DNA of 64,000 nucleotides from a virus. The position numbers were made by a program, and so were the translations under genes. The stretch lies in the IMG/VR virus record IMGVR_UViG_3300042307_002096, positions 1 through 64,000 of that record; one strand, 5' to 3'. Below, piece after piece: positions 1 through 64,000 of the stretch. Under the pieces are notes generated by a model. That model worked only from the letters and a program-made list of their open reading frames with translations. It searched no databases and was not told the origin of the DNA. Each line of letters begins with the position of its first letter. The first letter of the stretch is position 1.

Positions 1-72
1 AATTGGTCTTTTTATGGTTGTTAAAGATTTAGAGAAACAGATTCAAGCAATAAGAAAAAAATATTACGGAGA

Positions 73-428
73 ATAAATAAACTCATGAAGTCCAAAGACC
101 AACAATTGTTAGAAGAAGCTTACGGAGAAGTAACACTCAGACAAGCAGCTTCACCACGCGTGCAATCAATACTAGACTATAGTAAAAAGGTACTAGACGA
201 AACAGCAGAGACTGGAGAAAACTATCTCGAAGCATTAGATTATATTGCTACAAATATGAAGATTAAGCCAGGAATCTTAAAAAGTTTATTGCTTTTTCAT
301 AAGCTTATAACTGTAGAACAAGGATATGAGTATCAGAAATATGTTGACGGGGAAGAGTTTGCAAACGAGCAATAATTTATAAATAAACTCATGAAGTCCA
401 AAGACCAACAATTGTTAGAAGAAGCTTA
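73..428 (+). repeat. Exact 50-bp direct repeat (73-122 and 379-428) covering promoter plus leader-coding DNA
   Basis: ataaataaactcatgaagtccaaagaccaacaattgttagaagaagctta occurs twice. Confidence 0.9.
85..375 (+). CDS. Small protein with MKSKDQQLLEEAY leader (putative virion internal protein)
   Basis: Shared 13-aa N-terminus; TAAATA 5 nt upstream. Confidence 0.7.
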   Translation: MKSKDQQLLEEAYGEVTLRQAASPRVQSILDYSKKVLDETAETGENYLEALDYIATNMKIKPGILKSLLLFHKLITVEQGYEYQKYVDGEEFANEQ

Positions 429-621
429 TGTTAAGATCAATGAGATGCATGCTCCTGTAGCAGGCATTGATCCAGAGACCCAAGAGATGTATTGGGCTGC
501 TTTTGAGAAGTTTAAGAACGATGAGATCACTGCTCAGCAATGGTATGACATATGTGCAAAGCTTCTCGGAGACTTGATGGAGAAGAACAAGGACGTCTTT
601 GTTCGCCTTAAGCATAGATAA
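391..621 (+). CDS. Leader-family small protein
   Basis: MKSKDQQLLEEAY; TATAAATA upstream. Confidence 0.7.
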   Translation: MKSKDQQLLEEAYVKINEMHAPVAGIDPETQEMYWAAFEKFKNDEITAQQWYDICAKLLGDLMEKNKDVFVRLKHR

Positions 622-629
622 ATAACATC

Positions 630-839
630 ATGAAGTCCAATGATCAGACCCTCTTAGAAGAAGCTTACGAAAAAGTCTTGTTTGATAAAGGCAAACAAAG
701 CATCGAAGAACTTACTAAAGAAATCGACAAGCTTAAAGAGAGGCTTAAGAATGCTCATGACGAGAATGATAAGAAGCAATTGAATAAGATTCTTAAAGCT
801 AAGATGGAGAAGAGAGCAGAACTGGTTGGTAACAAATAA
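630..839 (+). CDS. Leader-family coiled-coil protein
   Basis: MKSNDQTLLEEAY; TAAATA at 619-624. Confidence 0.7.
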   Translation: MKSNDQTLLEEAYEKVLFDKGKQSIEELTKEIDKLKERLKNAHDENDKKQLNKILKAKMEKRAELVGNK

Positions 840-843
840 CCTT

Positions 844-1095
844 ATGAAATCAAAGTTCAATAGCATCATTAATAAGGTTTTAAACGAGTCTGCTGATCAG
901 TTTAGTATAGGAAACGAGTTGTATAATTTGTATACAAATTTGGACCCCAAAGCTAGAACAAAGTCTGGAGCGCTGGTATCAGAAGTACTCAAGAATATTT
1001 TGGATGAGTATGTTCAGATTATTGACCGAGCCAAACAAAATGCCGATCAGCCTGAAGCGATTCAATCATTGTTGCGGCAGCTGAGTTTGGATTAA
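844..1095 (+). CDS. Small protein with variant leader MKSKFNSIINKVLNE
   Basis: ATG at 844 preferred; CAAATA 5 nt upstream. Confidence 0.6.
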   Translation: MKSKFNSIINKVLNESADQFSIGNELYNLYTNLDPKARTKSGALVSEVLKNILDEYVQIIDRAKQNADQPEAIQSLLRQLSLD

Positions 1096-1112
1096 AAAAA
1101 AAATAAAATAGC

Positions 1113-1448
1113 ATGAAAAATAAAGATACACAATTGTTAGAAGAAGCTTATGGTAAAGTTGCCAAAGGTTCGTCGATGACTCCAGTCGATTCAAAATATA
1201 TATATTTCACCAACGAAAAGGAATTCTTTCGTTTGCATCCTTATAAGTTAATCCTTCCTGAGGATCCTGAAATGAAGAACATATCCAAAGACAAGAATGA
1301 TTGGAATGATGTACATGTTGCTGTTGGAGAAGACATTAAGGAACTTGGCTATGGAGACGAATCTATTGTTAACGATCGGTGGTACATTGTAGACAATTCA
1401 TTCCCAATGGACCATAAACACAGAGCGTTTATTAGTAAGAACAAATAA
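1113..1448 (+). CDS. Leader-family protein
   Basis: MKNKDTQLLEEAY. Confidence 0.7.
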   Translation: MKNKDTQLLEEAYGKVAKGSSMTPVDSKYIYFTNEKEFFRLHPYKLILPEDPEMKNISKDKNDWNDVHVAVGEDIKELGYGDESIVNDRWYIVDNSFPMDHKHRAFISKNK

Positions 1449-1452
1449 ACCC

Positions 1453-1794
1453 ATGAAGTCCAAGGACCAGACACTATTAGAAGAAGCTTATGATGAGATT
1501 GCTCGCAGACAACACGATTCGGATAATCGTTTGCCTCATATTACTAAAGCTTTGGAAGACAATAAAGATTTAAAATTCGAGAGTAATAGGGAATTTTATA
1601 AATGGTCAGAGAGACATTTGCCAGGCCTTTGGAATTATAGCCAAAGTGATCTACATCCTGTACTTGGACCCGAACTTCAGAAAGCTTACGAAGCTGGTTA
1701 TAATTCAGAAGATTATACATGTCCTTTTTCTGAAAAGACTCTTTGGTGGTGGATGGCAGAAGATGCTGCGGGTCAAGGCGCGGCGGACGTTTAA
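1453..1794 (+). CDS. Leader-family protein
   Basis: MKSKDQTLLEEAY. Confidence 0.7.
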   Translation: MKSKDQTLLEEAYDEIARRQHDSDNRLPHITKALEDNKDLKFESNREFYKWSERHLPGLWNYSQSDLHPVLGPELQKAYEAGYNSEDYTCPFSEKTLWWWMAEDAAGQGAADV

Positions 1795-1809
1795 AATAAT
1801 CCTTTTTAG

Positions 1810-1835
1810 TTGACTTGTCCATAGTCTGATATGAT
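1810..1835 (+). promoter_or_regulatory. Early-type promoter TTGACT-TGTCC
   Basis: Recurrent TTGnnn-TGTCC motif; -10 spacing irregular in this copy. Confidence 0.5.
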
Positions 1836-1844
1836 TATGGCAAC

Positions 1845-2075
1845 ATGAGCAATGTTATTAAAGACTACCTGGAGGCCTTGGATGAGAGGGCTAGTCAGGT
1901 AGGAGGGCTTAATCAAGGCCAGCAGTATATTATTGGATTCCTCTATGGGACATTAAAGAAACTTCAGCTACAGGGACACTATCTACATATACTTGAACGG
2001 GATACTAGACAGCTCAAGGGAATGATCCAATGGGAGAAAGACTGGAACGAGAGGAGAATGAATGACAACAACTGA
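1845..2075 (+). CDS. Hypothetical protein
   Basis: ORF downstream of promoter motif. Confidence 0.6.
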   Translation: MSNVIKDYLEALDERASQVGGLNQGQQYIIGFLYGTLKKLQLQGHYLHILERDTRQLKGMIQWEKDWNERRMNDNN

Positions 2076-2256
2076 ATACTTGGTGAATTGCCTTGACGAG
2101 GCACATGGATCTCTAGTGGCTGCTGCTAAGATTGCTCACCTTGAGAAGCATCCAGAGGCTGCAGCAATCTCTAAACTAATTGATGCACTGGAAGATATTC
2201 ATTGCAATGTATCACCTGACTGGTATAATATAAAGGAGTTAACAAATGACAAATAA
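2062..2256 (+). CDS. Hypothetical protein
   Basis: Overlaps upstream ORF end. Confidence 0.55.
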   Translation: MTTTEYLVNCLDEAHGSLVAAAKIAHLEKHPEAAAISKLIDALEDIHCNVSPDWYNIKELTNDK

Positions 2257-2413
2257 ACAAACTAACGGCCAATTCGAGACCACAGTGAAAGATCTTCAAC
2301 AGATCTTGGAGACACTCCAGCGTGCCGACCAACAATGGCGCAATGTACATCTGCAATGAGAAAAAAGAAAGGCTCAAAGAGAATTTCCTGGAAGAAGTCT
2401 TAAATAAAATAGC

Positions 2414-2896
2414 ATGAAGTCCAAAGATCAAATCCTCTTAGAAGAAGCATATCAGACTGTTGTTGAGGGCAGGTATATAGATAGTTACGGTAGATTTAAA
2501 TATCCCAGTAAATATAAAAACAGAGGAGTCACTGGCGATCCAGACTTAGACGTCCGTGAAGCTGATCGTAACGCTGGCCTAGAAGATGACTTTGTACCTT
2601 CAGAAAATCAAATGCCTGAACTTTCTGCTCCTGTTGCTTCTTCGACTCCAACAGAGCCGAATCAAACAATTGATCCTGCACTGCTGGCAGGCAAAAAAAT
2701 CTCCTTTACTGTATGGGATCCCGGCGAATATGTAATTACAATGGATGGTAAACCAACTGGTGGTACGTTTTCAAAAAACGAAGCAGAACAAGTAACTATA
2801 GCATTATCATCTGCAGAAAACAATCCGGAATCCTTAAACCATCCCCTGGTTCAAAAGTGGGTCCGTACAGCCAAAAATCTTGGCCACATAAAATAA
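2414..2896 (+). CDS. Leader-family protein
   Basis: MKSKDQILLEEAY; TAAATA upstream. Confidence 0.7.
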   Translation: MKSKDQILLEEAYQTVVEGRYIDSYGRFKYPSKYKNRGVTGDPDLDVREADRNAGLEDDFVPSENQMPELSAPVASSTPTEPNQTIDPALLAGKKISFTVWDPGEYVITMDGKPTGGTFSKNEAEQVTIALSSAENNPESLNHPLVQKWVRTAKNLGHIK

Positions 2897-2929
2897 ATTA
2901 GTTACTCTGATAGCGGTTTTTAATTTTTG

Positions 2930-2958
2930 TTGGCTTGTCCTGTATAATGACCTAAACT
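2930..2958 (+). promoter_or_regulatory. Early-type promoter TTGGCT-TGTCC...TAAACT
   Basis: 17-nt spacer. Confidence 0.55.
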
Positions 2959-2967
2959 GTATTCATT

Positions 2968-3117
2968 ATGAAATTATTTCATTTTGTGTTAGCAGTTTAT
3001 TCCTTACTTGTAGTGACGTTGTTGGCCTCTTGTGCGTATAAAGTTAATAATGATTTGCAGCTGCAGTCAATCAAACGTGCAGCAAAATTTGTTTTAAATA
3101 CTCCAAACTTGCAATGA
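2968..3117 (+). CDS. Small lipoprotein-like peptide (49 aa, not in ORF track)
   Basis: MKLFHFVLAVYSLLVVTLLASC lipobox. Confidence 0.5.
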   Translation: MKLFHFVLAVYSLLVVTLLASCAYKVNNDLQLQSIKRAAKFVLNTPNLQ

Positions 3118-3281
3118 ATACAACAAAGAAAGAAATCAAAATACAAATTGGTAAGTTGTGCGATCGAATTGATTCCACGCCTGTAGGAACTCCGGCTTAT
3201 AAAAAGGCTTTATTGAAGATCAAAAATTTACAAAAGCTTTTAATTGCAACTTACACAAGACCAGCGGACTATAGTGGCTAG
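3114..3281 (+). CDS. Hypothetical 55-aa protein (not in ORF track)
   Basis: ATGA overlap with upstream ORF. Confidence 0.5.
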   Translation: MNTTKKEIKIQIGKLCDRIDSTPVGTPAYKKALLKIKNLQKLLIATYTRPADYSG

Positions 3282-3387
3282 CGACAGTCAACTTCTGACT
3301 AACGCATATGCTCAATATATAATAATCCTGCAGAAATGCTTATTAAAAGTTGACATGTCCAACAATTCACAGGAAGGTATATAAACA

Positions 3388-3675
3388 ATGAAACATTCAC
3401 TACTACTTTTGATTTCAACTACTGCTTTGGTAATGACAGGTTGCGTTGCTACTGATCCATACTATAGCGGATATCGATATATTCCTAGGAATTGCCAACC
3501 AGTTCCATATGCCCAGCGCATTCAAAGCCAAAGTTATTATCAGACTCCTCCTCAGTATTACAGAGTACGAGATTATAGTTGCAATCCTAATACTCGTTAC
3601 AGGAACTACTCAAATGCTCCTCTAATCGTTGAGCGTCCATCTGGAACAATAATTGTTCCGCGGAGCTGGGATTGA
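3388..3675 (+). CDS. Tyr/Pro/Arg-rich lipoprotein
   Basis: Signal peptide with LVMTGC lipobox; TTGACATGTCC at 3350-3360. Confidence 0.6.
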   Translation: MKHSLLLLISTTALVMTGCVATDPYYSGYRYIPRNCQPVPYAQRIQSQSYYQTPPQYYRVRDYSCNPNTRYRNYSNAPLIVERPSGTIIVPRSWD

Positions 3676-3678
3676 TAT

Positions 3679-3951
3679 ATGACTCGCAGGAAGTTTGTAA
3701 AGCAACAGAAACAATTTTCAACAAAAATTATAATTGCCATAACCGTTGCGATCAACTTAGGACTAGCAGGAGCAATCCAGTTAACTCCTATTGTTACCAA
3801 GATGGTTGTTTCATTCTGGAACGCTCCTATAGAAATTAAAAAATCTACTGTAACAGCTCCGTACTCGGATGCACTTGAGAAAGCATTTACTGCATTAAAA
3901 TTAAGCAAAGAACCAAAACCTAACAATCTACCAAAACAAAAAAATAGTTAA
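3679..3951 (+). CDS. Single-TM membrane protein
   Basis: Basic N-terminus plus hydrophobic stretch. Confidence 0.55.
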   Translation: MTRRKFVKQQKQFSTKIIIAITVAINLGLAGAIQLTPIVTKMVVSFWNAPIEIKKSTVTAPYSDALEKAFTALKLSKEPKPNNLPKQKNS

Positions 3952-4080
3952 CATGCAACTAAATTATAACGGAGGACATTGCTAATAATATGGATATGAC
4001 TAACATTCTTCTACTGTTGATTGTAGTGATACTGATCATTAAAAAATAACTTATACCGTAATTGCCTTGGTGACCGGATA

Positions 4081-4632
4081 ATGAAAAAAACTTCAACAAA
4101 AATACACGATGCGTGGTTGTTAACTCCTACTAAGTTTGGGGACGAACGCGGGTTTTTCATGGAAACATGGAACCACCAAACATTTAGCGAGATGGGGCTT
4201 GAGTTGACCTTCGTGCAAGACAATCACAGTCGCTCGTCTAAACATGTGCTCCGCGGACTGCATTATCAATCTGGTGAAGCGGCGCAAGGCAAACTAGTTT
4301 GGGTAACTTCTGGTATTGTGTTTGATGTGTTAGTTGATCTTAGACAAAGTTCTCCCACTTACGGCGTATGGGATGGGTACATGCTCGATTGTGCAGAACA
4401 CAAACGTTTGTGGGTGCCTCCTGGATGTGCACACGGATTTCTTGTACTAAGTGATATTGCAGACTTTAATTATAAAGTTACAGCTCCGTATCGCCCACAA
4501 ACAGAGAAGGCACTATTGTGGAATGATAAAACGCTAAACATTGAATGGCCTCTAGAGGTTGGAGTTGAGCCTTTAGTTTCCCCAAAAGATGCTCAAGCTG
4601 CTACGTATATTAATTGCGAAAAGTATAACTGA
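4081..4632 (+). CDS. rmlC: dTDP-4-dehydrorhamnose 3,5-epimerase
   Basis: GDERGFFMET, QDNHSRS, LRGLHYQ, PGCAHGF motifs. Confidence 0.95.
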   Translation: MKKTSTKIHDAWLLTPTKFGDERGFFMETWNHQTFSEMGLELTFVQDNHSRSSKHVLRGLHYQSGEAAQGKLVWVTSGIVFDVLVDLRQSSPTYGVWDGYMLDCAEHKRLWVPPGCAHGFLVLSDIADFNYKVTAPYRPQTEKALLWNDKTLNIEWPLEVGVEPLVSPKDAQAATYINCEKYN

Positions 4633-4684
4633 GAATTTTATCGTTGATTATTCTAACAGTATACCGGAGAGTAATAACTCATAT

Positions 4685-5587
4685 ATGATAACTGGAGCAA
4701 CTATTAATAACGGAGACATTCAACTATGGGAAAACAATATTGTTCAACGGACAATTAATGGACCATTTACAGCTGTTGCATCAAACGGTACACACGTGTA
4801 TGGTCTACACAAGGGTGGAAATGTCCTAGTTTACGAAATAAGAGAAAAAGGCAAGTCAACCGATACCATGAAGTCGTTTCAGCCGCGACTAATTCGGACC
4901 GAATCTGTTGGCCATGGAGCAATTTCAGTCTCATGCGGAGGAGGCTCAGAATCGTTTCGAGTAGAATATAATGACGGTAGAACATATGTAAAAAATAGCT
5001 CAGGTGCTACGATGGAGGGAAGGACTAAAGCTGCATTAAATGAAGCATCTAAGAAGACGGAATCAAACAAATTAAACTCAGAGTCCACGCAATCTAAACC
5101 AACCTATGAAGTTAGCGAGGAAGCCATACAGCACTTTGATAGCAAGTTGTCTGAGGTTTGGTATATTCTCAAAAAAACATGTCGTACCAGGCAACATTGG
5201 ATTCTTACTACGCTTGCTGCATGTTTTTGTGTATCAACATTATATGGAGTTGGCAGCGTCGCGTTTGCTGTATGGAGCAGGGATAATATGTGGATCGCGT
5301 TGCTAGTCACTTCTCTTTCAGCAATATTTTTAGGGCTTACATATAACCTTATTGCGCAAATTATTAAGCGTAGCTGGTATAGTCTTCCAGCACTAATCCT
5401 GTCATTGTTTATTATGGATAAGGTACACGATGTAGCGGGATTGGTGTGTGTCGTTTTGTCGATTGGGCTGTGGTGTTGGCCTGCATGGCCATTTATAGCA
5501 TTGTTTTTTTTGATCCTAGCTAAGATTGCATGCAATTATAAAGGCGGTGATTCCCATATGTTTGGTACCAAGATGGCTGGAAGGTAA
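4685..5587 (+). CDS. Multi-pass membrane protein with soluble N-terminal domain
   Basis: About 4-5 hydrophobic segments in the C-terminal half; start uncertain. Confidence 0.6.
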   Translation: MITGATINNGDIQLWENNIVQRTINGPFTAVASNGTHVYGLHKGGNVLVYEIREKGKSTDTMKSFQPRLIRTESVGHGAISVSCGGGSESFRVEYNDGRTYVKNSSGATMEGRTKAALNEASKKTESNKLNSESTQSKPTYEVSEEAIQHFDSKLSEVWYILKKTCRTRQHWILTTLAACFCVSTLYGVGSVAFAVWSRDNMWIALLVTSLSAIFLGLTYNLIAQIIKRSWYSLPALILSLFIMDKVHDVAGLVCVVLSIGLWCWPAWPFIALFFLILAKIACNYKGGDSHMFGTKMAGR

Positions 5588-5603
5588 TTTCATTATACAA
5601 CAG

Positions 5604-5622
5604 AAAAGCCACTGGCTTTTTT
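5604..5622 (+). terminator. Probable intrinsic terminator
   Basis: aaaagcc-act-ggctttt followed by T run. Confidence 0.5.
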
Positions 5623-5636
5623 GATAATTAGGTTTA

Positions 5637-5915
5637 ATGAATTTGGAGGATAATATTACTGAACTCAGCAACAATTGGTACGAATTAATTGCTGACGACC
5701 ATAAAGATAACGATTGCCATTGGTGCATAGAAGCTCGTTGGAGCTACGGATATCCTCCAGTATATACCGTAACTCATTTTGGACGCCTCTTTGATCGTAT
5801 CGAAGAAGAATGCGAAACTTATGAGGAAGCATTACGGTTGCTTGACAAGTACCTAAGGTGTGCTATTACAGAAAAGCTAGTCGACCAAGAAGCAAATAAT
5901 TCCGAAGAGTTGTAA
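5637..5915 (+). CDS. Hypothetical protein
   Basis: ORF track. Confidence 0.6.
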   Translation: MNLEDNITELSNNWYELIADDHKDNDCHWCIEARWSYGYPPVYTVTHFGRLFDRIEEECETYEEALRLLDKYLRCAITEKLVDQEANNSEEL

Positions 5916-5929
5916 TAGGTAAATTAAAT

Positions 5930-6520
5930 TTACCAAGGATAAATTTGAATACCTTTTTCTTGAAGCGACTGTATAATTTTATTCTTTCTAGCGGCTGCAG
6001 CAGTTTTATCTTTCATTGCCCAATCATGAAATTCAACCCAGAACACCTTAAAATTTTTGAGTTTGTCTTCATTAATCATTTTTTCTAGGATATCAAACTC
6101 GCAACCTTCAATATCCATCTTGCAGTAGATTTCACAATCCGCTCCAAACTTTGATTCAACCCATTGCGGAAAATTGATACACTCAACATCAACTTGGTTT
6201 TTATATTTGTGTAGCGTTGATTCTGGAGCCCATTCATTCATGCTCAGTATTGTTGATCCCATTCCAGTTTCAACATCCTCGTACTCGTCAACGGTTTCAA
6301 TATTCATTTGAACAACTCCGTCCTTAGTGCCAACTGCTTTATTGTGAAATGTGATATTTAGTCCACTTTTAGCTGACCTTTGCTGGCCATTTAAATAATC
6401 ATATGTACGTGGATTTGCTTCAAAAGTATGAACTTCCCACGTATTATCAATTTGTAATATTTGCATGAATCTTTTTAATCCTTCTGCAAAGTGGGTGCCT
6501 AAATCCAAAAAAACTTTCAT
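5930..6520 (-). CDS. FkbM-family SAM methyltransferase
   Basis: FLDLG, FEANP, KMDIEGCE, VEFH motifs. Confidence 0.85.
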   Translation of the reverse strand: MKVFLDLGTHFAEGLKRFMQILQIDNTWEVHTFEANPRTYDYLNGQQRSAKSGLNITFHNKAVGTKDGVVQMNIETVDEYEDVETGMGSTILSMNEWAPESTLHKYKNQVDVECINFPQWVESKFGADCEIYCKMDIEGCEFDILEKMINEDKLKNFKVFWVEFHDWAMKDKTAAAARKNKIIQSLQEKGIQIYPW

Positions 6521-6561
6521 GCATAAACTTAATAAATTTTAACAATAATACAACTTGTTTA

Positions 6562-6590
6562 TTGCAATGTCCATTATATTTTCGTATAAT
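6562..6590 (+). promoter_or_regulatory. Early-type promoter TTGCAA-TGTCC...TATAAT
   Basis: 17-nt spacer; ATG 6 nt after -10. Confidence 0.65.
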
Positions 6591-6596
6591 ATTGGC

Positions 6597-7115
6597 ATGA
6601 TTAAACAGAAAAAAGTATCGATGAACCGCAAGAGCATTAATTCTCCATACTTTGCAATTCGAAAGCAAAAGGTTAAATGGCCAACAATTAGACATGCTTA
6701 TATGAACGATTCTAACGTAGAAGTTTTGAAAAATTTTGTTACTAAGAAAGGTCGGTCTATTATTTTTTTGGACGGGAAGTATGACACTACTCTAAATCGC
6801 TACAAGAACCTTCCTTCTGAAGAGCGAGCGGTTTGTTGGGAGTTTATGTGTAGAGAGAAAGGAGTTAAGGGAGGTATTTTTATGCTCTGTTGGCTTGGGA
6901 ACTTTCATAATGGTTGTATCTTCCATGCTTCTCCTCAGTTCCCTCAGATCCAATGTTGGTATGAAGCAATGGGATATGAACAAGCTAATTTATTTTTCGA
7001 AAGACAAGCGTTTAAGATCTATAAAGAAGTAGTATCAATTGTGCACAACGGAGAAAAGATTGTTGACAAAGAAGTAGAGGAATTTATTAATAACGGAATG
7101 AATTCTATTAAATAA
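6597..7115 (+). CDS. Hypothetical protein
   Basis: Start placed after promoter. Confidence 0.6.
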   Translation: MIKQKKVSMNRKSINSPYFAIRKQKVKWPTIRHAYMNDSNVEVLKNFVTKKGRSIIFLDGKYDTTLNRYKNLPSEERAVCWEFMCREKGVKGGIFMLCWLGNFHNGCIFHASPQFPQIQCWYEAMGYEQANLFFERQAFKIYKEVVSIVHNGEKIVDKEVEEFINNGMNSIK

Positions 7116-7119
7116 ACTT

Positions 7120-7779
7120 ATGAAATCCAAAGACCAAATTCTTCTAGAACAAGCATATTTGAAAGTGCTTATTAAAGAAGAATCTATTCTTGTTCCAAGA
7201 AGGTCTAGAGAAGAGCGAGAAAAGAACTATAAAATAGCCATTTTAAGAAAGATTCAAGAATATATTAAAAACGGCTCTACAGGAGATTTAAATTTATACA
7301 ATACTCCAATTGCTTCTCTTCCAAATAATTTAAAAGTTAGTGGAAGTTTAAATTTAAACAATACTCCAATCACCTCTCTTCCAAACAATTTAAAAGTTGG
7401 TGGAGATTTAAATTTAGCCAATACTCCAATTACCTCTCTTCCGAATGGTTTAGAAGTTGGTGGAAGTTTATATTTAATAAAAACTCCAATTGCTTCTCTT
7501 CCAAACAATTTAAAAGTTAGTGGAGATTTAGATTTAAGTAATACTAAAATTACTTCTCTTCCAAATAATTTAAAAGTTGGTGGATATTTAGATTTAAACA
7601 ATACTCCAATCACTTCTCTTCCGACTGGTTTAGAAGTTGATAGCCATTTAATTTTAAACAATACTCCAATCACTTCTCTTCCAAACAATTTAAAAGTTGG
7701 TGGAAGTTTGGATTTAATTAATACTAAAATTACTTCTCTTCCAAATAATTTAAAAGTTAGTGGAGAGATTTATAGATAA
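7120..7779 (+). CDS. Leader-family protein with eight 20-aa LRR-like repeats
   Basis: MKSKDQILLEQAY plus GxLxLxNTPITSLPNNLKVx repeats. Confidence 0.85.
   Translation: MKSKDQILLEQAYLKVLIKEESILVPRRSREEREKNYKIAILRKIQEYIKNGSTGDLNLYNTPIASLPNNLKVSGSLNLNNTPITSLPNNLKVGGDLNLANTPITSLPNGLEVGGSLYLIKTPIASLPNNLKVSGDLDLSNTKITSLPNNLKVGGYLDLNNTPITSLPTGLEVDSHLILNNTPITSLPNNLKVGGSLDLINTKITSLPNNLKVSGEIYR
7282..7761 (+). repeat. Intragenic tandem repeat, 8 x 60 bp
   Basis: Repeat aligns line to line at a 60-nt period. Confidence 0.95.
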
Positions 7780-7788
7780 ATATTTAGA

Positions 7789-8565
7789 ATGAAATCCAAA
7801 GACCAAACACTATTAGAAGAAGCTTATAACTACGTAATAGAAAAGATATCTACAGCAAAATCTCTTTTACAACAAGGAAAATTAAGTCAAGAAGACTTCG
7901 AAAATATAGTAAACTCCGACTTAACTAAACAAAAAAAATACGTTGGTTGGATGGCCAGTCAATGGGTTGCTGGTAATATTTCTGATATAGATGTTTTAAG
8001 AAATACTATAGAAGAATATGATTCTTTTGTTAACAGAAATAAAGTCAAAAACAAAGACATATATCAATATAAATCATTTAATGAATTAAAAAAAGAGATT
8101 GATCGTCTTAACGAAACTGGTGAAAACATTTCCGTAAAAGATTTAGAAAGCGATTATGATATTGTTAGAGATGATGACTCCCTTTTAATTGCTTCGCCAC
8201 ACACACACGAAGCATCTAGAAAGTTAGGTCTATCTCAATTTGCATATAGAAGCTGTGAAGGAGGAGGGAAAGATTCTGCTTGGTGCACAACATACAAAGC
8301 CCCCAACCACTTTAATGATTACTATTACACGCATAACGTAACGTTTTATTATATAAAGGTTAAGTCTTCAGAAATTTTAAAAAAATTACAACAATCTGGT
8401 TTTGGACCGGAATTTAGCGTTGCTGCTATTGCAGTTTTAGACCAAGAAACGTCTAAAAAAGCTTCTAAAAGGGGATATAAAAACATGGATGGTTATGATG
8501 GCCAAGACAAACAATTTAAAGGGGAAAAACTAAAAAAATACTTGGATATAATCGGAATTAGCTAA
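7789..8565 (+). CDS. Leader-family protein with WCT-motif domain
   Basis: MKSKDQTLLEEAY; DSAWCTT..HFNDYY. Confidence 0.7.
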   Translation: MKSKDQTLLEEAYNYVIEKISTAKSLLQQGKLSQEDFENIVNSDLTKQKKYVGWMASQWVAGNISDIDVLRNTIEEYDSFVNRNKVKNKDIYQYKSFNELKKEIDRLNETGENISVKDLESDYDIVRDDDSLLIASPHTHEASRKLGLSQFAYRSCEGGGKDSAWCTTYKAPNHFNDYYYTHNVTFYYIKVKSSEILKKLQQSGFGPEFSVAAIAVLDQETSKKASKRGYKNMDGYDGQDKQFKGEKLKKYLDIIGIS

Positions 8566-8593
8566 AAGCAATTGAACATAAATTAATATTGTC

Positions 8594-8956
8594 ATGAAGT
8601 CAAAAGATCAAATTTTACTCGAAGAAGCATATAATCAAATTACTCAAAATACAATTAACCAAAATTCTTTTTTAACTGAATCTGCTATAGACAGCGAAAT
8701 TAAAGATTGCGAAGATGTTATTAAAAAGCTTGCTAGTGGAAAATTCAAAAACGAATCAGACGAGGTAATTGAACACATTAAGAAGTGCAAACATGTTTTT
8801 TCTATTACTCAAGACAGCAACGGACAATATACTATTATCATTAAAGACTCCGCTCTCCGTAATGTCGAAAAAGCCTATCCAGAACTAGTGGGCAAATTTA
8901 AATCTGCAGCTGATTGCAAAAAAGACGTAGCAAAATGCAGAAAAGATAAGCTTTAA
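8594..8956 (+). CDS. Leader-family protein
   Basis: MKSKDQILLEEAY. Confidence 0.7.
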   Translation: MKSKDQILLEEAYNQITQNTINQNSFLTESAIDSEIKDCEDVIKKLASGKFKNESDEVIEHIKKCKHVFSITQDSNGQYTIIIKDSALRNVEKAYPELVGKFKSAADCKKDVAKCRKDKL

Positions 8957-9002
8957 GCAAAAAAGCTAAGCTTTACTTAATTGAGCTTATAAAAATTAAA
9001 TT

Positions 9003-9533
9003 TTAATACCAATCCGGCTTTGAGCAATTTGTCCAAGTTGCAAACGGTTTGTCTAGCTTAATATACCATTGATATTGTTCTGTAATTGGAATGTTGTTGA
9101 AACCTGCTACTCGTGACCTACAATTCATATCATTGTTAATTGCAATTGCAAACGGAGTTAAATTTGTTTGTTTGCAGTAAAGAGTCTTATCGATATTGTC
9201 TCGGCACCATTCGATGAACGTTTTTGTAAAATGTGGAGCTGATTTTGGCCAACGTCTATCCCTTTCATTAAACATTTCTAAAGCATGTTCAACAAGCCAT
9301 TTAAAATTTTGCTTCGATTCTCGAACCCATACAGCGCAAGGGTGATTAAAATATCCCTTACCTGCTTTGCGAGGAGTACCTTTTTTTGTAAGAGGAGCAC
9401 TTAAAAGAGTTTCATTATCAAAACAATGTTGGAGAAGTATTGCTGACTCTATTTGCATCTTAGAACGGCAATGTTGATCGCAAAGTTCACGAGCTGCTAT
9501 AACCGGGTTTATATTTGTTACGAATATGTTCAC
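9003..9533 (-). CDS. Pyrimidine-dimer DNA glycosylase-like protein
   Basis: MNIF..P...A..LCD.H..KM..E..., NHPC..W.RES..N..WL. Confidence 0.7.
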   Translation of the reverse strand: MNIFVTNINPVIAARELCDQHCRSKMQIESAILLQHCFDNETLLSAPLTKKGTPRKAGKGYFNHPCAVWVRESKQNFKWLVEHALEMFNERDRRWPKSAPHFTKTFIEWCRDNIDKTLYCKQTNLTPFAIAINNDMNCRSRVAGFNNIPITEQYQWYIKLDKPFATWTNCSKPDWY

Positions 9534-9626
9534 TAGACAATTCTAGTAGCATGCGTTGATTAAGTCAACTATTTTTTAATAAATTGACATTGTTAATATT
9601 TAGTCGATTATATGCTAATTACAAAC

Positions 9627-10238
9627 ATGAAAGTATTTTTGGACATGGACGGAGTGCTGGCTAATCTTTTTGACAGAGTTGCACAAGAAATTCATCATAA
9701 ACCATATAAAAATATTACTGCAGAAGAAAAAGCAGAAGCTAAAAAAATTTGGTCAAATAAAAAAGATGCAGCTAAATTTTTTAATCATCTTGGAGGAGTA
9801 GAGCATTTTTTTGCAACTCTTCCTACCTTTGGAGATAGAACTCAAGCGGTAGTCGATACAGCAATAAAGGTTGCTGGAGAATATAGGATTTGTTCACATC
9901 CAGCATCCATAGATAGAGAAGCTTCGAAAAAAGGAAAAATTACATGGATTAATAAGCATTTGAGCCCTCAGCCAATTGAGATGTTTTTTCCTCAAAATAA
10001 AGCAGATTATGCCATTGATAGAGACGGTACTCCCAACATATTAATAGATGATTTTCCTCCATATATTAATGCTTGGAGAAATGCTGGTGGGACTGCAATC
10101 GAGATGCGCACAGATAACTTCAATAATGCTCAGGAAGTTAAACTATTTTTAGAAAAAGAATTAACAAACGCAATTAAAACTCCCACCAAAGAATCATTTG
10201 ATGTAGTTATTCAACGACTACAAGAGCAATTAAATTAG
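9627..10238 (+). CDS. 5'(3')-deoxyribonucleotidase (HAD, NT5C-like)
   Basis: FLDMDGVLA, ILIDD, W..AGG motifs. Confidence 0.85.
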   Translation: MKVFLDMDGVLANLFDRVAQEIHHKPYKNITAEEKAEAKKIWSNKKDAAKFFNHLGGVEHFFATLPTFGDRTQAVVDTAIKVAGEYRICSHPASIDREASKKGKITWINKHLSPQPIEMFFPQNKADYAIDRDGTPNILIDDFPPYINAWRNAGGTAIEMRTDNFNNAQEVKLFLEKELTNAIKTPTKESFDVVIQRLQEQLN

Positions 10239-10244
10239 ATTTGA

Positions 10245-10457
10245 TTAACTATTAAAACGTTCTCTTAAACGATTTTGACGAGCAATTTTTTCTTTTTTGT
10301 GATTAGATTTGAGCTTGCGCTTCTTGCGTTGTTGTGGGGTTTCGTATGAACGGAGTCTACGGAGTTCGTCCATCATACCATCCGCATCAATTTTGCCCTT
10401 CAATCGTTTGAGTGCTCTATCAATTGGTTCGTCTTTTCTTAATTTAACTTCAAACAT
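10245..10457 (-). CDS. rpsU: 30S ribosomal protein bS21
   Basis: EPIDRALKRLK..., R..YETP..RK.RK. Confidence 0.85.
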   Translation of the reverse strand: MFEVKLRKDEPIDRALKRLKGKIDADGMMDELRRLRSYETPQQRKKRKLKSNHKKEKIARQNRLRERFNS

Positions 10458-10519
10458 ATGAGCTTTTATTTATTTGTTTAAAAACAAAATTTCTCTAATA
10501 TTTTTTAAAACCGTTAGTC

Positions 10520-13009
10520 TCATTCCTTTGTTTTCTTTTTTATTTGAGTTTTCTTTGGTTTTACTTCTTTAAAGGTCAACACCTCGCCTTCCTTTTCTGC
10601 GTTTACTAAGCTTCCTGGCTTGAACGTGTCTTTAAGTATTTCTTCTGCCATGGGATCTTCGATATATTTTTCGACTGCACGTCTCATTGGTCGAGCTCCG
10701 TATGTAGGATCATATCCTTTTTCAATTAAAAGCTCTTTAGCTGAATTACTCAACACAAGTTCAATTCCTCGTTCTTTTAATCTGCTTGTAATTTTTTGAA
10801 TTTCTAAATCTACAATTTTAATAAGTTCTGGTTTATCCAGCGAACGGAACACAATCATGCTATCCAAACGATTGATCAATTCTGGTTTAAAATGCATTTT
10901 AGCTTCTGCTAGAATTTTTTCTTTCATTGATTCGTGGTCACTAGACGGTTCAGCTTTAACGCCAAAGCCGAGACTCGTTTGCTTTTTGGCCATGGTAGCT
11001 CCGACATTAGAAGTCATGATGATAATCGTATTGCGAAAATCTACTTTTCTTCCAAACGAGTCAGTTACCTTTCCCTCTTCCAATATCTGCAAAAGAAGAT
11101 GAAGTGCATCCGGATGTGCTTTTTCTACTTCATCAAATAAAACAACGGAGTACGGTTTACGTCGAATTGCTTCAGTAAGCTGTCCTCCTTCTTCATATCC
11201 AATGTATCCTGGAGGAGGTCCGATCAACCGAGATACTGAAAATTTTTCCATGTATTCGCTCATGTCGATTTGAACAATAGATTCTTTTGTTCCAAATATA
11301 AGTTCTGCAAGAGATTGAGTAAGATGTGTTTTTCCTACACCAGTTGGACCTAAAAACAAAAATGAACCAATAGGACGTCTGGGGTCTTTGAGGTCTGCGC
11401 GCGCTCGGCGCATCGCTTTACTGATAGAAGCAACTGCCTCGTCTTGGCCAATAACCTTCTCCTCTAAATCTTTTTCCATCGTCAACAGTTTTGCTGCTTC
11501 CTTTTGTTCAATTTTAGTCAAAGGGATTCCTGTCCATTTAGCAAGAACTTGCATAATTTGATCTTCTCCTACTACGACTTCTTTTTCATGTTTGTCTTTG
11601 TTCCACTGCTCAATTGCGTCTTTTAGTAAATTTTGAACATTTCGTTCTTGGTCTCTAATGTCAGCTGCTTCTTCAAATTTTTGAGAAGAAATTGCATTAA
11701 GCTTTTGTTTGTTTAACTCTGAAATAGAATTTTCAAACGCACTAAAGTTCGGAGAAGGTACGCGAGCATCTATTCGTGCTCGGGAACCAGCTTCATCCAT
11801 AAGATCGATTGCTTTATCGGGAAGAAATCTATTAGAAAGATATCGCTCTGACAGTTTCGCAGCAGCCTCTAAAGAGCTGTCAAGAAATTTGGCTTTATGG
11901 TGTTGTTCATACTTTGGTCTAATTCCTTGTAGGATCTTTATTGTTTGTTCAATCGAAGGAGCATCTACTTTAATTTGCTGAAATCTTCTTTCTAAAGCAG
12001 CATCCTTTTCAATGTATTTTCTGTATTCGTTGAGAGTAGTTGCCCCGAGTAGTTGCAATTCGCCTCTGCTTAATGCTGGCTTAAAAATGTTTGATGCATC
12101 CATCGAGCCAGAAGCAGCCCCTGCTCCGACCATAGTGTGAATCTCATCTATAAACAAAATAACATTTCCTTCTGTCTTGACCTCGGTCATTATTGATTTA
12201 ATGCGTTCTTCGAATTGTCCTCTGTACATGGTTCCAGCAACAATCAATGCTAAATCCAATGCAATAACACGTTTATTTAAAAGAAGGTCAGGTACATTTT
12301 TTGAGGCAATTGATTGAGCTAATCCTTCAGCAATAGCCGTTTTACCTACACCAGCTTCTCCTATTAATATTGGATTATTTTTAGTACGACGACAGAGAAT
12401 TTGAATTGCTCTCTCAATTTCTTCTTCTCTTCCAATCACAGGATCCAATTCATTTTTTTCTGCTAGCTCAGTCAAGTCTTTTCCGTAAGTTGCAAGAGAA
12501 GAGCTTTTCTTTTTGGATTTTTCTTTTTGCGGTTTTTCCTCACCAGCTGGAACAAGCTCATTGGGTTTATAATTGGGATCGAGTTTGTTTAAAATTTCTT
12601 CTTTTACGGAATCGTAATCCAATCCGAGTTTGTTTAAAGTAATCGCTGCAGTTCCGTTTCCTTCGACAATGATACCAAGAAGAATATGCTCAGTGCCAAC
12701 ATACGTATGACTCATTTTTTTTGACTCTTTATCTGCTAAAGCAAGAACTTTTTTTACTCTTGGAGTCATCTGGATATTGTTTTGTTGAGTAATTTTGTCG
12801 TCATTTGGTTCGAGCTCCTCAATCAATTCGTAAATATCCTCAAGCTCTATGTCAAAATTTTTTAAAACACTAGCAGCAAGTCCTTGACCAATTTTTATTA
12901 AACCAACCAAAAGATGTTCCGTGCCTATGTAATTATGTTTAAGACTTTCAGCTTCTTTTCTGGCTAATGCTAGCGCTTGCTGAGCTCGAGGCGTAAAATT
13001 GTTTGACAT
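10520..13009 (-). CDS. clpC: ClpC AAA+ unfoldase
   Basis: Two Clp_N repeats, GEAGVGKT and GPTGVGKT Walker A, UVR middle domain (FEEAADIRD), SLGF ClpP-docking loop. Confidence 0.95.
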
Positions 13010-13154
13010 CTAGAAAAATTTATATGATTTAAATATTTTTTCAAGGATCAAATTAGTTTTCCTTGTCTTTCAATGACTTCTCTGCGTTTAAAAAATTGCT
13101 CATGAACTTATTTAATAAACTAATAAATAACCGCAATAATTTAATAAGCTTATT

Positions 13155-13231
13155 GGAGCTGTAGCTCAATTGGTTAGAGCGTCGCCCTGTCACGGCGAAG
13201 GTTGCGGGTTCGAACCCCGTCAGCTCCGCCA
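13155..13231 (+). tRNA. tRNA-Asp(GTC)
   Basis: Cloverleaf, TTCGA, encoded CCA. Confidence 0.95.
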
Positions 13232-13271
13232 GTTCCATTAAATAATATTAAGTATATGCGAATAAATTTAC

Positions 13272-13358
13272 GGAGGAGTGTCTGAGCGGCTTAAAGAGTC
13301 AGTCTTGAAAACTGAAGAGGTATAAAAGCCTCCGTGGGTTCGAATCCCACCTCCTCTT
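13272..13358 (+). tRNA. tRNA-Ser(TGA)
   Basis: tcagt-CTTGAAA-actga, long variable arm; no encoded CCA. Confidence 0.85.
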
Positions 13359-13573
13359 GATCTTCCACGTGGAATAAACAACCTGTGCCTTTTGTTTGCG
13401 GTCATATTGATGGCAATCCAACAAACAACAATTATAGCAACTTTTGAATTGTTTGTTGCAATTGTGATGCTCAGCTACCAACATATAAGTCCAAAAATTG
13501 TGGTAAAGGTAGACAATACGACAGAGAAAGATATGATATTTTCAATAAATAAACATATCATTGCAAACGAGAC

Positions 13574-13645
13574 GGGGGTGTGGTGCTAATGGTAACACAT
13601 GGCCTTTGCAAGGCTGAGTTAAGAGTTCGATTCTCTTCACCTCCA
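13574..13645 (+). tRNA. tRNA-Ala(TGC)
   Basis: G3:U70 pair; loop TT-TGC-AA. Confidence 0.85.
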
Positions 13646-13699
13646 CATTTTAACAGGGTTTAACAAGATTTACAGCAAGGTTTTTTGATAAGTAATATC

Positions 13700-14041
13700 A
13701 TGAACTTCAACTCTGCAACTTATAATGCAATTATTACTTTTAATACTGCATCGAAAGCTGGCAAAGGATTTGGCTTGTTTAATCAATGGGTTAAAAAAGC
13801 TTTGTATGGAACTTTGTTAAAAAAGGAAGGAGAGAACGGAGAGTATTCTATATACGGGCTAAATTATCAAGATGGTAAAGATTATGTTACATTTAATATA
13901 GAATCTGCTTCTTCAGAAAATATTTACTGGCAGCTAAACAATATTAAAAATTTTGTGAAAACTCTTTCAGGAGCATTAGAATTTCATGCTGATGTGCTCA
14001 TTAAATCCAAAAAAGTCTTTTGGTCTGCAGGAGAAGAATAA
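13700..14041 (+). CDS. Hypothetical protein
   Basis: TAAGTA 5 nt before ATG 13700. Confidence 0.6.
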   Translation: MNFNSATYNAIITFNTASKAGKGFGLFNQWVKKALYGTLLKKEGENGEYSIYGLNYQDGKDYVTFNIESASSENIYWQLNNIKNFVKTLSGALEFHADVLIKSKKVFWSAGEE

Positions 14042-14082
14042 TTTGTGTTGACTTATATTTTATATAAATTAACATCAACGGT

Positions 14083-14622
14083 GTGAATCAAGAACCATTA
14101 TATCATATCGATACAACTCCCGAAGAAGACAAGTTGTTTCAAGACATGCCGACAACCAAGTCTGACGCTCCTAAAAAAGGTGCATTTGCAAAAATATTTT
14201 GCATTGTTCTTAGCTTGCATGTTGCAGTAGCTGGCATCATAGGAATGAGCGCAACTAGCGCTAGCGCAAATGCAGCTTCAGAAAAATCTCAAAATTTGTC
14301 TTCTGTCACAGAGACGTTTGAGTCAACCAACTCAACTACATCAAAAATTGCTACTGTAGAGCCAACACCAAAACCAACGCCATTAAACACTCCTGCGCCT
14401 TTAAAAAAAGAACAGGCTACTACGAGCGCAAAAAAGTTACCAACAGCAACTCCACCAAAGTCAACTAACCTATTGTATACAAAAGAATATGTGGTCAAGC
14501 AAGGAGACACCATTTACAGCATTTCTAAAAAATACAAACTTAGTGTGGACCGATTAATCAAAATAAATAACATCAAAGATGTCAATAAAATACAAATTGG
14601 ACAAACTTTGAAGTTTATGTAA
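14083..14622 (+). CDS. Membrane-anchored LysM protein
   Basis: TM, Thr/Pro linker, C-terminal YVVKQGDTIYSISKKY...IQIGQTL. Confidence 0.9.
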   Translation: MNQEPLYHIDTTPEEDKLFQDMPTTKSDAPKKGAFAKIFCIVLSLHVAVAGIIGMSATSASANAASEKSQNLSSVTETFESTNSTTSKIATVEPTPKPTPLNTPAPLKKEQATTSAKKLPTATPPKSTNLLYTKEYVVKQGDTIYSISKKYKLSVDRLIKINNIKDVNKIQIGQTLKFM

Positions 14623-14631
14623 TTTGAAGCA

Positions 14632-15438
14632 ATGATCTTTAAAAATTTCTTGTCCACACTGACAAAGCACAAAATATTTAACGACAAGGGACTAACGTTT
14701 AAAGGAGCTCTTACTGCTGTAATTATGTTGCATCTAGTTGGTGCGGGATTTATTTATGGATATGTAAAGTACCAATCTTATAGATATCAAATCGTAAAAC
14801 AAAAATACAACGAACGACTACAACAAGTAGATCCTAATAAAATAGATTGGAATAACGATAAGTTAAAATTAAAAATAGTGGCTGTGCCTAGCCCAAAGCC
14901 AGCTATTAAAAAAACTAATGACACTAAATTTAACTATGCTTTACCTATTAAAGCACTATCAGATGCTACATTGAATTTTTTTATTACAGTACAATCGACA
15001 TTTAATGCAACTGTTGCTTTTGTTAATAAAGAAATCAATGACTTAACAATAAAACAACAAAGGCCGCAAACAACAATTCCGACAAAGAAACAACAAAAAG
15101 AGACGCCGTGGAAATTAGCAGCAGATAATCGTCAAACAAAACATACACAAGTAAAAAAAGTTGAACTTTCTGAAGCAGAAAAGCGATTAGCCAAGGTGCT
15201 GGAGCACGACAAGAAAAAAGCTAAAACTGAAACTATTACTATTACAGTACCACCTTCTGTATCTAGATCTATTCCGCCTATAAAAATAAAAAACCCAGTG
15301 AATACAAGACCTTTAAACAATGACTGTTTGACAGAAAAACAAATAATAAACTCAAACGAAATTAGCAGTCCTTTGAGGTATACCAGCGAAATTAATCAGC
15401 AAACAAGCGAGATAATACATACTTTTTACTCTTATTAA
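14632..15438 (+). CDS. Single-TM protein
   Basis: VIMLHLVGAGFIYG TM resembling that of the upstream gene. Confidence 0.6.
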   Translation: MIFKNFLSTLTKHKIFNDKGLTFKGALTAVIMLHLVGAGFIYGYVKYQSYRYQIVKQKYNERLQQVDPNKIDWNNDKLKLKIVAVPSPKPAIKKTNDTKFNYALPIKALSDATLNFFITVQSTFNATVAFVNKEINDLTIKQQRPQTTIPTKKQQKETPWKLAADNRQTKHTQVKKVELSEAEKRLAKVLEHDKKKAKTETITITVPPSVSRSIPPIKIKNPVNTRPLNNDCLTEKQIINSNEISSPLRYTSEINQQTSEIIHTFYSY

Positions 15439-15441
15439 AAT

Positions 15442-15699
15442 ATGAAAAATAATACACATCAACATAACTTCTTTAAATCGCAAATTACAGCAACCTTGGT
15501 TTCTATTTGGGCATTATTGCTACTAGTGGTAGCAATACTTTGGCCTCTTGGAGTAATTTGGGCAATGAATACACTTTTTGGTCTCGGTATTGCATACACA
15601 TTTTGGAATTGGCTAGCGGCTACGGTTTTGATTTTTACCATTCAAGGAGCTCTACGTATTTCTAAAAAAACAATTGATACTAGCAATTATGGAAAATAA
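15442..15699 (+). CDS. Small membrane protein
   Basis: Two hydrophobic segments. Confidence 0.6.
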   Translation: MKNNTHQHNFFKSQITATLVSIWALLLLVVAILWPLGVIWAMNTLFGLGIAYTFWNWLAATVLIFTIQGALRISKKTIDTSNYGK

Positions 15700-16213
15700 C
15701 ATTGACAGGATTCTATACAGCGAACAAACTATTTTATCAAGACTGGACAGTCTTGGCTCACAAATTAGCAATGATTATCAAGGAAAAGATCTTACGGTAA
15801 TAGCCATTATGAATGGCAGTATTATGTTTATGTCAGATTTGCTTAAACGAGTAAACATTCCTCTACAAATTGACTGTTGGAGCATTTCGAGTTATCATGG
15901 CTGTAAGTCGACAGGAACTATTAATTTTCGACAGCACGAAATAGTCGATGTCACCAACAGACACGTGTTACTTTTAGATGATATCTTAGATTCTGGATTA
16001 ACGCTACATACAATTAAAAATAAAATTTTTAATGAAACGCAAGCTTTGTCCATAAAATCTTGTGTGTTACTGTCTAAAAAAATTACACGAGCAGAAAATA
16101 TTGAAGCAGATTATATTGGATTTAAAATAGACAACGAATTTGTTGTTGGCTATGGTTTAGATTACAATGAACATTATAGAAATTTACCATATATAGGGGT
16201 CTTAAAAAACTAG
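15689..16213 (+). CDS. hpt: Hypoxanthine phosphoribosyltransferase
   Basis: VLLLDDILDSGLTL, FVVGYGLDY..YRNLPYIG. Confidence 0.95.
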   Translation: MENNIDRILYSEQTILSRLDSLGSQISNDYQGKDLTVIAIMNGSIMFMSDLLKRVNIPLQIDCWSISSYHGCKSTGTINFRQHEIVDVTNRHVLLLDDILDSGLTLHTIKNKIFNETQALSIKSCVLLSKKITRAENIEADYIGFKIDNEFVVGYGLDYNEHYRNLPYIGVLKN

Positions 16214-16248
16214 TTGACTGTCCGTTTTATTGAGTGATAATATTAGCT

Positions 16249-17253
16249 ATGAAACTAGCAACAATTGAAACAATCAAATCGCTAAAGAAGCATCCAAACG
16301 CTGACAAGCTTGAAATTGCTCAGATTCTTGGCTGGCAATCAGTTGTCCAATCTGGGATACACAAAGAGGGAGATAAAGTCGTCTTTATTGTAATTGACTC
16401 GATTGTTCCTCGTTGTCAATGGTCCGAATTTTTAGTCGATCAAAAAAATCCAGACAAACCAATTCGTTTGAAGATGATCAAGCTCAGAGGAGAACACTCT
16501 GCTGGTATTGTTATTCCGCTTAGTCAGCTTCCAGCTTCTTTTGAGTTGTATGATACTGGAACAGACGTTACTGAATTACTTGGCGTGCAAAAATATATTA
16601 AAGAACTTCCTGCTAGTCTTGGTGGAGAAAATGTTGGAAACTTTCCTACACACATTGCTTCCAAAACAGACGAAGATAACGGATTGTCTGATCCTAAACT
16701 CGTAGAGGAAGTTATTAAACAACATTTAACCATTACTCAAAAATTGGATGGATCAAGCTGTACGGTTGTTGTAGAAGACGGAGTCATTACACAAGTTTGT
16801 TCTCGTAATTTATCAAAGAAAGAAACTGATAAGAGTGCATTCTGGAATGCTGCAAAAAAACTTTCTATTTTGCCTGGATTTACTGGAGTTATCCAAGGAG
16901 AGCTTTGTGGACCTGGTATTCAGCAAAATACTCTTCGTCTTTCTGAGCCGGAACTTTTTGTATTTCAAGTTAAAAAACAAGACGGCAATTATATGAACTA
17001 CCAAGAGATGAAAGGGTTCTGTAATGTGGAATTAAAATGCAATGTCGTGCCTCTTATTGTTGAAACGTCATTTGTTGGATGTGATACTGACGTGGCTATC
17101 TCAAAGCTTCAAGATCTGGCTGACCAACAATTACTTCCAAACAAGAATCCAGCAGAAGGAATTGTAGTTCGCCCTACGGCTTATCCTAGGTCGTACGAGA
17201 GCCGGAGGCCACTGGGATTTAAAATTATTAACAGAAATTATAAAGATACCTGA
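16249..17253 (+). CDS. RNA ligase, DRB0094/Rnl5-like
   Basis: N-terminal HPNADKLE OB-like domain, KTDE, TQKLDGSS, QGELCGPGIQ, EGIVVR. Confidence 0.85.
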   Translation: MKLATIETIKSLKKHPNADKLEIAQILGWQSVVQSGIHKEGDKVVFIVIDSIVPRCQWSEFLVDQKNPDKPIRLKMIKLRGEHSAGIVIPLSQLPASFELYDTGTDVTELLGVQKYIKELPASLGGENVGNFPTHIASKTDEDNGLSDPKLVEEVIKQHLTITQKLDGSSCTVVVEDGVITQVCSRNLSKKETDKSAFWNAAKKLSILPGFTGVIQGELCGPGIQQNTLRLSEPELFVFQVKKQDGNYMNYQEMKGFCNVELKCNVVPLIVETSFVGCDTDVAISKLQDLADQQLLPNKNPAEGIVVRPTAYPRSYESRRPLGFKIINRNYKDT

Positions 17254-17287
17254 TAAATAGGTACGAAACTTTGATCTTTGAAATTAT

Positions 17288-17751
17288 GGGGGTGTACTGG
17301 TTTCGACAAATGGTTGAAATTAAAAGTGCATGTAGAGGTTGATCGATGGCCTCTTTAAAAATCGATTAAAAAAACTAAACGCAGAATCTAATAATTCTGA
17401 TCTCCTAACTGAAGCTGAATATATCTTCAACAACGCCGACGAAATTCTCGCTGGTGCTGAAGAGTTTTCACTAGCAGCCTAAGAGCCTTATACTGGATCC
17501 TCTAAAAGTATTTGGAAAATGCAGAGGGGTTGCAGTGAGTAGGTGTCTAGCAACAGAAAAGCAACAAGACCTATCGGCAATGGATGTACGATAATATCCA
17601 TAGGTAGACATAAAATACGCGGTTAGTACAACCAAACGACCTAGTGTCCGTGTTACCGCAAGGTGATTGAAACGTTGAATGTACTCAAGCATGTGAAGAT
17701 CTTTTAACGTAAGTTATTTGGACAGGGGTTCGATTCCCCTCACCTCCACCA
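17288..17751 (+). ncRNA. ssrA: tmRNA; tag ORF 17381-17482
   Basis: GGGGGTG..TTTCGAC 5' end, G3:U70, GGTTCGATTCC..CACCTCCACCA 3' end, tag ends LAA-stop. Confidence 0.95.
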
Positions 17752-17777
17752 ATTTCAAATGATTAAATAAAATAAAA

Positions 17778-17868
17778 GGACAGATGGCAGAGTTGGTCTA
17801 TTGCATCTGACTAGAAATCAGAAGTGCTCGAAAGGGCACCGTGGGTTCGAATCCTACTCTGTCCGCCA
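17778..17868 (+). tRNA. tRNA-Ser(AGA)
   Basis: tctga-CTAGAAA-tcaga, long variable arm, G73, CCA. Confidence 0.85.
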
Positions 17869-17869
17869 C

Positions 17870-17968
17870 TTATTTCTTTTTTTTATTAGCTCCTTTTTGA
17901 GAAGATTTGGAACCTGGTTGTTTTGGTTTCTTTTTTTCTTTTTTTTGTGAGAGATTTCCTTTAGCCAT
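17870..17968 (-). CDS. 32-aa Lys-rich peptide (not in ORF track)
   Basis: MAKGNLSQKKEKKKPKQ...; TAAGTA upstream. Confidence 0.45.
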   Translation of the reverse strand: MAKGNLSQKKEKKKPKQPGSKSSQKGANKKKK

Positions 17969-18025
17969 AGTAATATTACTTATTTTTTTCTTGACAATTT
18001 TTTTAATTCAACTAGTATATAAATC

Positions 18026-18337
18026 ATGCAACCAACCATCAAAACATTAAGGCAAAGTGGATATAAAGTGCGAGTGATTCATACTCGAAATTATAAGATC
18101 GTTAAAAAAATAAGCGGAGATCATTGTGAAATTTTGGCGCGAGGAGGAAGCACAACAATTCAAATTACAACTCCTGACAAAAAATACGATGCACAAGGAG
18201 TTGCTGAATGCTCCGACAAAGACAATTTTAGCAAAAAAACCGGAAACTTTATTGCTGTTGGACGAGCACTAAAAGAACTAAAAGAAATGATGGAAAACGA
18301 TTGCATTTCCAATGAAGATTTTAATAATATTGGTTGA
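18026..18337 (+). CDS. Small phage protein with GxAxCxxxDxFxxxxGxxIAxxRA motif
   Basis: GVAECSDKDNFSKKTGNFIAVGRAL; TTGACA promoter upstream. Confidence 0.65.
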   Translation: MQPTIKTLRQSGYKVRVIHTRNYKIVKKISGDHCEILARGGSTTIQITTPDKKYDAQGVAECSDKDNFSKKTGNFIAVGRALKELKEMMENDCISNEDFNNIG

Positions 18338-18362
18338 TCTGTCCACTATTTAATAGTAGAGT
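18334..18362 (+). promoter_or_regulatory. Early-type promoter TTGATC-TGTCC...TAGAGT
   Basis: 17-nt spacer; precedes tRNA block. Confidence 0.55.
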
Positions 18363-18370
18363 ATAAAAAC

Positions 18371-18598
18371 GCTCGAGTGGAGTAGAGCAGTTAAAGAAGA
18401 CCTAGCTTCTATAAAATTCTAGAAAGATTTTTGAAAAATTAATTTTTACGCCTCCATGATGAAATTGGTAAACATTGTCGACTTAAAATCGACTGCTCTT
18501 GAGCTTCCCGGTTCGAATCCGGGTGGAGGTACCATTTTTTTTGTCAATTATTTATACAAAAAAAAAAAATTAAATTTCGAGTCCCTTCTCGAGTACCA
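18371..18598 (+). pseudogene. Disrupted tRNA: 5' end 18371-18380 and 3' end 18576-18598 flanking tRNA-Leu
   Basis: GCTCGAG pairs with CTCGAGT-A-CCA; TTCGAGTCCC T-loop fragment. Confidence 0.55.
18450..18534 (+). tRNA. tRNA-Leu(TAA)
   Basis: gtcga-CTTAAAA-tcgac, variable arm, CCA. Confidence 0.9.
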
Positions 18599-18608
18599 AT
18601 TTAACAAA

Positions 18609-18695
18609 GGGTTACTATACCGTTAAAGAGACGGTCCGGACTGTAAATCCGGCATGCATCGCATTCGCTAGGAGCATTACCTAGGTGGCCCACCA
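18609..18695 (+). tRNA. tRNA-Tyr(GTA), atypical T- and D-loops
   Basis: ccgga-CTGTAAA-tccgg, paired acceptor stem, CCA; T-loop AGCATTA. Confidence 0.75.
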
Positions 18696-18698
18696 TAC

Positions 18699-18772
18699 GC
18701 GGGATTAGTTTAATGATAAAACAGGAGTTTTCCAAACTTCGGTTGGGAGTTTGATTCTCCCATCCCGCACCA
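18699..18772 (+). tRNA. tRNA-Gly(TCC)
   Basis: Loop TT-TCC-AA; CCA. Confidence 0.85.
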
Positions 18773-18792
18773 TTTTACACAAACACACAATT

Positions 18793-18969
18793 ATGACACA
18801 AACAGAAAACACAACCGAAGGAAAAGTATATCAACTATGCCAGGAGCTAGATGATATCAAGAAGCGCAAAAAAGCTTTTGTTAAAGCCTATAACGTCGAA
18901 ATTAGGCGCATTCAAGACGAAATTCAAGATATTCTTAATCCGGAAGAAGCTGTAGTAGAACTTCCATAA
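18793..18969 (+). CDS. Small coiled-coil protein
   Basis: Start moved downstream of tRNA-Gly. Confidence 0.55.
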   Translation: MTQTENTTEGKVYQLCQELDDIKKRKKAFVKAYNVEIRRIQDEIQDILNPEEAVVELP

Positions 18970-18980
18970 ATAAACTAAAT

Positions 18981-19057
18981 AGACTTGTAGCTCAGTTGGT
19001 TAGAGCATCTCGTTGATAACGAGAGGGTCGTAGGTTCAAGTCCTACCAGGTCTACCA
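18981..19057 (+). tRNA. tRNA-Ile(GAT)
   Basis: Canonical cloverleaf, CCA. Confidence 0.95.
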
Positions 19058-19062
19058 AGATT

Positions 19063-19137
19063 GCTCCCATAGTGTAACGGTTAGCACACCACCCTCTCAC
19101 GGTGGTAGTAGGGGTTCGAATCCCCTTGGGAGTGCCA
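19063..19137 (+). tRNA. tRNA-Glu(CTC)
   Basis: ccacc-CTCTCAC-ggtgg, CCA. Confidence 0.95.
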
Positions 19138-19145
19138 TACTATAT

Positions 19146-19292
19146 ATGAAGGTACAAAAAACAACTTCTGCCCAAATGCCCTTCAAAGACCACTTTAAAA
19201 AAGAACAACAAAAGAAAAAAGAGCAAGAAAAGAAAAAAGCTGTTGATAAGTCCGACAAAAAGACAGATAGTAATTTTATTGGATGGGCATAA
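19146..19292 (+). CDS. 48-aa Lys-rich peptide (not in ORF track)
   Basis: Open frame exactly filling the tRNA-tRNA gap. Confidence 0.4.
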   Translation: MKVQKTTSAQMPFKDHFKKEQQKKKEQEKKKAVDKSDKKTDSNFIGWA

Positions 19293-19304
19293 GTAATTTC
19301 ATAA

Positions 19305-19391
19305 CCCGGAGTGTGAGAAGTCTGGTATCTCAGTGCGCTCATAACGCACCGCCTACGTGCCTCGCAGGTTCAAATCCTGCCTCCGGAACCA
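19305..19391 (+). tRNA. tRNA-Met(CAT), initiator-like, atypical
   Basis: C1:A72 mismatch, CTCATAA loop, TTCAAAT T-loop, 14-nt variable region. Confidence 0.8.
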
Positions 19392-20130
19392 TTTGACAAA
19401 ATTTGTTAAATTCTTGTTCAACAAATTTTTTATTAAATTTTCCTAAATCTTTTATAATGTACGGAACGTAACCGTTTTTTACAATTGCTAGTTGTTTTAA
19501 ACGGTCTCGATTTTGAACTTGTAATAAAGAATGTCGTTTAGTTATTTGTTTATAATGCCAAGCACCGTTCCACAAAATTGCAATTTTAAAATCTGGTATT
19601 ATAACATCAGCGTCCCATCCCTCAAACAAAGGCTCATTGTGAAGTACGTTTGCAAATTTGGCTTTACAAAGTTCATAAAAATATATTTCATTTTTGCTCC
19701 GTTTAATTTGTCTGGATGCGGAAACCAACCCTCCAATTCTAGCTCCTTCTTTTTTTCTTTGGGTCGAGCAACCTTCAGAACATGTTTTTCTTTTATGCAA
19801 AGATTCAATTTTCGTCTTACAAACAACGCACTCATACGTCTTCAATGTTTTTGCTTTATATTTTTTATATACTTTTTTTGTTGAAAAAGGAGTTGTCTTT
19901 GTTCGTTGTTTGTTATTAAAAGTTGCAGCACAAGAACGAGAGCAAAATTTTGTATTTTTTCCGTTATTTCTTAATTGCTGATAAGACAATATGCTGTTGC
20001 AGTTTAAGCAGCTTTTAGGATTAGATTTGTACTCTTCTACTCTTTTTTGGTATTGTTCTTTTTGATACTTGCCGGCTCCATTGATATATCTATGGTCCGG
20101 TTTGTTGTTTAACTCTAATCTGTTTTTCAT
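19339..20130 (-). CDS. Free-standing homing-type endonuclease (Zn-ribbons plus PD-(D/E)xK/DUF559-like domain)
   Basis: CxxC/CxxxC repeats; WDADVIIPDFKIAILWNGAWHY..RD..K. Confidence 0.7.
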   Translation of the reverse strand: MKNRLELNNKPDHRYINGAGKYQKEQYQKRVEEYKSNPKSCLNCNSILSYQQLRNNGKNTKFCSRSCAATFNNKQRTKTTPFSTKKVYKKYKAKTLKTYECVVCKTKIESLHKRKTCSEGCSTQRKKEGARIGGLVSASRQIKRSKNEIYFYELCKAKFANVLHNEPLFEGWDADVIIPDFKIAILWNGAWHYKQITKRHSLLQVQNRDRLKQLAIVKNGYVPYIIKDLGKFNKKFVEQEFNKFCQMVPEAGFEPARHVGGAL

Positions 20131-20269
20131 AATTATATTCGAGAGGACAGCTAGTTCTTAATCTGTCTAGTTTCTTTAAAGTTCGTACCTTTAAAGATTA
20201 CTCTCATAAATTATTTATCTTTTTGTGTTGCAATTACAAGAATGTGTAAATAATTATATTCAATTAAAC

Positions 20270-20376
20270 GCCCTGTTAGCTCAGAGGTAGAGCAACGGTT
20301 TTGTGAGTTGTCAGCCTTTTGTCGGACAATTCTCATAAACCGTCGGTCATCCGTTCAAATCGGATACGGGGCTCCA
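20270..20376 (+). tRNA. tRNA-Thr(TGT) with 32-nt anticodon-loop insertion (20305-20336)
   Basis: G1-C72/C2-G71, intact D and T arms, CCA; acggt/accgt stem encloses the insert. Confidence 0.8.
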
Positions 20377-20382
20377 ATTTAA

Positions 20383-20457
20383 TCCTAGGTAGCTCAGCGG
20401 AAGAGTCGTCGGCTGTTAACCGATTGGTCGTAGGTTCGAATCCTACCCTAGGAGCCA
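20383..20457 (+). tRNA. tRNA-Asn(GTT)
   Basis: Loop CT-GTT-AA; G73; CCA. Confidence 0.95.
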
Positions 20458-20479
20458 CGTCTGTTCGTCAGTTACTCAG

Positions 20480-20508
20480 TTGACTTGTCCGTCATTCAAT
20501 AGTATCCT
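20480..20508 (+). promoter_or_regulatory. Early-type promoter TTGACT-TGTCC...TATCCT
   Basis: 17-nt spacer. Confidence 0.6.
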
Positions 20509-20524
20509 TATCTCATAATAAAAA

Positions 20525-20599
20525 GTCTCGATCGTTCAACGGATAGGACAGAGCTCTTCTAAAGCCCTAATGTAGGTTCGATTCCTACTCGAGACACCA
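20525..20599 (+). tRNA. tRNA-Arg(TCT)
   Basis: Loop CT-TCT-AA; CCA. Confidence 0.9.
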
Positions 20600-20613
20600 C
20601 TTTCTAAACACAC

Positions 20614-21714
20614 ATGACACTACCTACACTATACGCAAGAACAAATACAGGAGCTATCCAACAATGGACTATTGAAGCTCATAATAACTCATACCGAACA
20701 ACTTTTGGTCAAGTTGACGGTAAGCTTCAAACAACTAATTGGACAGAGTGCTATGAAACTAATACCGGGCGTTCTAATCAAAGAACACCAGAACAGCAAG
20801 CACTGTTTGAAGCTAAGGCTCTTTGGAAAAAGAAAAAGGACTCAGGATATTTTGAAAGCGTTGATGAAATCGATAAGCCAACTTTTGTTGAGCCGATGTT
20901 AGCTAAAAATTACGAAGATTATAAAGACGCCATCAAATTTCCTGTTTTTAGTCAACCAAAGTTGGATGGCATTAGGTGTATTGTAACAAAGAATGGAATG
21001 TTCACGAGAAACGGAAAGTGTATAGAATCTTGTCCTCACATCTTCAACGATCTGCAGAAATTTTTTGTTAATCAACCAACACTAGTGTTTGACGGAGAGC
21101 TCTACAATCACGATCTTAAGCATGACTTTAATAAAATTGCATCTTTGGTAAAAAAGACCAAACCAACAATTGAAGATATTAAAGAATCTTTACAATTAGT
21201 TCAATATTGGATATATGATATAGTCGATACAAATAAATCGTTTAAGGAGCGAATTAAATGGATTATTGACAACATTCAAGGCAGTCATGATTTATCTTTA
21301 ATTGCTGTTCCAACTGCTTTTCCTTCCGACCAACAACAATTGGATAACTTTTACGAAGATTACACTAAACACGGTTTTGAAGGACAGATGATTCGTTTGG
21401 ATACGAGATATGAAAACAAACGTTCAAAGAATCTTCTTAAGCGCAAAGAGTTTCAAGATAGAGAATACGTAATTCTTGATATTATTGAAGGGGAAGGAAA
21501 CAAAGCCGGCATGGCCGGAGCCATGGTATTTCAAAACGAGCTCGGAATTAATTTTAATAGCAATATTAAGGGGTCTCGAGACTTTTTAAAAGAAATTTGG
21601 AAAAACAAAAACCAGTTGATCGGACAACAAGCTACTGTTAAATTCTTTAACTTAACTCCAGATAATAAAGTTCCAAGATTTCCTTATGTCATGTCTATCA
21701 GAAATTATGAATAA
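20614..21714 (+). CDS. ATP-dependent DNA ligase
   Basis: PMLA, QPKLDGIRC, FDGELY, EGQMIR, LLKRK, PRFP. Confidence 0.95.
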   Translation: MTLPTLYARTNTGAIQQWTIEAHNNSYRTTFGQVDGKLQTTNWTECYETNTGRSNQRTPEQQALFEAKALWKKKKDSGYFESVDEIDKPTFVEPMLAKNYEDYKDAIKFPVFSQPKLDGIRCIVTKNGMFTRNGKCIESCPHIFNDLQKFFVNQPTLVFDGELYNHDLKHDFNKIASLVKKTKPTIEDIKESLQLVQYWIYDIVDTNKSFKERIKWIIDNIQGSHDLSLIAVPTAFPSDQQQLDNFYEDYTKHGFEGQMIRLDTRYENKRSKNLLKRKEFQDREYVILDIIEGEGNKAGMAGAMVFQNELGINFNSNIKGSRDFLKEIWKNKNQLIGQQATVKFFNLTPDNKVPRFPYVMSIRNYE

Positions 21715-21901
21715 ACCTATGTATAAAGTCGAACGAACAACTGGGAAAGGTTGGTATGAAGTAATGCTATCTCCGTTTAAAACGCCAGAAGACACAGCAA
21801 GTTATATTAGCAAATATAAATGCTACTATCCAAAAGAAGATCGGAAATATAAAATTACCAATCTTTTAACTGGCATTACAACGTTTTTTGACGCAAATTA
21901 A
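21707..21901 (+). CDS. Hypothetical protein
   Basis: Overlaps ligase stop. Confidence 0.5.
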   Translation: MNKPMYKVERTTGKGWYEVMLSPFKTPEDTASYISKYKCYYPKEDRKYKITNLLTGITTFFDAN

Positions 21902-22281
21902 ACGTAACCAAGATTGCGTAATCTTAAGAAGCGTTGTTTTCCTGTTTCAGGATAGATTGCAAAATTGCTGAACGGAATAGTTTCGGCAGTAACGGTTAAA
22001 GTGGCAGCGTTTGATGTTACGGTTGCTTGTGAAAAAGTACCTGCAGCAGTTGCTGACAAAGCTGACACAGCCACAGTAAATGATTTGCCGTTATCTCCAA
22101 TAACCGGATCAATAAAATAACTAGAGCTTGTGGCTCCTGCAATATTGACAGTATTGAGCTTCCATTGATAAGCATATGTAGCTGAAGCAAAGTCTGCTGA
22201 AGGAGTTACAGAAAAAGTGGAGTTTTGTCCAGGAATTGCTGATAGTGATACCGGTTGTGTGGAAATAATAACTGTTGCCAT
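21898..22281 (-). CDS. Ig-like domain protein (probable virion surface protein)
   Basis: ISTQPVS..., YAYQWK...IAGATSSSY..., TSNAATLTV; TAAATA 5 nt upstream. Confidence 0.8.
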   Translation of the reverse strand: MATVIISTQPVSLSAIPGQNSTFSVTPSADFASATYAYQWKLNTVNIAGATSSSYFIDPVIGDNGKSFTVAVSALSATAAGTFSQATVTSNAATLTVTAETIPFSNFAIYPETGKQRFLRLRNLGYV

Positions 22282-22317
22282 ATTTTTATTTATCAAAAAC
22301 GGACAATTTTTTTGTAG

Positions 22318-22346
22318 TTGAGCTGTCCAACTAGTTGGTATATGAT
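22318..22346 (+). promoter_or_regulatory. Early-type promoter TTGAGC-TGTCC...TATGAT
   Basis: 17-nt spacer. Confidence 0.6.
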
Positions 22347-22355
22347 TATTACACA

Positions 22356-22904
22356 ATGAAGACAAAACAACGATTGGTCAAAGGAAACAAAGCAGCAATG
22401 ATTAAAATTCAATCAAAACCTCTTACTGAGGAGCAAATTCAAGAATTTGTGAATTACTATAATAAAAACAAATCGTTTCCTGGCTCTAAAATTCCTTGTA
22501 CTGTAACCGGAAAATTGACTACGTGCGTTGGACCGTGGATGGTGAAAAAAATTAAAGAATTTGGTAGTCCTGAGAAGCTGCTCCGCAATTATAAATGCCG
22601 TGGAGCGCTAAAGACAGAAAGGCAAATAATTAAACCAGTGTGTACTAAAACTAAACGCAAAACTAAAATTCGTGAACTTAAAGACGAACAAAAAAATTGG
22701 AATATTCCAAAAGTTAAATTTGCTCCACCACGACCGTTGACAGCACTAGAGCTTACCGAGACTTCAAAAACTTCATGTCTCCGTCCTGACATATTTCTCA
22801 CAAACGGCCGACACTGCGAAGGTTGCAAATATTACGATATTTGCGTCAATCGACTCAAATGTCTTCCAAAGTGGATTAATGAGGACAAAAAAAAGAAAAA
22901 ATAA
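22356..22904 (+). CDS. Basic Cys-rich protein (possible metal cluster)
   Basis: C..HCEGCKYYDIC....KC; Lys-rich. Confidence 0.6.
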   Translation: MKTKQRLVKGNKAAMIKIQSKPLTEEQIQEFVNYYNKNKSFPGSKIPCTVTGKLTTCVGPWMVKKIKEFGSPEKLLRNYKCRGALKTERQIIKPVCTKTKRKTKIRELKDEQKNWNIPKVKFAPPRPLTALELTETSKTSCLRPDIFLTNGRHCEGCKYYDICVNRLKCLPKWINEDKKKKK

Positions 22905-22942
22905 CGTTGCAAAATAATTTAGCAGATTTAGAATATACACAA

Positions 22943-23137
22943 ATGAATAATACATACGAACAACCAATGCTGTTTCCTGATATGAGTCCTATTAATGGAT
23001 ATCAAAAATATCAAATTAAAAACTATGATGATCCAACATTTGGCATTACACTAAACATTAATGAGGATCAAGATCCCGAAACGTTGGCTCTAGAGAGTCT
23101 TGGATATTTTGTGGTATCTGAAAATTTTATTGACTGA
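22943..23137 (+). CDS. Hypothetical protein
   Basis: ORF track. Confidence 0.5.
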   Translation: MNNTYEQPMLFPDMSPINGYQKYQIKNYDDPTFGITLNINEDQDPETLALESLGYFVVSENFID

Positions 23138-23142
23138 ACGAC

Positions 23143-23355
23143 ATGTTAAATTCTATTGCTTCGTTTTTGCTCGATCATCCTCCTCTTGATGAAATAGGAG
23201 GACCTGTAACAGAAGTTATAGAAAATTATCGATATGGTTTGATATCAAAAGAAGAAGCTTGTTACATGCTCAATACTAAATTTAAATTTTTTTTAGAAAA
23301 ATGTTATAAACAACAGGAAGAAATTCAGCAGTTGAGTTTTGAATATGATTCATAA
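23143..23355 (+). CDS. Hypothetical protein
   Basis: ORF track. Confidence 0.5.
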   Translation: MLNSIASFLLDHPPLDEIGGPVTEVIENYRYGLISKEEACYMLNTKFKFFLEKCYKQQEEIQQLSFEYDS

Positions 23356-23426
23356 ATAGTGCACACTCTCGACGAAAGCCAAATAGCTTAGCATTAAAAA
23401 ATAAACCAATTTGCCTAAGTATGATT

Positions 23427-24032
23427 ATGCACGACATAATCAAGGTTTTTTTGGTTTTAAGTTTGGTTTTATTTACAACTTCTTGTACTGTATATACAGA
23501 AAAACAATCAGAAGCATTGTCGAGCTCAATATATGCAGCTAAGGACTCCATGGATGTGGCTAGAATTGATTTAGCTGACAAATATGTTGCTGAATCAACA
23601 AGACTTGTTAAACCACCCAAAAAAAGAATTGACATTCAATCCGTATATAAAAAAAGCGTAGATATTTCGTCTAATGGCAAATTAAATCAAGCGAGTGTTG
23701 TTAAGCAAAGAGTAGTAGTTATTCCCGAAAAATATAGAACTGATGCAGTAATTGTTGTTAGTTCTGCTGAATATCAAAAGTTATTAGAAGACAAAGAAAC
23801 GTACGAACAAATTAAAAAAGACAATTTGAGTTTAGTTGAGGTTAAAGCAGCAGTCGACAGCGAACTAATTCGACAAACGGACAATAGAGATAAGATGGTT
23901 AATGATCTCAATATAATGCAAAAAAAATTAATTGAGAAAGATTTGGCTATACTTCGTCGCAATATTTTTATTGTTGCGTTGATTGGAACAATTGGTGCAG
24001 GTGCTTATTTAAGATTGAAAGGAATATTATAA
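23427..24032 (+). CDS. Putative unimolecular spanin
   Basis: N-terminal lipoprotein signal (LFTTSC), coiled coil, C-terminal TM; adjacent to holin and lysozyme. Confidence 0.6.
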   Translation: MHDIIKVFLVLSLVLFTTSCTVYTEKQSEALSSSIYAAKDSMDVARIDLADKYVAESTRLVKPPKKRIDIQSVYKKSVDISSNGKLNQASVVKQRVVVIPEKYRTDAVIVVSSAEYQKLLEDKETYEQIKKDNLSLVEVKAAVDSELIRQTDNRDKMVNDLNIMQKKLIEKDLAILRRNIFIVALIGTIGAGAYLRLKGIL

Positions 24033-24463
24033 TGTTTCCATTTATAAAAAACATAACATTGTCAGCTATTGCTTTTTTAAGCAGTAACAAAGTTCCTCCA
24101 AACACACCGCCAGAGGATTGTGATAGGTTAAAATCAATAAATCACATGGAATCTAAAAAATTCTTTATTGTGTTAACATCTGTTTTTATTCTTGCTTTTT
24201 TTTATTTTGTTAGCGTTGGTGTGCTATTCATGTTACCTCATAATGCACCTGAATTTGTTAGTGGTTTTGTAACGCTGTTTTCAAAAACAATTGAAATTTT
24301 AGCTGTTGTTATAGCTTCGTATGTTGGAGCACAAGCTGTTGTTGATTTAAAATACGCTAGCAATTCTAGTGCTTCTTTAGCAGGGGATACGCACACAGAA
24401 AACACACAAAATGTTACTGTGATACAAACAAACATGAAAGAGGATGATTATGAACTCGTCTAA
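24032..24463 (+). CDS. Putative holin
   Basis: SKKF-TM1...TM2-YVGAQAVVD; TAATG-coupled; directly upstream of lysozyme. Confidence 0.65.
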   Translation: MFPFIKNITLSAIAFLSSNKVPPNTPPEDCDRLKSINHMESKKFFIVLTSVFILAFFYFVSVGVLFMLPHNAPEFVSGFVTLFSKTIEILAVVIASYVGAQAVVDLKYASNSSASLAGDTHTENTQNVTVIQTNMKEDDYELV

Positions 24464-25067
24464 GCCTTCTGAAAAAACATTAGAATTACTACTCCGGTAT
24501 GAAGTTGGTGGAGGTAAGCCATATTATGAAAAATATCTTTCAAAATTTACTTGGCCTGGCGGAGCATCAGGACCAACAATTGCTATTGGAGTAGATTGTG
24601 CTTATTATTCAGAAAGTGAATTATTTAAAATATTTTCATTTCTTCCAAAAAATCAATTAATTCAAGTTCAAGGAGCTTCGGGAAAATCTGGAGAAAAGGG
24701 AAGGTTGTATACGGTTAAATTAAGAGCTGCAGGAATTACTGTAACTTGGGATAAAGCTCTTGAAATTTTTGAGCAACTTACGTGGCCAAAATTCACAAAA
24801 TTAGCAGAAAAAACGTTTCCTGGATTGGAAAATTTGCACCCAGATGCTTACGGAGCCATTATATCTTTGGTGTTTAATAGAGGCACAAGTCTTGTTGGAG
24901 AAAAGCGAAAGGAAATGGCTAACATTAAAAATTTGATTTCTACAAAAAAATACAAACAAATTGCACAAGAGGTTCGTAACATGAAACGTATTTGGGTTGG
25001 AAAGGGTTTGGACGGTTTGATAGAAAGAAGAGAATCTGAGGCAAGATTAATTGAATCAGTCATATGA
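24450..25067 (+). CDS. Endolysin, lysozyme (GH24/pesticin-like) fold
   Basis: YEV...WPGGASGPTIAIG, SLVFNRG, GLIERRESEA. Confidence 0.8.
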   Translation: MNSSKPSEKTLELLLRYEVGGGKPYYEKYLSKFTWPGGASGPTIAIGVDCAYYSESELFKIFSFLPKNQLIQVQGASGKSGEKGRLYTVKLRAAGITVTWDKALEIFEQLTWPKFTKLAEKTFPGLENLHPDAYGAIISLVFNRGTSLVGEKRKEMANIKNLISTKKYKQIAQEVRNMKRIWVGKGLDGLIERRESEARLIESVI

Positions 25068-25981
25068 ATAAAACGCCTAAAAAAAAGTTGACTTCGTGCG
25101 AAAATGAAGAAATTTTAAAAAGCATCGAAACTAGACAAAATTCTTTGAATAGCTTGTCTAAATATTTGTCAGAATTAGAAAGTCAGCTTGCTTTGGTGTT
25201 TGCTTCGTCACCTGATATAATCGTGTTCTTAGATCAAGATTCTACGATATTAAAAATAAGTGATGCAGCTTTTACTATATTGGGTTATACACGATCAGAT
25301 TTAGTTGGTAGGCCAATATGGGATTTTATTGATTCAGAAGATGCTATAGAAACTCGTAAAAAATTTTTAGAATTAAGAGAAAAAAAAGTAATGTACTTTG
25401 ATGGGCAAAAAGCACTCGTCAATCATTGGATATCTAAAAGCGGAAACAAAGTAAAGTTAGTATGGAGATTTTCTTTGTGTGACGAGAGAGAAAATCAAAC
25501 AATTGGTATTGCATCTGACATTACTCAGTTTAGTCCAAATAATGCTTATAGCTATAAATTGCTAGAAAAAGCAGTAGAGTCTTCAACAGACGGAATTGTG
25601 ATTACAGATGCACAACACCCGGACAATGTAATGGTGTATGTTAATAGCGCTTTTGAGAAAATTACGGGATATACGAGTAACGAATTAATAGGCAACAACT
25701 GCAGAATGCTGCAGACGGACGACACAAAAAGTTCCAGAGCACTTAAAACTCTGAGATCTTGTATTAAATCCGGAAAAAATTGCGACGTATTGCTGCAAAA
25801 TAAAAGAAAAAACGGAGAAGTATTTTATTCTAGATTAGCAATATCGGCTGTTATTGAACACGGAGTAGTTGTTAACTTTATTGGAGTAGTCAGGGATATA
25901 ACAGATAAAATTGACGTAAAATATGAGTGGTCTCCAAACGCAGAAAGCGGATTTATACATTTAAGCAATCGCCATGAATAA
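25064..25981 (+). CDS. PAS + LOV sensor protein with no output domain
   Basis: Coiled coil, PAS ending DIT, LOV with DGIVITDA..PDN.MVYVN.AF..ITGY and GNNCRMLQ. Confidence 0.9.
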   Translation: MNKTPKKKLTSCENEEILKSIETRQNSLNSLSKYLSELESQLALVFASSPDIIVFLDQDSTILKISDAAFTILGYTRSDLVGRPIWDFIDSEDAIETRKKFLELREKKVMYFDGQKALVNHWISKSGNKVKLVWRFSLCDERENQTIGIASDITQFSPNNAYSYKLLEKAVESSTDGIVITDAQHPDNVMVYVNSAFEKITGYTSNELIGNNCRMLQTDDTKSSRALKTLRSCIKSGKNCDVLLQNKRKNGEVFYSRLAISAVIEHGVVVNFIGVVRDITDKIDVKYEWSPNAESGFIHLSNRHE

Positions 25982-26378
25982 CAAATTTGAACAAAGCAAC
26001 ATAAATCATTATGAAGGGAACGGCTGGTCTAAATATCAGCTGATGGTGTTGCAACAATTAGAAGACCATCACAGATTGTTGCAAAATCTAAACAAAGATA
26101 TTAATGAGTTAAGACAAGCAAACGCAGTGTCAGATACAGAGCTAAAAATGTGGAGATCTCAAACAATGATTACCGTTCAAAAGTTGGAAGAGGAAGTTGA
26201 TGAAATACTGTATGATGAAAAAGGACTAAACTCTAAAGTATCAACAATTGAGAGAGAGCTGAATATAGAAGAACAAGCAAGTACTAAATGGAAGGCCACA
26301 TTGGCTCTTTATGGTTCTATAGCAGTATTTTTACTAAATACCATTGTGCAAATAGTTACAGCATATATTAAAAAGTAA
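25974..26378 (+). CDS. Coiled-coil protein with C-terminal TM (lysis-associated?)
   Basis: Heptad-rich; TM ALYGSIAVFLLNTIVQIVTAYI; overlaps the LOV gene. Confidence 0.65.
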   Translation: MNNKFEQSNINHYEGNGWSKYQLMVLQQLEDHHRLLQNLNKDINELRQANAVSDTELKMWRSQTMITVQKLEEEVDEILYDEKGLNSKVSTIERELNIEEQASTKWKATLALYGSIAVFLLNTIVQIVTAYIKK

Positions 26379-26379
26379 T

Positions 26380-26568
26380 ATGTTTTTTATTGGCAATCAA
26401 GGGCCTGTAATTGAAAGGGATCCAACCATTCAACAGCTTAAACAAAATGTTGCTGATAGATTGTGGGATATTGTTAAAGAAGAACCAGTAAGTACACAAG
26501 AAAATAAAATAAAATTTGTGTCTTTCGAAGATGCTTTAAACGAATTAATTGCTGTAAATAGTCTTTGA
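26380..26568 (+). CDS. Hypothetical protein
   Basis: 1 nt after upstream stop. Confidence 0.5.
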   Translation: MFFIGNQGPVIERDPTIQQLKQNVADRLWDIVKEEPVSTQENKIKFVSFEDALNELIAVNSL

Positions 26569-26639
26569 TTGTTTAATTTTTTTTTTTGTTGCCTTGTTTG
26601 TTTAATTGCCGTATAGTGGTCCTTGTAACAATCAAACAT

Positions 26640-27488
26640 ATGACTACACTAACACTTGAACAAGCCACGACAATAGTCCCAGCAATTGGAGCAAATTCCC
26701 CATCCGACCGCGTATCCAATCGCTATCAATTTGTGTCGACCCGAGACATTCTTGAACGTGTACAGCAAGACGGGTGGACAATTACGAACGCAACCGCTCA
26801 AAACCGTTCTCCTTATGCTCAACACCGAATCACTTTGGTACACCAAAATGATCTCAGTACAGCAAATGATTCTAATTCAGAGGGTATTCCTCGTATTGAA
26901 ATGTTTAACTCTCATGACCGAAGCAAACGGTTGATGTTTGCAATTGGTTTTTTTCGTTTTGTTTGTTCAAACGGTCTTATTGTAGCTTCCGGTCCTGCTG
27001 AAACAATTCGAATTAAGCATCGTTTTTCAGGAGACCGTTTGTCTGAAATTATGGAGCAAGTTTCTCAAATTTCTAGTCGTTTTCCTACAATTCAAAATAC
27101 AATTAATAATTTTAAGTCCCGCGAGATGGCTGAAGATGAGCAAGTTTTGTTTGCTCAATACGCAATTAAGGGTCGTTTTAATTATCGACCAGCAATGCCT
27201 AAACGTTTTCAAGATACAGAACGTACCGTAGAACGGCTTTTGCAATCACGTCGAGATGCTGATTCTGGTAATTCCGTTTGGCAGGTATACAACCGCGTTC
27301 AAGAAAACCTTATTAGTGGCATGGAGGGTTTCTCCCGTCCTATCCGAGGATATTTTGACAACGTTCGAGTAAACCAACTTTTGTGGAAAGGTGCTGAAAC
27401 CACGCTTCGGTTTGACAAACAACAACTCCGCTCTGCATTAATGGATCTTATTACTAAAGACGGCAAAAAAAATAAAATATCTGCTTGA
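26640..27488 (+). CDS. DUF932/DUF945-family protein
   Basis: S.RY.FVST, NSHD.S, FRFVCSNGL, W.VYNRVQEN. Confidence 0.85.
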   Translation: MTTLTLEQATTIVPAIGANSPSDRVSNRYQFVSTRDILERVQQDGWTITNATAQNRSPYAQHRITLVHQNDLSTANDSNSEGIPRIEMFNSHDRSKRLMFAIGFFRFVCSNGLIVASGPAETIRIKHRFSGDRLSEIMEQVSQISSRFPTIQNTINNFKSREMAEDEQVLFAQYAIKGRFNYRPAMPKRFQDTERTVERLLQSRRDADSGNSVWQVYNRVQENLISGMEGFSRPIRGYFDNVRVNQLLWKGAETTLRFDKQQLRSALMDLITKDGKKNKISA

Positions 27489-27522
27489 TAAAAATAAAAG
27501 AATAATTCTTAAGCTTCTGAAT

Positions 27523-27738
27523 ATGACTAGAGGAAAGATTCAATATTATTTTAAAGGAATAAAAATGAAAGAAGAGCCAGGAATTGTAGTTAACTCTACT
27601 TGTTGTGAAGTAACTGTTTCTAGGGATATTGATGGACAAATAATAAATTTTGTTCATCAAGAAGGTAAGTGGTTGTTGTCAGGCAATACAACTTCTAATA
27701 GTCTTCTATTTGGCACTCAGTTTATTTTTAATCATTAA
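27523..27738 (+). CDS. Hypothetical protein
   Basis: ORF track. Confidence 0.5.
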   Translation: MTRGKIQYYFKGIKMKEEPGIVVNSTCCEVTVSRDIDGQIINFVHQEGKWLLSGNTTSNSLLFGTQFIFNH

Positions 27739-28167
27739 ATGAAATTTTTTAACCAGAAGCTTACCAAAAAACAGCTTAGAGTGACAATTTGCAAGTTTGC
27801 TAAACAAATAGGTGTAAAAAAAGTAATTTTTAATAATAACGGAAAAAATGTTAACGGTACATACAATTCGAAAACGCAAGTATTGTACCTCAACAACAAA
27901 CAGATTAAATCCAGAATGTTGTGTACGTTTTTTCATGAACTTGGACATCATACAGCAGTTGAGCAAAATAAATGGAAAAAATATCACCATTGCTTAGTTC
28001 CGTTTATGACAGTGGATGCAATTTTTAATATTGAAAATAAAATAGATCAAATTGGTAAAAAACTTTGGCACAAACACGTTGACATCAAACAGTGGGGGAT
28101 GTATAAATACGGGTATCCAAAATCACAAAAAAATAATATTATAAAAAATTTTATCAGCAAACAATAA
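27739..28167 (+). CDS. HExxH zincin-like protein
   Basis: TFFHELGH with downstream E. Confidence 0.6.
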   Translation: MKFFNQKLTKKQLRVTICKFAKQIGVKKVIFNNNGKNVNGTYNSKTQVLYLNNKQIKSRMLCTFFHELGHHTAVEQNKWKKYHHCLVPFMTVDAIFNIENKIDQIGKKLWHKHVDIKQWGMYKYGYPKSQKNNIIKNFISKQ

Positions 28168-28382
28168 TGAGTAACCTAACAGCATACGTATACAAAGATG
28201 GAGACAAATTTTATTTTGACTCCGAAAACTACAACGATAATGGACTAAGTCTGTCAATTGATTACGAAGACGGAGACATGATTAAGTGGACTTGGGAAGG
28301 CAAAAAAATGACGGGAATTTTGAGAGAAGAAGGTCGAAATCTAGGTCTCTTTGCCATTGAAAATACGATGGTTCACGGATGA
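28167..28382 (+). CDS. Hypothetical protein
   Basis: TAATG coupling. Confidence 0.55.
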   Translation: MSNLTAYVYKDGDKFYFDSENYNDNGLSLSIDYEDGDMIKWTWEGKKMTGILREEGRNLGLFAIENTMVHG

Positions 28383-29173
28383 GAGTATTTACAGAACTAT
28401 CAATTTTTAACAGAATCACATTTGTTGAAAAAACACATTCTTACTTGATAGACGGACAACCAGCAAATAAATTGTCTGTCACGAGGTTGTTAAAAAAATT
28501 TAAAAAAGAATTTGATAAACAGGGTTCTGCAGAGCGAGTTGCTAAAAGGACAAGAACAACAGTGCAAGCCGTATTGGCTGATTGGGAGCTTGGTAATCTT
28601 TATTCAACTACGTTGGGATCAATGCTGCACAAATATATTGAAAATTATTATTGCAACAAGCGTGTAGAATTCGAGGGAAATTTTAATGGGCTGGGGTTTG
28701 ATGAAAAAAAGAAAATTGGTGAAACTCTACCAACACTAATTGGTTATTTTCAAAATTTTTATAACGACAACAAACATTTAATTTGCGTTAAAACCGAAAT
28801 TGTGCTCGGTGACATCAATGACACTAAGGTTTGTGGTATGTCAGATCTTCTTTGTTATAACACAGAAACAGATCAATTAGAGATATTAGACTTTAAGACG
28901 AACAAACGAATGGAAAAAAAGAGTCCATATGGAGATTTATTTTATCCATTTGATGATATGTCCGAAGGCGAAATTAATGAATATACAATACAGTTAAACA
29001 CATACAAATATTTTGTAGAAAAATACACAAATTTAAAAATCGATAAACTAAAAATTGTTTGGTTTAATGTCGTGAACGACAATTATAAAATTTTCGAGCT
29101 AGAGGATATTCAGCCAAAAATTAAATTAATGTTTGATAAATTCAAAGCAGCTTCTTTATTTGAAGAACAATAA
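28379..29173 (+). CDS. PD-(D/E)xK exonuclease
   Basis: SVT, G..LH..IE, E...CG.SD, ILDFKT, Y..QL..Y. Confidence 0.85.
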   Translation: MRVFTELSIFNRITFVEKTHSYLIDGQPANKLSVTRLLKKFKKEFDKQGSAERVAKRTRTTVQAVLADWELGNLYSTTLGSMLHKYIENYYCNKRVEFEGNFNGLGFDEKKKIGETLPTLIGYFQNFYNDNKHLICVKTEIVLGDINDTKVCGMSDLLCYNTETDQLEILDFKTNKRMEKKSPYGDLFYPFDDMSEGEINEYTIQLNTYKYFVEKYTNLKIDKLKIVWFNVVNDNYKIFELEDIQPKIKLMFDKFKAASLFEEQ

Positions 29174-29504
29174 ACAACGATAATATATACACTGGTGCTG
29201 CTATAATAATATTAGAACACACTAGAGCAGACATAACAGATAACCAAAATATTAAACAAAGTGGGCAACTAACCATCTTTAATATAAACTTGAAATATCT
29301 ATTATTTGAGCCCAATGAAAGATCGTATAAAAAATCAGGAAAATATTTAGTCGGGTCATTTTTAATAAAAGAAGTGTATTTTAGTCTAACATTTTCAGCA
29401 ATTTTTAATAGCTGACTGTAGTGAATAAACCAATCCGTATAAAACCAAATAATTGATATTGCAGAAATCCAAAATGTGCAGTAAAAAATTTCTACAATTA
29501 GCAT
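29142..29504 (-). CDS. Membrane protein with CPLC..FW motif
   Basis: Hydrophobic segments; start uncertain. Confidence 0.55.
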   Translation of the reverse strand: MLIVEIFYCTFWISAISIIWFYTDWFIHYSQLLKIAENVRLKYTSFIKNDPTKYFPDFLYDLSLGSNNRYFKFILKMVSCPLCLIFWLSVMSALVCSNIIIAAPVYILSLFIVLQIKKLL

Positions 29505-29523
29505 AAATAAATATAACTTAATT

Positions 29524-29916
29524 ATGAAATTTGATGATCTATACAACAGAGTGGTTTTTGTCGAGCAAGAAAATACAGAGGTTGCTCATCCGGATGATTT
29601 TAATGACGTCGAGCCAATGCCTCTTGCTGAGCCATCTTTAGAGTCAGACGAACCTGCTCTAGCAGCCGACACTCAAGCAACTTCAGGACTTACTGATTAT
29701 ATCAAATTAACGTTAGATTTTGTTAAAAAGTTACAAGACTCGGATGGAGGAGAGTCTTTACAAACATTAGTAAAGCGTTTGGATTTTCCTGGTTCTGGGT
29801 TTGATGGTATTAGTTCAGGAATGAGTTCAAAAATTTTAGCCGCAGTCAAAGCTGTCCAAGACGTTACAGCTGAACTAGTTTCTCGCAACATTCACGCTGC
29901 TAAAAACAACTCTTGA
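29524..29916 (+). CDS. Acidic protein with MKFDDLYNRVVFVE leader
   Basis: TAAATA upstream. Confidence 0.6.
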   Translation: MKFDDLYNRVVFVEQENTEVAHPDDFNDVEPMPLAEPSLESDEPALAADTQATSGLTDYIKLTLDFVKKLQDSDGGESLQTLVKRLDFPGSGFDGISSGMSSKILAAVKAVQDVTAELVSRNIHAAKNNS

Positions 29917-29946
29917 TTAATTTAGGTATTCACGTATCTTAAAAAC

Positions 29947-30963
29947 GTGGAGCTAAATCAAGAATTTCTTATAGAGACGTTTTATTCTTATTGCAAAAGA
30001 CCTTTGCATAGGAAGTATCAGAACGTTTTTAATGCAGAATGTCCCGTTTGTAAGGAAGGAAAGTCCGCCGGTAGATCTAGGCGTTTATTTTATTTTCCTC
30101 ATAAGCAGTATTTCTTTTGTCATAATTGTTCTAAGTCCTGGAAACCTTTTGAATGGGTCAAAGAAGTAACTACTCTTACTGTTCCAGAAATTATAAAAAG
30201 AAATAACGAAAAATCCGGAGAGATTACAAAATACACAAAACTCAACAAAGTTACTCCTTTAAGTGCTAACTTTGTTATACCTGATCTTCCAGAAAGTAGT
30301 ATTGAGCTCACAGACCCAACTCAAGTAGAGTTTTATAAAGACAATAAGTTTATTAAATTAGCTTTAGAGTATTGTCAAAACAGACGATTGTTGACAGCTG
30401 TTAATACATGCAAACGGTTTTTCTTGTCATTAGAAGACAAAGTACATAAAAACCGTTTGGTTATTCCTTTTTATGATAATTCAAATAAGGTAGTATGTTA
30501 CCAAACCCGATCTTTAACTAAACACCAATTTCCTAAATACCTGACAAAGTTTGGAGAAAAAGAATTATTTGGAACTAATAACATTGATTCAGAAATTCCT
30601 TATGTTTTTGTTTTCGAAGGTCCAATTGATTCTATGTTCGTAAAAAATGGAGTAGCAATGGCTTCTTTAGCACCTACTGAAAAGCAAATGCAGCAGTTAA
30701 GCAATTTGTTTGGTTATGAGCAAATTTATGTTTTTGATAACGACAAAAATAATAAACAGACAGCTAAGAAAATTGAAAAGTATATTAAAGAAGGAAAAAG
30801 GATCTTTATTTGGCCAAAAGAATTTTCCAAGTTTAAAGACTTCAATGAAGTTTGTTGCAATTTAGGATTAGATGAAATTCCGTGGAAGTTTGTTTTGAAG
30901 AATTCTGCAGAAGGACCAGAAGCATTAATAAAGCAAAAACTTCTTAGGTCCCAGCCATTTTAG
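29947..30963 (+). CDS. DNA primase (T4 gp61-like)
   Basis: CPVC..CHNC zinc finger, RLVIPF, FEGPIDS, VFDND, KDFNE. Confidence 0.9.
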   Translation: MELNQEFLIETFYSYCKRPLHRKYQNVFNAECPVCKEGKSAGRSRRLFYFPHKQYFFCHNCSKSWKPFEWVKEVTTLTVPEIIKRNNEKSGEITKYTKLNKVTPLSANFVIPDLPESSIELTDPTQVEFYKDNKFIKLALEYCQNRRLLTAVNTCKRFFLSLEDKVHKNRLVIPFYDNSNKVVCYQTRSLTKHQFPKYLTKFGEKELFGTNNIDSEIPYVFVFEGPIDSMFVKNGVAMASLAPTEKQMQQLSNLFGYEQIYVFDNDKNNKQTAKKIEKYIKEGKRIFIWPKEFSKFKDFNEVCCNLGLDEIPWKFVLKNSAEGPEALIKQKLLRSQPF

Positions 30964-32494
30964 TTCCAAGCATACCAGCTTGAGCTATTTGAGTTGCTGC
31001 TCCAAGTTTTCCTGACCAATCCGTTGGTTCTCCTTCTCGAATATAATTTCCTAAGTCTCGAATTTTGTTTATTAAGTCTTCAGCTGAATCGTTTCCGGAT
31101 TTGGATTGAACGTCGATATTAGCTAACGTATACCCTCCTTTAGGTATTGACATGTTTTGTTCGCTCGAAGAAAGAGATGAGTCTGTAGTATTAATAGGGG
31201 TATCGGTTTGTGTTTGTTCGCTCGAAGAAAGAGATGAGTCTGTAGTATTACTGGGGGTATCAGTTTGTGTTTGTTTGCTTTTTGAAGAAGCCTGAGTAGC
31301 AGCGTTTTGCAATAAAGAATTAAACGAATCGTTCTTGTTGCTCGAAAGAGATAGTACAGAAGCTGAAGGACTTGACATTCCTGTCAATTTTAATAATTCT
31401 TCCTCAGAAATTTTAGCTATTTCTTGGTTCTGTGTTTGGTTTATTACTGTAATAGTTTTATTAATTTTATCATGAATAATTTGTGTTTTTTCGTCCCCAA
31501 TATTAGGGCCGGCCATGATGGATTTAGTAGCTGTCGCTTCTGTTAAAATTTTGCAGTAGTTTAATACAGATCTATTAAAATTTGACAAACGTTTTTCAAA
31601 AACAAAATTACCATCTTTAAGTGTATTTTTTACAAATATTTCTAAATTATTTGGTTTAATTGTGTCAGAAGCAAATTGTGCGACTTGATTGTTATAATAT
31701 TTGCGAATAGCATTTCCGAGTTCCAACAATTTTTCGACTGAAGCCTTATCGTAAAGTCTTGCGTATTTTCCTTTTATGAGTTGGCCTCCTCCTGCATAAG
31801 AGTTAATATTTCCATATAAAATGTCGTTTATAAATGAATTTGCGGCTGGTACCGTGTTCATTGGATCTCTAACTTTTTTGCGAGCCGACAGCAATCCTAG
31901 TACTGTTGTGTAAATACTTGCTTTTGGATCTTTTAAATATTTTTCTAAAGCTAATTCTCCTATAACGTTTTCGGTTAATTTTTTGCGAAGACCTGATTCC
32001 AGCATGCGAGCTTGAACAGTCAATGATGAGTAATCTAATGGCCATCCATTTTCTTTGGCTTGTTTATTAAAATATTCTATATATTCGTTAATACTTTCGG
32101 TTTGCTGCTCAATATTTATTACGCTTAAATTTTTTTCAAAATCATTAAACAGCGCTTTGTTTTTGCCGCTTAATTTTTGCACAATGTACAAAATAAAATC
32201 CACGAGAGGAAATGCCTCAACATACCGTGTAAACGGCGCAATTGTAAGTTGGTTTTTGTCAGCAGATTGTCTTATTGTTGATATAAGTGTTTTTAAATCA
32301 TTCGTGCTTTGGAGAACTGGTTTTTTATAAATTTTTTGATACGCAGAATTAAATAGTTCATACGGTGTTTGATTATTATTAATTTTTGTTTCGGCAAAAA
32401 ACCCATAACTAAGATCAGAAGAGCTACTGGTGGTCTGAATCACTTCCTCAACCTCGTTCAACAAACTTTCAACAATGCTTTCAAAATCAATCAT
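30944..32494 (-). CDS. Large hypothetical protein with MIDFESIVESLLNE leader
   Basis: TAATTA 5 nt before ATG; Ser/Thr-rich segment. Confidence 0.65.
   Translation of the reverse strand: MIDFESIVESLLNEVEEVIQTTSSSSDLSYGFFAETKINNNQTPYELFNSAYQKIYKKPVLQSTNDLKTLISTIRQSADKNQLTIAPFTRYVEAFPLVDFILYIVQKLSGKNKALFNDFEKNLSVINIEQQTESINEYIEYFNKQAKENGWPLDYSSLTVQARMLESGLRKKLTENVIGELALEKYLKDPKASIYTTVLGLLSARKKVRDPMNTVPAANSFINDILYGNINSYAGGGQLIKGKYARLYDKASVEKLLELGNAIRKYYNNQVAQFASDTIKPNNLEIFVKNTLKDGNFVFEKRLSNFNRSVLNYCKILTEATATKSIMAGPNIGDEKTQIIHDKINKTITVINQTQNQEIAKISEEELLKLTGMSSPSASVLSLSSNKNDSFNSLLQNAATQASSKSKQTQTDTPSNTTDSSLSSSEQTQTDTPINTTDSSLSSSEQNMSIPKGGYTLANIDVQSKSGNDSAEDLINKIRDLGNYIREGEPTDWSGKLGAATQIAQAGMLGTKMAGT
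31157..31274. repeat. Intragenic tandem duplication, 2 x 57 bp
   Basis: QTQTDTP.NTTDSSLSSSE twice. Confidence 0.85.
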
Positions 32495-32548
32495 TATGTT
32501 AATTATCATTTTGAGGTGAAAATTGCACACAAACTATTAAATAAGAAT

Positions 32549-32848
32549 ATGACAAAGACGTTCGATCAAATTTGCAAAGGAATTCTTGGAGAGATGGTGA
32601 CTACTCCCACGACACCTACAGTGACTCCGGGACAGACTCCAAAGCCAGGAACGCCAGCTCCTAGTCAACTAACTACACAAAATCAGCAAAATTCTTCTCA
32701 TGACCTTCCAGAAGAAGTTACTAAATTGTTCATCGCTGCTAAAACTCCACAAGAAGTCAATGCTGCTTATTTAAAGCTTCAAGAGCTAAACAAAACAAAA
32801 CCAACTCAGCCTGCACCACAACCAAATGCAGCCAACCAACAAGCCTAA
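32549..32848 (+). CDS. Pro/Thr/Gln-rich protein with MTKTFDQICKGILGE leader
   Basis: TAAATA at 32538-32543. Confidence 0.6.
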   Translation: MTKTFDQICKGILGEMVTTPTTPTVTPGQTPKPGTPAPSQLTTQNQQNSSHDLPEEVTKLFIAAKTPQEVNAAYLKLQELNKTKPTQPAPQPNAANQQA

Positions 32849-33443
32849 GACTCAAAGAAGTCGTTGCACTTTTTGCGGATCTACGGATCGAGGCAAAGGA
32901 TGTCGATTTGGTCCTCATGGAGTACATTTTCATCCAGATGATACAACAAAATGTGCATATTGCGGGTCATCGGATTACGGAAAAGGTTGTAGAATAAATC
33001 CAACAAGCAATTTGCATATTCACGGTTCGGTTTATAATAATATGTACAAAGAAACAGTTCAAAGCTTCTTAGATAACAATATATTGCTGAAAGAACTTAA
33101 AAAAAATTACAAAGAATTTCAATGTTACGCTTTAGGTATTATTGATGAAAACGGAAACAAGATTAAAAATCCTGTAACAGAGTCAGAACAACTTTCGTAT
33201 ACCCCATTTACTAAAACTGTTTTAAAACTTAAAAAGTACCTTGGTTCTAAAATAGAATTAATGGAAGCAAGTGAGTGTTTGGATACAGCAATCAATCTTA
33301 ATGAAAACATTGAACATTATAAAAAAGTTTTGATGTATCAAGATAAAGTGGAATCTATTGTTAACGAATTATATAAAACATTAGATGAAGCTCAGCAGGA
33401 TGGATTACCTTTAGAAGATATTAAAAAGTTAGTAAAAGCTTAA
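32826..33443 (+). CDS. Protein with two Cys/His repeats and an LGIIDxxG domain
   Basis: CxxCGSxDxGKGC...HxH twice. Confidence 0.65.
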   Translation: MQPTNKPKTQRSRCTFCGSTDRGKGCRFGPHGVHFHPDDTTKCAYCGSSDYGKGCRINPTSNLHIHGSVYNNMYKETVQSFLDNNILLKELKKNYKEFQCYALGIIDENGNKIKNPVTESEQLSYTPFTKTVLKLKKYLGSKIELMEASECLDTAINLNENIEHYKKVLMYQDKVESIVNELYKTLDEAQQDGLPLEDIKKLVKA

Positions 33444-33453
33444 ATAAAATTAT

Positions 33454-33762
33454 ATGAAATTCCAATTTGATCAATTAGTATTAGAGTTATTAAAGGAAAA
33501 CAAAAATTATGATCCAGGAGCTGATGGGTATTTAGAATCAAAAAATTTCAATTTAACTAAAGAAATTAAAGAAACCGTAGCAAGTATGCTCAAAGGAGAG
33601 TTTTCCTTACATGGAGTATATAACACGGACATAATTCAAAATCTCAGATTTGAAGAAGGAGTTATTAAAGGTACGCACTTTACTGGCGGCAATTTTGCTT
33701 GTAAGCTTAATAATATTAAGCCACAAAACGTATCCGTAGCAGTTAAAAATAAAACAAAGTAA
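33454..33762 (+). CDS. Hypothetical protein with MKFQFDQLVLELLKE leader
   Basis: TAAATA upstream. Confidence 0.6.
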   Translation: MKFQFDQLVLELLKENKNYDPGADGYLESKNFNLTKEIKETVASMLKGEFSLHGVYNTDIIQNLRFEEGVIKGTHFTGGNFACKLNNIKPQNVSVAVKNKTK

Positions 33763-33810
33763 GGGTTAGTAAAAGCTTGACATAAACAAGAAGTATTGTA
33801 AACTTCTTAC

Positions 33811-34092
33811 ATGTCTAAAGAAACATTAAACATCACACTCACAGAAGAAGGTCTTGCTTCAGTAATTTCCGCTTTGCTTTTTTCTTGTTCCGTCAACGTC
33901 ACTTCAAATACAAACGAAGAATATCAGCAAGAATTGTTTGCTGTAGCTAAACAACTCAAAAAAGTTAAGCCAGATATCAAGCTTGACAATATCCAATTTT
34001 TGAAGGAAGATGATTATGAGGACTCACTTTCTGCTGATCTTTTGAAAGAATTTAAAAATAATTTAGAAGTGACTTCGTTTGATAATATTTGA
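33811..34092 (+). CDS. Hypothetical protein
   Basis: TTGACA...TAAACT promoter immediately upstream. Confidence 0.6.
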   Translation: MSKETLNITLTEEGLASVISALLFSCSVNVTSNTNEEYQQELFAVAKQLKKVKPDIKLDNIQFLKEDDYEDSLSADLLKEFKNNLEVTSFDNI

Positions 34093-34093
34093 T

Positions 34094-34540
34094 ATGGGAA
34101 ATTATACTTCTACTAAAATTATTGAATTGGGTTCTTGTGCTTTTAGGCAATGGAAAGCTGACGGAACTCATTGTCGGTTCTTGCATGGGTATCGCTTGAT
34201 GGCTAAGTTTTGGTTTGAATGTTCTGAATTAGATCACCGCAATTGGGGAGTCAATTTTGGAGGACTGAAAGAACTCAAACAAATCCTTCAAAAGCAATTT
34301 GATCATACTTTATGTATATCTGCTGATGATCCTCTTCTTGCTATATTTAAAATGTTGGACGGACAAGGTGGGTGCGAACTCCGAATTATGGATGGTGTAG
34401 GAATTGAAAAAACAGCAGAGTGGTGTTTTAATGCAGCTCAATTATTTTTAGAATCAAACGAAGAAACCCGCAATCGTTGCTGGGTTTCAAAAGTAGAAGT
34501 TTGGGAACATGAACAAAACAGTGCAATTTATACAAAATAA
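34094..34540 (+). CDS. queD: 6-carboxytetrahydropterin synthase
   Basis: HCRFLHGY, FDH, E..A, V.VWE...NSA.Y. Confidence 0.85.
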   Translation: MGNYTSTKIIELGSCAFRQWKADGTHCRFLHGYRLMAKFWFECSELDHRNWGVNFGGLKELKQILQKQFDHTLCISADDPLLAIFKMLDGQGGCELRIMDGVGIEKTAEWCFNAAQLFLESNEETRNRCWVSKVEVWEHEQNSAIYTK

Positions 34541-34547
34541 AAAAAAT

Positions 34548-35312
34548 ATGGATAACAACACAGAAGAAAATTATTTGCTGATTAGTGACGATGGACCTGG
34601 TTTTTTTACAATTGAGGGAGAAGGCGAGTACGTAGGACAACCGAGCGTTTTTATGAGATTGTTTGGTTGCAATCTTTCTTGCAAAGCATTCGTTTCAGAG
34701 AGTTCCCCTTATGGGTGTGATTCTTTTATTTCTTGGTCAAAAAAGAACAAATATTCGTTTGAAGAAATTTTTAATTTTTACGAAGAAAAGAATTTTATTG
34801 AACATCTTAGAAATAGAGCTATTTTTAAAATTACAGGAGGAGAACCTACACTCAGACAAGAACCGTTACTCAAATTTATTGACGCTTTTGTCATCCGTTA
34901 CGGTTTTATTCCAAGAATTGATTTTGAAACCAATGCTACCATTCAACCTGATGAACGTTGGGTTACTAAGTTTGGAGCAACCTTCACAACATCTCCAAAA
35001 TTAACTACAAACGGAGATCCAGAAGAAAAAACATACAAACCAGAAGTTCTCAAATGGCATGTTGATCACAATTCGGGTTTTAAATTTGTCATTACTTCAG
35101 ATCGGGACATTGAAGAAATTTGGAGAAAGTATGTAGAGGATTTTGAGGGTATCAACGTACCATTACAACGCATTTGGTTTATGCCTTGTTGCGGTTCAAG
35201 AGAAGAACACATTGAAAGAGCACAAGCTGTAGTAGAATATGCAAAAGCAATGCATGTCAATTTTAGTCCTCGTCTTCACTTACTCGTTTATGACATGGCA
35301 CTCAAGGTTTGA
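34548..35312 (+). CDS. queE: 7-carboxy-7-deazaguanine synthase (radical SAM)
   Basis: TIEGEG...G.PSVF.R..GCNL.C..CD, ITGGEP, ETN, SPK, SPRLH. Confidence 0.9.
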   Translation: MDNNTEENYLLISDDGPGFFTIEGEGEYVGQPSVFMRLFGCNLSCKAFVSESSPYGCDSFISWSKKNKYSFEEIFNFYEEKNFIEHLRNRAIFKITGGEPTLRQEPLLKFIDAFVIRYGFIPRIDFETNATIQPDERWVTKFGATFTTSPKLTTNGDPEEKTYKPEVLKWHVDHNSGFKFVITSDRDIEEIWRKYVEDFEGINVPLQRIWFMPCCGSREEHIERAQAVVEYAKAMHVNFSPRLHLLVYDMALKV

Positions 35313-35342
35313 TTTAATTTAAAACATCTTTAAATAAACTTT

Positions 35343-36014
35343 ATGAAAATCGCATTGATGGGTGCTCACTGTGTAGGGAAATCTACATTAATTGAAGAAT
35401 TTATTAAACATTGGCCAATGTACAAAAAGCCAGAAAAAACTTACAGAGACATTATTAAGGAAAAAAATCTTAATATTAATATGCAAGGAGACAAAGAGTC
35501 ACAAAGAGCAATTCTTAATGCCTTAGTTGATGAAGCTCAGCTTGCGAGTACGTCTGACGACAAACATATTATTTTTGATAGATGCCCAGTAGACAACATT
35601 GCTTATACACTCTGGCATTACGCAAAAGGGACGGAAGGATTTACTCCGGAGTTTGTAATGACTTGCAAGGACATTGCGGCTCTTTCCTTGAAACATATTG
35701 ATCTTATTTTTTATGTTCCAGCTCGTAAAGAAATTCCTATTACTCCGAGAGAAGGAAGAGAAACAAACGAAGCATTTCGAGAAGAAATTGACAATATTTT
35801 TGACTCATTGGTAGAGTCTTACGAAAAAAATACTGGAGCATTTTTTCCTTCAGAAGATTGTCCTGCTGTGATTCGTCTTGAAGGTCCACCAGATATGAGA
35901 ATTCCTCAGATCAAGCTTTATATTAAAGACAATGGTAACTGCTTTGGAGAAGAAGATGGTTCTTTAATTGACGCTTCTAAGGTTGTATTAGACGCAGAAA
36001 AACAACCTTTTTAA
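35343..36014 (+). CDS. P-loop nucleoside/nucleotide kinase-like (NadR/AAA_28-like)
   Basis: GAHCVGKST, IFDRCPVD..AY. Confidence 0.75.
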   Translation: MKIALMGAHCVGKSTLIEEFIKHWPMYKKPEKTYRDIIKEKNLNINMQGDKESQRAILNALVDEAQLASTSDDKHIIFDRCPVDNIAYTLWHYAKGTEGFTPEFVMTCKDIAALSLKHIDLIFYVPARKEIPITPREGRETNEAFREEIDNIFDSLVESYEKNTGAFFPSEDCPAVIRLEGPPDMRIPQIKLYIKDNGNCFGEEDGSLIDASKVVLDAEKQPF

Positions 36015-36433
36015 GTAGTAGGTTTTAACTTTAACCTCAAAGCAAAGTCATTAAACTTCCTTTGAGGTTTTTGTCGTTTAAGGCTGTTTTCAGCAGCGCT
36101 TTCAAGGTCTGGAGAATTAAGATCAAACTTACCACAATATGGTATTGGAAGCTGGCTCATCATTCCGTCAAAATAACTATCTACAAAGTTGCCAATCCTT
36201 TTTGTAATAGCTTTTTTAGAAATACACAACACTTTTGGAAACGGACTTTGGGTTGTTTTATAAGTGGATTCAATACTCTTAAAACAAAATCCTAGAATAA
36301 TACGTCTTCCATCTGCACTGTTAAGTTGAATGTTATTTTTACGAGCAAAATCAGTAGCAAATCTCAATCCTTGTTCAAAAGAAGGATAAATATCAATTAC
36401 ACAAATTCTGGATTTTGGAAATGTTTTGATCAT
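36011..36433 (-). CDS. Hypothetical protein
   Basis: Coupled to upstream minus-strand gene. Confidence 0.55.
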   Translation of the reverse strand: MIKTFPKSRICVIDIYPSFEQGLRFATDFARKNNIQLNSADGRRIILGFCFKSIESTYKTTQSPFPKVLCISKKAITKRIGNFVDSYFDGMMSQLPIPYCGKFDLNSPDLESAAENSLKRQKPQRKFNDFALRLKLKPTT

Positions 36434-36849
36434 AGCTTAAAGTTTTTAGGTGGCTTACCAATACGCACGTTTAATATACCATTATAGAAATGCTCACTTA
36501 ATATTACGTCTTGTTCAATTTGACGCTTTATTTCTTTATATCCCAATTCCCATTTAGATCCACCCCACTCTAAAATAGTAAATGTAAATTTGTCTTTGCC
36601 ATACTTAGCAATATCTTCGTTTAGCTCTTTTGACGAGCCAGTATAAGTCTTCCAATCGCTTTCCTTATGGTCAATACGGTTTCTTGTCTTTCCTTTCAAT
36701 GGTTTTCTTTTAACTCGAGAAATGCATTGTTTTTTGCCAATGTATTTTTTGGGTTCCGTCAACGCGTTGTTGCTGATTTCGTAAATGAAACCAAAAGCCT
36801 CTTGATTATAGTTCAATCCTTCAGCAAGTTGCCAGTGTCCTAAATCCAT
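36430..36849 (-). CDS. GIY-YIG nuclease-like protein
   Basis: GFIY...KYIGKK, W..Y.GSS, E...Q, FYN. Confidence 0.8.
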   Translation of the reverse strand: MDLGHWQLAEGLNYNQEAFGFIYEISNNALTEPKKYIGKKQCISRVKRKPLKGKTRNRIDHKESDWKTYTGSSKELNEDIAKYGKDKFTFTILEWGGSKWELGYKEIKRQIEQDVILSEHFYNGILNVRIGKPPKNFKL

Positions 36850-36855
36850 AAAAAT

Positions 36856-37083
36856 TTATTTGGATTTCTTTTTGTTTTTGGATTTTTTCTTGCGCTTGTT
36901 CATACCGGAGCGTGTAATAACCCCACCAAATAAACTTTTGGGAGTGCGAGCATCTCCGGGAGCATAATTATCCCCGCTAAATTCAGTGGCAGTAGCTCCA
37001 ACGTTTGGTCCAAAAGCGGATCCAGCTCCACCAGCAACTACGTCTTCGTTAAGGACTTCTTCAACTATTTTTTGAAATTCCAT
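36856..37083 (-). CDS. Small protein with MEFQKIVEEVLNE leader and basic tail
   Basis: TAATTA 5 nt before ATG. Confidence 0.6.
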   Translation of the reverse strand: MEFQKIVEEVLNEDVVAGGAGSAFGPNVGATATEFSGDNYAPGDARTPKSLFGGVITRSGMNKRKKKSKNKKKSK

Positions 37084-37138
37084 AAAAGTAATTAAGAAAA
37101 ATAGTTGACAATTATACTAAGTAAACGATATTAACTAC

Positions 37139-37470
37139 ATCACTGTTAGTGCCACCCAAAGCGTAATAGCGGGGCTTAGTAGTAAGATAAACAAACAGGA
37201 GTCAGTGATTAATAAATTAAAAACACATCTCGAAGTGCGCTAATTGCGTGACCGTTGTTTAGCATTTTTGCTAGGACCGCTCAAGCCAGCCCTTATAGGA
37301 CAACCGAGGGGGCATACTAATCACAAGATTTTTTGAAGCTTGTTACACCCGACTGAGACTCGTTTTATACGGAGTATTAAAGATTGGAGGTTTTCCCTAA
37401 TAACGGGGGACCTCCCTCCTTCAATCTGAATTGCCGGAATATAAAGATATATTATAAAAGGGCGGGAGAA
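37139..37470 (+). ncRNA. Candidate structured ncRNA or origin-associated element
   Basis: Largest ORF-free gap in the core region; GC-richer; several stems; TTGACA at 37105. Confidence 0.45.
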
Positions 37471-37516
37471 AGAAAAGTAGATTTTTTATTTTTTTGGTTT
37501 ATTGTTTATAAATTAA

Positions 37517-37930
37517 ATGGAAGAAAATACCTCTAAAGATTTGTTTATTGAATACCATCAAAAGATAGAAGAATTTCTTAAAATTGATGAATTGAATATG
37601 AAAGACGCACAAATGGCTCTTCCTTCAGTTAGGCATTATTGGGTTGGACGTTTAATGTTCCATAAACAACAAATCAACAAACTCAAAAAGGCTAAAGAAA
37701 AAGCTACAAAAACCCTTCGTGTAAAATTAGAAAATGAATCTCCTATTGGGTTGAGTCCAAAAACAATTGCTGAATCTATTTCTAAGCATGAAATAATGCA
37801 AAAAATTGATGATCAAATTATTGACAATGAATTGCTCGTGGAGTATTTGACCAAAGTAGAATCTAATTTTAGAGATGCTCAATACGGAATGAACAATCTT
37901 ACAAAAATTATCACGCTAGAAACAACATAA
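37517..37930 (+). CDS. uvsY: Recombination mediator UvsY-like
   Basis: Size, helical pattern and position upstream of UvsW. Confidence 0.65.
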   Translation: MEENTSKDLFIEYHQKIEEFLKIDELNMKDAQMALPSVRHYWVGRLMFHKQQINKLKKAKEKATKTLRVKLENESPIGLSPKTIAESISKHEIMQKIDDQIIDNELLVEYLTKVESNFRDAQYGMNNLTKIITLETT

Positions 37931-39369
37931 TGGAAGTAATTTTTGATTTTGATACGGTTGCTAGAAAACCTAAAATCATTTCCGAATATCTTGATCAGAT
38001 CAGGGAACATTTTTCAATTGAAGATAAAGCTCTAGTATTCCTAAGAAAAAGAACAGGCCGAAATATGCCAGTCAGAAAATACGCAATATCCAACAAAGGA
38101 TATTTCGACCTTCCTTTTTTTGATGAAATTTGTAATGAAATTAAAATAAACTTTCCGTCATTGCAAATAAAAGTTACTTCTAAACTTACAGAAAAAATTA
38201 ACGCAAACCCTATAGCTGATCAGCACGTACCTCTTAATTTAACCCCTAGAGATTATCAAACAGAATCAGCAAACGAGGCTTTGCGTAAAGGTAAGGGCAT
38301 AATTGTGCTTCCAACATCTGCAGGAAAGACACTTGTAATTGCTCTCATTGCTTCAACAATCCTTAAAGAAAAGGATTATAATATACTTGTCCTTGTTCCA
38401 GATATTCAATTGGTTCAACAAACGTATCAGGATTTTTTAGATTACGGTATTTCAAAAGACTTAATTTCTAAATGGACAGGAAATTATGAATTTTCCCCAA
38501 CTAAAATTGTTGTTGCTAACAATCAAATATTGCTTTCAAAAAAACAAAATACCGATATTTTGGAAAGATTTCAAACAATTATATGCGATGAGTGCCATAA
38601 AATTTCCACGGCACATAAAATTTCAAATCTTGTTAAATCTTTAAAAGCGGAACATATGTTTGCGTTTACGGGTTCGTTGCCAGAAAGTAAATTTGATGTG
38701 TGGACAATTAATAGAATTTTTGGATCTGTGATTTATTATAAAAAATCAATTGAATTAAGACAAGATAAGTTTATTTCAAAAGTAAGAGTTGTTGCTCTTG
38801 AATTAAATTACAAAAACATTCCGCAATTCACAAAGCCTTCAATGTCAGAACCCACAGCTGGATACGAAGAAGAAACTACATGGTTGCACACAAATGAATA
38901 TAGAAATTCTGTTATCGCAAAACTTATAAACAAGCTTGAAACAAACACACTTGTTCTTGTTGATCGTATTGTACATGGAGAACATTTGCTGGAATTTTTG
39001 AAAACTACAACAAACAAACAAATATTTTTTATTCAAGGTTCTGTTGAGGTAGAAGAGCGAGAAAAAATGAGAGCTTTAATGGAAGAAACCTCTGGTGTTG
39101 TATGTATTGCTATTTCTAAAATATTTTCTACTGGTATTTCAATTAAAAATTTGCATAATATAATTTTTGCATCTATCGGAAAAGCTCGTATTAAAATTAT
39201 TCAATCAATTGGAAGAAGTTTGCGTTTGCATCACACTAAACAAATTGCTACTATTTTTGACATAGCAGATGTGTGTTTAAAATACGGATACACTCATTTT
39301 GAGGAAAGAAAGCGTTTATATGAAACGGAAAATATTCCATTAATTTCTTCTGAGCTTGTTGAAAAATAA
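37930..39369 (+). CDS. uvsW: SF2 helicase UvsW
   Basis: PRDYQ, PTSAGKT, DECH, TGS, QSIGRSLR. Confidence 0.9.
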   Translation: MEVIFDFDTVARKPKIISEYLDQIREHFSIEDKALVFLRKRTGRNMPVRKYAISNKGYFDLPFFDEICNEIKINFPSLQIKVTSKLTEKINANPIADQHVPLNLTPRDYQTESANEALRKGKGIIVLPTSAGKTLVIALIASTILKEKDYNILVLVPDIQLVQQTYQDFLDYGISKDLISKWTGNYEFSPTKIVVANNQILLSKKQNTDILERFQTIICDECHKISTAHKISNLVKSLKAEHMFAFTGSLPESKFDVWTINRIFGSVIYYKKSIELRQDKFISKVRVVALELNYKNIPQFTKPSMSEPTAGYEEETTWLHTNEYRNSVIAKLINKLETNTLVLVDRIVHGEHLLEFLKTTTNKQIFFIQGSVEVEEREKMRALMEETSGVVCIAISKIFSTGISIKNLHNIIFASIGKARIKIIQSIGRSLRLHHTKQIATIFDIADVCLKYGYTHFEERKRLYETENIPLISSELVEK

Positions 39370-39396
39370 TACAATACATATATAATCCACTTTTAC

Positions 39397-39885
39397 ATGA
39401 ATCCAGCCATACCGCAAAAAAGAGTCCGAAGAACAAAAGAGGAATTGAAAGATGTTTATATTGATCCGACTGAAATGGAAACATTAATAGAGCAATATTA
39501 TGCTTCTGAGGAAGATATTATTTCCGAACGTCTTGCTGAAATGATTCAAATGATTGCAGTACGCTTAGGTCTTGCGCGTAATTTTTATTCGTATAGTTTC
39601 AAAACCGAGATGCAAGGAGATGCCATTGTCAAAATGATGACTGCGCTAAGGCGCAAGCGGTTCAAGTGTAATTCTGGGTACAATCCATTTTCTTATTTTA
39701 CTAAAGTTGCTTATCACGCTTTTCAAAATTGCATTAAGAAAAACAAAAAAGATTTTGAAACGCTTAAACGATACCAAGAAGAAATATACGAAAATCATGT
39801 TTGTAGTGGGTATATTCCCTCTAGAAAAAATACACACAATATTTCTAGCGACGATTATACACAAAACGGTCACTATGAAGGTTAA
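39397..39885 (+). CDS. Late sigma factor (T4 gp55-like)
   Basis: NF.SYSFK.EM.GDA, NPFSYFT..AY.AF...IKK.KK. Confidence 0.85.
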   Translation: MNPAIPQKRVRRTKEELKDVYIDPTEMETLIEQYYASEEDIISERLAEMIQMIAVRLGLARNFYSYSFKTEMQGDAIVKMMTALRRKRFKCNSGYNPFSYFTKVAYHAFQNCIKKNKKDFETLKRYQEEIYENHVCSGYIPSRKNTHNISSDDYTQNGHYEG

Positions 39886-40933
39886 TCCTAAAAACAATAA
39901 AGTTCTTTTTTTCTCAGATTTGCATTTGGGGGTGCATCAAAATTCCCAAACCTGGCACAAGATTTGTTTAGATCTTGCTGAGTGGATTAATGTAGTAATG
40001 AAAGAACAAAAGCTAGATACTATATTTTTTGCTGGTGACGTATTTCATGATCGACATGAAATTGGTGTTAACACTCTTCATACTGCAAAAAAATTCTTTG
40101 ATACGCTAAAAGAATATCAAATTCACATTGTTCCTGGTAACCATGATGCGTTTTTGTCATCAACAGTTGAAGTCAATTCGGTAGAAATTCTTGAACAAAC
40201 AAACATCCATGTTTACACTAATCCAACCACTATAGAAGTTAATGATAAACTTGTCACGTTTTGCCCGTGGAAAACAGTTGTAAAAGATCTTGAAAAGGTT
40301 GATATGTTAGTTGGTCATTTTGAAATTGCTAACTTTAAAATGAATGCCACAAAAATTTGTGATCACGGAGATTCATCTACGGATCTTTTAGAAAAAGCAA
40401 ATGCTGTAATAACGGGACATTTTCACTATAAAGAAACCAGAAATTATGAAGGGAATAAATACGTAATGTATTTGGGTTCTCCATATGAAATGGATTTTGG
40501 AGATCGAGATCAACAAAAAGGAGTCACTGTTATTGATTTTGATGATTTAACTAAATTTGAATTTATTGAGAACAATATTACTCCAAAACATTTTCGATTA
40601 AAAATTTCAGAGCTAGTTCAGAAAAAATATCAAGATTTGCCAGCTCTTATTAAGGGTAATATTATTAGTGTGTATGTTGATATTAAAATAGACACATTAA
40701 CTCTTGATTTGCTAATATCTAAATTAACTCAATACGGACCATTGCAATTTAGAACTGAGTTTAATATTTTAGATACTGCTCAAATTGATACTAAAGATGT
40801 TAAAAAGTTATCTATCGATATTGAAACAGCTTTTCATGAATTTGTAGATCATGTTGACACTAGAGCTACCAAAAAAGAAGTACTTGATAAATGTCTAGAG
40901 TTGTATAAATTATGTCAAACATCTCATGAGTAA
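39875..40933 (+). CDS. Recombination nuclease (gp47/Mre11-like)
   Basis: SDLHLG, GDVFH, GNHD, GHFH, YLGSP. Confidence 0.9.
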   Translation: MKVNPKNNKVLFFSDLHLGVHQNSQTWHKICLDLAEWINVVMKEQKLDTIFFAGDVFHDRHEIGVNTLHTAKKFFDTLKEYQIHIVPGNHDAFLSSTVEVNSVEILEQTNIHVYTNPTTIEVNDKLVTFCPWKTVVKDLEKVDMLVGHFEIANFKMNATKICDHGDSSTDLLEKANAVITGHFHYKETRNYEGNKYVMYLGSPYEMDFGDRDQQKGVTVIDFDDLTKFEFIENNITPKHFRLKISELVQKKYQDLPALIKGNIISVYVDIKIDTLTLDLLISKLTQYGPLQFRTEFNILDTAQIDTKDVKKLSIDIETAFHEFVDHVDTRATKKEVLDKCLELYKLCQTSHE

Positions 40934-41777
40934 TACAAAAGAAAAAATTGGGGTCGGTATCGTGACTCATGAAAGGTTAAATTATTTAAAAACTTTGTTG
41001 GAATCGTTGCTTCCTTGCAGAGATGTCATTGACGAACTTGTGGTAGTTAATGACGGAAAACCAATTGATAACTTTAAATTAAAATTTGGAGAATGGCTAC
41101 AAAATGAAACCAATCAAGGTGTTGCTAAGTCCAAAAACAGAGCAATGAAGCATCTTTTTGATAAAGATTGTGATTATATTTTTATCATCGAAGATGACAT
41201 GATAATTAAAGATAATTCAATTTTTCAAAAATATGTGGAAGCTCATAAGGTTAGCGGTATACATCACTTCAATTACGGCCCTGGTTCTCCATTTAACCGC
41301 AAACAAACTATTAAAGACTTTGATTTGCACAATAGACACTTGCTTGACGAGAAAACTGAACCAAACCCAAAACTAATTGTAGATTATAAAGTGTGCAAAA
41401 TTGCACTATACGAGCACACTGTTGCTATGTTCTCATTTTTTACAAAAACCTTGTTAAAGCAAGGTTTAGGTTATATGTGTGAGGATTTTGATAATTGTTG
41501 GGAACATGTGTCAAGTACAAACTACATTATTAGAGCAGGATATCATCCTCCGTTTTGGTGGTTTGCTGATTTAGCTAATAGCCACGATTTAATTACAGAG
41601 GCTCCTGGAGCAATTGAAAACTCGTCAATTGCTAAAGATAAATCCGAATGGATGAAGAAAGTAATGGCTGGCAGAGAAATTTACAAAACCAAGCATGGGT
41701 ACTATCCAAATCAACCTCCTTTGTATACTGAAGAGCAAGTTATAGAAGTTTTAAAACAATTAAAGAAAAATAAATGA
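40926..41777 (+). CDS. Glycosyltransferase, GT-A/GT2-like
   Basis: VVVNDG, N.GVA..KN, IEDD. Confidence 0.8.
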   Translation: MSNTKEKIGVGIVTHERLNYLKTLLESLLPCRDVIDELVVVNDGKPIDNFKLKFGEWLQNETNQGVAKSKNRAMKHLFDKDCDYIFIIEDDMIIKDNSIFQKYVEAHKVSGIHHFNYGPGSPFNRKQTIKDFDLHNRHLLDEKTEPNPKLIVDYKVCKIALYEHTVAMFSFFTKTLLKQGLGYMCEDFDNCWEHVSSTNYIIRAGYHPPFWWFADLANSHDLITEAPGAIENSSIAKDKSEWMKKVMAGREIYKTKHGYYPNQPPLYTEEQVIEVLKQLKKNK

Positions 41778-42550
41778 ACGAAATTATTACATTTGGAAAA
41801 GGATATAATCTAAGTCCAGGCATTAAAGTATTTGTAAAAAGTGCAAAACAATTTTGCAATAAGCTAACAATTATCTGCTCGAGTTTAACTTCCGAATTAA
41901 TGGAATTTTTAAAACAAAATGAAGTTAATATTGTAAGCGCTGACGATATTGCTAAAACTCACAACGTACAAATTAATATTTCTCCTTATACACTAAAGGT
42001 TATTTTCTTTTACTTGTATTGCAAACATTATTGTACTAGTAGTAATGTGTATTTGTGCGATTTTACTGATGTTTGTTTTCAAAAAAATTTATTTGAAATA
42101 ATTGCAAACGAAAAGCCCTATGTGACAAGTGAAAACTATTTGATTGCAAATTGCCAAACCAATACTACTTGGATTAATCTTTGTTATAATGCAGATATTT
42201 ATAATCTTCTTAAAAAATACGAAATTGTTAATGGTGGGAGCATTCTCGGAAAACTGCCTTTAACTATCGATTTGCTTAAAGAAATGTGTATAGACATGAC
42301 ACAAATTATTTCGAGAATCGGGAACTATCAAAACATTGATCAGGCTTCGTTAAACAAAGTAGTTTATTTTGATCAAGCTCGTTATAATATTTTAAACAAC
42401 TTAGAAATAGCAAATCTAGCTCATTTTGGAAATGCTGATACAGTATTAGAAAAAAATAAAGTATGTATTAATAAAAAACAACCATACGTACTTCATCAAT
42501 ACGATGTTATTAAACCTTTAGAAAATTTTTTATATGAGCAATTTAACTAA
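41774..42550 (+). CDS. Putative glycosyltransferase, GT-A-like
   Basis: DFTDV.FQ, N.G.I.G, DQA.LN, VLHQYD. Confidence 0.65.
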   Translation: MNEIITFGKGYNLSPGIKVFVKSAKQFCNKLTIICSSLTSELMEFLKQNEVNIVSADDIAKTHNVQINISPYTLKVIFFYLYCKHYCTSSNVYLCDFTDVCFQKNLFEIIANEKPYVTSENYLIANCQTNTTWINLCYNADIYNLLKKYEIVNGGSILGKLPLTIDLLKEMCIDMTQIISRIGNYQNIDQASLNKVVYFDQARYNILNNLEIANLAHFGNADTVLEKNKVCINKKQPYVLHQYDVIKPLENFLYEQFN

Positions 42551-43283
42551 TAAGTTTGATGTAATTGTTTTGTCATTAGCTGTTGACAAACAAACATTCG
42601 AAACCACTAAAACTTGTGTAGATTCGTATATTAGCACAGCTGATGAGCTTATTAATAAAATTTATGTCGTTGAAACTAATCAGGAATTTGATGAAGATTA
42701 CAATCAACCAAAAGTTGAAGTAATAAAGCCAGGGGAGCAATTTAATTACAACAAATTTTATAATATTGCGTTGGAAAAATGCGAGGCTGAATTTATTATC
42801 GGTCCAAATAACGACTTAATAATTCAACCAAATTGCTTGCAAACAATTGTTAAGGAATTTAATAATACCAATGCAATTCAGTCAATTTCGCCAATTGATA
42901 GAAACTGGCACAGACATACAAAAATGTATTTGCCGTCTGAAAATAAAATTTACTATGGAACAGAGGTGTCTTTACATATGTATGGTTGTATTTTTTGTTG
43001 CAGAAGATCTGTTTTTGAAAAAATTGGTTATCTGGATGAAACATTTTACTTCTTTTACCAAGACAACGACTATGTCATGTCACTGGAAAGGTGCGGCTTG
43101 CTTCACGGGGTTCATACAGGTGCAAGAGTAACTCATCAATCAGGTCATTCGAACAAATATGCTGAAGAGCGACTCCAGTACACTCCAAAAAATATGAACG
43201 ATCAAGGCAATCTTTTGGCTAACAAATGGAATAGCGAACCGTTTAAATCCGGAGGTTATAAACAATTTAGACAATACAAATGA
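42534..43283 (+). CDS. GT2 glycosyltransferase
   Basis: FNYNK..N, NNDL, IG.LDE.F.F...DND. Confidence 0.8.
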   Translation: MSNLTNKFDVIVLSLAVDKQTFETTKTCVDSYISTADELINKIYVVETNQEFDEDYNQPKVEVIKPGEQFNYNKFYNIALEKCEAEFIIGPNNDLIIQPNCLQTIVKEFNNTNAIQSISPIDRNWHRHTKMYLPSENKIYYGTEVSLHMYGCIFCCRRSVFEKIGYLDETFYFFYQDNDYVMSLERCGLLHGVHTGARVTHQSGHSNKYAEERLQYTPKNMNDQGNLLANKWNSEPFKSGGYKQFRQYK

Positions 43284-44230
43284 AAACAATTGCATTTCAT
43301 TCTAATCAATTAGGCATTAGAGGGACGGAAGTTGCTTTATATGATTATGCTCTTTATAATGAAGAAATTTTAAACAATAAATCATACATTATTTCTTGCG
43401 CAAAAGCAGATCTTGCTACTTTAAAAAAATTTCAAAATAAATTTGAAGTATTTTTGTACGATCAATTTCATGATTGTTTTGATTTTGTTAAAGACAAAAA
43501 TATTGAATATGTGTATTATATTAAAGCTGGAGATAACGACGGAAAAATAATTCCTAAGGTTAAAAATTTAATTCATGTTGTATTTCAAAACAAAGACGTG
43601 CATGGAGACAAATACGCATATATTTCAAATTGGTTAGCCAACAAAATGAATATGGAAAGCAGTTATGTACCTCATATTGTTTCTTTACCGGAACCAGAAA
43701 CAAATTACAGAAAACAATTAGGTATTTCCAAAAAAAATATCGTTATTGGAAGATACGGAGGATACGATGAATTTGATCTTCCGTTTGTTCATAAAGAAAT
43801 TTATAATATATTGCAATTAAGAAGCGATATTAAATTTTTGTTTATGAATACAAGACCGTTTGGACCAGAACATTCAAATATTATTTACATCAACGGAACT
43901 CACAACATTCAAAACAAGTCTAATTTTATTAATACATGTGATTATATGATTCACGGAAGAAATCATGGAGAAAGTTTTGGTTTAGCAATTTGTGAATTTT
44001 TGTATGGCGGAAAACCTGTTATTAGTTGGAAAGACGGATTAGATAGACACCACATTGAATTGTTAAAAAACAAAGGAATATGGTACGAGAATTCAATTCA
44101 ATTATATAATATTCTTATTAACCTTGATAAACAATACAAAGATATTACATCAAGTGATTGTAAAATGTTAGTTAAACAATTTTCCCCAAAAAACGTTATG
44201 GACCGTTTTAATAAAATATTTTTGCAATGA
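43280..44230 (+). CDS. GT-B (GT4-like) glycosyltransferase
   Basis: RGTE..LYDYA, GESFGLAICE. Confidence 0.8.
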   Translation: MKTIAFHSNQLGIRGTEVALYDYALYNEEILNNKSYIISCAKADLATLKKFQNKFEVFLYDQFHDCFDFVKDKNIEYVYYIKAGDNDGKIIPKVKNLIHVVFQNKDVHGDKYAYISNWLANKMNMESSYVPHIVSLPEPETNYRKQLGISKKNIVIGRYGGYDEFDLPFVHKEIYNILQLRSDIKFLFMNTRPFGPEHSNIIYINGTHNIQNKSNFINTCDYMIHGRNHGESFGLAICEFLYGGKPVISWKDGLDRHHIELLKNKGIWYENSIQLYNILINLDKQYKDITSSDCKMLVKQFSPKNVMDRFNKIFLQ

Positions 44231-45084
44231 AAATTTTATATTTGACTAAAGGAGATCACGTAGATTATCAAAATGATTGTTTGCTTATCGGATTTAAAGA
44301 ATTATTTGGATCAGATGTAGTGGATTACAATAAGCAATCTCACAATTACGTTACATATGATGAGCAAGCAGCTAAAAGTTTGTACGGAATGGGAATGTCC
44401 GTTACAAGAATACTACCGGATTTAGAAGTAGATAGAACAGACATTACTGCTAAAATTAAAAATAAATATTTTGATTATATTGTATACGGCTCGATTTGGA
44501 GATGTAACGACTACATTCAAACAATTCTTGAATATTACCCAAAACATAAGGTTATTGTTGTTGATGGAGAAGACGAATCCAATATTCACAAAATTTTTGA
44601 TTTAGGAATTTTATACTTTAAAAGAGAATTGCAATATAAGCATGAAAGATTGTTTCCAATATCTTTTGCTATACCTACCTCTAAAGTAAATTTTATCAAA
44701 AATAAAACAAGAGATATTGCTATCTGTAATCCTGCAGACCGCTCAACTTACATTTATAAAAATGAAAAAGATTATTATGAAGGTTATCAAGAGTCTCGTA
44801 TTGGTATTACTATGAAAAAAGCCGGCTGGGATTGTATGCGGCATTATGAAATTTTGGCTAATGGTTGTTTACCATATTTCATTAATATTGATAAGTGTCC
44901 TAATTTTACGATGACGTCTTTTCCAAAACAATTATGCATAGATTTAATCAATAATGCAAAAAATGTTAATGCTCAAACATTATATGATCAATTTGCTGAC
45001 AAATTCGAGAATCATTTGTTAACGCACAATACCACGAATGCTTTAGCAAAATACGTAACTAATTGTTTGTTAACTAACATATGA
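44227..45084 (+). CDS. Putative glycosyltransferase
   Basis: DGED, YFKREL, KKAGWDCMRHYEILANGC.PYF. Confidence 0.65.
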   Translation: MKILYLTKGDHVDYQNDCLLIGFKELFGSDVVDYNKQSHNYVTYDEQAAKSLYGMGMSVTRILPDLEVDRTDITAKIKNKYFDYIVYGSIWRCNDYIQTILEYYPKHKVIVVDGEDESNIHKIFDLGILYFKRELQYKHERLFPISFAIPTSKVNFIKNKTRDIAICNPADRSTYIYKNEKDYYEGYQESRIGITMKKAGWDCMRHYEILANGCLPYFINIDKCPNFTMTSFPKQLCIDLINNAKNVNAQTLYDQFADKFENHLLTHNTTNALAKYVTNCLLTNI

Positions 45085-45695
45085 CAACAAACGTATTTTA
45101 TCATTTATCTTCTTTAAATGATTACAAAGCGCGGTTTTGCTCTACTTACGAAAAGATCATGAAGAGTGGATTACTTGACAAGATTAATAACTTCTTTGTT
45201 ATTACAGACTCTACTTCTGCTCATTTTTTAAATATGTTAAACGTCAATGTTATTAAGGTTGACAGCTTAATGGCGAGCGAGCGCCCAACGTTAATGTTTT
45301 TAAAAAATTTTGCTTTAGAGAATGAAGGATACAGTTTATATTTGCATTGTAAAGGTTCGTCTCGACCATACGATCAACGTATTCAGGATTGGATAAATAT
45401 GCTTGAGTATTTTTGCATTGAGCAATTTGAACGATGTATTGAAGAGTTAAAAAACAATTATAATGTTGTAGGATGCAATTTTAAAAAAGATGCTGATGAG
45501 CCACATTTTTCTGGTAATTTTTGGTGGGCCAATAACAATTATCTTGCTACACTACCAGAATTAAATTCTGACGATAGAATAAGATGCGAAATGTGGATAG
45601 GTAAAGGAGTAAATTTAAAAGCTAAAACCTTACACGATTCACCAATAAACCACTATAACAAAACATATCCAGCCAGTAAATATACAACAAATTAA
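45081..45695 (+). CDS. Glycan-cluster-associated protein
   Basis: E.PTL, LYLH.KG, HFSGNFWW, EMWIG. Confidence 0.6.
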   Translation: MTTNVFYHLSSLNDYKARFCSTYEKIMKSGLLDKINNFFVITDSTSAHFLNMLNVNVIKVDSLMASERPTLMFLKNFALENEGYSLYLHCKGSSRPYDQRIQDWINMLEYFCIEQFERCIEELKNNYNVVGCNFKKDADEPHFSGNFWWANNNYLATLPELNSDDRIRCEMWIGKGVNLKAKTLHDSPINHYNKTYPASKYTTN

Positions 45696-45699
45696 CATT

Positions 45700-46293
45700 A
45701 TGGAAAGAACAGAAATTATTAATCGTCTTATTGCAAAACACAACTACAAAAATTATCTTGAAATAGGAGTTCAATACGGTCACAATTTTAGAGACATAAA
45801 TTTACCAAGAAAATGCAAAACCGCTGTTGATATTAAAAAGCAAATTCTAGATTTTGAATATTTTCTAGACCACGAGACCACGAGTGACGAATTTTTCAAA
45901 CAAAATACAAAAAAATACGACATTATTTTTATTGACGGGGACCATAGCTTCGAACAATCATATTTAGACGTAACAAATGCTTTGCAGTGTTTAAATCTTG
46001 AAGGAACTATTGTTTGCCACGATTGCTATCCAACAACAGAAGAGCTTGCTAGCTTTAGTTTTATGGGAACGGTATACAAGACCATTTTAAAGTTGCGGAT
46101 GACAAGAACTGATTTAAATATTTTTGTTGTAAATACTGATTGTGGTTGCGGAGTAATACAACGTTGTGCTCCGCAAGAAAAACCACCCGTTCAACATGAT
46201 GAATCATTATATGTTTACAAAAATTTTATAACAAGAGCAAAAGAATATTTAAATTTAAAAGAAACCAGCGAGTTTATTTCAACGTTAAATTAA
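45700..46293 (+). CDS. Class I SAM methyltransferase (Methyltransf_24-like)
   Basis: YLEIG, DIIFIDGDH, G.IV.HDC. Confidence 0.85.
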   Translation: MERTEIINRLIAKHNYKNYLEIGVQYGHNFRDINLPRKCKTAVDIKKQILDFEYFLDHETTSDEFFKQNTKKYDIIFIDGDHSFEQSYLDVTNALQCLNLEGTIVCHDCYPTTEELASFSFMGTVYKTILKLRMTRTDLNIFVVNTDCGCGVIQRCAPQEKPPVQHDESLYVYKNFITRAKEYLNLKETSEFISTLN

Positions 46294-46299
46294 TAAATT

Positions 46300-46848
46300 A
46301 TGATTAATAAAGAAAAATGGACCTTGAAAAGAAGAGATGGCGTATCTTCAGCATGGAAAGGTTTGGAAGATTACATCAATCCAATTATTAAGAATTTTAA
46401 CATACAACCCAACACTGCCTTAGAATTTGGAGTAGATCTTGGTTACAGTGCTGATATTTTTTCACAAGTATTTAATAAAGTTGTTGGGGTTGATTCGTTT
46501 ATTGGAGACGTTCACATTAGACACGAGCAAGGAGATGGTTTTTATCACTCTGTTAAAAATTCTTTTATTGACACAAACGTAGAAATCATTAGATCCTCTT
46601 TTGAAGACTTTATTGCGAATAACAAAAATCAATATGATTTAGTTCATATAGATATTGTTCATGAATATGCTCCAACTTTTGCATGTGCTGACTGGGCTAT
46701 TCAACACAGTAATGTAGTTATTTTACATGACACTGTTTCATTTCCGGAAATTTATAAAGTCTGTGAAGATATTTCCTGTAAACACAACGCTAAATTTTAC
46801 AACATAACTGATCATTTTGGTTTGGGAATTCTATACAAAAATAGTTGA
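46300..46848 (+). CDS. Class I SAM methyltransferase
   Basis: LEFGVD.GYS, DLVHID..H.Y, HDT. Confidence 0.8.
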   Translation: MINKEKWTLKRRDGVSSAWKGLEDYINPIIKNFNIQPNTALEFGVDLGYSADIFSQVFNKVVGVDSFIGDVHIRHEQGDGFYHSVKNSFIDTNVEIIRSSFEDFIANNKNQYDLVHIDIVHEYAPTFACADWAIQHSNVVILHDTVSFPEIYKVCEDISCKHNAKFYNITDHFGLGILYKNS

Positions 46849-46880
46849 AAAATAAAATAGCTACTGTACTCTAGTAACAG

Positions 46881-48677
46881 ATGCGATTTATTACGTTTAA
46901 AACCCTCGAAGGTAGAAATTTTTTATCTTTTGGAGACAGTCTTGTTCATGTTGATTTAAGGCCAGGCGTTAACGCTATTATTGGTACCAATTACGACAAA
47001 GAAGATTCTAAAAACGGAGCTGGTAAATCTAGTATTACCGAATTACTTTACTATTCGTTGTATGGCAATACGCTTCGAGAAATTTCTAAAGATCATATTC
47101 AAAATAGTTTAACTAAAAAACGTTGTGAAGTATCATTAGAATTTGACGTCACCTCAAATAGTGTGACTGATTCTTATAAAATTGTAAGGATGCTTAATCC
47201 AACAAAATGTTTGCTTCTTAAAAACGGACAAGATGTAACTAGATCAACTCTTGCTAAAACAAATGCTTTAATTCAAGAATTAATTCATACTCCAGCTACA
47301 GTTTTTCAAAACTCAGTTATTATGTCAGTAAATACTGCATTGCCGTTTATGGCTCTGCCAAAAACAGACAAAAGAAAGTTTATTGAAAGCGTTCTTGGAC
47401 TTGAAGTATTTACTCAAATGGTTCTTAAAGCCAGAGATGATTATAGTATCGCCAAAAAAGATTATGAAATAGCTTATACAAAATTTGAACAAACTCAAAC
47501 AGAACTTGCTTTTAATCAATCTCAATTTGATAACTATAAAACGTTAAAAACAGAACGTCTAAATAAATTAAACGATAAAAAAACTACTCTCTTAGGTGAT
47601 ATCCAAAATCTTAAATCTAAAATTGCTAAATTTGACACTCTAACAACAGAAGAGGATAAAAATAAAATTGTACATTTTGAAGAACAACTTTGTGAGTTAA
47701 GTGAAAAGAAAAGCAATTTACAATCTAAAATTAACGTAATTCAAACTGAAATTAATTCCGAAAACAAACAAATAAAAAATTTACAAACAAATAAAGATAC
47801 ATGTCCAACATGCTCAAGAGAATATTCCGAAGAGCATGTAGTGCACGTATCCAATTTAATTGCTAACCATAATCTTAATATTGAAAAATTTTCCAAAGCA
47901 GAAGGTAAGGTCAAAGAGTCGTTATTAAAAATTGAAAACGACATTACTAATATTCAAGCTACTAAAAAAATTTGTGCAGAAAATATAGATCAAATTAAAC
48001 AACTCATTAGCAACAATAAATCATTTGAATTAAGCATTAATCATTTAGAGTCAAATTTAAAGGACGTAGAAGAAGATATTGAGGTTGTTGCTAAGGAGCA
48101 AAACAATGAACTTAAAGGAAAAATTACTACTTTAAAAACAACAACTGATGAACTTCAACAAAAAGTAGATAAGCTAAATAACGACTTAAATGTGTTAGAA
48201 ACCGTAAAGTTTGTTATTTCAGAAGAAGGAATTAAATCATTTATTGTAAAAAAAATTCTTAAAGTATTAAATTCGAGACTGGCATTTTATCTTAAAAAGC
48301 TTGAAGCAAATTGTCTTTGCCAATTTAACGAATTTTTTGACGAAGAAATTATTGATGAAAGCTCAAACCAAAAATCATATTTTAATTTTTCTGGTGGAGA
48401 GCGCAAACGAATTGATTTAGCTTGTTTATTTGCTTTTGCTGACATTCGCAGACTTCAAGGAGATGTTAATTTTAGTACCGTATTTTATGACGAACTTCTT
48501 GATTCGTCTTTGGACGATAAAGGCGTCTCATTAACTCTTAAAGTTCTTCGGGAACGTTTTAATGAAAATAACGAATCTTGTTATATTATTACTCACAGAG
48601 GACCTGAAGTAACAACAAAAGCAGAGCATACGATCCATGTAATAAAACGCAATGGTATCTCAGCTGTTTCGTGCTAG
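46881..48677 (+). CDS. Recombination ATPase (gp46/Rad50-like)
   Basis: NGAGKS, CPTC hook, FSGGE, DELLD, ITH. Confidence 0.95.
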   Translation: MRFITFKTLEGRNFLSFGDSLVHVDLRPGVNAIIGTNYDKEDSKNGAGKSSITELLYYSLYGNTLREISKDHIQNSLTKKRCEVSLEFDVTSNSVTDSYKIVRMLNPTKCLLLKNGQDVTRSTLAKTNALIQELIHTPATVFQNSVIMSVNTALPFMALPKTDKRKFIESVLGLEVFTQMVLKARDDYSIAKKDYEIAYTKFEQTQTELAFNQSQFDNYKTLKTERLNKLNDKKTTLLGDIQNLKSKIAKFDTLTTEEDKNKIVHFEEQLCELSEKKSNLQSKINVIQTEINSENKQIKNLQTNKDTCPTCSREYSEEHVVHVSNLIANHNLNIEKFSKAEGKVKESLLKIENDITNIQATKKICAENIDQIKQLISNNKSFELSINHLESNLKDVEEDIEVVAKEQNNELKGKITTLKTTTDELQQKVDKLNNDLNVLETVKFVISEEGIKSFIVKKILKVLNSRLAFYLKKLEANCLCQFNEFFDEEIIDESSNQKSYFNFSGGERKRIDLACLFAFADIRRLQGDVNFSTVFYDELLDSSLDDKGVSLTLKVLRERFNENNESCYIITHRGPEVTTKAEHTIHVIKRNGISAVSC

Positions 48678-48708
48678 ATTAAAATCAACACACCTTTTAA
48701 ATAACACT

Positions 48709-49938
48709 ATGACCACACCTGTTCAACTAGGCATTCAAAATCTTCCTGGAGCTCCAATGGGCATTCCTCTTGGCGTGCCAACTCAAACTTACTTAAACTC
48801 AACTCCAGCACCAAAATCTGAGTTGCCTCCTCCAGAAGTACCATCTCAAGGACTAAAAAGAGCGTTGAACTATCTAGCTGATTATGGTGGATGTGGTTAT
48901 TATCGCTGCATTGCTCCAAATCTTTTATTGAATTTGCACGAAAAGGCTGTCGTGATAGAATCGACGGCAATGATTTTAGATCCTAAATTTTACGGAACAG
49001 TAGAAGCAGTTAAACTTCAAAGACAGGCTACTCCTAACCAAAGAGACTTTGTTAAAATGTTAAAACAAATATCATCACACAAACCGCTTAAATTGATATA
49101 TGAAGTAGATGATGTAATTTTTGCTGAAGATATTCCATTATATAATCGCAATAGATCCGCATTTACTGCTCCAGAAATTCAAAATTCCATTAAAGAAATT
49201 TTGTCTATGATGGATGAAATTGTCGTTACTTGTGATTATTTTAAAGATTATATGATTGAAAAATCAGGTAATAAAAACGTAACTGTTGTTCCTAATTATT
49301 TAATGAAATGGTGGTTTGATCGCTATTACAACCTTGGTGACCTGGTTAAAAAATACGACAAAAATAAGAAGAAGCCAATTGTTGCTATTTTTGCATCAGG
49401 GACTCATTGCGATGTAGCAAATCAAGCAAATCAACAAGACGATTTTGCTCACGTCGTACAGCATATTATTAAAACAAGAACCGAATTTAACTGGCATTTT
49501 TACGGATCATTTCCTTTAACGCTAAAACCGTACATTGATAACGGGCAGATAAAATTTTTTCCGTGGACCAAATTGCCTGATTTTCCGCAAGCTGTAGCTA
49601 ATTCCGGAGCACAAATTACGTTTGCAGCGCTGCAAGAAAATAATTTTAATTTATGTAAAAGCAATATCAAGCTTATTGAGTCTGGAGCTATAGGATTACC
49701 TTGCGTATGTCCTGACATGGCTACATATAAAGACGCATTTTTAAAATACAAAACGGGAGATGAATTTATAGATTGCTTAAAAACAGCTCTAAAAAATCAA
49801 ACAGTATATGCAGATTTTTGCAAAAAATCTCGAGCTTACGCTGAAAAATTTTGGCTAGATGATGAGAAAAATTTAATGAAACATCATGAAATTTATTTTA
49901 CTCCTCATGGGTCACCGGAACGCAAATATATAGCTTGA
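48709..49938 (+). CDS. GT-B glycosyltransferase-like protein
   Basis: GCGYYR, YEVDD, FN.CKSNIK..E. Confidence 0.75.
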   Translation: MTTPVQLGIQNLPGAPMGIPLGVPTQTYLNSTPAPKSELPPPEVPSQGLKRALNYLADYGGCGYYRCIAPNLLLNLHEKAVVIESTAMILDPKFYGTVEAVKLQRQATPNQRDFVKMLKQISSHKPLKLIYEVDDVIFAEDIPLYNRNRSAFTAPEIQNSIKEILSMMDEIVVTCDYFKDYMIEKSGNKNVTVVPNYLMKWWFDRYYNLGDLVKKYDKNKKKPIVAIFASGTHCDVANQANQQDDFAHVVQHIIKTRTEFNWHFYGSFPLTLKPYIDNGQIKFFPWTKLPDFPQAVANSGAQITFAALQENNFNLCKSNIKLIESGAIGLPCVCPDMATYKDAFLKYKTGDEFIDCLKTALKNQTVYADFCKKSRAYAEKFWLDDEKNLMKHHEIYFTPHGSPERKYIA

Positions 49939-49969
49939 TTTTGTTAATTTTTTTGGTATTATAAAACGC

Positions 49970-52522
49970 ATGTATAGAGCTGCATGCTATAACCCTTTTA
50001 ATGAATCTGTGTTTCTCCGAACATGGTCCGAAGAAGGAGTTCGAATTGATACGGAAATTTCTTTTCGTCCTTATTTGTATTTGGAAAAAGATGGAGCTGA
50101 AGATGCAATGTCCATCTTTAAGACTTCTTTAACAAAAAAATCTTTTAGAAATAGTATTGAACGCAGAAAATTTGTAGACAATACATCCAATAAAAGAATA
50201 TTTCACAATCTTGGCCCAGAGCAGCAATTTTTAATTGAAATGTATAAGGATCAAAACGGAGATCCTTCATTTTCACAATTTCCTTTAAAAGTGTTCTTAT
50301 TGGATATTGAAGTCGATACAACACTTGATTCGTCCTTTCCTACTCCAGAACGAGCAGCAGTGCCAATTAATTTAATTACTATTTACGATACTCTTACTAA
50401 ATCTACTCACACATGGGGGTTGGAAAAGCAATATACTCCAACATTACCCGATTGCATATATCACCGTTGCAAGAATGAACAAGATTTAATTCTACAATTT
50501 GTCGACTTTTGGAAAAGCGATTATCCAGACATTGCATCTGGTTGGAATAGCAGTGGCTTTGATTTTCCGTATATTATTAACAGATTTATGAAATTATTTG
50601 GAGAGGATTTTATAAATCAACTTTCTCCTGTTGGAGTTGTAAGAGGCAGAAAGGTATTTACCGACATGGGTAAAGAGGTAACAGTGTGGTCAATTGGTGG
50701 AGTATCGTTGATTGACTATATGGATTTGTATAAAACGTTTTCGCCTGGAGAAAAAGAATCTTTTAGCTTAAATTATATTTCAGAACTTGAGTTGGGAGAA
50801 GGTAAAATTGCATTCAATGCAGTTAGTTTAGGAGAGCTAGCTCATACGGACTGGAAATTGTTTGTTGACTACAACATACAAGACGTACACTTGCTTGTTA
50901 AGTTGGAAGAAAAGCTTAAATTTTTGGAAATTGCTCGAATGCTTTCTTACAAAGGATGTACTAACTTTGAATCAGCTTTAGGAAAAGTTTCAATAGTAAC
51001 AGGAGCTGTTGCTATACAAGCACATAAACAAGGATTTATTATTCCAACATTTTCTAATAAACAAGAAAGAGAATCTTATGAGGGTGGATTTGTCAGAGAC
51101 CCAGAAAAAGGAATACAAAAATCTATTGTCAGTTTTGACGTGAACTCACTTTACCCAAACACTATCATTACTCTCAATATTTCTCCGGAAACTAAAATTG
51201 GCAAAGTTGTTACAGGAGAGGTTGGAATAACTCCAGAAGTCACCATACGGCTAGTAAACGGAAAACTTCATACGCTAACCTCAGATAAATTTAAGTCATT
51301 TTTAATAAAGGAGCAAATTTCGTTATCTAAAGCTGGTGTAATGTATTCACAAAAAACAAAAGGAGTAATTCCAAATTTGATTGATCAAATTTACGAGGAA
51401 CGCGTTAATACAAAAAAACAATTAACTAAACTTAAAAAAACAGGAAAAAAAGACAAGGATAGTTTGTTGAAGCTCACATATTATGATACGTTACAATATA
51501 CGCTAAAAATTCTTTTAAATTCAATTTACGGTACATTTGCAAACAAACATTCTTCGTTAATGGACATTGATCACGCAATGTCTATTACCGTTACTGGGCA
51601 AAATGTATCAAAAGCTGGCGGTCATATTTTGGATGATTTTGTAAAACAAAAATACAATGTAAACGAATCAATTACTAAATATGGAGATACGGATTCAGTT
51701 TATATATCCATAGACTCAATTCTCAAAAAACAAAATATTGAGTTAGTTGTTAATGGTATTATTAATCCAAAAGTTCATGAAATTGTTGACGAGTTAGATA
51801 GGCATGTTAATACAGAAATTTTGAATTGGGCTCGAAATGAATTGTTTTCGATAGATCCGCGATTTGTATTTAAACGAGAAGTTATTTCAGATGTAGGAAT
51901 TTTTCTTCAAAAAAAGCGATACATTCTTCATATATTGGACGAGGAAGGTGTTGCGGTAAATAAATTTAAGTATACTGGAATTGAATTAGTTCGTTCTACA
52001 ACTCCAAAAAAAGTTAAAAAATTTATCGAGAATATTATTCAAACTGCTCTTCTTACACAAAATTTAAAACAAACAAATGAAGTGTATAGACAAGGATATT
52101 CTGATTTTTTGAATTTAGATCCTAATGATGTTGCTGCAAGAACTTCAATTAACAATTTACAAAAATATTCAGAAGGAGCTTCTTTATATAAATTTAAAAA
52201 CGCCACACCTTCCCATGTTAAAGGAGCTATTGCTTATAATATTCTTATTAAAGAATTAAAAATTGACGATAAATTTGAAGAGATTCAAACAGGACAAAAA
52301 GTCAAAAAATTATATTGTGCAAAAAACAAGTACGGATTGGATGCCATTACATATGTGTCGTCATTGCCTACAGAGTTTGGGATTACTATTGATTGGGATA
52401 AAATGTTTATGAAATTGGTTACTCAACCAACGGAGCGTTTGTACGAAGCAATTGGTTGGTCGTTACCGGAAATAGGAAAAGAAGTTCAAACTGATTTATT
52501 TGAAATGTTTGGTATGAGTTAA
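49970..52522 (+). CDS. Family B DNA polymerase (gp43-like)
   Basis: DIE exonuclease motif, FDVNSLYP, K..LNS.YG, YGDTDS, KKRY. Confidence 0.97.
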   Translation: MYRAACYNPFNESVFLRTWSEEGVRIDTEISFRPYLYLEKDGAEDAMSIFKTSLTKKSFRNSIERRKFVDNTSNKRIFHNLGPEQQFLIEMYKDQNGDPSFSQFPLKVFLLDIEVDTTLDSSFPTPERAAVPINLITIYDTLTKSTHTWGLEKQYTPTLPDCIYHRCKNEQDLILQFVDFWKSDYPDIASGWNSSGFDFPYIINRFMKLFGEDFINQLSPVGVVRGRKVFTDMGKEVTVWSIGGVSLIDYMDLYKTFSPGEKESFSLNYISELELGEGKIAFNAVSLGELAHTDWKLFVDYNIQDVHLLVKLEEKLKFLEIARMLSYKGCTNFESALGKVSIVTGAVAIQAHKQGFIIPTFSNKQERESYEGGFVRDPEKGIQKSIVSFDVNSLYPNTIITLNISPETKIGKVVTGEVGITPEVTIRLVNGKLHTLTSDKFKSFLIKEQISLSKAGVMYSQKTKGVIPNLIDQIYEERVNTKKQLTKLKKTGKKDKDSLLKLTYYDTLQYTLKILLNSIYGTFANKHSSLMDIDHAMSITVTGQNVSKAGGHILDDFVKQKYNVNESITKYGDTDSVYISIDSILKKQNIELVVNGIINPKVHEIVDELDRHVNTEILNWARNELFSIDPRFVFKREVISDVGIFLQKKRYILHILDEEGVAVNKFKYTGIELVRSTTPKKVKKFIENIIQTALLTQNLKQTNEVYRQGYSDFLNLDPNDVAARTSINNLQKYSEGASLYKFKNATPSHVKGAIAYNILIKELKIDDKFEEIQTGQKVKKLYCAKNKYGLDAITYVSSLPTEFGITIDWDKMFMKLVTQPTERLYEAIGWSLPEIGKEVQTDLFEMFGMS

Positions 52523-52530
52523 ATAACATT

Positions 52531-52809
52531 ATGTATGCTGCTGAACAACTTTTTCAGGCGCTTTCATACGAAGAGCTCTATTACACTCTTCGAAGCATTG
52601 CTGATGAAGATTCGTATTTTGATGATTTTTTAGACAATAAAATTTTAGAAGATTTTTTGTACATGCTGGAAATTTATGATATATTATTTTTATCTTCAGA
52701 TGGCAGAGTATTGCTTACGCAAAAAGGAGAAAAGGTTTTGCAGTATGTCGGGCGCATTGTTGATTTAGATAAAATTAATAATAAGGTAAAAAGGAAAAAA
52801 TATGAGTAA
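52531..52809 (+). CDS. Hypothetical protein (possible winged helix)
   Basis: LTQKGEK motif; TAAATA 5 nt upstream. Confidence 0.55.
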   Translation: MYAAEQLFQALSYEELYYTLRSIADEDSYFDDFLDNKILEDFLYMLEIYDILFLSSDGRVLLTQKGEKVLQYVGRIVDLDKINNKVKRKKYE

Positions 52810-53158
52810 CACTAACAAAGAGCTTACGGTCTTCCTGGACAATATTGGAAGAACAATTATTGGAAAAATTACAAAACAAGATGGCACTACATTGTCTATT
52901 GAGAATCCAGCATTGGTTCACATTCAAGCCAATTCTCAAACAAGCCAACTTCAACTTCAAATTCTTCCTTTGTTTTTCAAAGAATTCCAATCAGATAGAA
53001 ATCAACCAACAGTTTGGAATTTTAAAAAAGCAAATATTACAACATCCGAGTCTATTCCTTTTGCACCACAGTTTGCTGCGCAATATGAACAGTTGTTTGC
53101 TGCTGCTCAACCGGCTCAAAATGAACCTAAAGTAGTCCGATTATTTGATGACGAATAA
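52802..53158 (+). CDS. Hypothetical small beta-barrel protein
   Basis: GRTIIG...IENP pattern. Confidence 0.55.
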   Translation: MSNTNKELTVFLDNIGRTIIGKITKQDGTTLSIENPALVHIQANSQTSQLQLQILPLFFKEFQSDRNQPTVWNFKKANITTSESIPFAPQFAAQYEQLFAAAQPAQNEPKVVRLFDDE

Positions 53159-53180
53159 TTTAGTTTAAGAGTCAACTGCG

Positions 53181-53212
53181 AAAAAAAGACCTCTTCAGGG
53201 GTCTTTTTTTTT
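53181..53212. terminator. Intrinsic terminator, likely bidirectional
   Basis: A-run, gacctc-ttca-ggggtc, T-run. Confidence 0.85.
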
Positions 53213-53250
53213 GTTGAAAAGAAAAATAAAGAAGGGATAGTATCAATTGT

Positions 53251-54405
53251 ATGGCTAAAATTAAAAAAAATAACAATGACGACGACTTAAAAGACTCCGT
53301 TACTAATTCAATTCAAGATGCTTTTAAAATATTGGACAAACTTAATTCTAATGCAGCTTTTTTGGACAACAATAGTTTGTCCACTGTCAACGAATGGATT
53401 GATACGGGTTCATATGCCCTTAATGCAATTATTTCCGGATCCCTTTTTGGAGGAGTGCCAATGGGCAGACTTACTGCGTTTATTGGAGCAGAAAGCTGTG
53501 GAAAAACTTTAATGGCCAACAAAATTATGGCCAATGCTCAAAAGAAAGGAATGTATGTTGCTTATTTTGATACAGAAGGAGCACTAGATGAAGCAACAGC
53601 TAAAAGATTGGGTTGTGATACATCAAAAATTAAGCATGTTCCCTCAGAAATCACAGAGCAATGTCGAAATGAAATTGTGCAATTTTTAGATTCAATTTTA
53701 ACAAACAATCTACAAGGAAAAGTTTTAATTGTTATTGACTCTCTTGGAAATTTAATTACATCTCAAGAAAAAAAGAAAATCGAGGAGGGGTCAGAAACAT
53801 TGGATATGGGAAATAGAAGCAAACAGTTAAAAAGCTTGATGCGTGCCGTAACTCACGCTGCAGCGAAAGCAAATTGTCCTGTAATTTTTACGAACCACGT
53901 TTATGAAGATCCTTCGCAACTTCACCCTTCCGCAATTAAAAAGCAAGCAGGAGGATCTGGACCTCTTTATATGTCTTCTGTAATTGTTCAAATGGCAAAG
54001 AAAACAGAACGAGCTGAAGATTCAAAAAACAAAGATGCTAATACGGAAACTACTCTTATTTCCAAAGGAATTAACGGCGTTACTTTAAGAGCACTTACTA
54101 CCAAAAACCGCTTTGTGACCCCATTTTTGGAAATTGAAATGTATTTAAATTTTCGTACTGGTTTAAATAAATTTTCCGGTCTTCTTGAAATGGCCGAAGG
54201 ATATGGAGTTATAGAGCGCCGCGGCCACCAATTTGCGTTTCAAGGAGAGCTACTTGGTTATTACAAAGATTGGAAAGAAGACGAAACAGTTTGGGATAAA
54301 ATTCTTCCAGTATTAGAAAAAAAGCTTCAAACTGAATTGTGCTTTAAAAACGAATCTCAAATTGAGGAAGAAGAAAACGAAGCCCAATGCGAAGTTTGTG
54401 ATTAA
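53251..54405 (+). CDS. uvsX: RecA-like recombinase UvsX
   Basis: DTGSYALNA, GAESCGKT, DTE, IDSLG, TNH, KNRF. Confidence 0.92.
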   Translation: MAKIKKNNNDDDLKDSVTNSIQDAFKILDKLNSNAAFLDNNSLSTVNEWIDTGSYALNAIISGSLFGGVPMGRLTAFIGAESCGKTLMANKIMANAQKKGMYVAYFDTEGALDEATAKRLGCDTSKIKHVPSEITEQCRNEIVQFLDSILTNNLQGKVLIVIDSLGNLITSQEKKKIEEGSETLDMGNRSKQLKSLMRAVTHAAAKANCPVIFTNHVYEDPSQLHPSAIKKQAGGSGPLYMSSVIVQMAKKTERAEDSKNKDANTETTLISKGINGVTLRALTTKNRFVTPFLEIEMYLNFRTGLNKFSGLLEMAEGYGVIERRGHQFAFQGELLGYYKDWKEDETVWDKILPVLEKKLQTELCFKNESQIEEEENEAQCEVCD

Positions 54406-54455
54406 ATATTTAAGGCTAAAGCAATTATTTTAATGCTAAAGCCTTAAATAAAAGC

Positions 54456-55553
54456 ATGAATCTCATCGAAGCTAAATTTATTGAATCAGGATTGAAATAC
54501 AAATCCAATTTTGAAGTGTCAAAATTAACCAATATTGTTGCGCACGAGCAACAAAAAAATTGCAATCAATACTACAAATGGTATGCAACGTATGAAAATA
54601 TAGTATACCCAATTAATTTAACTAGAAACAAAACATTTTTAATTGATGTTTTTTGTAACGAGTGCGACAAAATAATTAAAAAGGATGCTAGATTAAGCTC
54701 AATGTTCACGTTTTCTATTTGCTGTGAGAGCAATTTAAAGTATTCAGAGTCTTTTTCTGTCCGATGCAAAAAATGTTCTAGCAGGAAAAACGGGTCAGAA
54801 ACCGTGCAAAAAGGAGTTAATACTCGTCTACAACGTTATGGGTGTGCATATACGTTTCAAATGCCAAATTATGCTAGAGACGCTCACATAACTAAAACGT
54901 TGAAATACGGAGTTGATTATAAAAAAATTTGTTCAAAAAAGGGACAAAAGAGGTATTTCGATAAAACAGGTTATAATCACAACATGAAAAACCCTGAATG
55001 TGTAAATGTTCACAAACAAAAAAGAAAACAGACTATTTTAAATTGGACACCAGAACGTAAAACAGAAATAAATACAAAAAGGTTATTATCATATCAAAAA
55101 GAAAGTTCGGATGGTCTTTTTGGAAAAAAAAGTAAAAATCCTAGAAGCAAAATATCTATAGATTTTTACGAACAATTTTACAAAGCAACCGACTATTCGA
55201 TATGCATTGAAGAACAAATTGGTAGATATATTGTAGATTTTTTAATACCAAATATGTGTATTATTGAATTTTATGGTACATTTTGGCATGCAGATCCAAG
55301 AAAATACAAAGCTGGTGACATCCTTAAGCGAGGAAATAGTGAAAAATATCATGTAACAGCTCAAGAAGTATGGCAAAAAGATTACGAAAGAATCACAGAA
55401 TTAGTGGAAAACACTAAACTTCCTTGTATAATTGTTTGGGAGAATGATTATAGAAAAAACAAAGGAGCGACAATCCAAACCGTTTTGCAAAAAATAATAA
55501 AATTTAAAAACATCCACTTAGCACAGAATGAGCAAAGAACCAATTCCATCTAA
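54456..55553 (+). CDS. Free-standing homing-type endonuclease (Vsr/DUF559-like C-terminus)
   Basis: CxxC, KYG-type repeats, YIVDF....IIEFYG.FWHADP, VWE. Confidence 0.75.
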   Translation: MNLIEAKFIESGLKYKSNFEVSKLTNIVAHEQQKNCNQYYKWYATYENIVYPINLTRNKTFLIDVFCNECDKIIKKDARLSSMFTFSICCESNLKYSESFSVRCKKCSSRKNGSETVQKGVNTRLQRYGCAYTFQMPNYARDAHITKTLKYGVDYKKICSKKGQKRYFDKTGYNHNMKNPECVNVHKQKRKQTILNWTPERKTEINTKRLLSYQKESSDGLFGKKSKNPRSKISIDFYEQFYKATDYSICIEEQIGRYIVDFLIPNMCIIEFYGTFWHADPRKYKAGDILKRGNSEKYHVTAQEVWQKDYERITELVENTKLPCIIVWENDYRKNKGATIQTVLQKIIKFKNIHLAQNEQRTNSI

Positions 55554-56886
55554 ACTAGATTTAGATTTTTTCGAAAATATATTACTATTCAATGCTCTTA
55601 CAGATCAAGAATATTTGAGTTCTATTATTGGTTATATAGATCCGTCTTTTTTTACTGATAAGAGTATTGGAAAAGTAATTGGGGGAATTAGTAAATTTTT
55701 CACAGAAAGAGGAACTGTTCCAACTATTACGGAAATTAAAGCCAGATTAACTTCAGAAGAAGACAAAAAAGCTCTAGCTGACGTTAAGCCAAAAATAGCA
55801 CAACTCGAAGGACCGTTCAACAAAGAAGAGCTTATTGAAAACACAGAGAAGTTTCTTAAAGAACGGTGTGTTTACAAAACAATTCTTAATGTAGCGGAGA
55901 AGTTTTCGGATCAATCTTTTTCTATTGAAGAAGTACTAGTAGATTTTGAAAAAGCTTATAACATCACTCTAAAAGAAAATCTTGGGCATTGGTATTTCGA
56001 AGATGTAGACAAGCACATTAAAGACCTAATAACCGTTTATAATCCAATTCCAACAGGATGGGATTTTTTTGATAACAAAACCGAAGGAGGGTTGTTTCCA
56101 AAAACTTTGACTGTGTTTGCAGGACAAGTTAATGTCGGCAAATCAATTGTTCTCGGAAACATTGCGACGAATATGCTTCTTGCTGATAAGAATGTTTTGT
56201 TAATATCTTTGGAAATGTCGGAGTTTATGTACTCTAAACGTATTAGTACTCAACTTACTCAAATTCCTCATAACGATCTTAAAACATTTACTGACGAGCT
56301 TAAAGAACAATTGTTGCATATTAAGAAAAATATTAACAGCAAATTGGTTGTAAAGGAATATCCACCAAAAACTGTTACTGTTCGTCATATTGATTCATTT
56401 ATGACAAAGTTGAAGCATAAGGGATTTAGTCCTGATATTGTGGTGATTGATTATATTAATCTTATTCATCCAATTGCTAAGAATCTTAATTCATATGAAT
56501 CGGTTAAGGAAATTGCTGAACATTTGAGAGCATTATCATTCAAGTACAACATACCAATTGTTTCAGCAACTCAGTTGAATAGAGGCAGCTTTAATACAGC
56601 GTCTCCAGGAATGGAAGGTATTTCTGAGAGCATTGGCCTTGCTGCTACCTGTGATGTGATATGCTCGCTTTGGCAAGAAGAAGAAGACAGAGAGCTGGGA
56701 GTTATTAACATGGGAATGCAGAAAAATAGGTTTGGTCCTAATTTTGGTAGTGCAGCATTTAAGTGCAATTATAACACACTGACACTTAAAGAAACAAATT
56801 CTGATTATTTTGAAGCAGATGGAGACTCAACAGAAGACACTGTAAAAAATGCTGATAGAGCACTAAATAGTCTAATCGATGAATAA
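55528..56886 (+). CDS. Replicative helicase (gp41/DnaB-like)
   Basis: GQVNVGKS, SLEMSE, IDY, SATQLNR, KNRFG. Confidence 0.95.
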   Translation: MSKEPIPSKLDLDFFENILLFNALTDQEYLSSIIGYIDPSFFTDKSIGKVIGGISKFFTERGTVPTITEIKARLTSEEDKKALADVKPKIAQLEGPFNKEELIENTEKFLKERCVYKTILNVAEKFSDQSFSIEEVLVDFEKAYNITLKENLGHWYFEDVDKHIKDLITVYNPIPTGWDFFDNKTEGGLFPKTLTVFAGQVNVGKSIVLGNIATNMLLADKNVLLISLEMSEFMYSKRISTQLTQIPHNDLKTFTDELKEQLLHIKKNINSKLVVKEYPPKTVTVRHIDSFMTKLKHKGFSPDIVVIDYINLIHPIAKNLNSYESVKEIAEHLRALSFKYNIPIVSATQLNRGSFNTASPGMEGISESIGLAATCDVICSLWQEEEDRELGVINMGMQKNRFGPNFGSAAFKCNYNTLTLKETNSDYFEADGDSTEDTVKNADRALNSLIDE

Positions 56887-57763
56887 CCAAAAAATACAAG
56901 TTTTTACTCATTTAGATTTGGATGGTGTGGTGAGTTATCTAGTTCTTTGCTGGCTTTATGGGAAAAAATTAGATGTAATCGGAACTACTCCAATGAAGCT
57001 TGAACAAGATTATGACAAGCTTATTGCATCAGGAAAAACTTGGGACAAATTATATTTTTTAGATTTAGATGTTTCTAAAATTGGGGAAAAGGTTGACCAG
57101 AAAACTACTGTAATTCTTGATCATCACAAAACAAATGTATATCAATTTAAAAATGCAATTGCTAGAATTTATAATGAGACTAGCTGCGCAAAATTAATTT
57201 ATGATACGTTTTTTAAAGCCGCAGGAAAAACAATCAATTCTGCTCAAAAAACTCTTATTGCTTTGGCAGATGATTGGGATTCTAATACAAAAGCTACTCC
57301 TTTGTCAGAAAGCTTAAACATTGTATATCATTCAATGTCAGATAAATTTAATTCGTTTGTTGAAGATTATTACGAAGGATTCAAGCCTTTTGATAAATTT
57401 AAAGAAAACACAATTCTTCTTTATAAAAAACACCGCAAAGAATATATTGACACCCTAAACCCATTTTTTGGCAATATCGAATTCGAAGGACAAAAAAATA
57501 TAAAAGTCGGTGCTGTATTTTGCAATAAGTTTGTGCAAGAATGCTGCGATTGGTTGTTTAGGAGATTTGAAGTGGATGTCGCAATTGCTGTTTTGATTGA
57601 TCAAAAAAGAATTGCTGTTCGCCGAAGCTCTAACAACACAACAGTGGATGTTTCTAAATTTGTTCAACGAATTGCCTCTGGTGGCGGACATGAAGCCGCT
57701 GCTGGTGGAAATCTTACTGACGAATTTATTGAATTCACAAAAATGTTGAAGCCTTTAAATTAA
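56879..57763 (+). CDS. DHH-family phosphoesterase
   Basis: THLDLDG, LDHH, GGGH..AAG. Confidence 0.85.
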   Translation: MNNQKIQVFTHLDLDGVVSYLVLCWLYGKKLDVIGTTPMKLEQDYDKLIASGKTWDKLYFLDLDVSKIGEKVDQKTTVILDHHKTNVYQFKNAIARIYNETSCAKLIYDTFFKAAGKTINSAQKTLIALADDWDSNTKATPLSESLNIVYHSMSDKFNSFVEDYYEGFKPFDKFKENTILLYKKHRKEYIDTLNPFFGNIEFEGQKNIKVGAVFCNKFVQECCDWLFRRFEVDVAIAVLIDQKRIAVRRSSNNTTVDVSKFVQRIASGGGHEAAAGGNLTDEFIEFTKMLKPLN

Positions 57764-57779
57764 CGCCTAAGTAGCTTAA

Positions 57780-58160
57780 ATGCCACAGGATAACATTACC
57801 GGGTTGGAACATTCTAATGCGTCTCCTGTCGATCAAATTCTCATGAGAGAGTTTGTAGACGGAGCTTTAAAAGCAGGATCATTAATATCAATGATCGAAA
57901 ATAAAAAAATTAACACTACTATGTTATTTTCATTGCTTTTAGAAAAATCTGAATATCAAGAATTTTTTACTGAGATTACTTCTTCTGATTCTTTCAAAGA
58001 ATCAATATTTACACTGTTGCTTTTATATCCAAATTTAGTAAAATCAAAGATTACAAAATCTGTAGTAAGAAAATTAAATGGCAAACCAAAGTCAAATTAC
58101 CGAGCTGGAAAAGCACCTATTCAACAAACACTTAGCGGTATCAAGAAGCGAAAAAAATAA
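57780..58160 (+). CDS. Hypothetical protein
   Basis: TAAGTA upstream. Confidence 0.5.
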   Translation: MPQDNITGLEHSNASPVDQILMREFVDGALKAGSLISMIENKKINTTMLFSLLLEKSEYQEFFTEITSSDSFKESIFTLLLLYPNLVKSKITKSVVRKLNGKPKSNYRAGKAPIQQTLSGIKKRKK

Positions 58161-58755
58161 ACCGTTTAAACTCAAAAAGGATTTTTCCAATATCGTAGAT
58201 ACCGACAAACACAAATTTTTAAAAAGAATTTCTACTCTATTCGAAAAGCACCCGGAAATTAATCCGGATTTATTTTTTAAAGCACCATATAAATTGTACC
58301 CAGATGTAGAATATTTTGGTTTAGATTACTTTTCTACAATGCGAGCAGTCAAGTCGTATACGACCTATAAAAAACAAATATTTTTACAGGATCCAGACAG
58401 TCAATTAGAACAAATTAAAGAATCGTTGACGTTTATTACAAAGTTTTGTATTGAAAATAACATATATTTTCACCAATACCCACAACACCGTTCTTCTGAT
58501 TTATTTACGTGGATGCAACATTACAAACAAAATAAAATTAACATTTACAGCGTTATGGGGTTTCCTAATATATTTTCTTCTGCTAAGAGCTTGGCAGAAG
58601 ATGTTCAAAAATTCTTTGTTAGCGAATTTATAGATCAATTTCAAAATCTTTATATTTTGTATAACAAATCAGCAGAGCTCAAACCATACATCCAAAAAAT
58701 AACACCTGTTCTTTCAAATTTTGTTGAAAAACAGTTGACCAAACCAACAAACTAG
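58078..58755 (+). CDS. Hypothetical protein, gp59-like by position
   Basis: Size and position directly upstream of gp32-like SSB; synteny only. Confidence 0.4.
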   Translation: MANQSQITELEKHLFNKHLAVSRSEKNKPFKLKKDFSNIVDTDKHKFLKRISTLFEKHPEINPDLFFKAPYKLYPDVEYFGLDYFSTMRAVKSYTTYKKQIFLQDPDSQLEQIKESLTFITKFCIENNIYFHQYPQHRSSDLFTWMQHYKQNKINIYSVMGFPNIFSSAKSLAEDVQKFFVSEFIDQFQNLYILYNKSAELKPYIQKITPVLSNFVEKQLTKPTN

Positions 58756-58776
58756 TCTATTATTAAAAACGAAATT

Positions 58777-59730
58777 ATGAGTATTAACACTAAATCAATG
58801 TTCGAAGCAATCAAGCAATCTCTTTCCTCAGATAAGAAGGAAGGTAACGGAAACGGTCTTTATAAAGAAATTATGAAGTTTTCCGCTGGTAATACATATC
58901 AGGTCCGCTTGGTACCAAATCCAAATTCTCCTAAAGAGACAATCTTTCATTATTACAATCACGGCTGGAATTCTAACGCGACAGGCAAGTATGTGACAGC
59001 ACTTTGTCCAACTACATTTGGAGATACGTGCCCAATTGATGCTTATTATCTAAAAACATACCGTACTGGTACCGAATCAGAAAAAGAAGCAGCTCGTGTT
59101 TTGTCGCGAAAAGAAGCCTGGATGGTTAACGTATATGTTATTTCAGATCCAGAAAATCCCGAGAACGAAGGAAAGGTTAAAATTCTTCGTTACGGAAAAG
59201 AGCTAGCTAAAATTATTGACTCTGCTCTTGAAGGAGATGATGCTGCAGAATTTGGAGTCGAGAAGGTATTTGACACTGCTAATGGGAGTACACTTCGTAT
59301 TAAGTGCGAAAGCCGTACTGGTGCTGGCCGTGGAAACAAGCAAATGGTTACGTATGCTTCCTCTAAGTTCTTGGCGCCAACTGCACTGGATCTAGATGAA
59401 ACTGCTATCGAACAAATTTACGGCACAGTACATGACCTTAAAGCTGTAAACAAGCAAACTACTCCAGCTGAAATGCAACGCTTGCTTGACGAACATTTCT
59501 TTAATTTGACTACAGGTTCTGTAGTTGAAGATGATTCTGACGATGAATATGCTCCAATTCGTAACGAAAAGCCCTCGTCAGTTAAGAAAACAGCAGAAGT
59601 AATTGAGAGCGTTTTTGAAGATGTTGAAACACCATTTAAACCTGCTGCTAAAATTTCCGCAAAAGAAGAAATTAATGAAACAGACGAGTCCACTGATGAA
59701 GCTTTGAAAAAATTGCTTGCTGATCTGTAA
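58777..59730 (+). CDS. ssDNA-binding protein (gp32-like)
   Basis: VRLVP, H..., CP....CPI, NVYV..DP.NPENEGKV, acidic tail. Confidence 0.9.
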   Translation: MSINTKSMFEAIKQSLSSDKKEGNGNGLYKEIMKFSAGNTYQVRLVPNPNSPKETIFHYYNHGWNSNATGKYVTALCPTTFGDTCPIDAYYLKTYRTGTESEKEAARVLSRKEAWMVNVYVISDPENPENEGKVKILRYGKELAKIIDSALEGDDAAEFGVEKVFDTANGSTLRIKCESRTGAGRGNKQMVTYASSKFLAPTALDLDETAIEQIYGTVHDLKAVNKQTTPAEMQRLLDEHFFNLTTGSVVEDDSDDEYAPIRNEKPSSVKKTAEVIESVFEDVETPFKPAAKISAKEEINETDESTDEALKKLLADL

Positions 59731-59752
59731 TATTAGATTAATCTTTAAAAAT

Positions 59753-60400
59753 ATGGAACTACTTAAAAAAGCTAACGGTAATATTGTTCGTACAGCAGAA
59801 GAAAAAGCTCATATGATTGAGCAAGCTGCTGAATATTATGGAAAATTTTTGACCTCTTTGGGTTTTGATTGGGCAGCTGATCCTCATTCTGCAAACACTC
59901 CTCGCAGAGTTGCTAAAGCATGGGTGAATGATTTAATTTCCGGGTCAATCAGCCCAGAACCAGAAGTTACTGCATTTCCCAACGATGAAGGTTATACCGG
60001 TTTGATTTGTCAGACTCGCATTCCAGTAGTTAGTATGTGTGCTCATCACAATTTGATGTTTTCGGGAGTTTGTCACGCGGCTTACATCCCTGGTAAAAGC
60101 ATAACTGATATGGTTATTGGTTTGAGTAAACTTAATCGTATTGTAGACTTTTACTCCAGACGGCCAAACATTCAAGAGAGTTTGACAAAGCAGATTCACG
60201 ATCATATTAACCGGCTGTGTATAGGTAATAGAGGAACAGCTGTTGTAATTGAGAGTCAACACAATTGTGTAAAGTGCCGAGGAATCAAGCATGACAGCGT
60301 CATGAAAACTAGCCAAATGTCTGGCTACTTTTTTTCCAACGAAATTGGTACAAGGCAAGAGTTCTTTAATTTGATTGATCACAGCAGATTTGGATCATAA
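59753..60400 (+). CDS. folE: GTP cyclohydrolase I
   Basis: TPRRVAK, SMCAHH, GLSKL.R, QE.LT, H.C...RG. Confidence 0.95.
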   Translation: MELLKKANGNIVRTAEEKAHMIEQAAEYYGKFLTSLGFDWAADPHSANTPRRVAKAWVNDLISGSISPEPEVTAFPNDEGYTGLICQTRIPVVSMCAHHNLMFSGVCHAAYIPGKSITDMVIGLSKLNRIVDFYSRRPNIQESLTKQIHDHINRLCIGNRGTAVVIESQHNCVKCRGIKHDSVMKTSQMSGYFFSNEIGTRQEFFNLIDHSRFGS

Positions 60401-60481
60401 ATTAGTCTAGATCACAAATGCCCTTTAATGACCAACAATATCATTGACTTATTTAAAAATTCATTTAAACTTATCCGCAAT

Positions 60482-60940
60482 ATGTTTACAGAAGACAACC
60501 TCGCCACAGCTCAAATAGCTCAATTATTTGGCTCTGAACTACTCAAAGTGCAACAAAACGCTACTACTGATTCAGGTTCTCAGCCCAATATTGTCAACAT
60601 CGATCCAAAGCAATTTCTTGTAAATGCTCCTCAATATCAGTCTGCAAAGAAAATAGAAGAGCAGCGTCTTATTCAGATGTTGCAAAGAGAAGCTGAACTG
60701 GCGTGCCCGTTGCCTGATTCTGGTTCTTCTCCTTTGCTCTCTGTTGATCCAGTGCCAGTAGTTCCTGTCAGCACAATTAACTCTCCACTCACAAATCGAA
60801 CAATAACTCCTATTGGTGCGGATAATTCAACTGGGGAAGTTTGGGAAAAAATTAACAAAAATCTTGAACGTATTGCAAACCGACTGGAAAATGTTGACAT
60901 AACTATCAAGAAAAAAAGGGCAAAACGTACCACCAAATGA
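60482..60940 (+). CDS. Hypothetical protein
   Basis: TTGACT...TAAACT promoter upstream. Confidence 0.55.
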   Translation: MFTEDNLATAQIAQLFGSELLKVQQNATTDSGSQPNIVNIDPKQFLVNAPQYQSAKKIEEQRLIQMLQREAELACPLPDSGSSPLLSVDPVPVVPVSTINSPLTNRTITPIGADNSTGEVWEKINKNLERIANRLENVDITIKKKRAKRTTK

Positions 60941-61653
60941 AGCTAACTATTAATAAAAACGATTTTGTTAATAACGTTCTAGGACCTGTTTCTAAGCTTG
61001 CTGACAATCTTTTGTTGGAGTTTGTGCAAGACACAAAAGCCAAGACGATGGTTAATTCGTCAGACAATTCTGTAATTCTTCTTGGAAGTGTTCCTTGTCA
61101 AGTTAAGGAACCATTTAAATGTGTAATTCCTGATTGCAAAACTTTTTTAAGATTGTTTTCAGGAATTGAGAAAGAAACGATCACTTTAGAAGTGGAGTCA
61201 AACGTAATTAAATACCAAGACATTTCCTTTTCTTTCAAGTATCATTTACTTGACGAGAGTTATATTGTAAATAAAAAATCAATTAGTGAAGAAAAACTCA
61301 ATCAGTTAGTATACGATACTGTTTTTGTGATGACCAAACAAAAGCTTTCTGAAATTATTAAATTCAACAGTATAGTTCCGGATGCAGAAAAGCTTTATTT
61401 TATTTCTGAAAACAACAAAATTTTAGCAAAACTAGGAGACGAACAAAAAGCTAATACAAACGAAATCGTTACAGAAATTAGTAGCGAATTTAGTGGAAAA
61501 CATTTGACCGAAAAGTTTCCGATTAATATTCAAAATATTCTTTTGTTTTCTTTTAGTTCAGAAGAAATTAAAATTAGTATTAACCATCAACTTAAAGTCT
61601 TTAAGTTTGAGAGTCCTCTTTTAAGTTATATTGTATCTGGACTTGTAAAGTAA
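60937..61653 (+). CDS. Sliding clamp-like (gp45/PCNA fold) protein
   Basis: 238 aa, MKLTI start, two-domain alpha/beta pattern; replication context. Confidence 0.55.
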   Translation: MKLTINKNDFVNNVLGPVSKLADNLLLEFVQDTKAKTMVNSSDNSVILLGSVPCQVKEPFKCVIPDCKTFLRLFSGIEKETITLEVESNVIKYQDISFSFKYHLLDESYIVNKKSISEEKLNQLVYDTVFVMTKQKLSEIIKFNSIVPDAEKLYFISENNKILAKLGDEQKANTNEIVTEISSEFSGKHLTEKFPINIQNILLFSFSSEEIKISINHQLKVFKFESPLLSYIVSGLVK

Positions 61654-61671
61654 ACAGCCTAAATAAATTTT

Positions 61672-62013
61672 ATGGCTAATAAACTAACAACTCTTGGATA
61701 TACACTTAAACGTTTTCGTGATTCTGGGTACATGGCAAATAAATTATTTGCTGAATACAGAGACTTAGATCCAAGAGCTTGGACAATAATGATCGAACCA
61801 AACGTGGCTTCTGTTTTTTGTACATGTTACATAAACGACCCATATATTGGTGAAACATTTTTTGAGCTCTATGATGGAAATCAATACATTCCCGGTAGAC
61901 TTAAGATTCAAACATCATCATTCGAGGTTATTGTTGAACATCTAGTAAAATACGGCATTATTGGTAGCAAAGCTTCTCAAAAAGAAGAGCCATTGAAAAA
62001 CTCAACCTTCTAG
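61672..62013 (+). CDS. Hypothetical protein
   Basis: TAAATA 6 nt upstream. Confidence 0.6.
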   Translation: MANKLTTLGYTLKRFRDSGYMANKLFAEYRDLDPRAWTIMIEPNVASVFCTCYINDPYIGETFFELYDGNQYIPGRLKIQTSSFEVIVEHLVKYGIIGSKASQKEEPLKNSTF

Positions 62014-62025
62014 CTAAATAGGTCT

Positions 62026-62361
62026 ATGGCAACGCCCAAAAAGAAAACTGTAAAGAAGACACTACACCCATCTTCTGAATCAAACATTCCAAAAGCAGAA
62101 AAAATTAATATAGAACAACTGTTTGAGCAAGCCGTACTAAGACACAAAAAAGACGAGCTATTAGATAAAAAAGTTAAACACAAGGAAATAGCTCATCTTT
62201 CTTTAATTGCTGAAGAATATTTAAGCAGCTTTGCCTTAATTGGATTTTCCTTGCAAGATGAAGAGGTTGTAGTATTTAACGTGCCAACCCGAAAAGACGA
62301 AGCAGCACTAGCTGATTTATTAAGAGCCACGTTTATTGACATGGCTAGTAATCGTCCCTAA
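62026..62361 (+). CDS. Hypothetical protein
   Basis: TAAATA 5 nt upstream. Confidence 0.6.
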   Translation: MATPKKKTVKKTLHPSSESNIPKAEKINIEQLFEQAVLRHKKDELLDKKVKHKEIAHLSLIAEEYLSSFALIGFSLQDEEVVVFNVPTRKDEAALADLLRATFIDMASNRP

Positions 62362-62369
62362 TTACTTCC

Positions 62370-64000
62370 ATGCTGGAAGATAACGCAGAAGAACAAAAAG
62401 GACGTAGAGGCCGTCCTAAGGGATCAAAAAATAAACCTAAAAGAGGCCGTCCTAAAGGATCAACAATTTCCAAAAAACCAACTCTGAGTCTCAAAAAAGA
62501 GACAAAGCTCAATAAAATTGGGGTTGCAGAAAACTCAACAACGTACAAATCAGAAGAAGATGCATTAAATTCGGTTTTAGACGAAAATAAATTTACGGAA
62601 GCTGGGTACAATACCGACACAAATAAAATAATTAACCAAGAGCCTGTTGATTCTTCTTACTATTACAGAGGATCCAAGCACGTTCCTGTAGCCGGAGCTC
62701 AATATGAGTTTACAGCGGACATGGTTGAAGAGCTAAGAAGATGCAAAAACAGCGTCGTGTATTTTGCTGAAAATTTCTTTTATATTGTTAGTTTAGATAG
62801 AGGCAAGGAAAAAATTAAATTATATAATGCCCAAAAACAAATGCTGGAAAATATGGTATCTCATAGATTTACAGCAAATTTAGCATCCAGACAAAGTGGT
62901 AAAACTTCTCTTTTAACTATATTTGCTTTATGGATGGTTTGCTTTAACGACGACCATAGAGCAGCAATTGTTGCTAACAAAGAAGCAACAGCCATTAATA
63001 TTTTTAAACGCGTGAGGATGGCATACGAACAGCTTCCAAATTATATTAAGCCTGGTGTTAAAGATTATGGAAAGACTGGAATGACTCTTGGCAACGATTC
63101 AAGTATTATAGTTTCTACAACTACTGCTACATCGATCCGCGGTGACAGTCTTAATACCATTTGTTTGGATGAAGCGGCGTTTATTGAACCTCATTTGCTT
63201 GAAGAGTTTTGGGCATCAGTTATTCCAGCAATTTCTTCTGGTAAAAATTCTAAAATTTTAATGGTGTCTACACCAAATGGCGTAGGTAATAAATTTTATG
63301 AAATATTTTCCGGAGCCGAAAGCGGCAAGCTACCTCAATGGAAAGCATCAAGAATTGATTGGTGGGATAGACCAGAAAGAGATGAAAATTGGAAGCAAGA
63401 CATGATTGCTGTACTTGGTTCAGAAGAAAAATTTCAACAAGAATTTGGCAATATGTTTTTAGATGATGCCGCCGCTGCAGTTGGAGCATCTATTATTGAA
63501 CGATTTAAAACGCAAAAAATAAATCCTATTTGGTCATCAGATGATGGAGAGTATGTAGTATTTGAATATCCAGATAGTAACAGATTATATGTAGTTGGCG
63601 TTGATGTTGGAGAAGGTATCGGCAGAGCTTCGTCTGTAGCTCAAATTTTAGACGTAACAGACCTCCAAAATATTAAACAAGTAGCTGTGTACGGTTCTGC
63701 TAAAATTGAACCATATCACTTTGCTAATAAACTGTCGGTTATTGGTCAATCATGGGGATTGCCTCCAATTTTAATCGAAAGAAATAATTGTGGAGCTCAA
63801 GTCATTGATGCATTACATCACAATCACAATTACGAAAAAATTGTATCATATTCTAAGATTTCAGAGCAAGACAAATATAATAAAACAAGAAACATGGGTG
63901 TTCTTTCCCATACAAATATTCGTTTTGATGGTATCCAAAATATGAGGTATTGGATTAACCATCTCCAAACTGTACACATAAATGATCCTCAAACAATTTC
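62370..64000 (+). CDS. Terminase large subunit (gp17-like), runs off window end; absent from ORF track
   Basis: Manual translation: ASRQSGKT, ICLDEAAF, VSTPNG, GVDVGEG nuclease motif. Confidence 0.93.
   Translation, partial: MLEDNAEEQKGRRGRPKGSKNKPKRGRPKGSTISKKPTLSLKKETKLNKIGVAENSTTYKSEEDALNSVLDENKFTEAGYNTDTNKIINQEPVDSSYYYRGSKHVPVAGAQYEFTADMVEELRRCKNSVVYFAENFFYIVSLDRGKEKIKLYNAQKQMLENMVSHRFTANLASRQSGKTSLLTIFALWMVCFNDDHRAAIVANKEATAINIFKRVRMAYEQLPNYIKPGVKDYGKTGMTLGNDSSIIVSTTTATSIRGDSLNTICLDEAAFIEPHLLEEFWASVIPAISSGKNSKILMVSTPNGVGNKFYEIFSGAESGKLPQWKASRIDWWDRPERDENWKQDMIAVLGSEEKFQQEFGNMFLDDAAAAVGASIIERFKTQKINPIWSSDDGEYVVFEYPDSNRLYVVGVDVGEGIGRASSVAQILDVTDLQNIKQVAVYGSAKIEPYHFANKLSVIGQSWGLPPILIERNNCGAQVIDALHHNHNYEKIVSYSKISEQDKYNKTRNMGVLSHTNIRFDGIQNMRYWINHLQTVHINDPQTI

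Follow-up and report, generated by a model that had tools for sequence, protein, structure and literature searches.

A LOV-type PAS protein gene paired with a tail-anchored coiled-coil membrane protein gene in the lysis region of an uncultured freshwater T4-like phage

The timing of host lysis sets the burst size and fitness of a phage, and the known lysis regulators, such as S107 of phage lambda and RI and RIII of T4, answer membrane energisation, to which holin triggering is sensitive, or superinfection. In the lysis systems of SPP1 and PBSX (XhlA/XhlB/XlyA), which come from phages of Gram-positive bacteria and include no PAS or LOV protein, a protein with a C-terminal transmembrane segment (TM) accompanies a two-TM holin; in SPP1 the genes for the two, gp24.1 and gp26, flank that of the endolysin gp25, and lysis requires both membrane proteins (PMC6316719). 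The antiholins RI and RIII of T4 bind the holin and delay lysis on a signal, RIII being cytoplasmic (PMC8385771). A literature search found no description of a LOV sensor in any phage lysis module, in agreement with a sequence-only reading of the DNA described here, which knew of none.

Among LOV proteins, natural receptors that have lost the active-site Gln of Ibeta exist, one of them light-responsive, and this Gln is dispensable for LOV signalling according to published work (PMC9098866). These LOV-deltaQ receptors are otherwise LOV-like, with Leu, Ile, Ser, Thr or others at the Gln site, and a Mesorhizobium LOV-GGDEF protein with Met there responds to blue light (Dietler et al., 2022; PMC9098866). 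The receptors of that published set are cellular and carry enzymatic effectors, and a search of that text found no phage member or lysis context. The plant protein PLP is effector-less, with a PAS domain followed by a LOV domain, and binds and inhibits a partner until blue light relieves the inhibition (PMC10291033).

The locus considered here belongs to IMGVR_UViG_3300042307_002096, an uncultured freshwater T4-like phage that recurs in lake and freshwater metagenomes of five further studies; the window is the whole stretch of 64,000 nucleotides that was analysed. Its genes of interest are as follows, ccTM denoting the tail-anchored coiled-coil membrane protein:

23421..24032, plus strand: u-spanin-like gene, 203 aa
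24032..24463, plus strand: holin-like gene, 143 aa
24444..25067, plus strand: endolysin gene of Phage_lysozyme type, 207 aa
25064..25981, plus strand: gene for a protein of N-terminal helix, PAS-A and PAS-B (LOV), 305 aa
25974..26378, plus strand: ccTM gene, 134 aa
26380..26568, plus strand: small conserved ORF, 62 aa, starting 2 nt past the ccTM gene

The u-spanin-like and holin-like genes meet in TAATG (24030-24034), the holin-like and endolysin genes overlap by 20 nt (24444-24463), the endolysin and PAS-LOV genes are joined by ATGA (25064-25067), and the PAS-LOV and ccTM genes overlap by 8 nt (25974-25981). The row of five overlapping or abutting genes, with the junction types first described from the letters, is thus confirmed by the ORF coordinates and junction letters.

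The labels u-spanin-like and holin-like are given on the basis of architecture and position. Unimolecular spanins of the T1 gp11 type combine a lipoprotein signal, with its lipobox Cys, and a C-terminal TM in a single chain. The u-spanin-like protein has a lipoprotein-type N-terminal signal up to Cys22 and a C-terminal TM at about 175-199 by hydropathy; its lipobox (TTSC) is non-canonical, and it matches no Pfam or PHROG family. The holin-like protein has TMs at about 41-71 and 75-107, an acidic C-terminus and a conserved cytoplasmic N-terminal motif (..VPPNTP..); it matches no Pfam or PHROG holin family (SpoIIM, 20.4 bits, falls below the cutoff) and nothing in GenBank phages. The lysozyme assignment of the third gene stands as a putative one, PF00959 exceeding its cutoff modestly (26.6 against 22.3 bits); the product also falls in phrog_7 (endolysin), its best PDB match is a weak one to P22 lysozyme (2anv), and hydropathy shows no signal sequence, TM or hydrophobic segment in it.

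The product of 25064-25981 contains two PAS domains (PF13426, E 7.6e-33) and, as had been claimed, no output domain: a Pfam search found no kinase, GGDEF or HTH domain in its 305 residues. It is a soluble, effector-less protein (AF2 model, pLDDT 78) composed of the following parts:

25082..25207, plus strand: N-terminal long helix, residues 7-48 (alignment, AF2 model)
25217..25519, plus strand: PAS-A, a family-specific PAS domain, residues 52-152 (Pfam, alignment, AF2)
25556..25912, plus strand: PAS-B, LOV-type, residues 165-283 (PDB matches, Foldseek, alignment)
25700..25702, plus strand: TGC codon of Cys213, the flavin-adduct Cys position (sequence, PDB alignment)
25913..25978, plus strand: conserved C-terminal tail (..KYEWSPN.ESGF..), non-helical, in place of the J-alpha helix

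Nowhere else in the family are invariant residues as dense as in the N-terminal helix (L18, R24, Q25, S32, Y34, L35, L38, E39, S40, Q41, L44, F46). In PAS-A, W122 and W134 are invariant and R135 is nearly so, and in the C-terminal tail, where the AF2 model places short strands, W289, P291, E294, G296 and F297 are each at least 90% conserved. PAS-B is a LOV-type domain with a Cys at the adduct position. Its top phmmer matches in the PDB are all LOV photoreceptors, with E-values down to 1.6e-23 (8c05, short LOVs of the PpSB1/2 type, aureochrome, phototropin and YtvA), and by Foldseek it superposes on 9vf7 and 8c05 at 1.3-1.4 Å with 36-38% identity. The HMM and structure analysis that the sequence-only reading had suggested thus returned two PAS domains with a LOV fold for the second, which it had proposed to be LOV. 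The short bacterial LOV proteins PpSB1-LOV and PpSB2-LOV (3sw1, 5luv, 7a6p, 7r5n, 8q5e) are the best matches (E about 1e-22), sharing the core fold, the adduct Cys within xCRxLQ and the absence of a fused effector, because of which the output of both would pass through protein contacts. Unlike them, the phage protein has the additional N-terminal helix and PAS-A, the non-helical tail in place of J-alpha and an obligate membrane-partner gene, is phage-encoded, and has lost the active-site Gln and one flavin Asn. Any kinship to PLP, a eukaryotic protein with a metabolic-enzyme partner and no membrane partner, would be limited to the LOV core (PMC10291033).

The flavin pocket of this phage consists of G210, N212, C213, R214, M215, L216, Q217, R225, N246, S256, L258 and V276. 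The motif GNNCRMLQ (G210 to Q217) matches GxNCRFLQ with its Cys at 213, the codon at 25700 being TGC as first read, and the alignment likewise bears out that FWN is replaced by FYS and the Ibeta Gln by Val: the residue that is Q513 in AsLOV2 and Q123 in YtvA is V276 here, and Gln is absent from this site in 110 of 110 aligned family members. A published LOV filter accepts domains with at least eight of nine residues of BsYtvA (G59, N61, C62, R63, F64, L65, Q66, N94 and N104; PMC9098866). PAS-B scores 7/9, below the 8/9 threshold, with M215 for Phe64 and S256 for Asn104 (YtvA numbering), and so differs from the published LOV-deltaQ set in this score as well as in lacking an effector. The filter is not absolute, since bona fide LOVs of the PpSB1 type (..YQDCRFLQ..) would likewise miss two of the nine. 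In AsLOV2, the substitutions N492A, F494L and Q513A/L retain FMN absorbance and the photocycle, and N482A gave no expression (PMC3903614); the equivalent of N482, N246, is retained in PAS-B. Because its three deviations sit at sites that tolerate substitution in AsLOV2, the pocket of this phage is, judging from sequence, probably still competent for flavin and light.

A different view of the same pocket is that PAS-B is a relic that has lost flavin binding, or binds flavin but does not signal, and serves only in structure or dimerisation, the whole protein being an adaptor of ccTM in the lysis module that works constitutively, whatever the light or redox state. This is somewhat unlikely. It would account for the filter score of 7/9 and the missing Gln, for a pocket that in the phage's own clade is not significantly more conserved than background (0.26 vs 0.43 bits, P 0.16), and for the strongest conservation lying in the N-terminal helix, PAS-A and C-terminal tail rather than in the pocket. 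However, N212, C213, R214, Q217 and N246, positions that vary freely in degenerate clades, are kept by 21 of 21 canonical members of the same clade, the deviating positions are those at which AsLOV2 keeps FMN and its photocycle (PMC3903614), and LOVs without the Gln are able to signal (PMC9098866).

The fate of the LOV half in relatives bears on both views. The family numbers at least 110 full-length members, every one from an uncultured aquatic phage, and the canonical pocket is kept in 40 of 110 and missing from 70. Those that keep it fall in four separated clades of the tree, the deepest branch among them; the canonical pocket looks ancestral and was lost at least 5-7 times, and the state of the Cys changes at least nine times on the tree. 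One of these changes is in a relative (P0015) whose protein is 78% identical to that of this phage and whose motif is already destroyed, and such repeated decay favours a relic. Relative to the rest of PAS-B, the pocket is more conserved in the canonical and Cys-less clades and less so in the degenerate ones, which speaks for selection on the pocket, and 16 relatives satisfy the published 8-of-9 filter with Ser, Ile or Thr in place of the Gln. In three relatives (L007, L032, P0252) the LOV half is deleted with the N-terminal helix and PAS-A retained, and in one (L044) only the N-terminal helix remains, with no PAS domains; the persistence of these LOV-less and PAS-less forms is again what a relic would predict. 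The ccTM gene is retained throughout this reduction, from the full protein through helix plus PAS-A to helix. Because the series of losses always spares it, ccTM is marked by the comparison as the core of the module and LOV as its most dispensable part. With 70 of 110 members lacking a canonical pocket, and with the LOV half, or indeed all of the PAS part, open to deletion, light cannot, on this comparison, be essential to the module or be its conserved signal, and a flavin or light input would be optional.

One clade of 20 relatives lacks only the Cys from its pocket (N[GA]KFLQ, N246, N256), and this pocket is significantly conserved. Since every pocket residue but the Cys is kept, the pattern fits flavin binding without an adduct. 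In aerotaxis receptors, PAS-FAD domains sense cellular redox state, and the phage protein might likewise follow that of the infected cell, as a flavin redox or energy sensor rather than a photoreceptor, and couple lysis to the collapse of host energy metabolism; the sensitivity of holin triggering to membrane energisation would suit such a role. We consider this quite improbable: the Cys, whose sole use lies in adduct photochemistry, is retained in this phage and in 39 further relatives, nothing specific to redox sensing was found, and the phage inhabits the lake water column, where light is present.

The ccTM protein has a characteristic head motif (NGWSKYQ.MVLQQL.DH) and a single C-terminal TM at about residues 109-132 of 134, and its family of 208 clusters carries no Pfam domain or name in any of them. 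At every one of the distinct loci that could be assessed (27 of 27) the gene comes immediately 3' of the PAS gene; these include loci outside lysis cassettes and relatives of as little as 39% identity, which bears out the pairing first proposed from this single locus. The two-TM holin-like gene and the ccTM gene flank the endolysin gene in an SPP1-like layout, and ccTM combined with the holin-like protein recalls the C-terminal-TM protein and two-TM holin of SPP1 and PBSX. The sequence likeness is weak: ccTM matches phrog_1193 at E 3e-4 (best member 1.2e-5, with matches in 8 of 38 members), SPP1 gp24.1 matches the same PHROG at 2e-9, Pfam XhlA does not match ccTM, and hhalign of ccTM against gp24.1 gives 9.5% probability. 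In contrast to gp24.1, ccTM is longer (134 vs 83 aa) and has its distinctive NGWSKYQ..LQQL.DH head.

In 21 of 25 loci an endolysin gene adjoins the PAS and ccTM pair, and two gene arrangements occur among them. It lies immediately 5' of the pair in 20 distinct loci, 11 with a lysozyme and 9 with Peptidase_M15_4, the latter with or without PG_binding_1. In the other arrangement (L027), found in another genome region, the pair stands tail-to-tail with a holin-like homologue (28% identical, E 9e-12) and a GH108 endolysin gene. Holin-like homologues are always immediately 5' of an endolysin gene, which is of three unrelated types. The u-spanin-like gene is kept 5' of the holin-like gene in L002, L003, L005, L016, L018-L020 and L044; in L004, L007, L024 and L032 its slot holds a two-gene set of a small lipoprotein and a coiled-coil membrane protein, so that the slot swaps between one-gene and two-gene forms with the pair unmoved.

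The pair might nevertheless serve something other than lysis, for instance superinfection control, host takeover or membrane-stress signalling, its place after the endolysin gene reflecting inherited gene order or shared late expression. In four deep-branch loci (L006/L008, L028 and L036) there is no lysis enzyme within 3-6 kb of the pair, which there adjoins an HNH endonuclease gene and other unrelated genes; L035 has no lysis-gene match in its 1.5 kb of upstream sequence. Most of the lysis-linked loci fall within a single syntenic clade, whose shared downstream genes include DUF932, and family annotation ties neither protein to lysis. Because of the four deep-branch loci, the linkage could partly be inherited synteny in one clade. 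Such a non-lysis role is nonetheless distinctly unlikely: the linkage outlasts the exchange of the endolysin for unrelated enzymes and the spanin swap, in the distant L027 the pair converges on holin-like and GH108 genes in another layout, and ccTM resembles a known second holin component in architecture and flanking layout. The conservation of gene order that the sequence-only reading had proposed to check therefore holds through endolysin swaps and in two arrangements, and fails in the deepest relatives, whose pair lies away from lysis genes. As far as these comparisons reach, the conserved unit is the lysis-linked module of PAS protein and ccTM.

We therefore favour, tentatively and at not quite an even chance, the view that the PAS-LOV and ccTM genes belong together as a two-gene module, accessory to the lysis cassette of an uncultured aquatic T4-like clade, with LOV as an optional input; going by gene order, the pair may tune the timing of host burst. 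In such a module ccTM would be the membrane component, working with or against the two-TM holin-like protein, by analogy with the single-TM XhlA and gp24.1, which cooperate with the two-TM XhlB and gp26 of PBSX and SPP1. The PAS protein would be a cytoplasmic modulator that shifts the time of holin triggering, its N-terminal helix and PAS-A contacting either ccTM on its cytoplasmic side or the holin-like protein at its conserved cytoplasmic N-terminus. For T4-like phages, RI and RIII set a precedent for the control of holin timing by a soluble protein of the cytoplasm (PMC8385771); they have no kinship to the PAS-LOV protein in sequence or fold, no PAS domain and no tail-anchored partner, and their signal is superinfection, not light or redox state. 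The LOV domain would be the optional input: since the pocket here appears intact enough for flavin and a Cys213 adduct, blue light or flavin redox state would probably bias the modulator in this phage, and in many relatives, with the LOV input decayed or deleted, the module would operate without it. Flavin binding, a photocycle, contact between the PAS protein and ccTM and an effect on lysis timing are the four things that we infer here.

The stronger proposal, that a working flavin-LOV gates or biases lysis by blue light through the action of ccTM on the holin, is unlikely. Of the earlier suggestion of light or redox gating, the LOV domain, the pairing with ccTM and the linkage to holin and endolysin genes stand, and light as a conserved signal (40 of 110 pockets, deletions) does not; the suggestion is supported only in part because the pocket is repeatedly lost and the LOV half deleted, whereas ccTM is always kept. 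A further point raised for it, a pyrimidine-dimer glycosylase-like gene at 9003, proved weak, Pyr_excise scoring 20.5 bits against a 23-bit cutoff. If blue-light gating were true, this phage would provide the first example of a natural photoreceptor of a virus with proven control over part of the infection cycle, and a new class of lysis regulator.

A sensor in the lysis cassettes of a widespread lake and ocean phage clade suggests that phages can time the burst by a cue from within the cell or from the environment, ancestrally perhaps blue light or the redox state of a flavin; in that case lysis by viruses in surface waters could follow the diel cycle, with consequences for carbon turnover. 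The family also offers, in one gene context, a natural series for the contribution of LOV to output by protein contact, running from intact LOV through Cys-less forms, decayed pockets and LOV deletion to the helix only, and could yield small light-switchable membrane-targeting parts.

The tightly packed string of genes runs on beyond 26378, first with the ORF at 26380-26568 and then with DUF932; this ORF is kept after ccTM in many, not all, relatives and may share its transcription unit.

The five-gene arrangement that the sequence-only reading had described, including its junctions (in order TAATG, 20-nt overlap, ATGA, 8-nt overlap) and TGC at 25700 as the codon of Cys213, was recovered exactly in the window, and it is a real lysis cassette:

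23421-24032, + strand, u-spanin-like protein
24032-24463, + strand, holin-like protein
24444-25067, + strand, lysozyme
25064-25981, + strand, PAS-LOV protein (305 aa)
25974-26378, + strand, ccTM, a tail-anchored coiled-coil membrane protein (134 aa)

The lysozyme passes the Pfam Phage_lysozyme cutoff (26.6 versus 22.3 bits) and has no hydrophobic segment, so a holin would be needed for it to reach the wall. The holin-like protein, which combines two TM segments with an acidic tail, falls in no described Pfam or PHROG family. In the relatives, a wall-degrading enzyme always directly follows the holin-like homologue, and three mutually unrelated types take this place: Phage_lysozyme, Peptidase_M15_4 with or without PG_binding_1, and GH108 with PG_binding_3. 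This invariable succession is the strongest argument for the putative holin and endolysin assignments. The u-spanin-like product combines a lipoprotein-type N-terminus with a TM at its C-terminal end; other relatives have in its place a two-gene set, which is an atypical i-spanin/o-spanin-like pair:

L004:3239-4092, small lipoprotein, then a coiled-coil membrane protein
L007:832-1621, a set of the same composition

In these related loci, the lipobox reads ..TSC or ..TGC, and in the second protein, of 159-172 aa, a signal-like segment at the N-terminus is followed by the coiled coil, the C-terminus being hydrophobic.

In the PAS-LOV protein, Pfam detects two PAS domains and nothing else, in agreement with the earlier view that it has no output domain. 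An AlphaFold model (pLDDT 78) has a long helix (residues 7-48), PAS-A (52-152), a linker helix, PAS-B (177-278) and, last, a short tail that is not helical. PAS-B is, both by sequence and in its predicted structure, a LOV-type domain, as had been proposed: the best 60 PDB sequence matches listed for it are LOV receptors or LOV-containing constructs (E about 1e-23), with a LOV-activated diguanylate cyclase and Pseudomonas short LOV proteins at the top, and the model superposes on LOV structures at 1.3-1.4 Å. When a nine-residue LOV filter (Dietler et al., PMC9098866) is applied, seven residues are found (G210, N212, C213, R214, L216, Q217 and N246), the departures being M215 for Phe and S256 for Asn, and the protein narrowly fails the filter; the active-site Gln is also replaced, by Val276. 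The filter is not absolute, since PpSB1-type LOVs (..YQDCRFLQ..) would miss two positions too. In AsLOV2, flavin absorbance and a photocycle persist in the variants N492A, F494L and Q513A/L, whereas N482A does not express (PMC3903614). The equivalent of N482 is kept in PAS-B, and S256, L258 and V276 fall exactly at the tolerant positions. Natural LOV receptors lacking the Gln also exist, for one of which a blue-light response has been demonstrated (PMC9098866). It is thus plausible that the copy of this phage binds flavin and forms an adduct.

Relatives of the PAS-LOV protein form at least 120 clusters at 90% identity, all about 300 aa long and all metagenomic, some of them on contigs of 110-224 kb. 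A tblastn search of GenBank phages found no full-length homologue in deposited phage genomes and returned only LOV-core or PAS-only partial matches. Those in P1 and SJ46 are Aer/MCP-type genes. Those in records named 'Listeria phage LM 4-11-1 / 4-14-1' (OR847435, OR848284, OR848423 and OR847031; 3-9 kb) are short unannotated fragments that match in the LOV core only, at 36% identity to PAS-B, and may be pieces of host DNA that contain a YtvA-type gene, not one of a phage.

The flavin pocket was scored in 110 full-length members. It is canonical (NCR[FMILV][LMF]Q plus N246) in 40; in another 20 the Cys is missing and the rest is kept (N[GAT][KR]FLQ, N246, usually N256, and W274 in all but one). 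The other 50 are not canonical, most being plainly degenerate (SFWNNL, PCSVLN etc.) and two differing from the canonical form only by Lys at 214 (NCKFLQ). L004 (NCRFLQ/N/N), L018 (NGKFLQ) and L003 (SFWNNL) exemplify the canonical, Cys-less and degenerate states. The Ibeta Gln occurs in none of the 110. On a tree for which the pocket columns were left out, canonical members are found on the deepest branch and in three further clades that lie apart from one another, and the Cys state changes at least nine times; one member with a degenerate pocket, P0015, is 78% identical to the protein of the window. Among clades that were chosen partly by pocket state, the pocket is more conserved than the rest of PAS-B in canonical and Cys-less ones and less conserved in degenerate ones; the difference is not significant in the clade of the window phage itself (P 0.16). 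We read this pattern of conservation and relaxation as pointing to a flavin-LOV that was functional in the ancestor and on which constraint has since been lifted several times. Outside the pocket, the most conserved parts of the family are the N-terminal helix (R24, Q25, S32, Y34, L35, L38, E39, S40 and Q41), PAS-A and the C-terminal tail (W289, P291, E294, G296 and F297). In one member, P0119 (271 aa, on a 1188-nt contig), the sequence turns unrelated just before the position of NCRFLQ, resembling a frameshift in the LOV domain that may be either a sequencing error or the mark of a pseudogene.

The partner of the sensor is a more constant element. In ccTM, a highly conserved head (NGWSKYQ.MVLQQL.DH) precedes a coiled coil and a C-terminal TM. 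The ccTM family matches the sensor family in size and is entirely without annotation; the protein atlas gave only viral hypothetical clusters and, as a lead only, DUF2951 at 0.93. Neither ccTM nor the holin-like protein has a tblastn match in GenBank phages, which indicates that no cultured phage carries them. Within a synteny sample of 7 viral and 30 metagenome loci, 27 distinct loci extend far enough downstream to be judged, and in every one of them ccTM comes directly after the PAS gene; they include L006, whose sensor is only 39% identical. It also follows shortened forms of 163-171 aa, wherever their context is known, that consist of the N-helix and PAS-A only:

L007:2800-3315, LOV-less form
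L032:1233-1676, LOV-less form
P0252, LOV-less family member

P0252 and the L007 protein are 54% identical, which argues for a persisting, evolving lineage rather than an assembly accident, and L032, as a TARA ocean scaffold, shows that marine phages carry the module too. The reduction goes further in L044 (IMGVR_UViG_3300010885_071954), where the gene order is u-spanin-like, holin-like, lysozyme, a 62-codon ORF and ccTM:

L044:1895-2083, 62-codon ORF with the ATGA overlap kept, encoding the N-terminal helix only (..TRQIELRKLSACLS..) with the RQ..L..LS signature

This ORF may represent the smallest form that still functions, or else a gene in decay. Taken together, the LOV-less and helix-only forms rank LOV as the most dispensable part, followed by PAS-A and then the N-helix; ccTM is retained at each stage. 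A search of 1.84 billion representatives with an N-helix and PAS-A profile yielded only P0252 (163 aa); it was swamped by the summed scores of generic multi-PAS proteins and is uninformative on fusions. No longer, fused forms of ccTM were found, which is weak evidence by the search tool's own rating.

How firmly is this pair of genes tied to lysis? In 20 distinct loci the gene just before the PAS gene encodes an endolysin (11 lysozyme and 9 M15), and the same slot for the PAS gene is filled by every pocket state as well as by the LOV-less forms. In L027, a 46%-identical relative with the canonical motif NCRVLQ, the pair adjoins head-like genes and stands tail-to-tail with a holin-like homologue (E 9e-12), which is followed by a GH108 endolysin. 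On the other hand, four distinct deep-branch loci (L006/L008, L028, L035 and L036) gave no lysis-gene match, L035 having only 1.5 kb upstream; in L006/L008, L028 and L036 the typed neighbours are an HNH endonuclease and other unrelated genes, with no recognizable lysis enzyme within 3-6 kb. Judged from gene order, the linkage is therefore strong and withstands the replacement and rearrangement of genes, yet it is not universal. Near the deep-branch pairs, the following genes were also seen:

L006:9095-9580, - strand, pyrimidine-dimer glycosylase (Pyr_excise 24.9 bits, above cutoff), 2-3 kb from the pair
L036:1-450, - strand, ORF with a pyrimidine-dimer-glycosylase look-alike N-terminus, 2-3 kb from the pair
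L036:1362-1850, - strand, Macro-domain protein
L006:2787-4301, - strand, DUF2828/DUF7788 protein

Known precedents exist for LOV domains, LOV proteins without an effector, LOVs that lack the Gln and accessory regulators of lysis. Our literature search for natural LOV receptors encoded by phages or other viruses, and for lysis systems gated by light, found neither. What is new, as far as comparison of sequences can tell, is a phage-only N-helix/PAS/LOV family, its obligate tail-anchored partner and their place in lysis cassettes.

The closest functional precedent, by analogy, is the two-holin system of SPP1 and PBSX, in which a protein with a single C-terminal TM (gp24.1/XhlA) and a two-TM holin (gp26/XhlB) jointly disrupt the membrane; the SPP1 genes flank the endolysin gene (PMC6316719), the same layout as that of the holin-like and ccTM genes here. 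SPP1 gp24.1 and 8 of 38 ccTM members match the same PHROG; despite this, a profile comparison (hhalign) gave a probability of only 9.5%, and we thus claim analogy and not homology. By this model, it would be ccTM that acts on the membrane or binds the holin. The N-helix and PAS-A of the soluble PAS protein would serve to modulate either ccTM or the holin, the latter at its conserved N-terminus in the cytoplasm, and the LOV domain would contribute light or redox state as an optional signal. A soluble modulator of this kind would conceptually resemble the cytoplasmic antiholin RIII of T4 (PMC8385771). Co-folding of the PAS-LOV protein with ccTM residues 1-107 scored 0.07 against a mark of 0.32, which is evidence neither way. 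Thus, the sequence-only reading was right in its observation, and its interpretation, a sensor that gates lysis by protein contact, is supported in part, the support being wholly comparative.

The window is the first 64 kb of a 78-kb IMG/VR record rated 37% complete by CheckV, from which a genome of roughly 200 kb is estimated. Its GC content is ~34%, and it has T4-like replication genes (family-B polymerase, UvsX, gp46/47-type nuclease, and DnaB- and Dda-like helicases) and a tRNA gene cluster:

13155-20599, 11 tRNA genes; a tmRNA of 464 nt is also predicted (ARAGORN), its long acidic tag ending in LAA

The DNA polymerase shares only 30-31% identity with its counterparts in cultured aquatic myophages (Melnitz, HTVC008M and cyanomyophages); the lineage is therefore uncultured, with no host assigned. 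The DNA of the window recurs in lake and freshwater metagenomes of five studies besides the likely source, none of the sequencing runs listed for it being an RNA run. The cassette has no blastn match in GenBank phages. A pyrimidine-dimer glycosylase at 9003 had been taken as a sign of a sunlit habitat; that support falls away, as the gene (9003-9533) scores 20.5 bits for Pyr_excise, below the Pfam cutoff. The T4 late-promoter motif TATAAATA occurs at 4 sites versus 7.8 expected, none of them ahead of the cassette, and sigma-70 and terminator scans gave counts at or below shuffle expectation, which are uninformative about its transcription unit. Downstream of the cassette lie three genes that are syntenic in most relatives:

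26586-27488, DUF932 gene (E 2e-27)
27739-28167, M78/IrrE-like metallopeptidase, HExxH-type (weak match, below cutoff)
28379-29173, PD-(D/E)XK nuclease (weak match)
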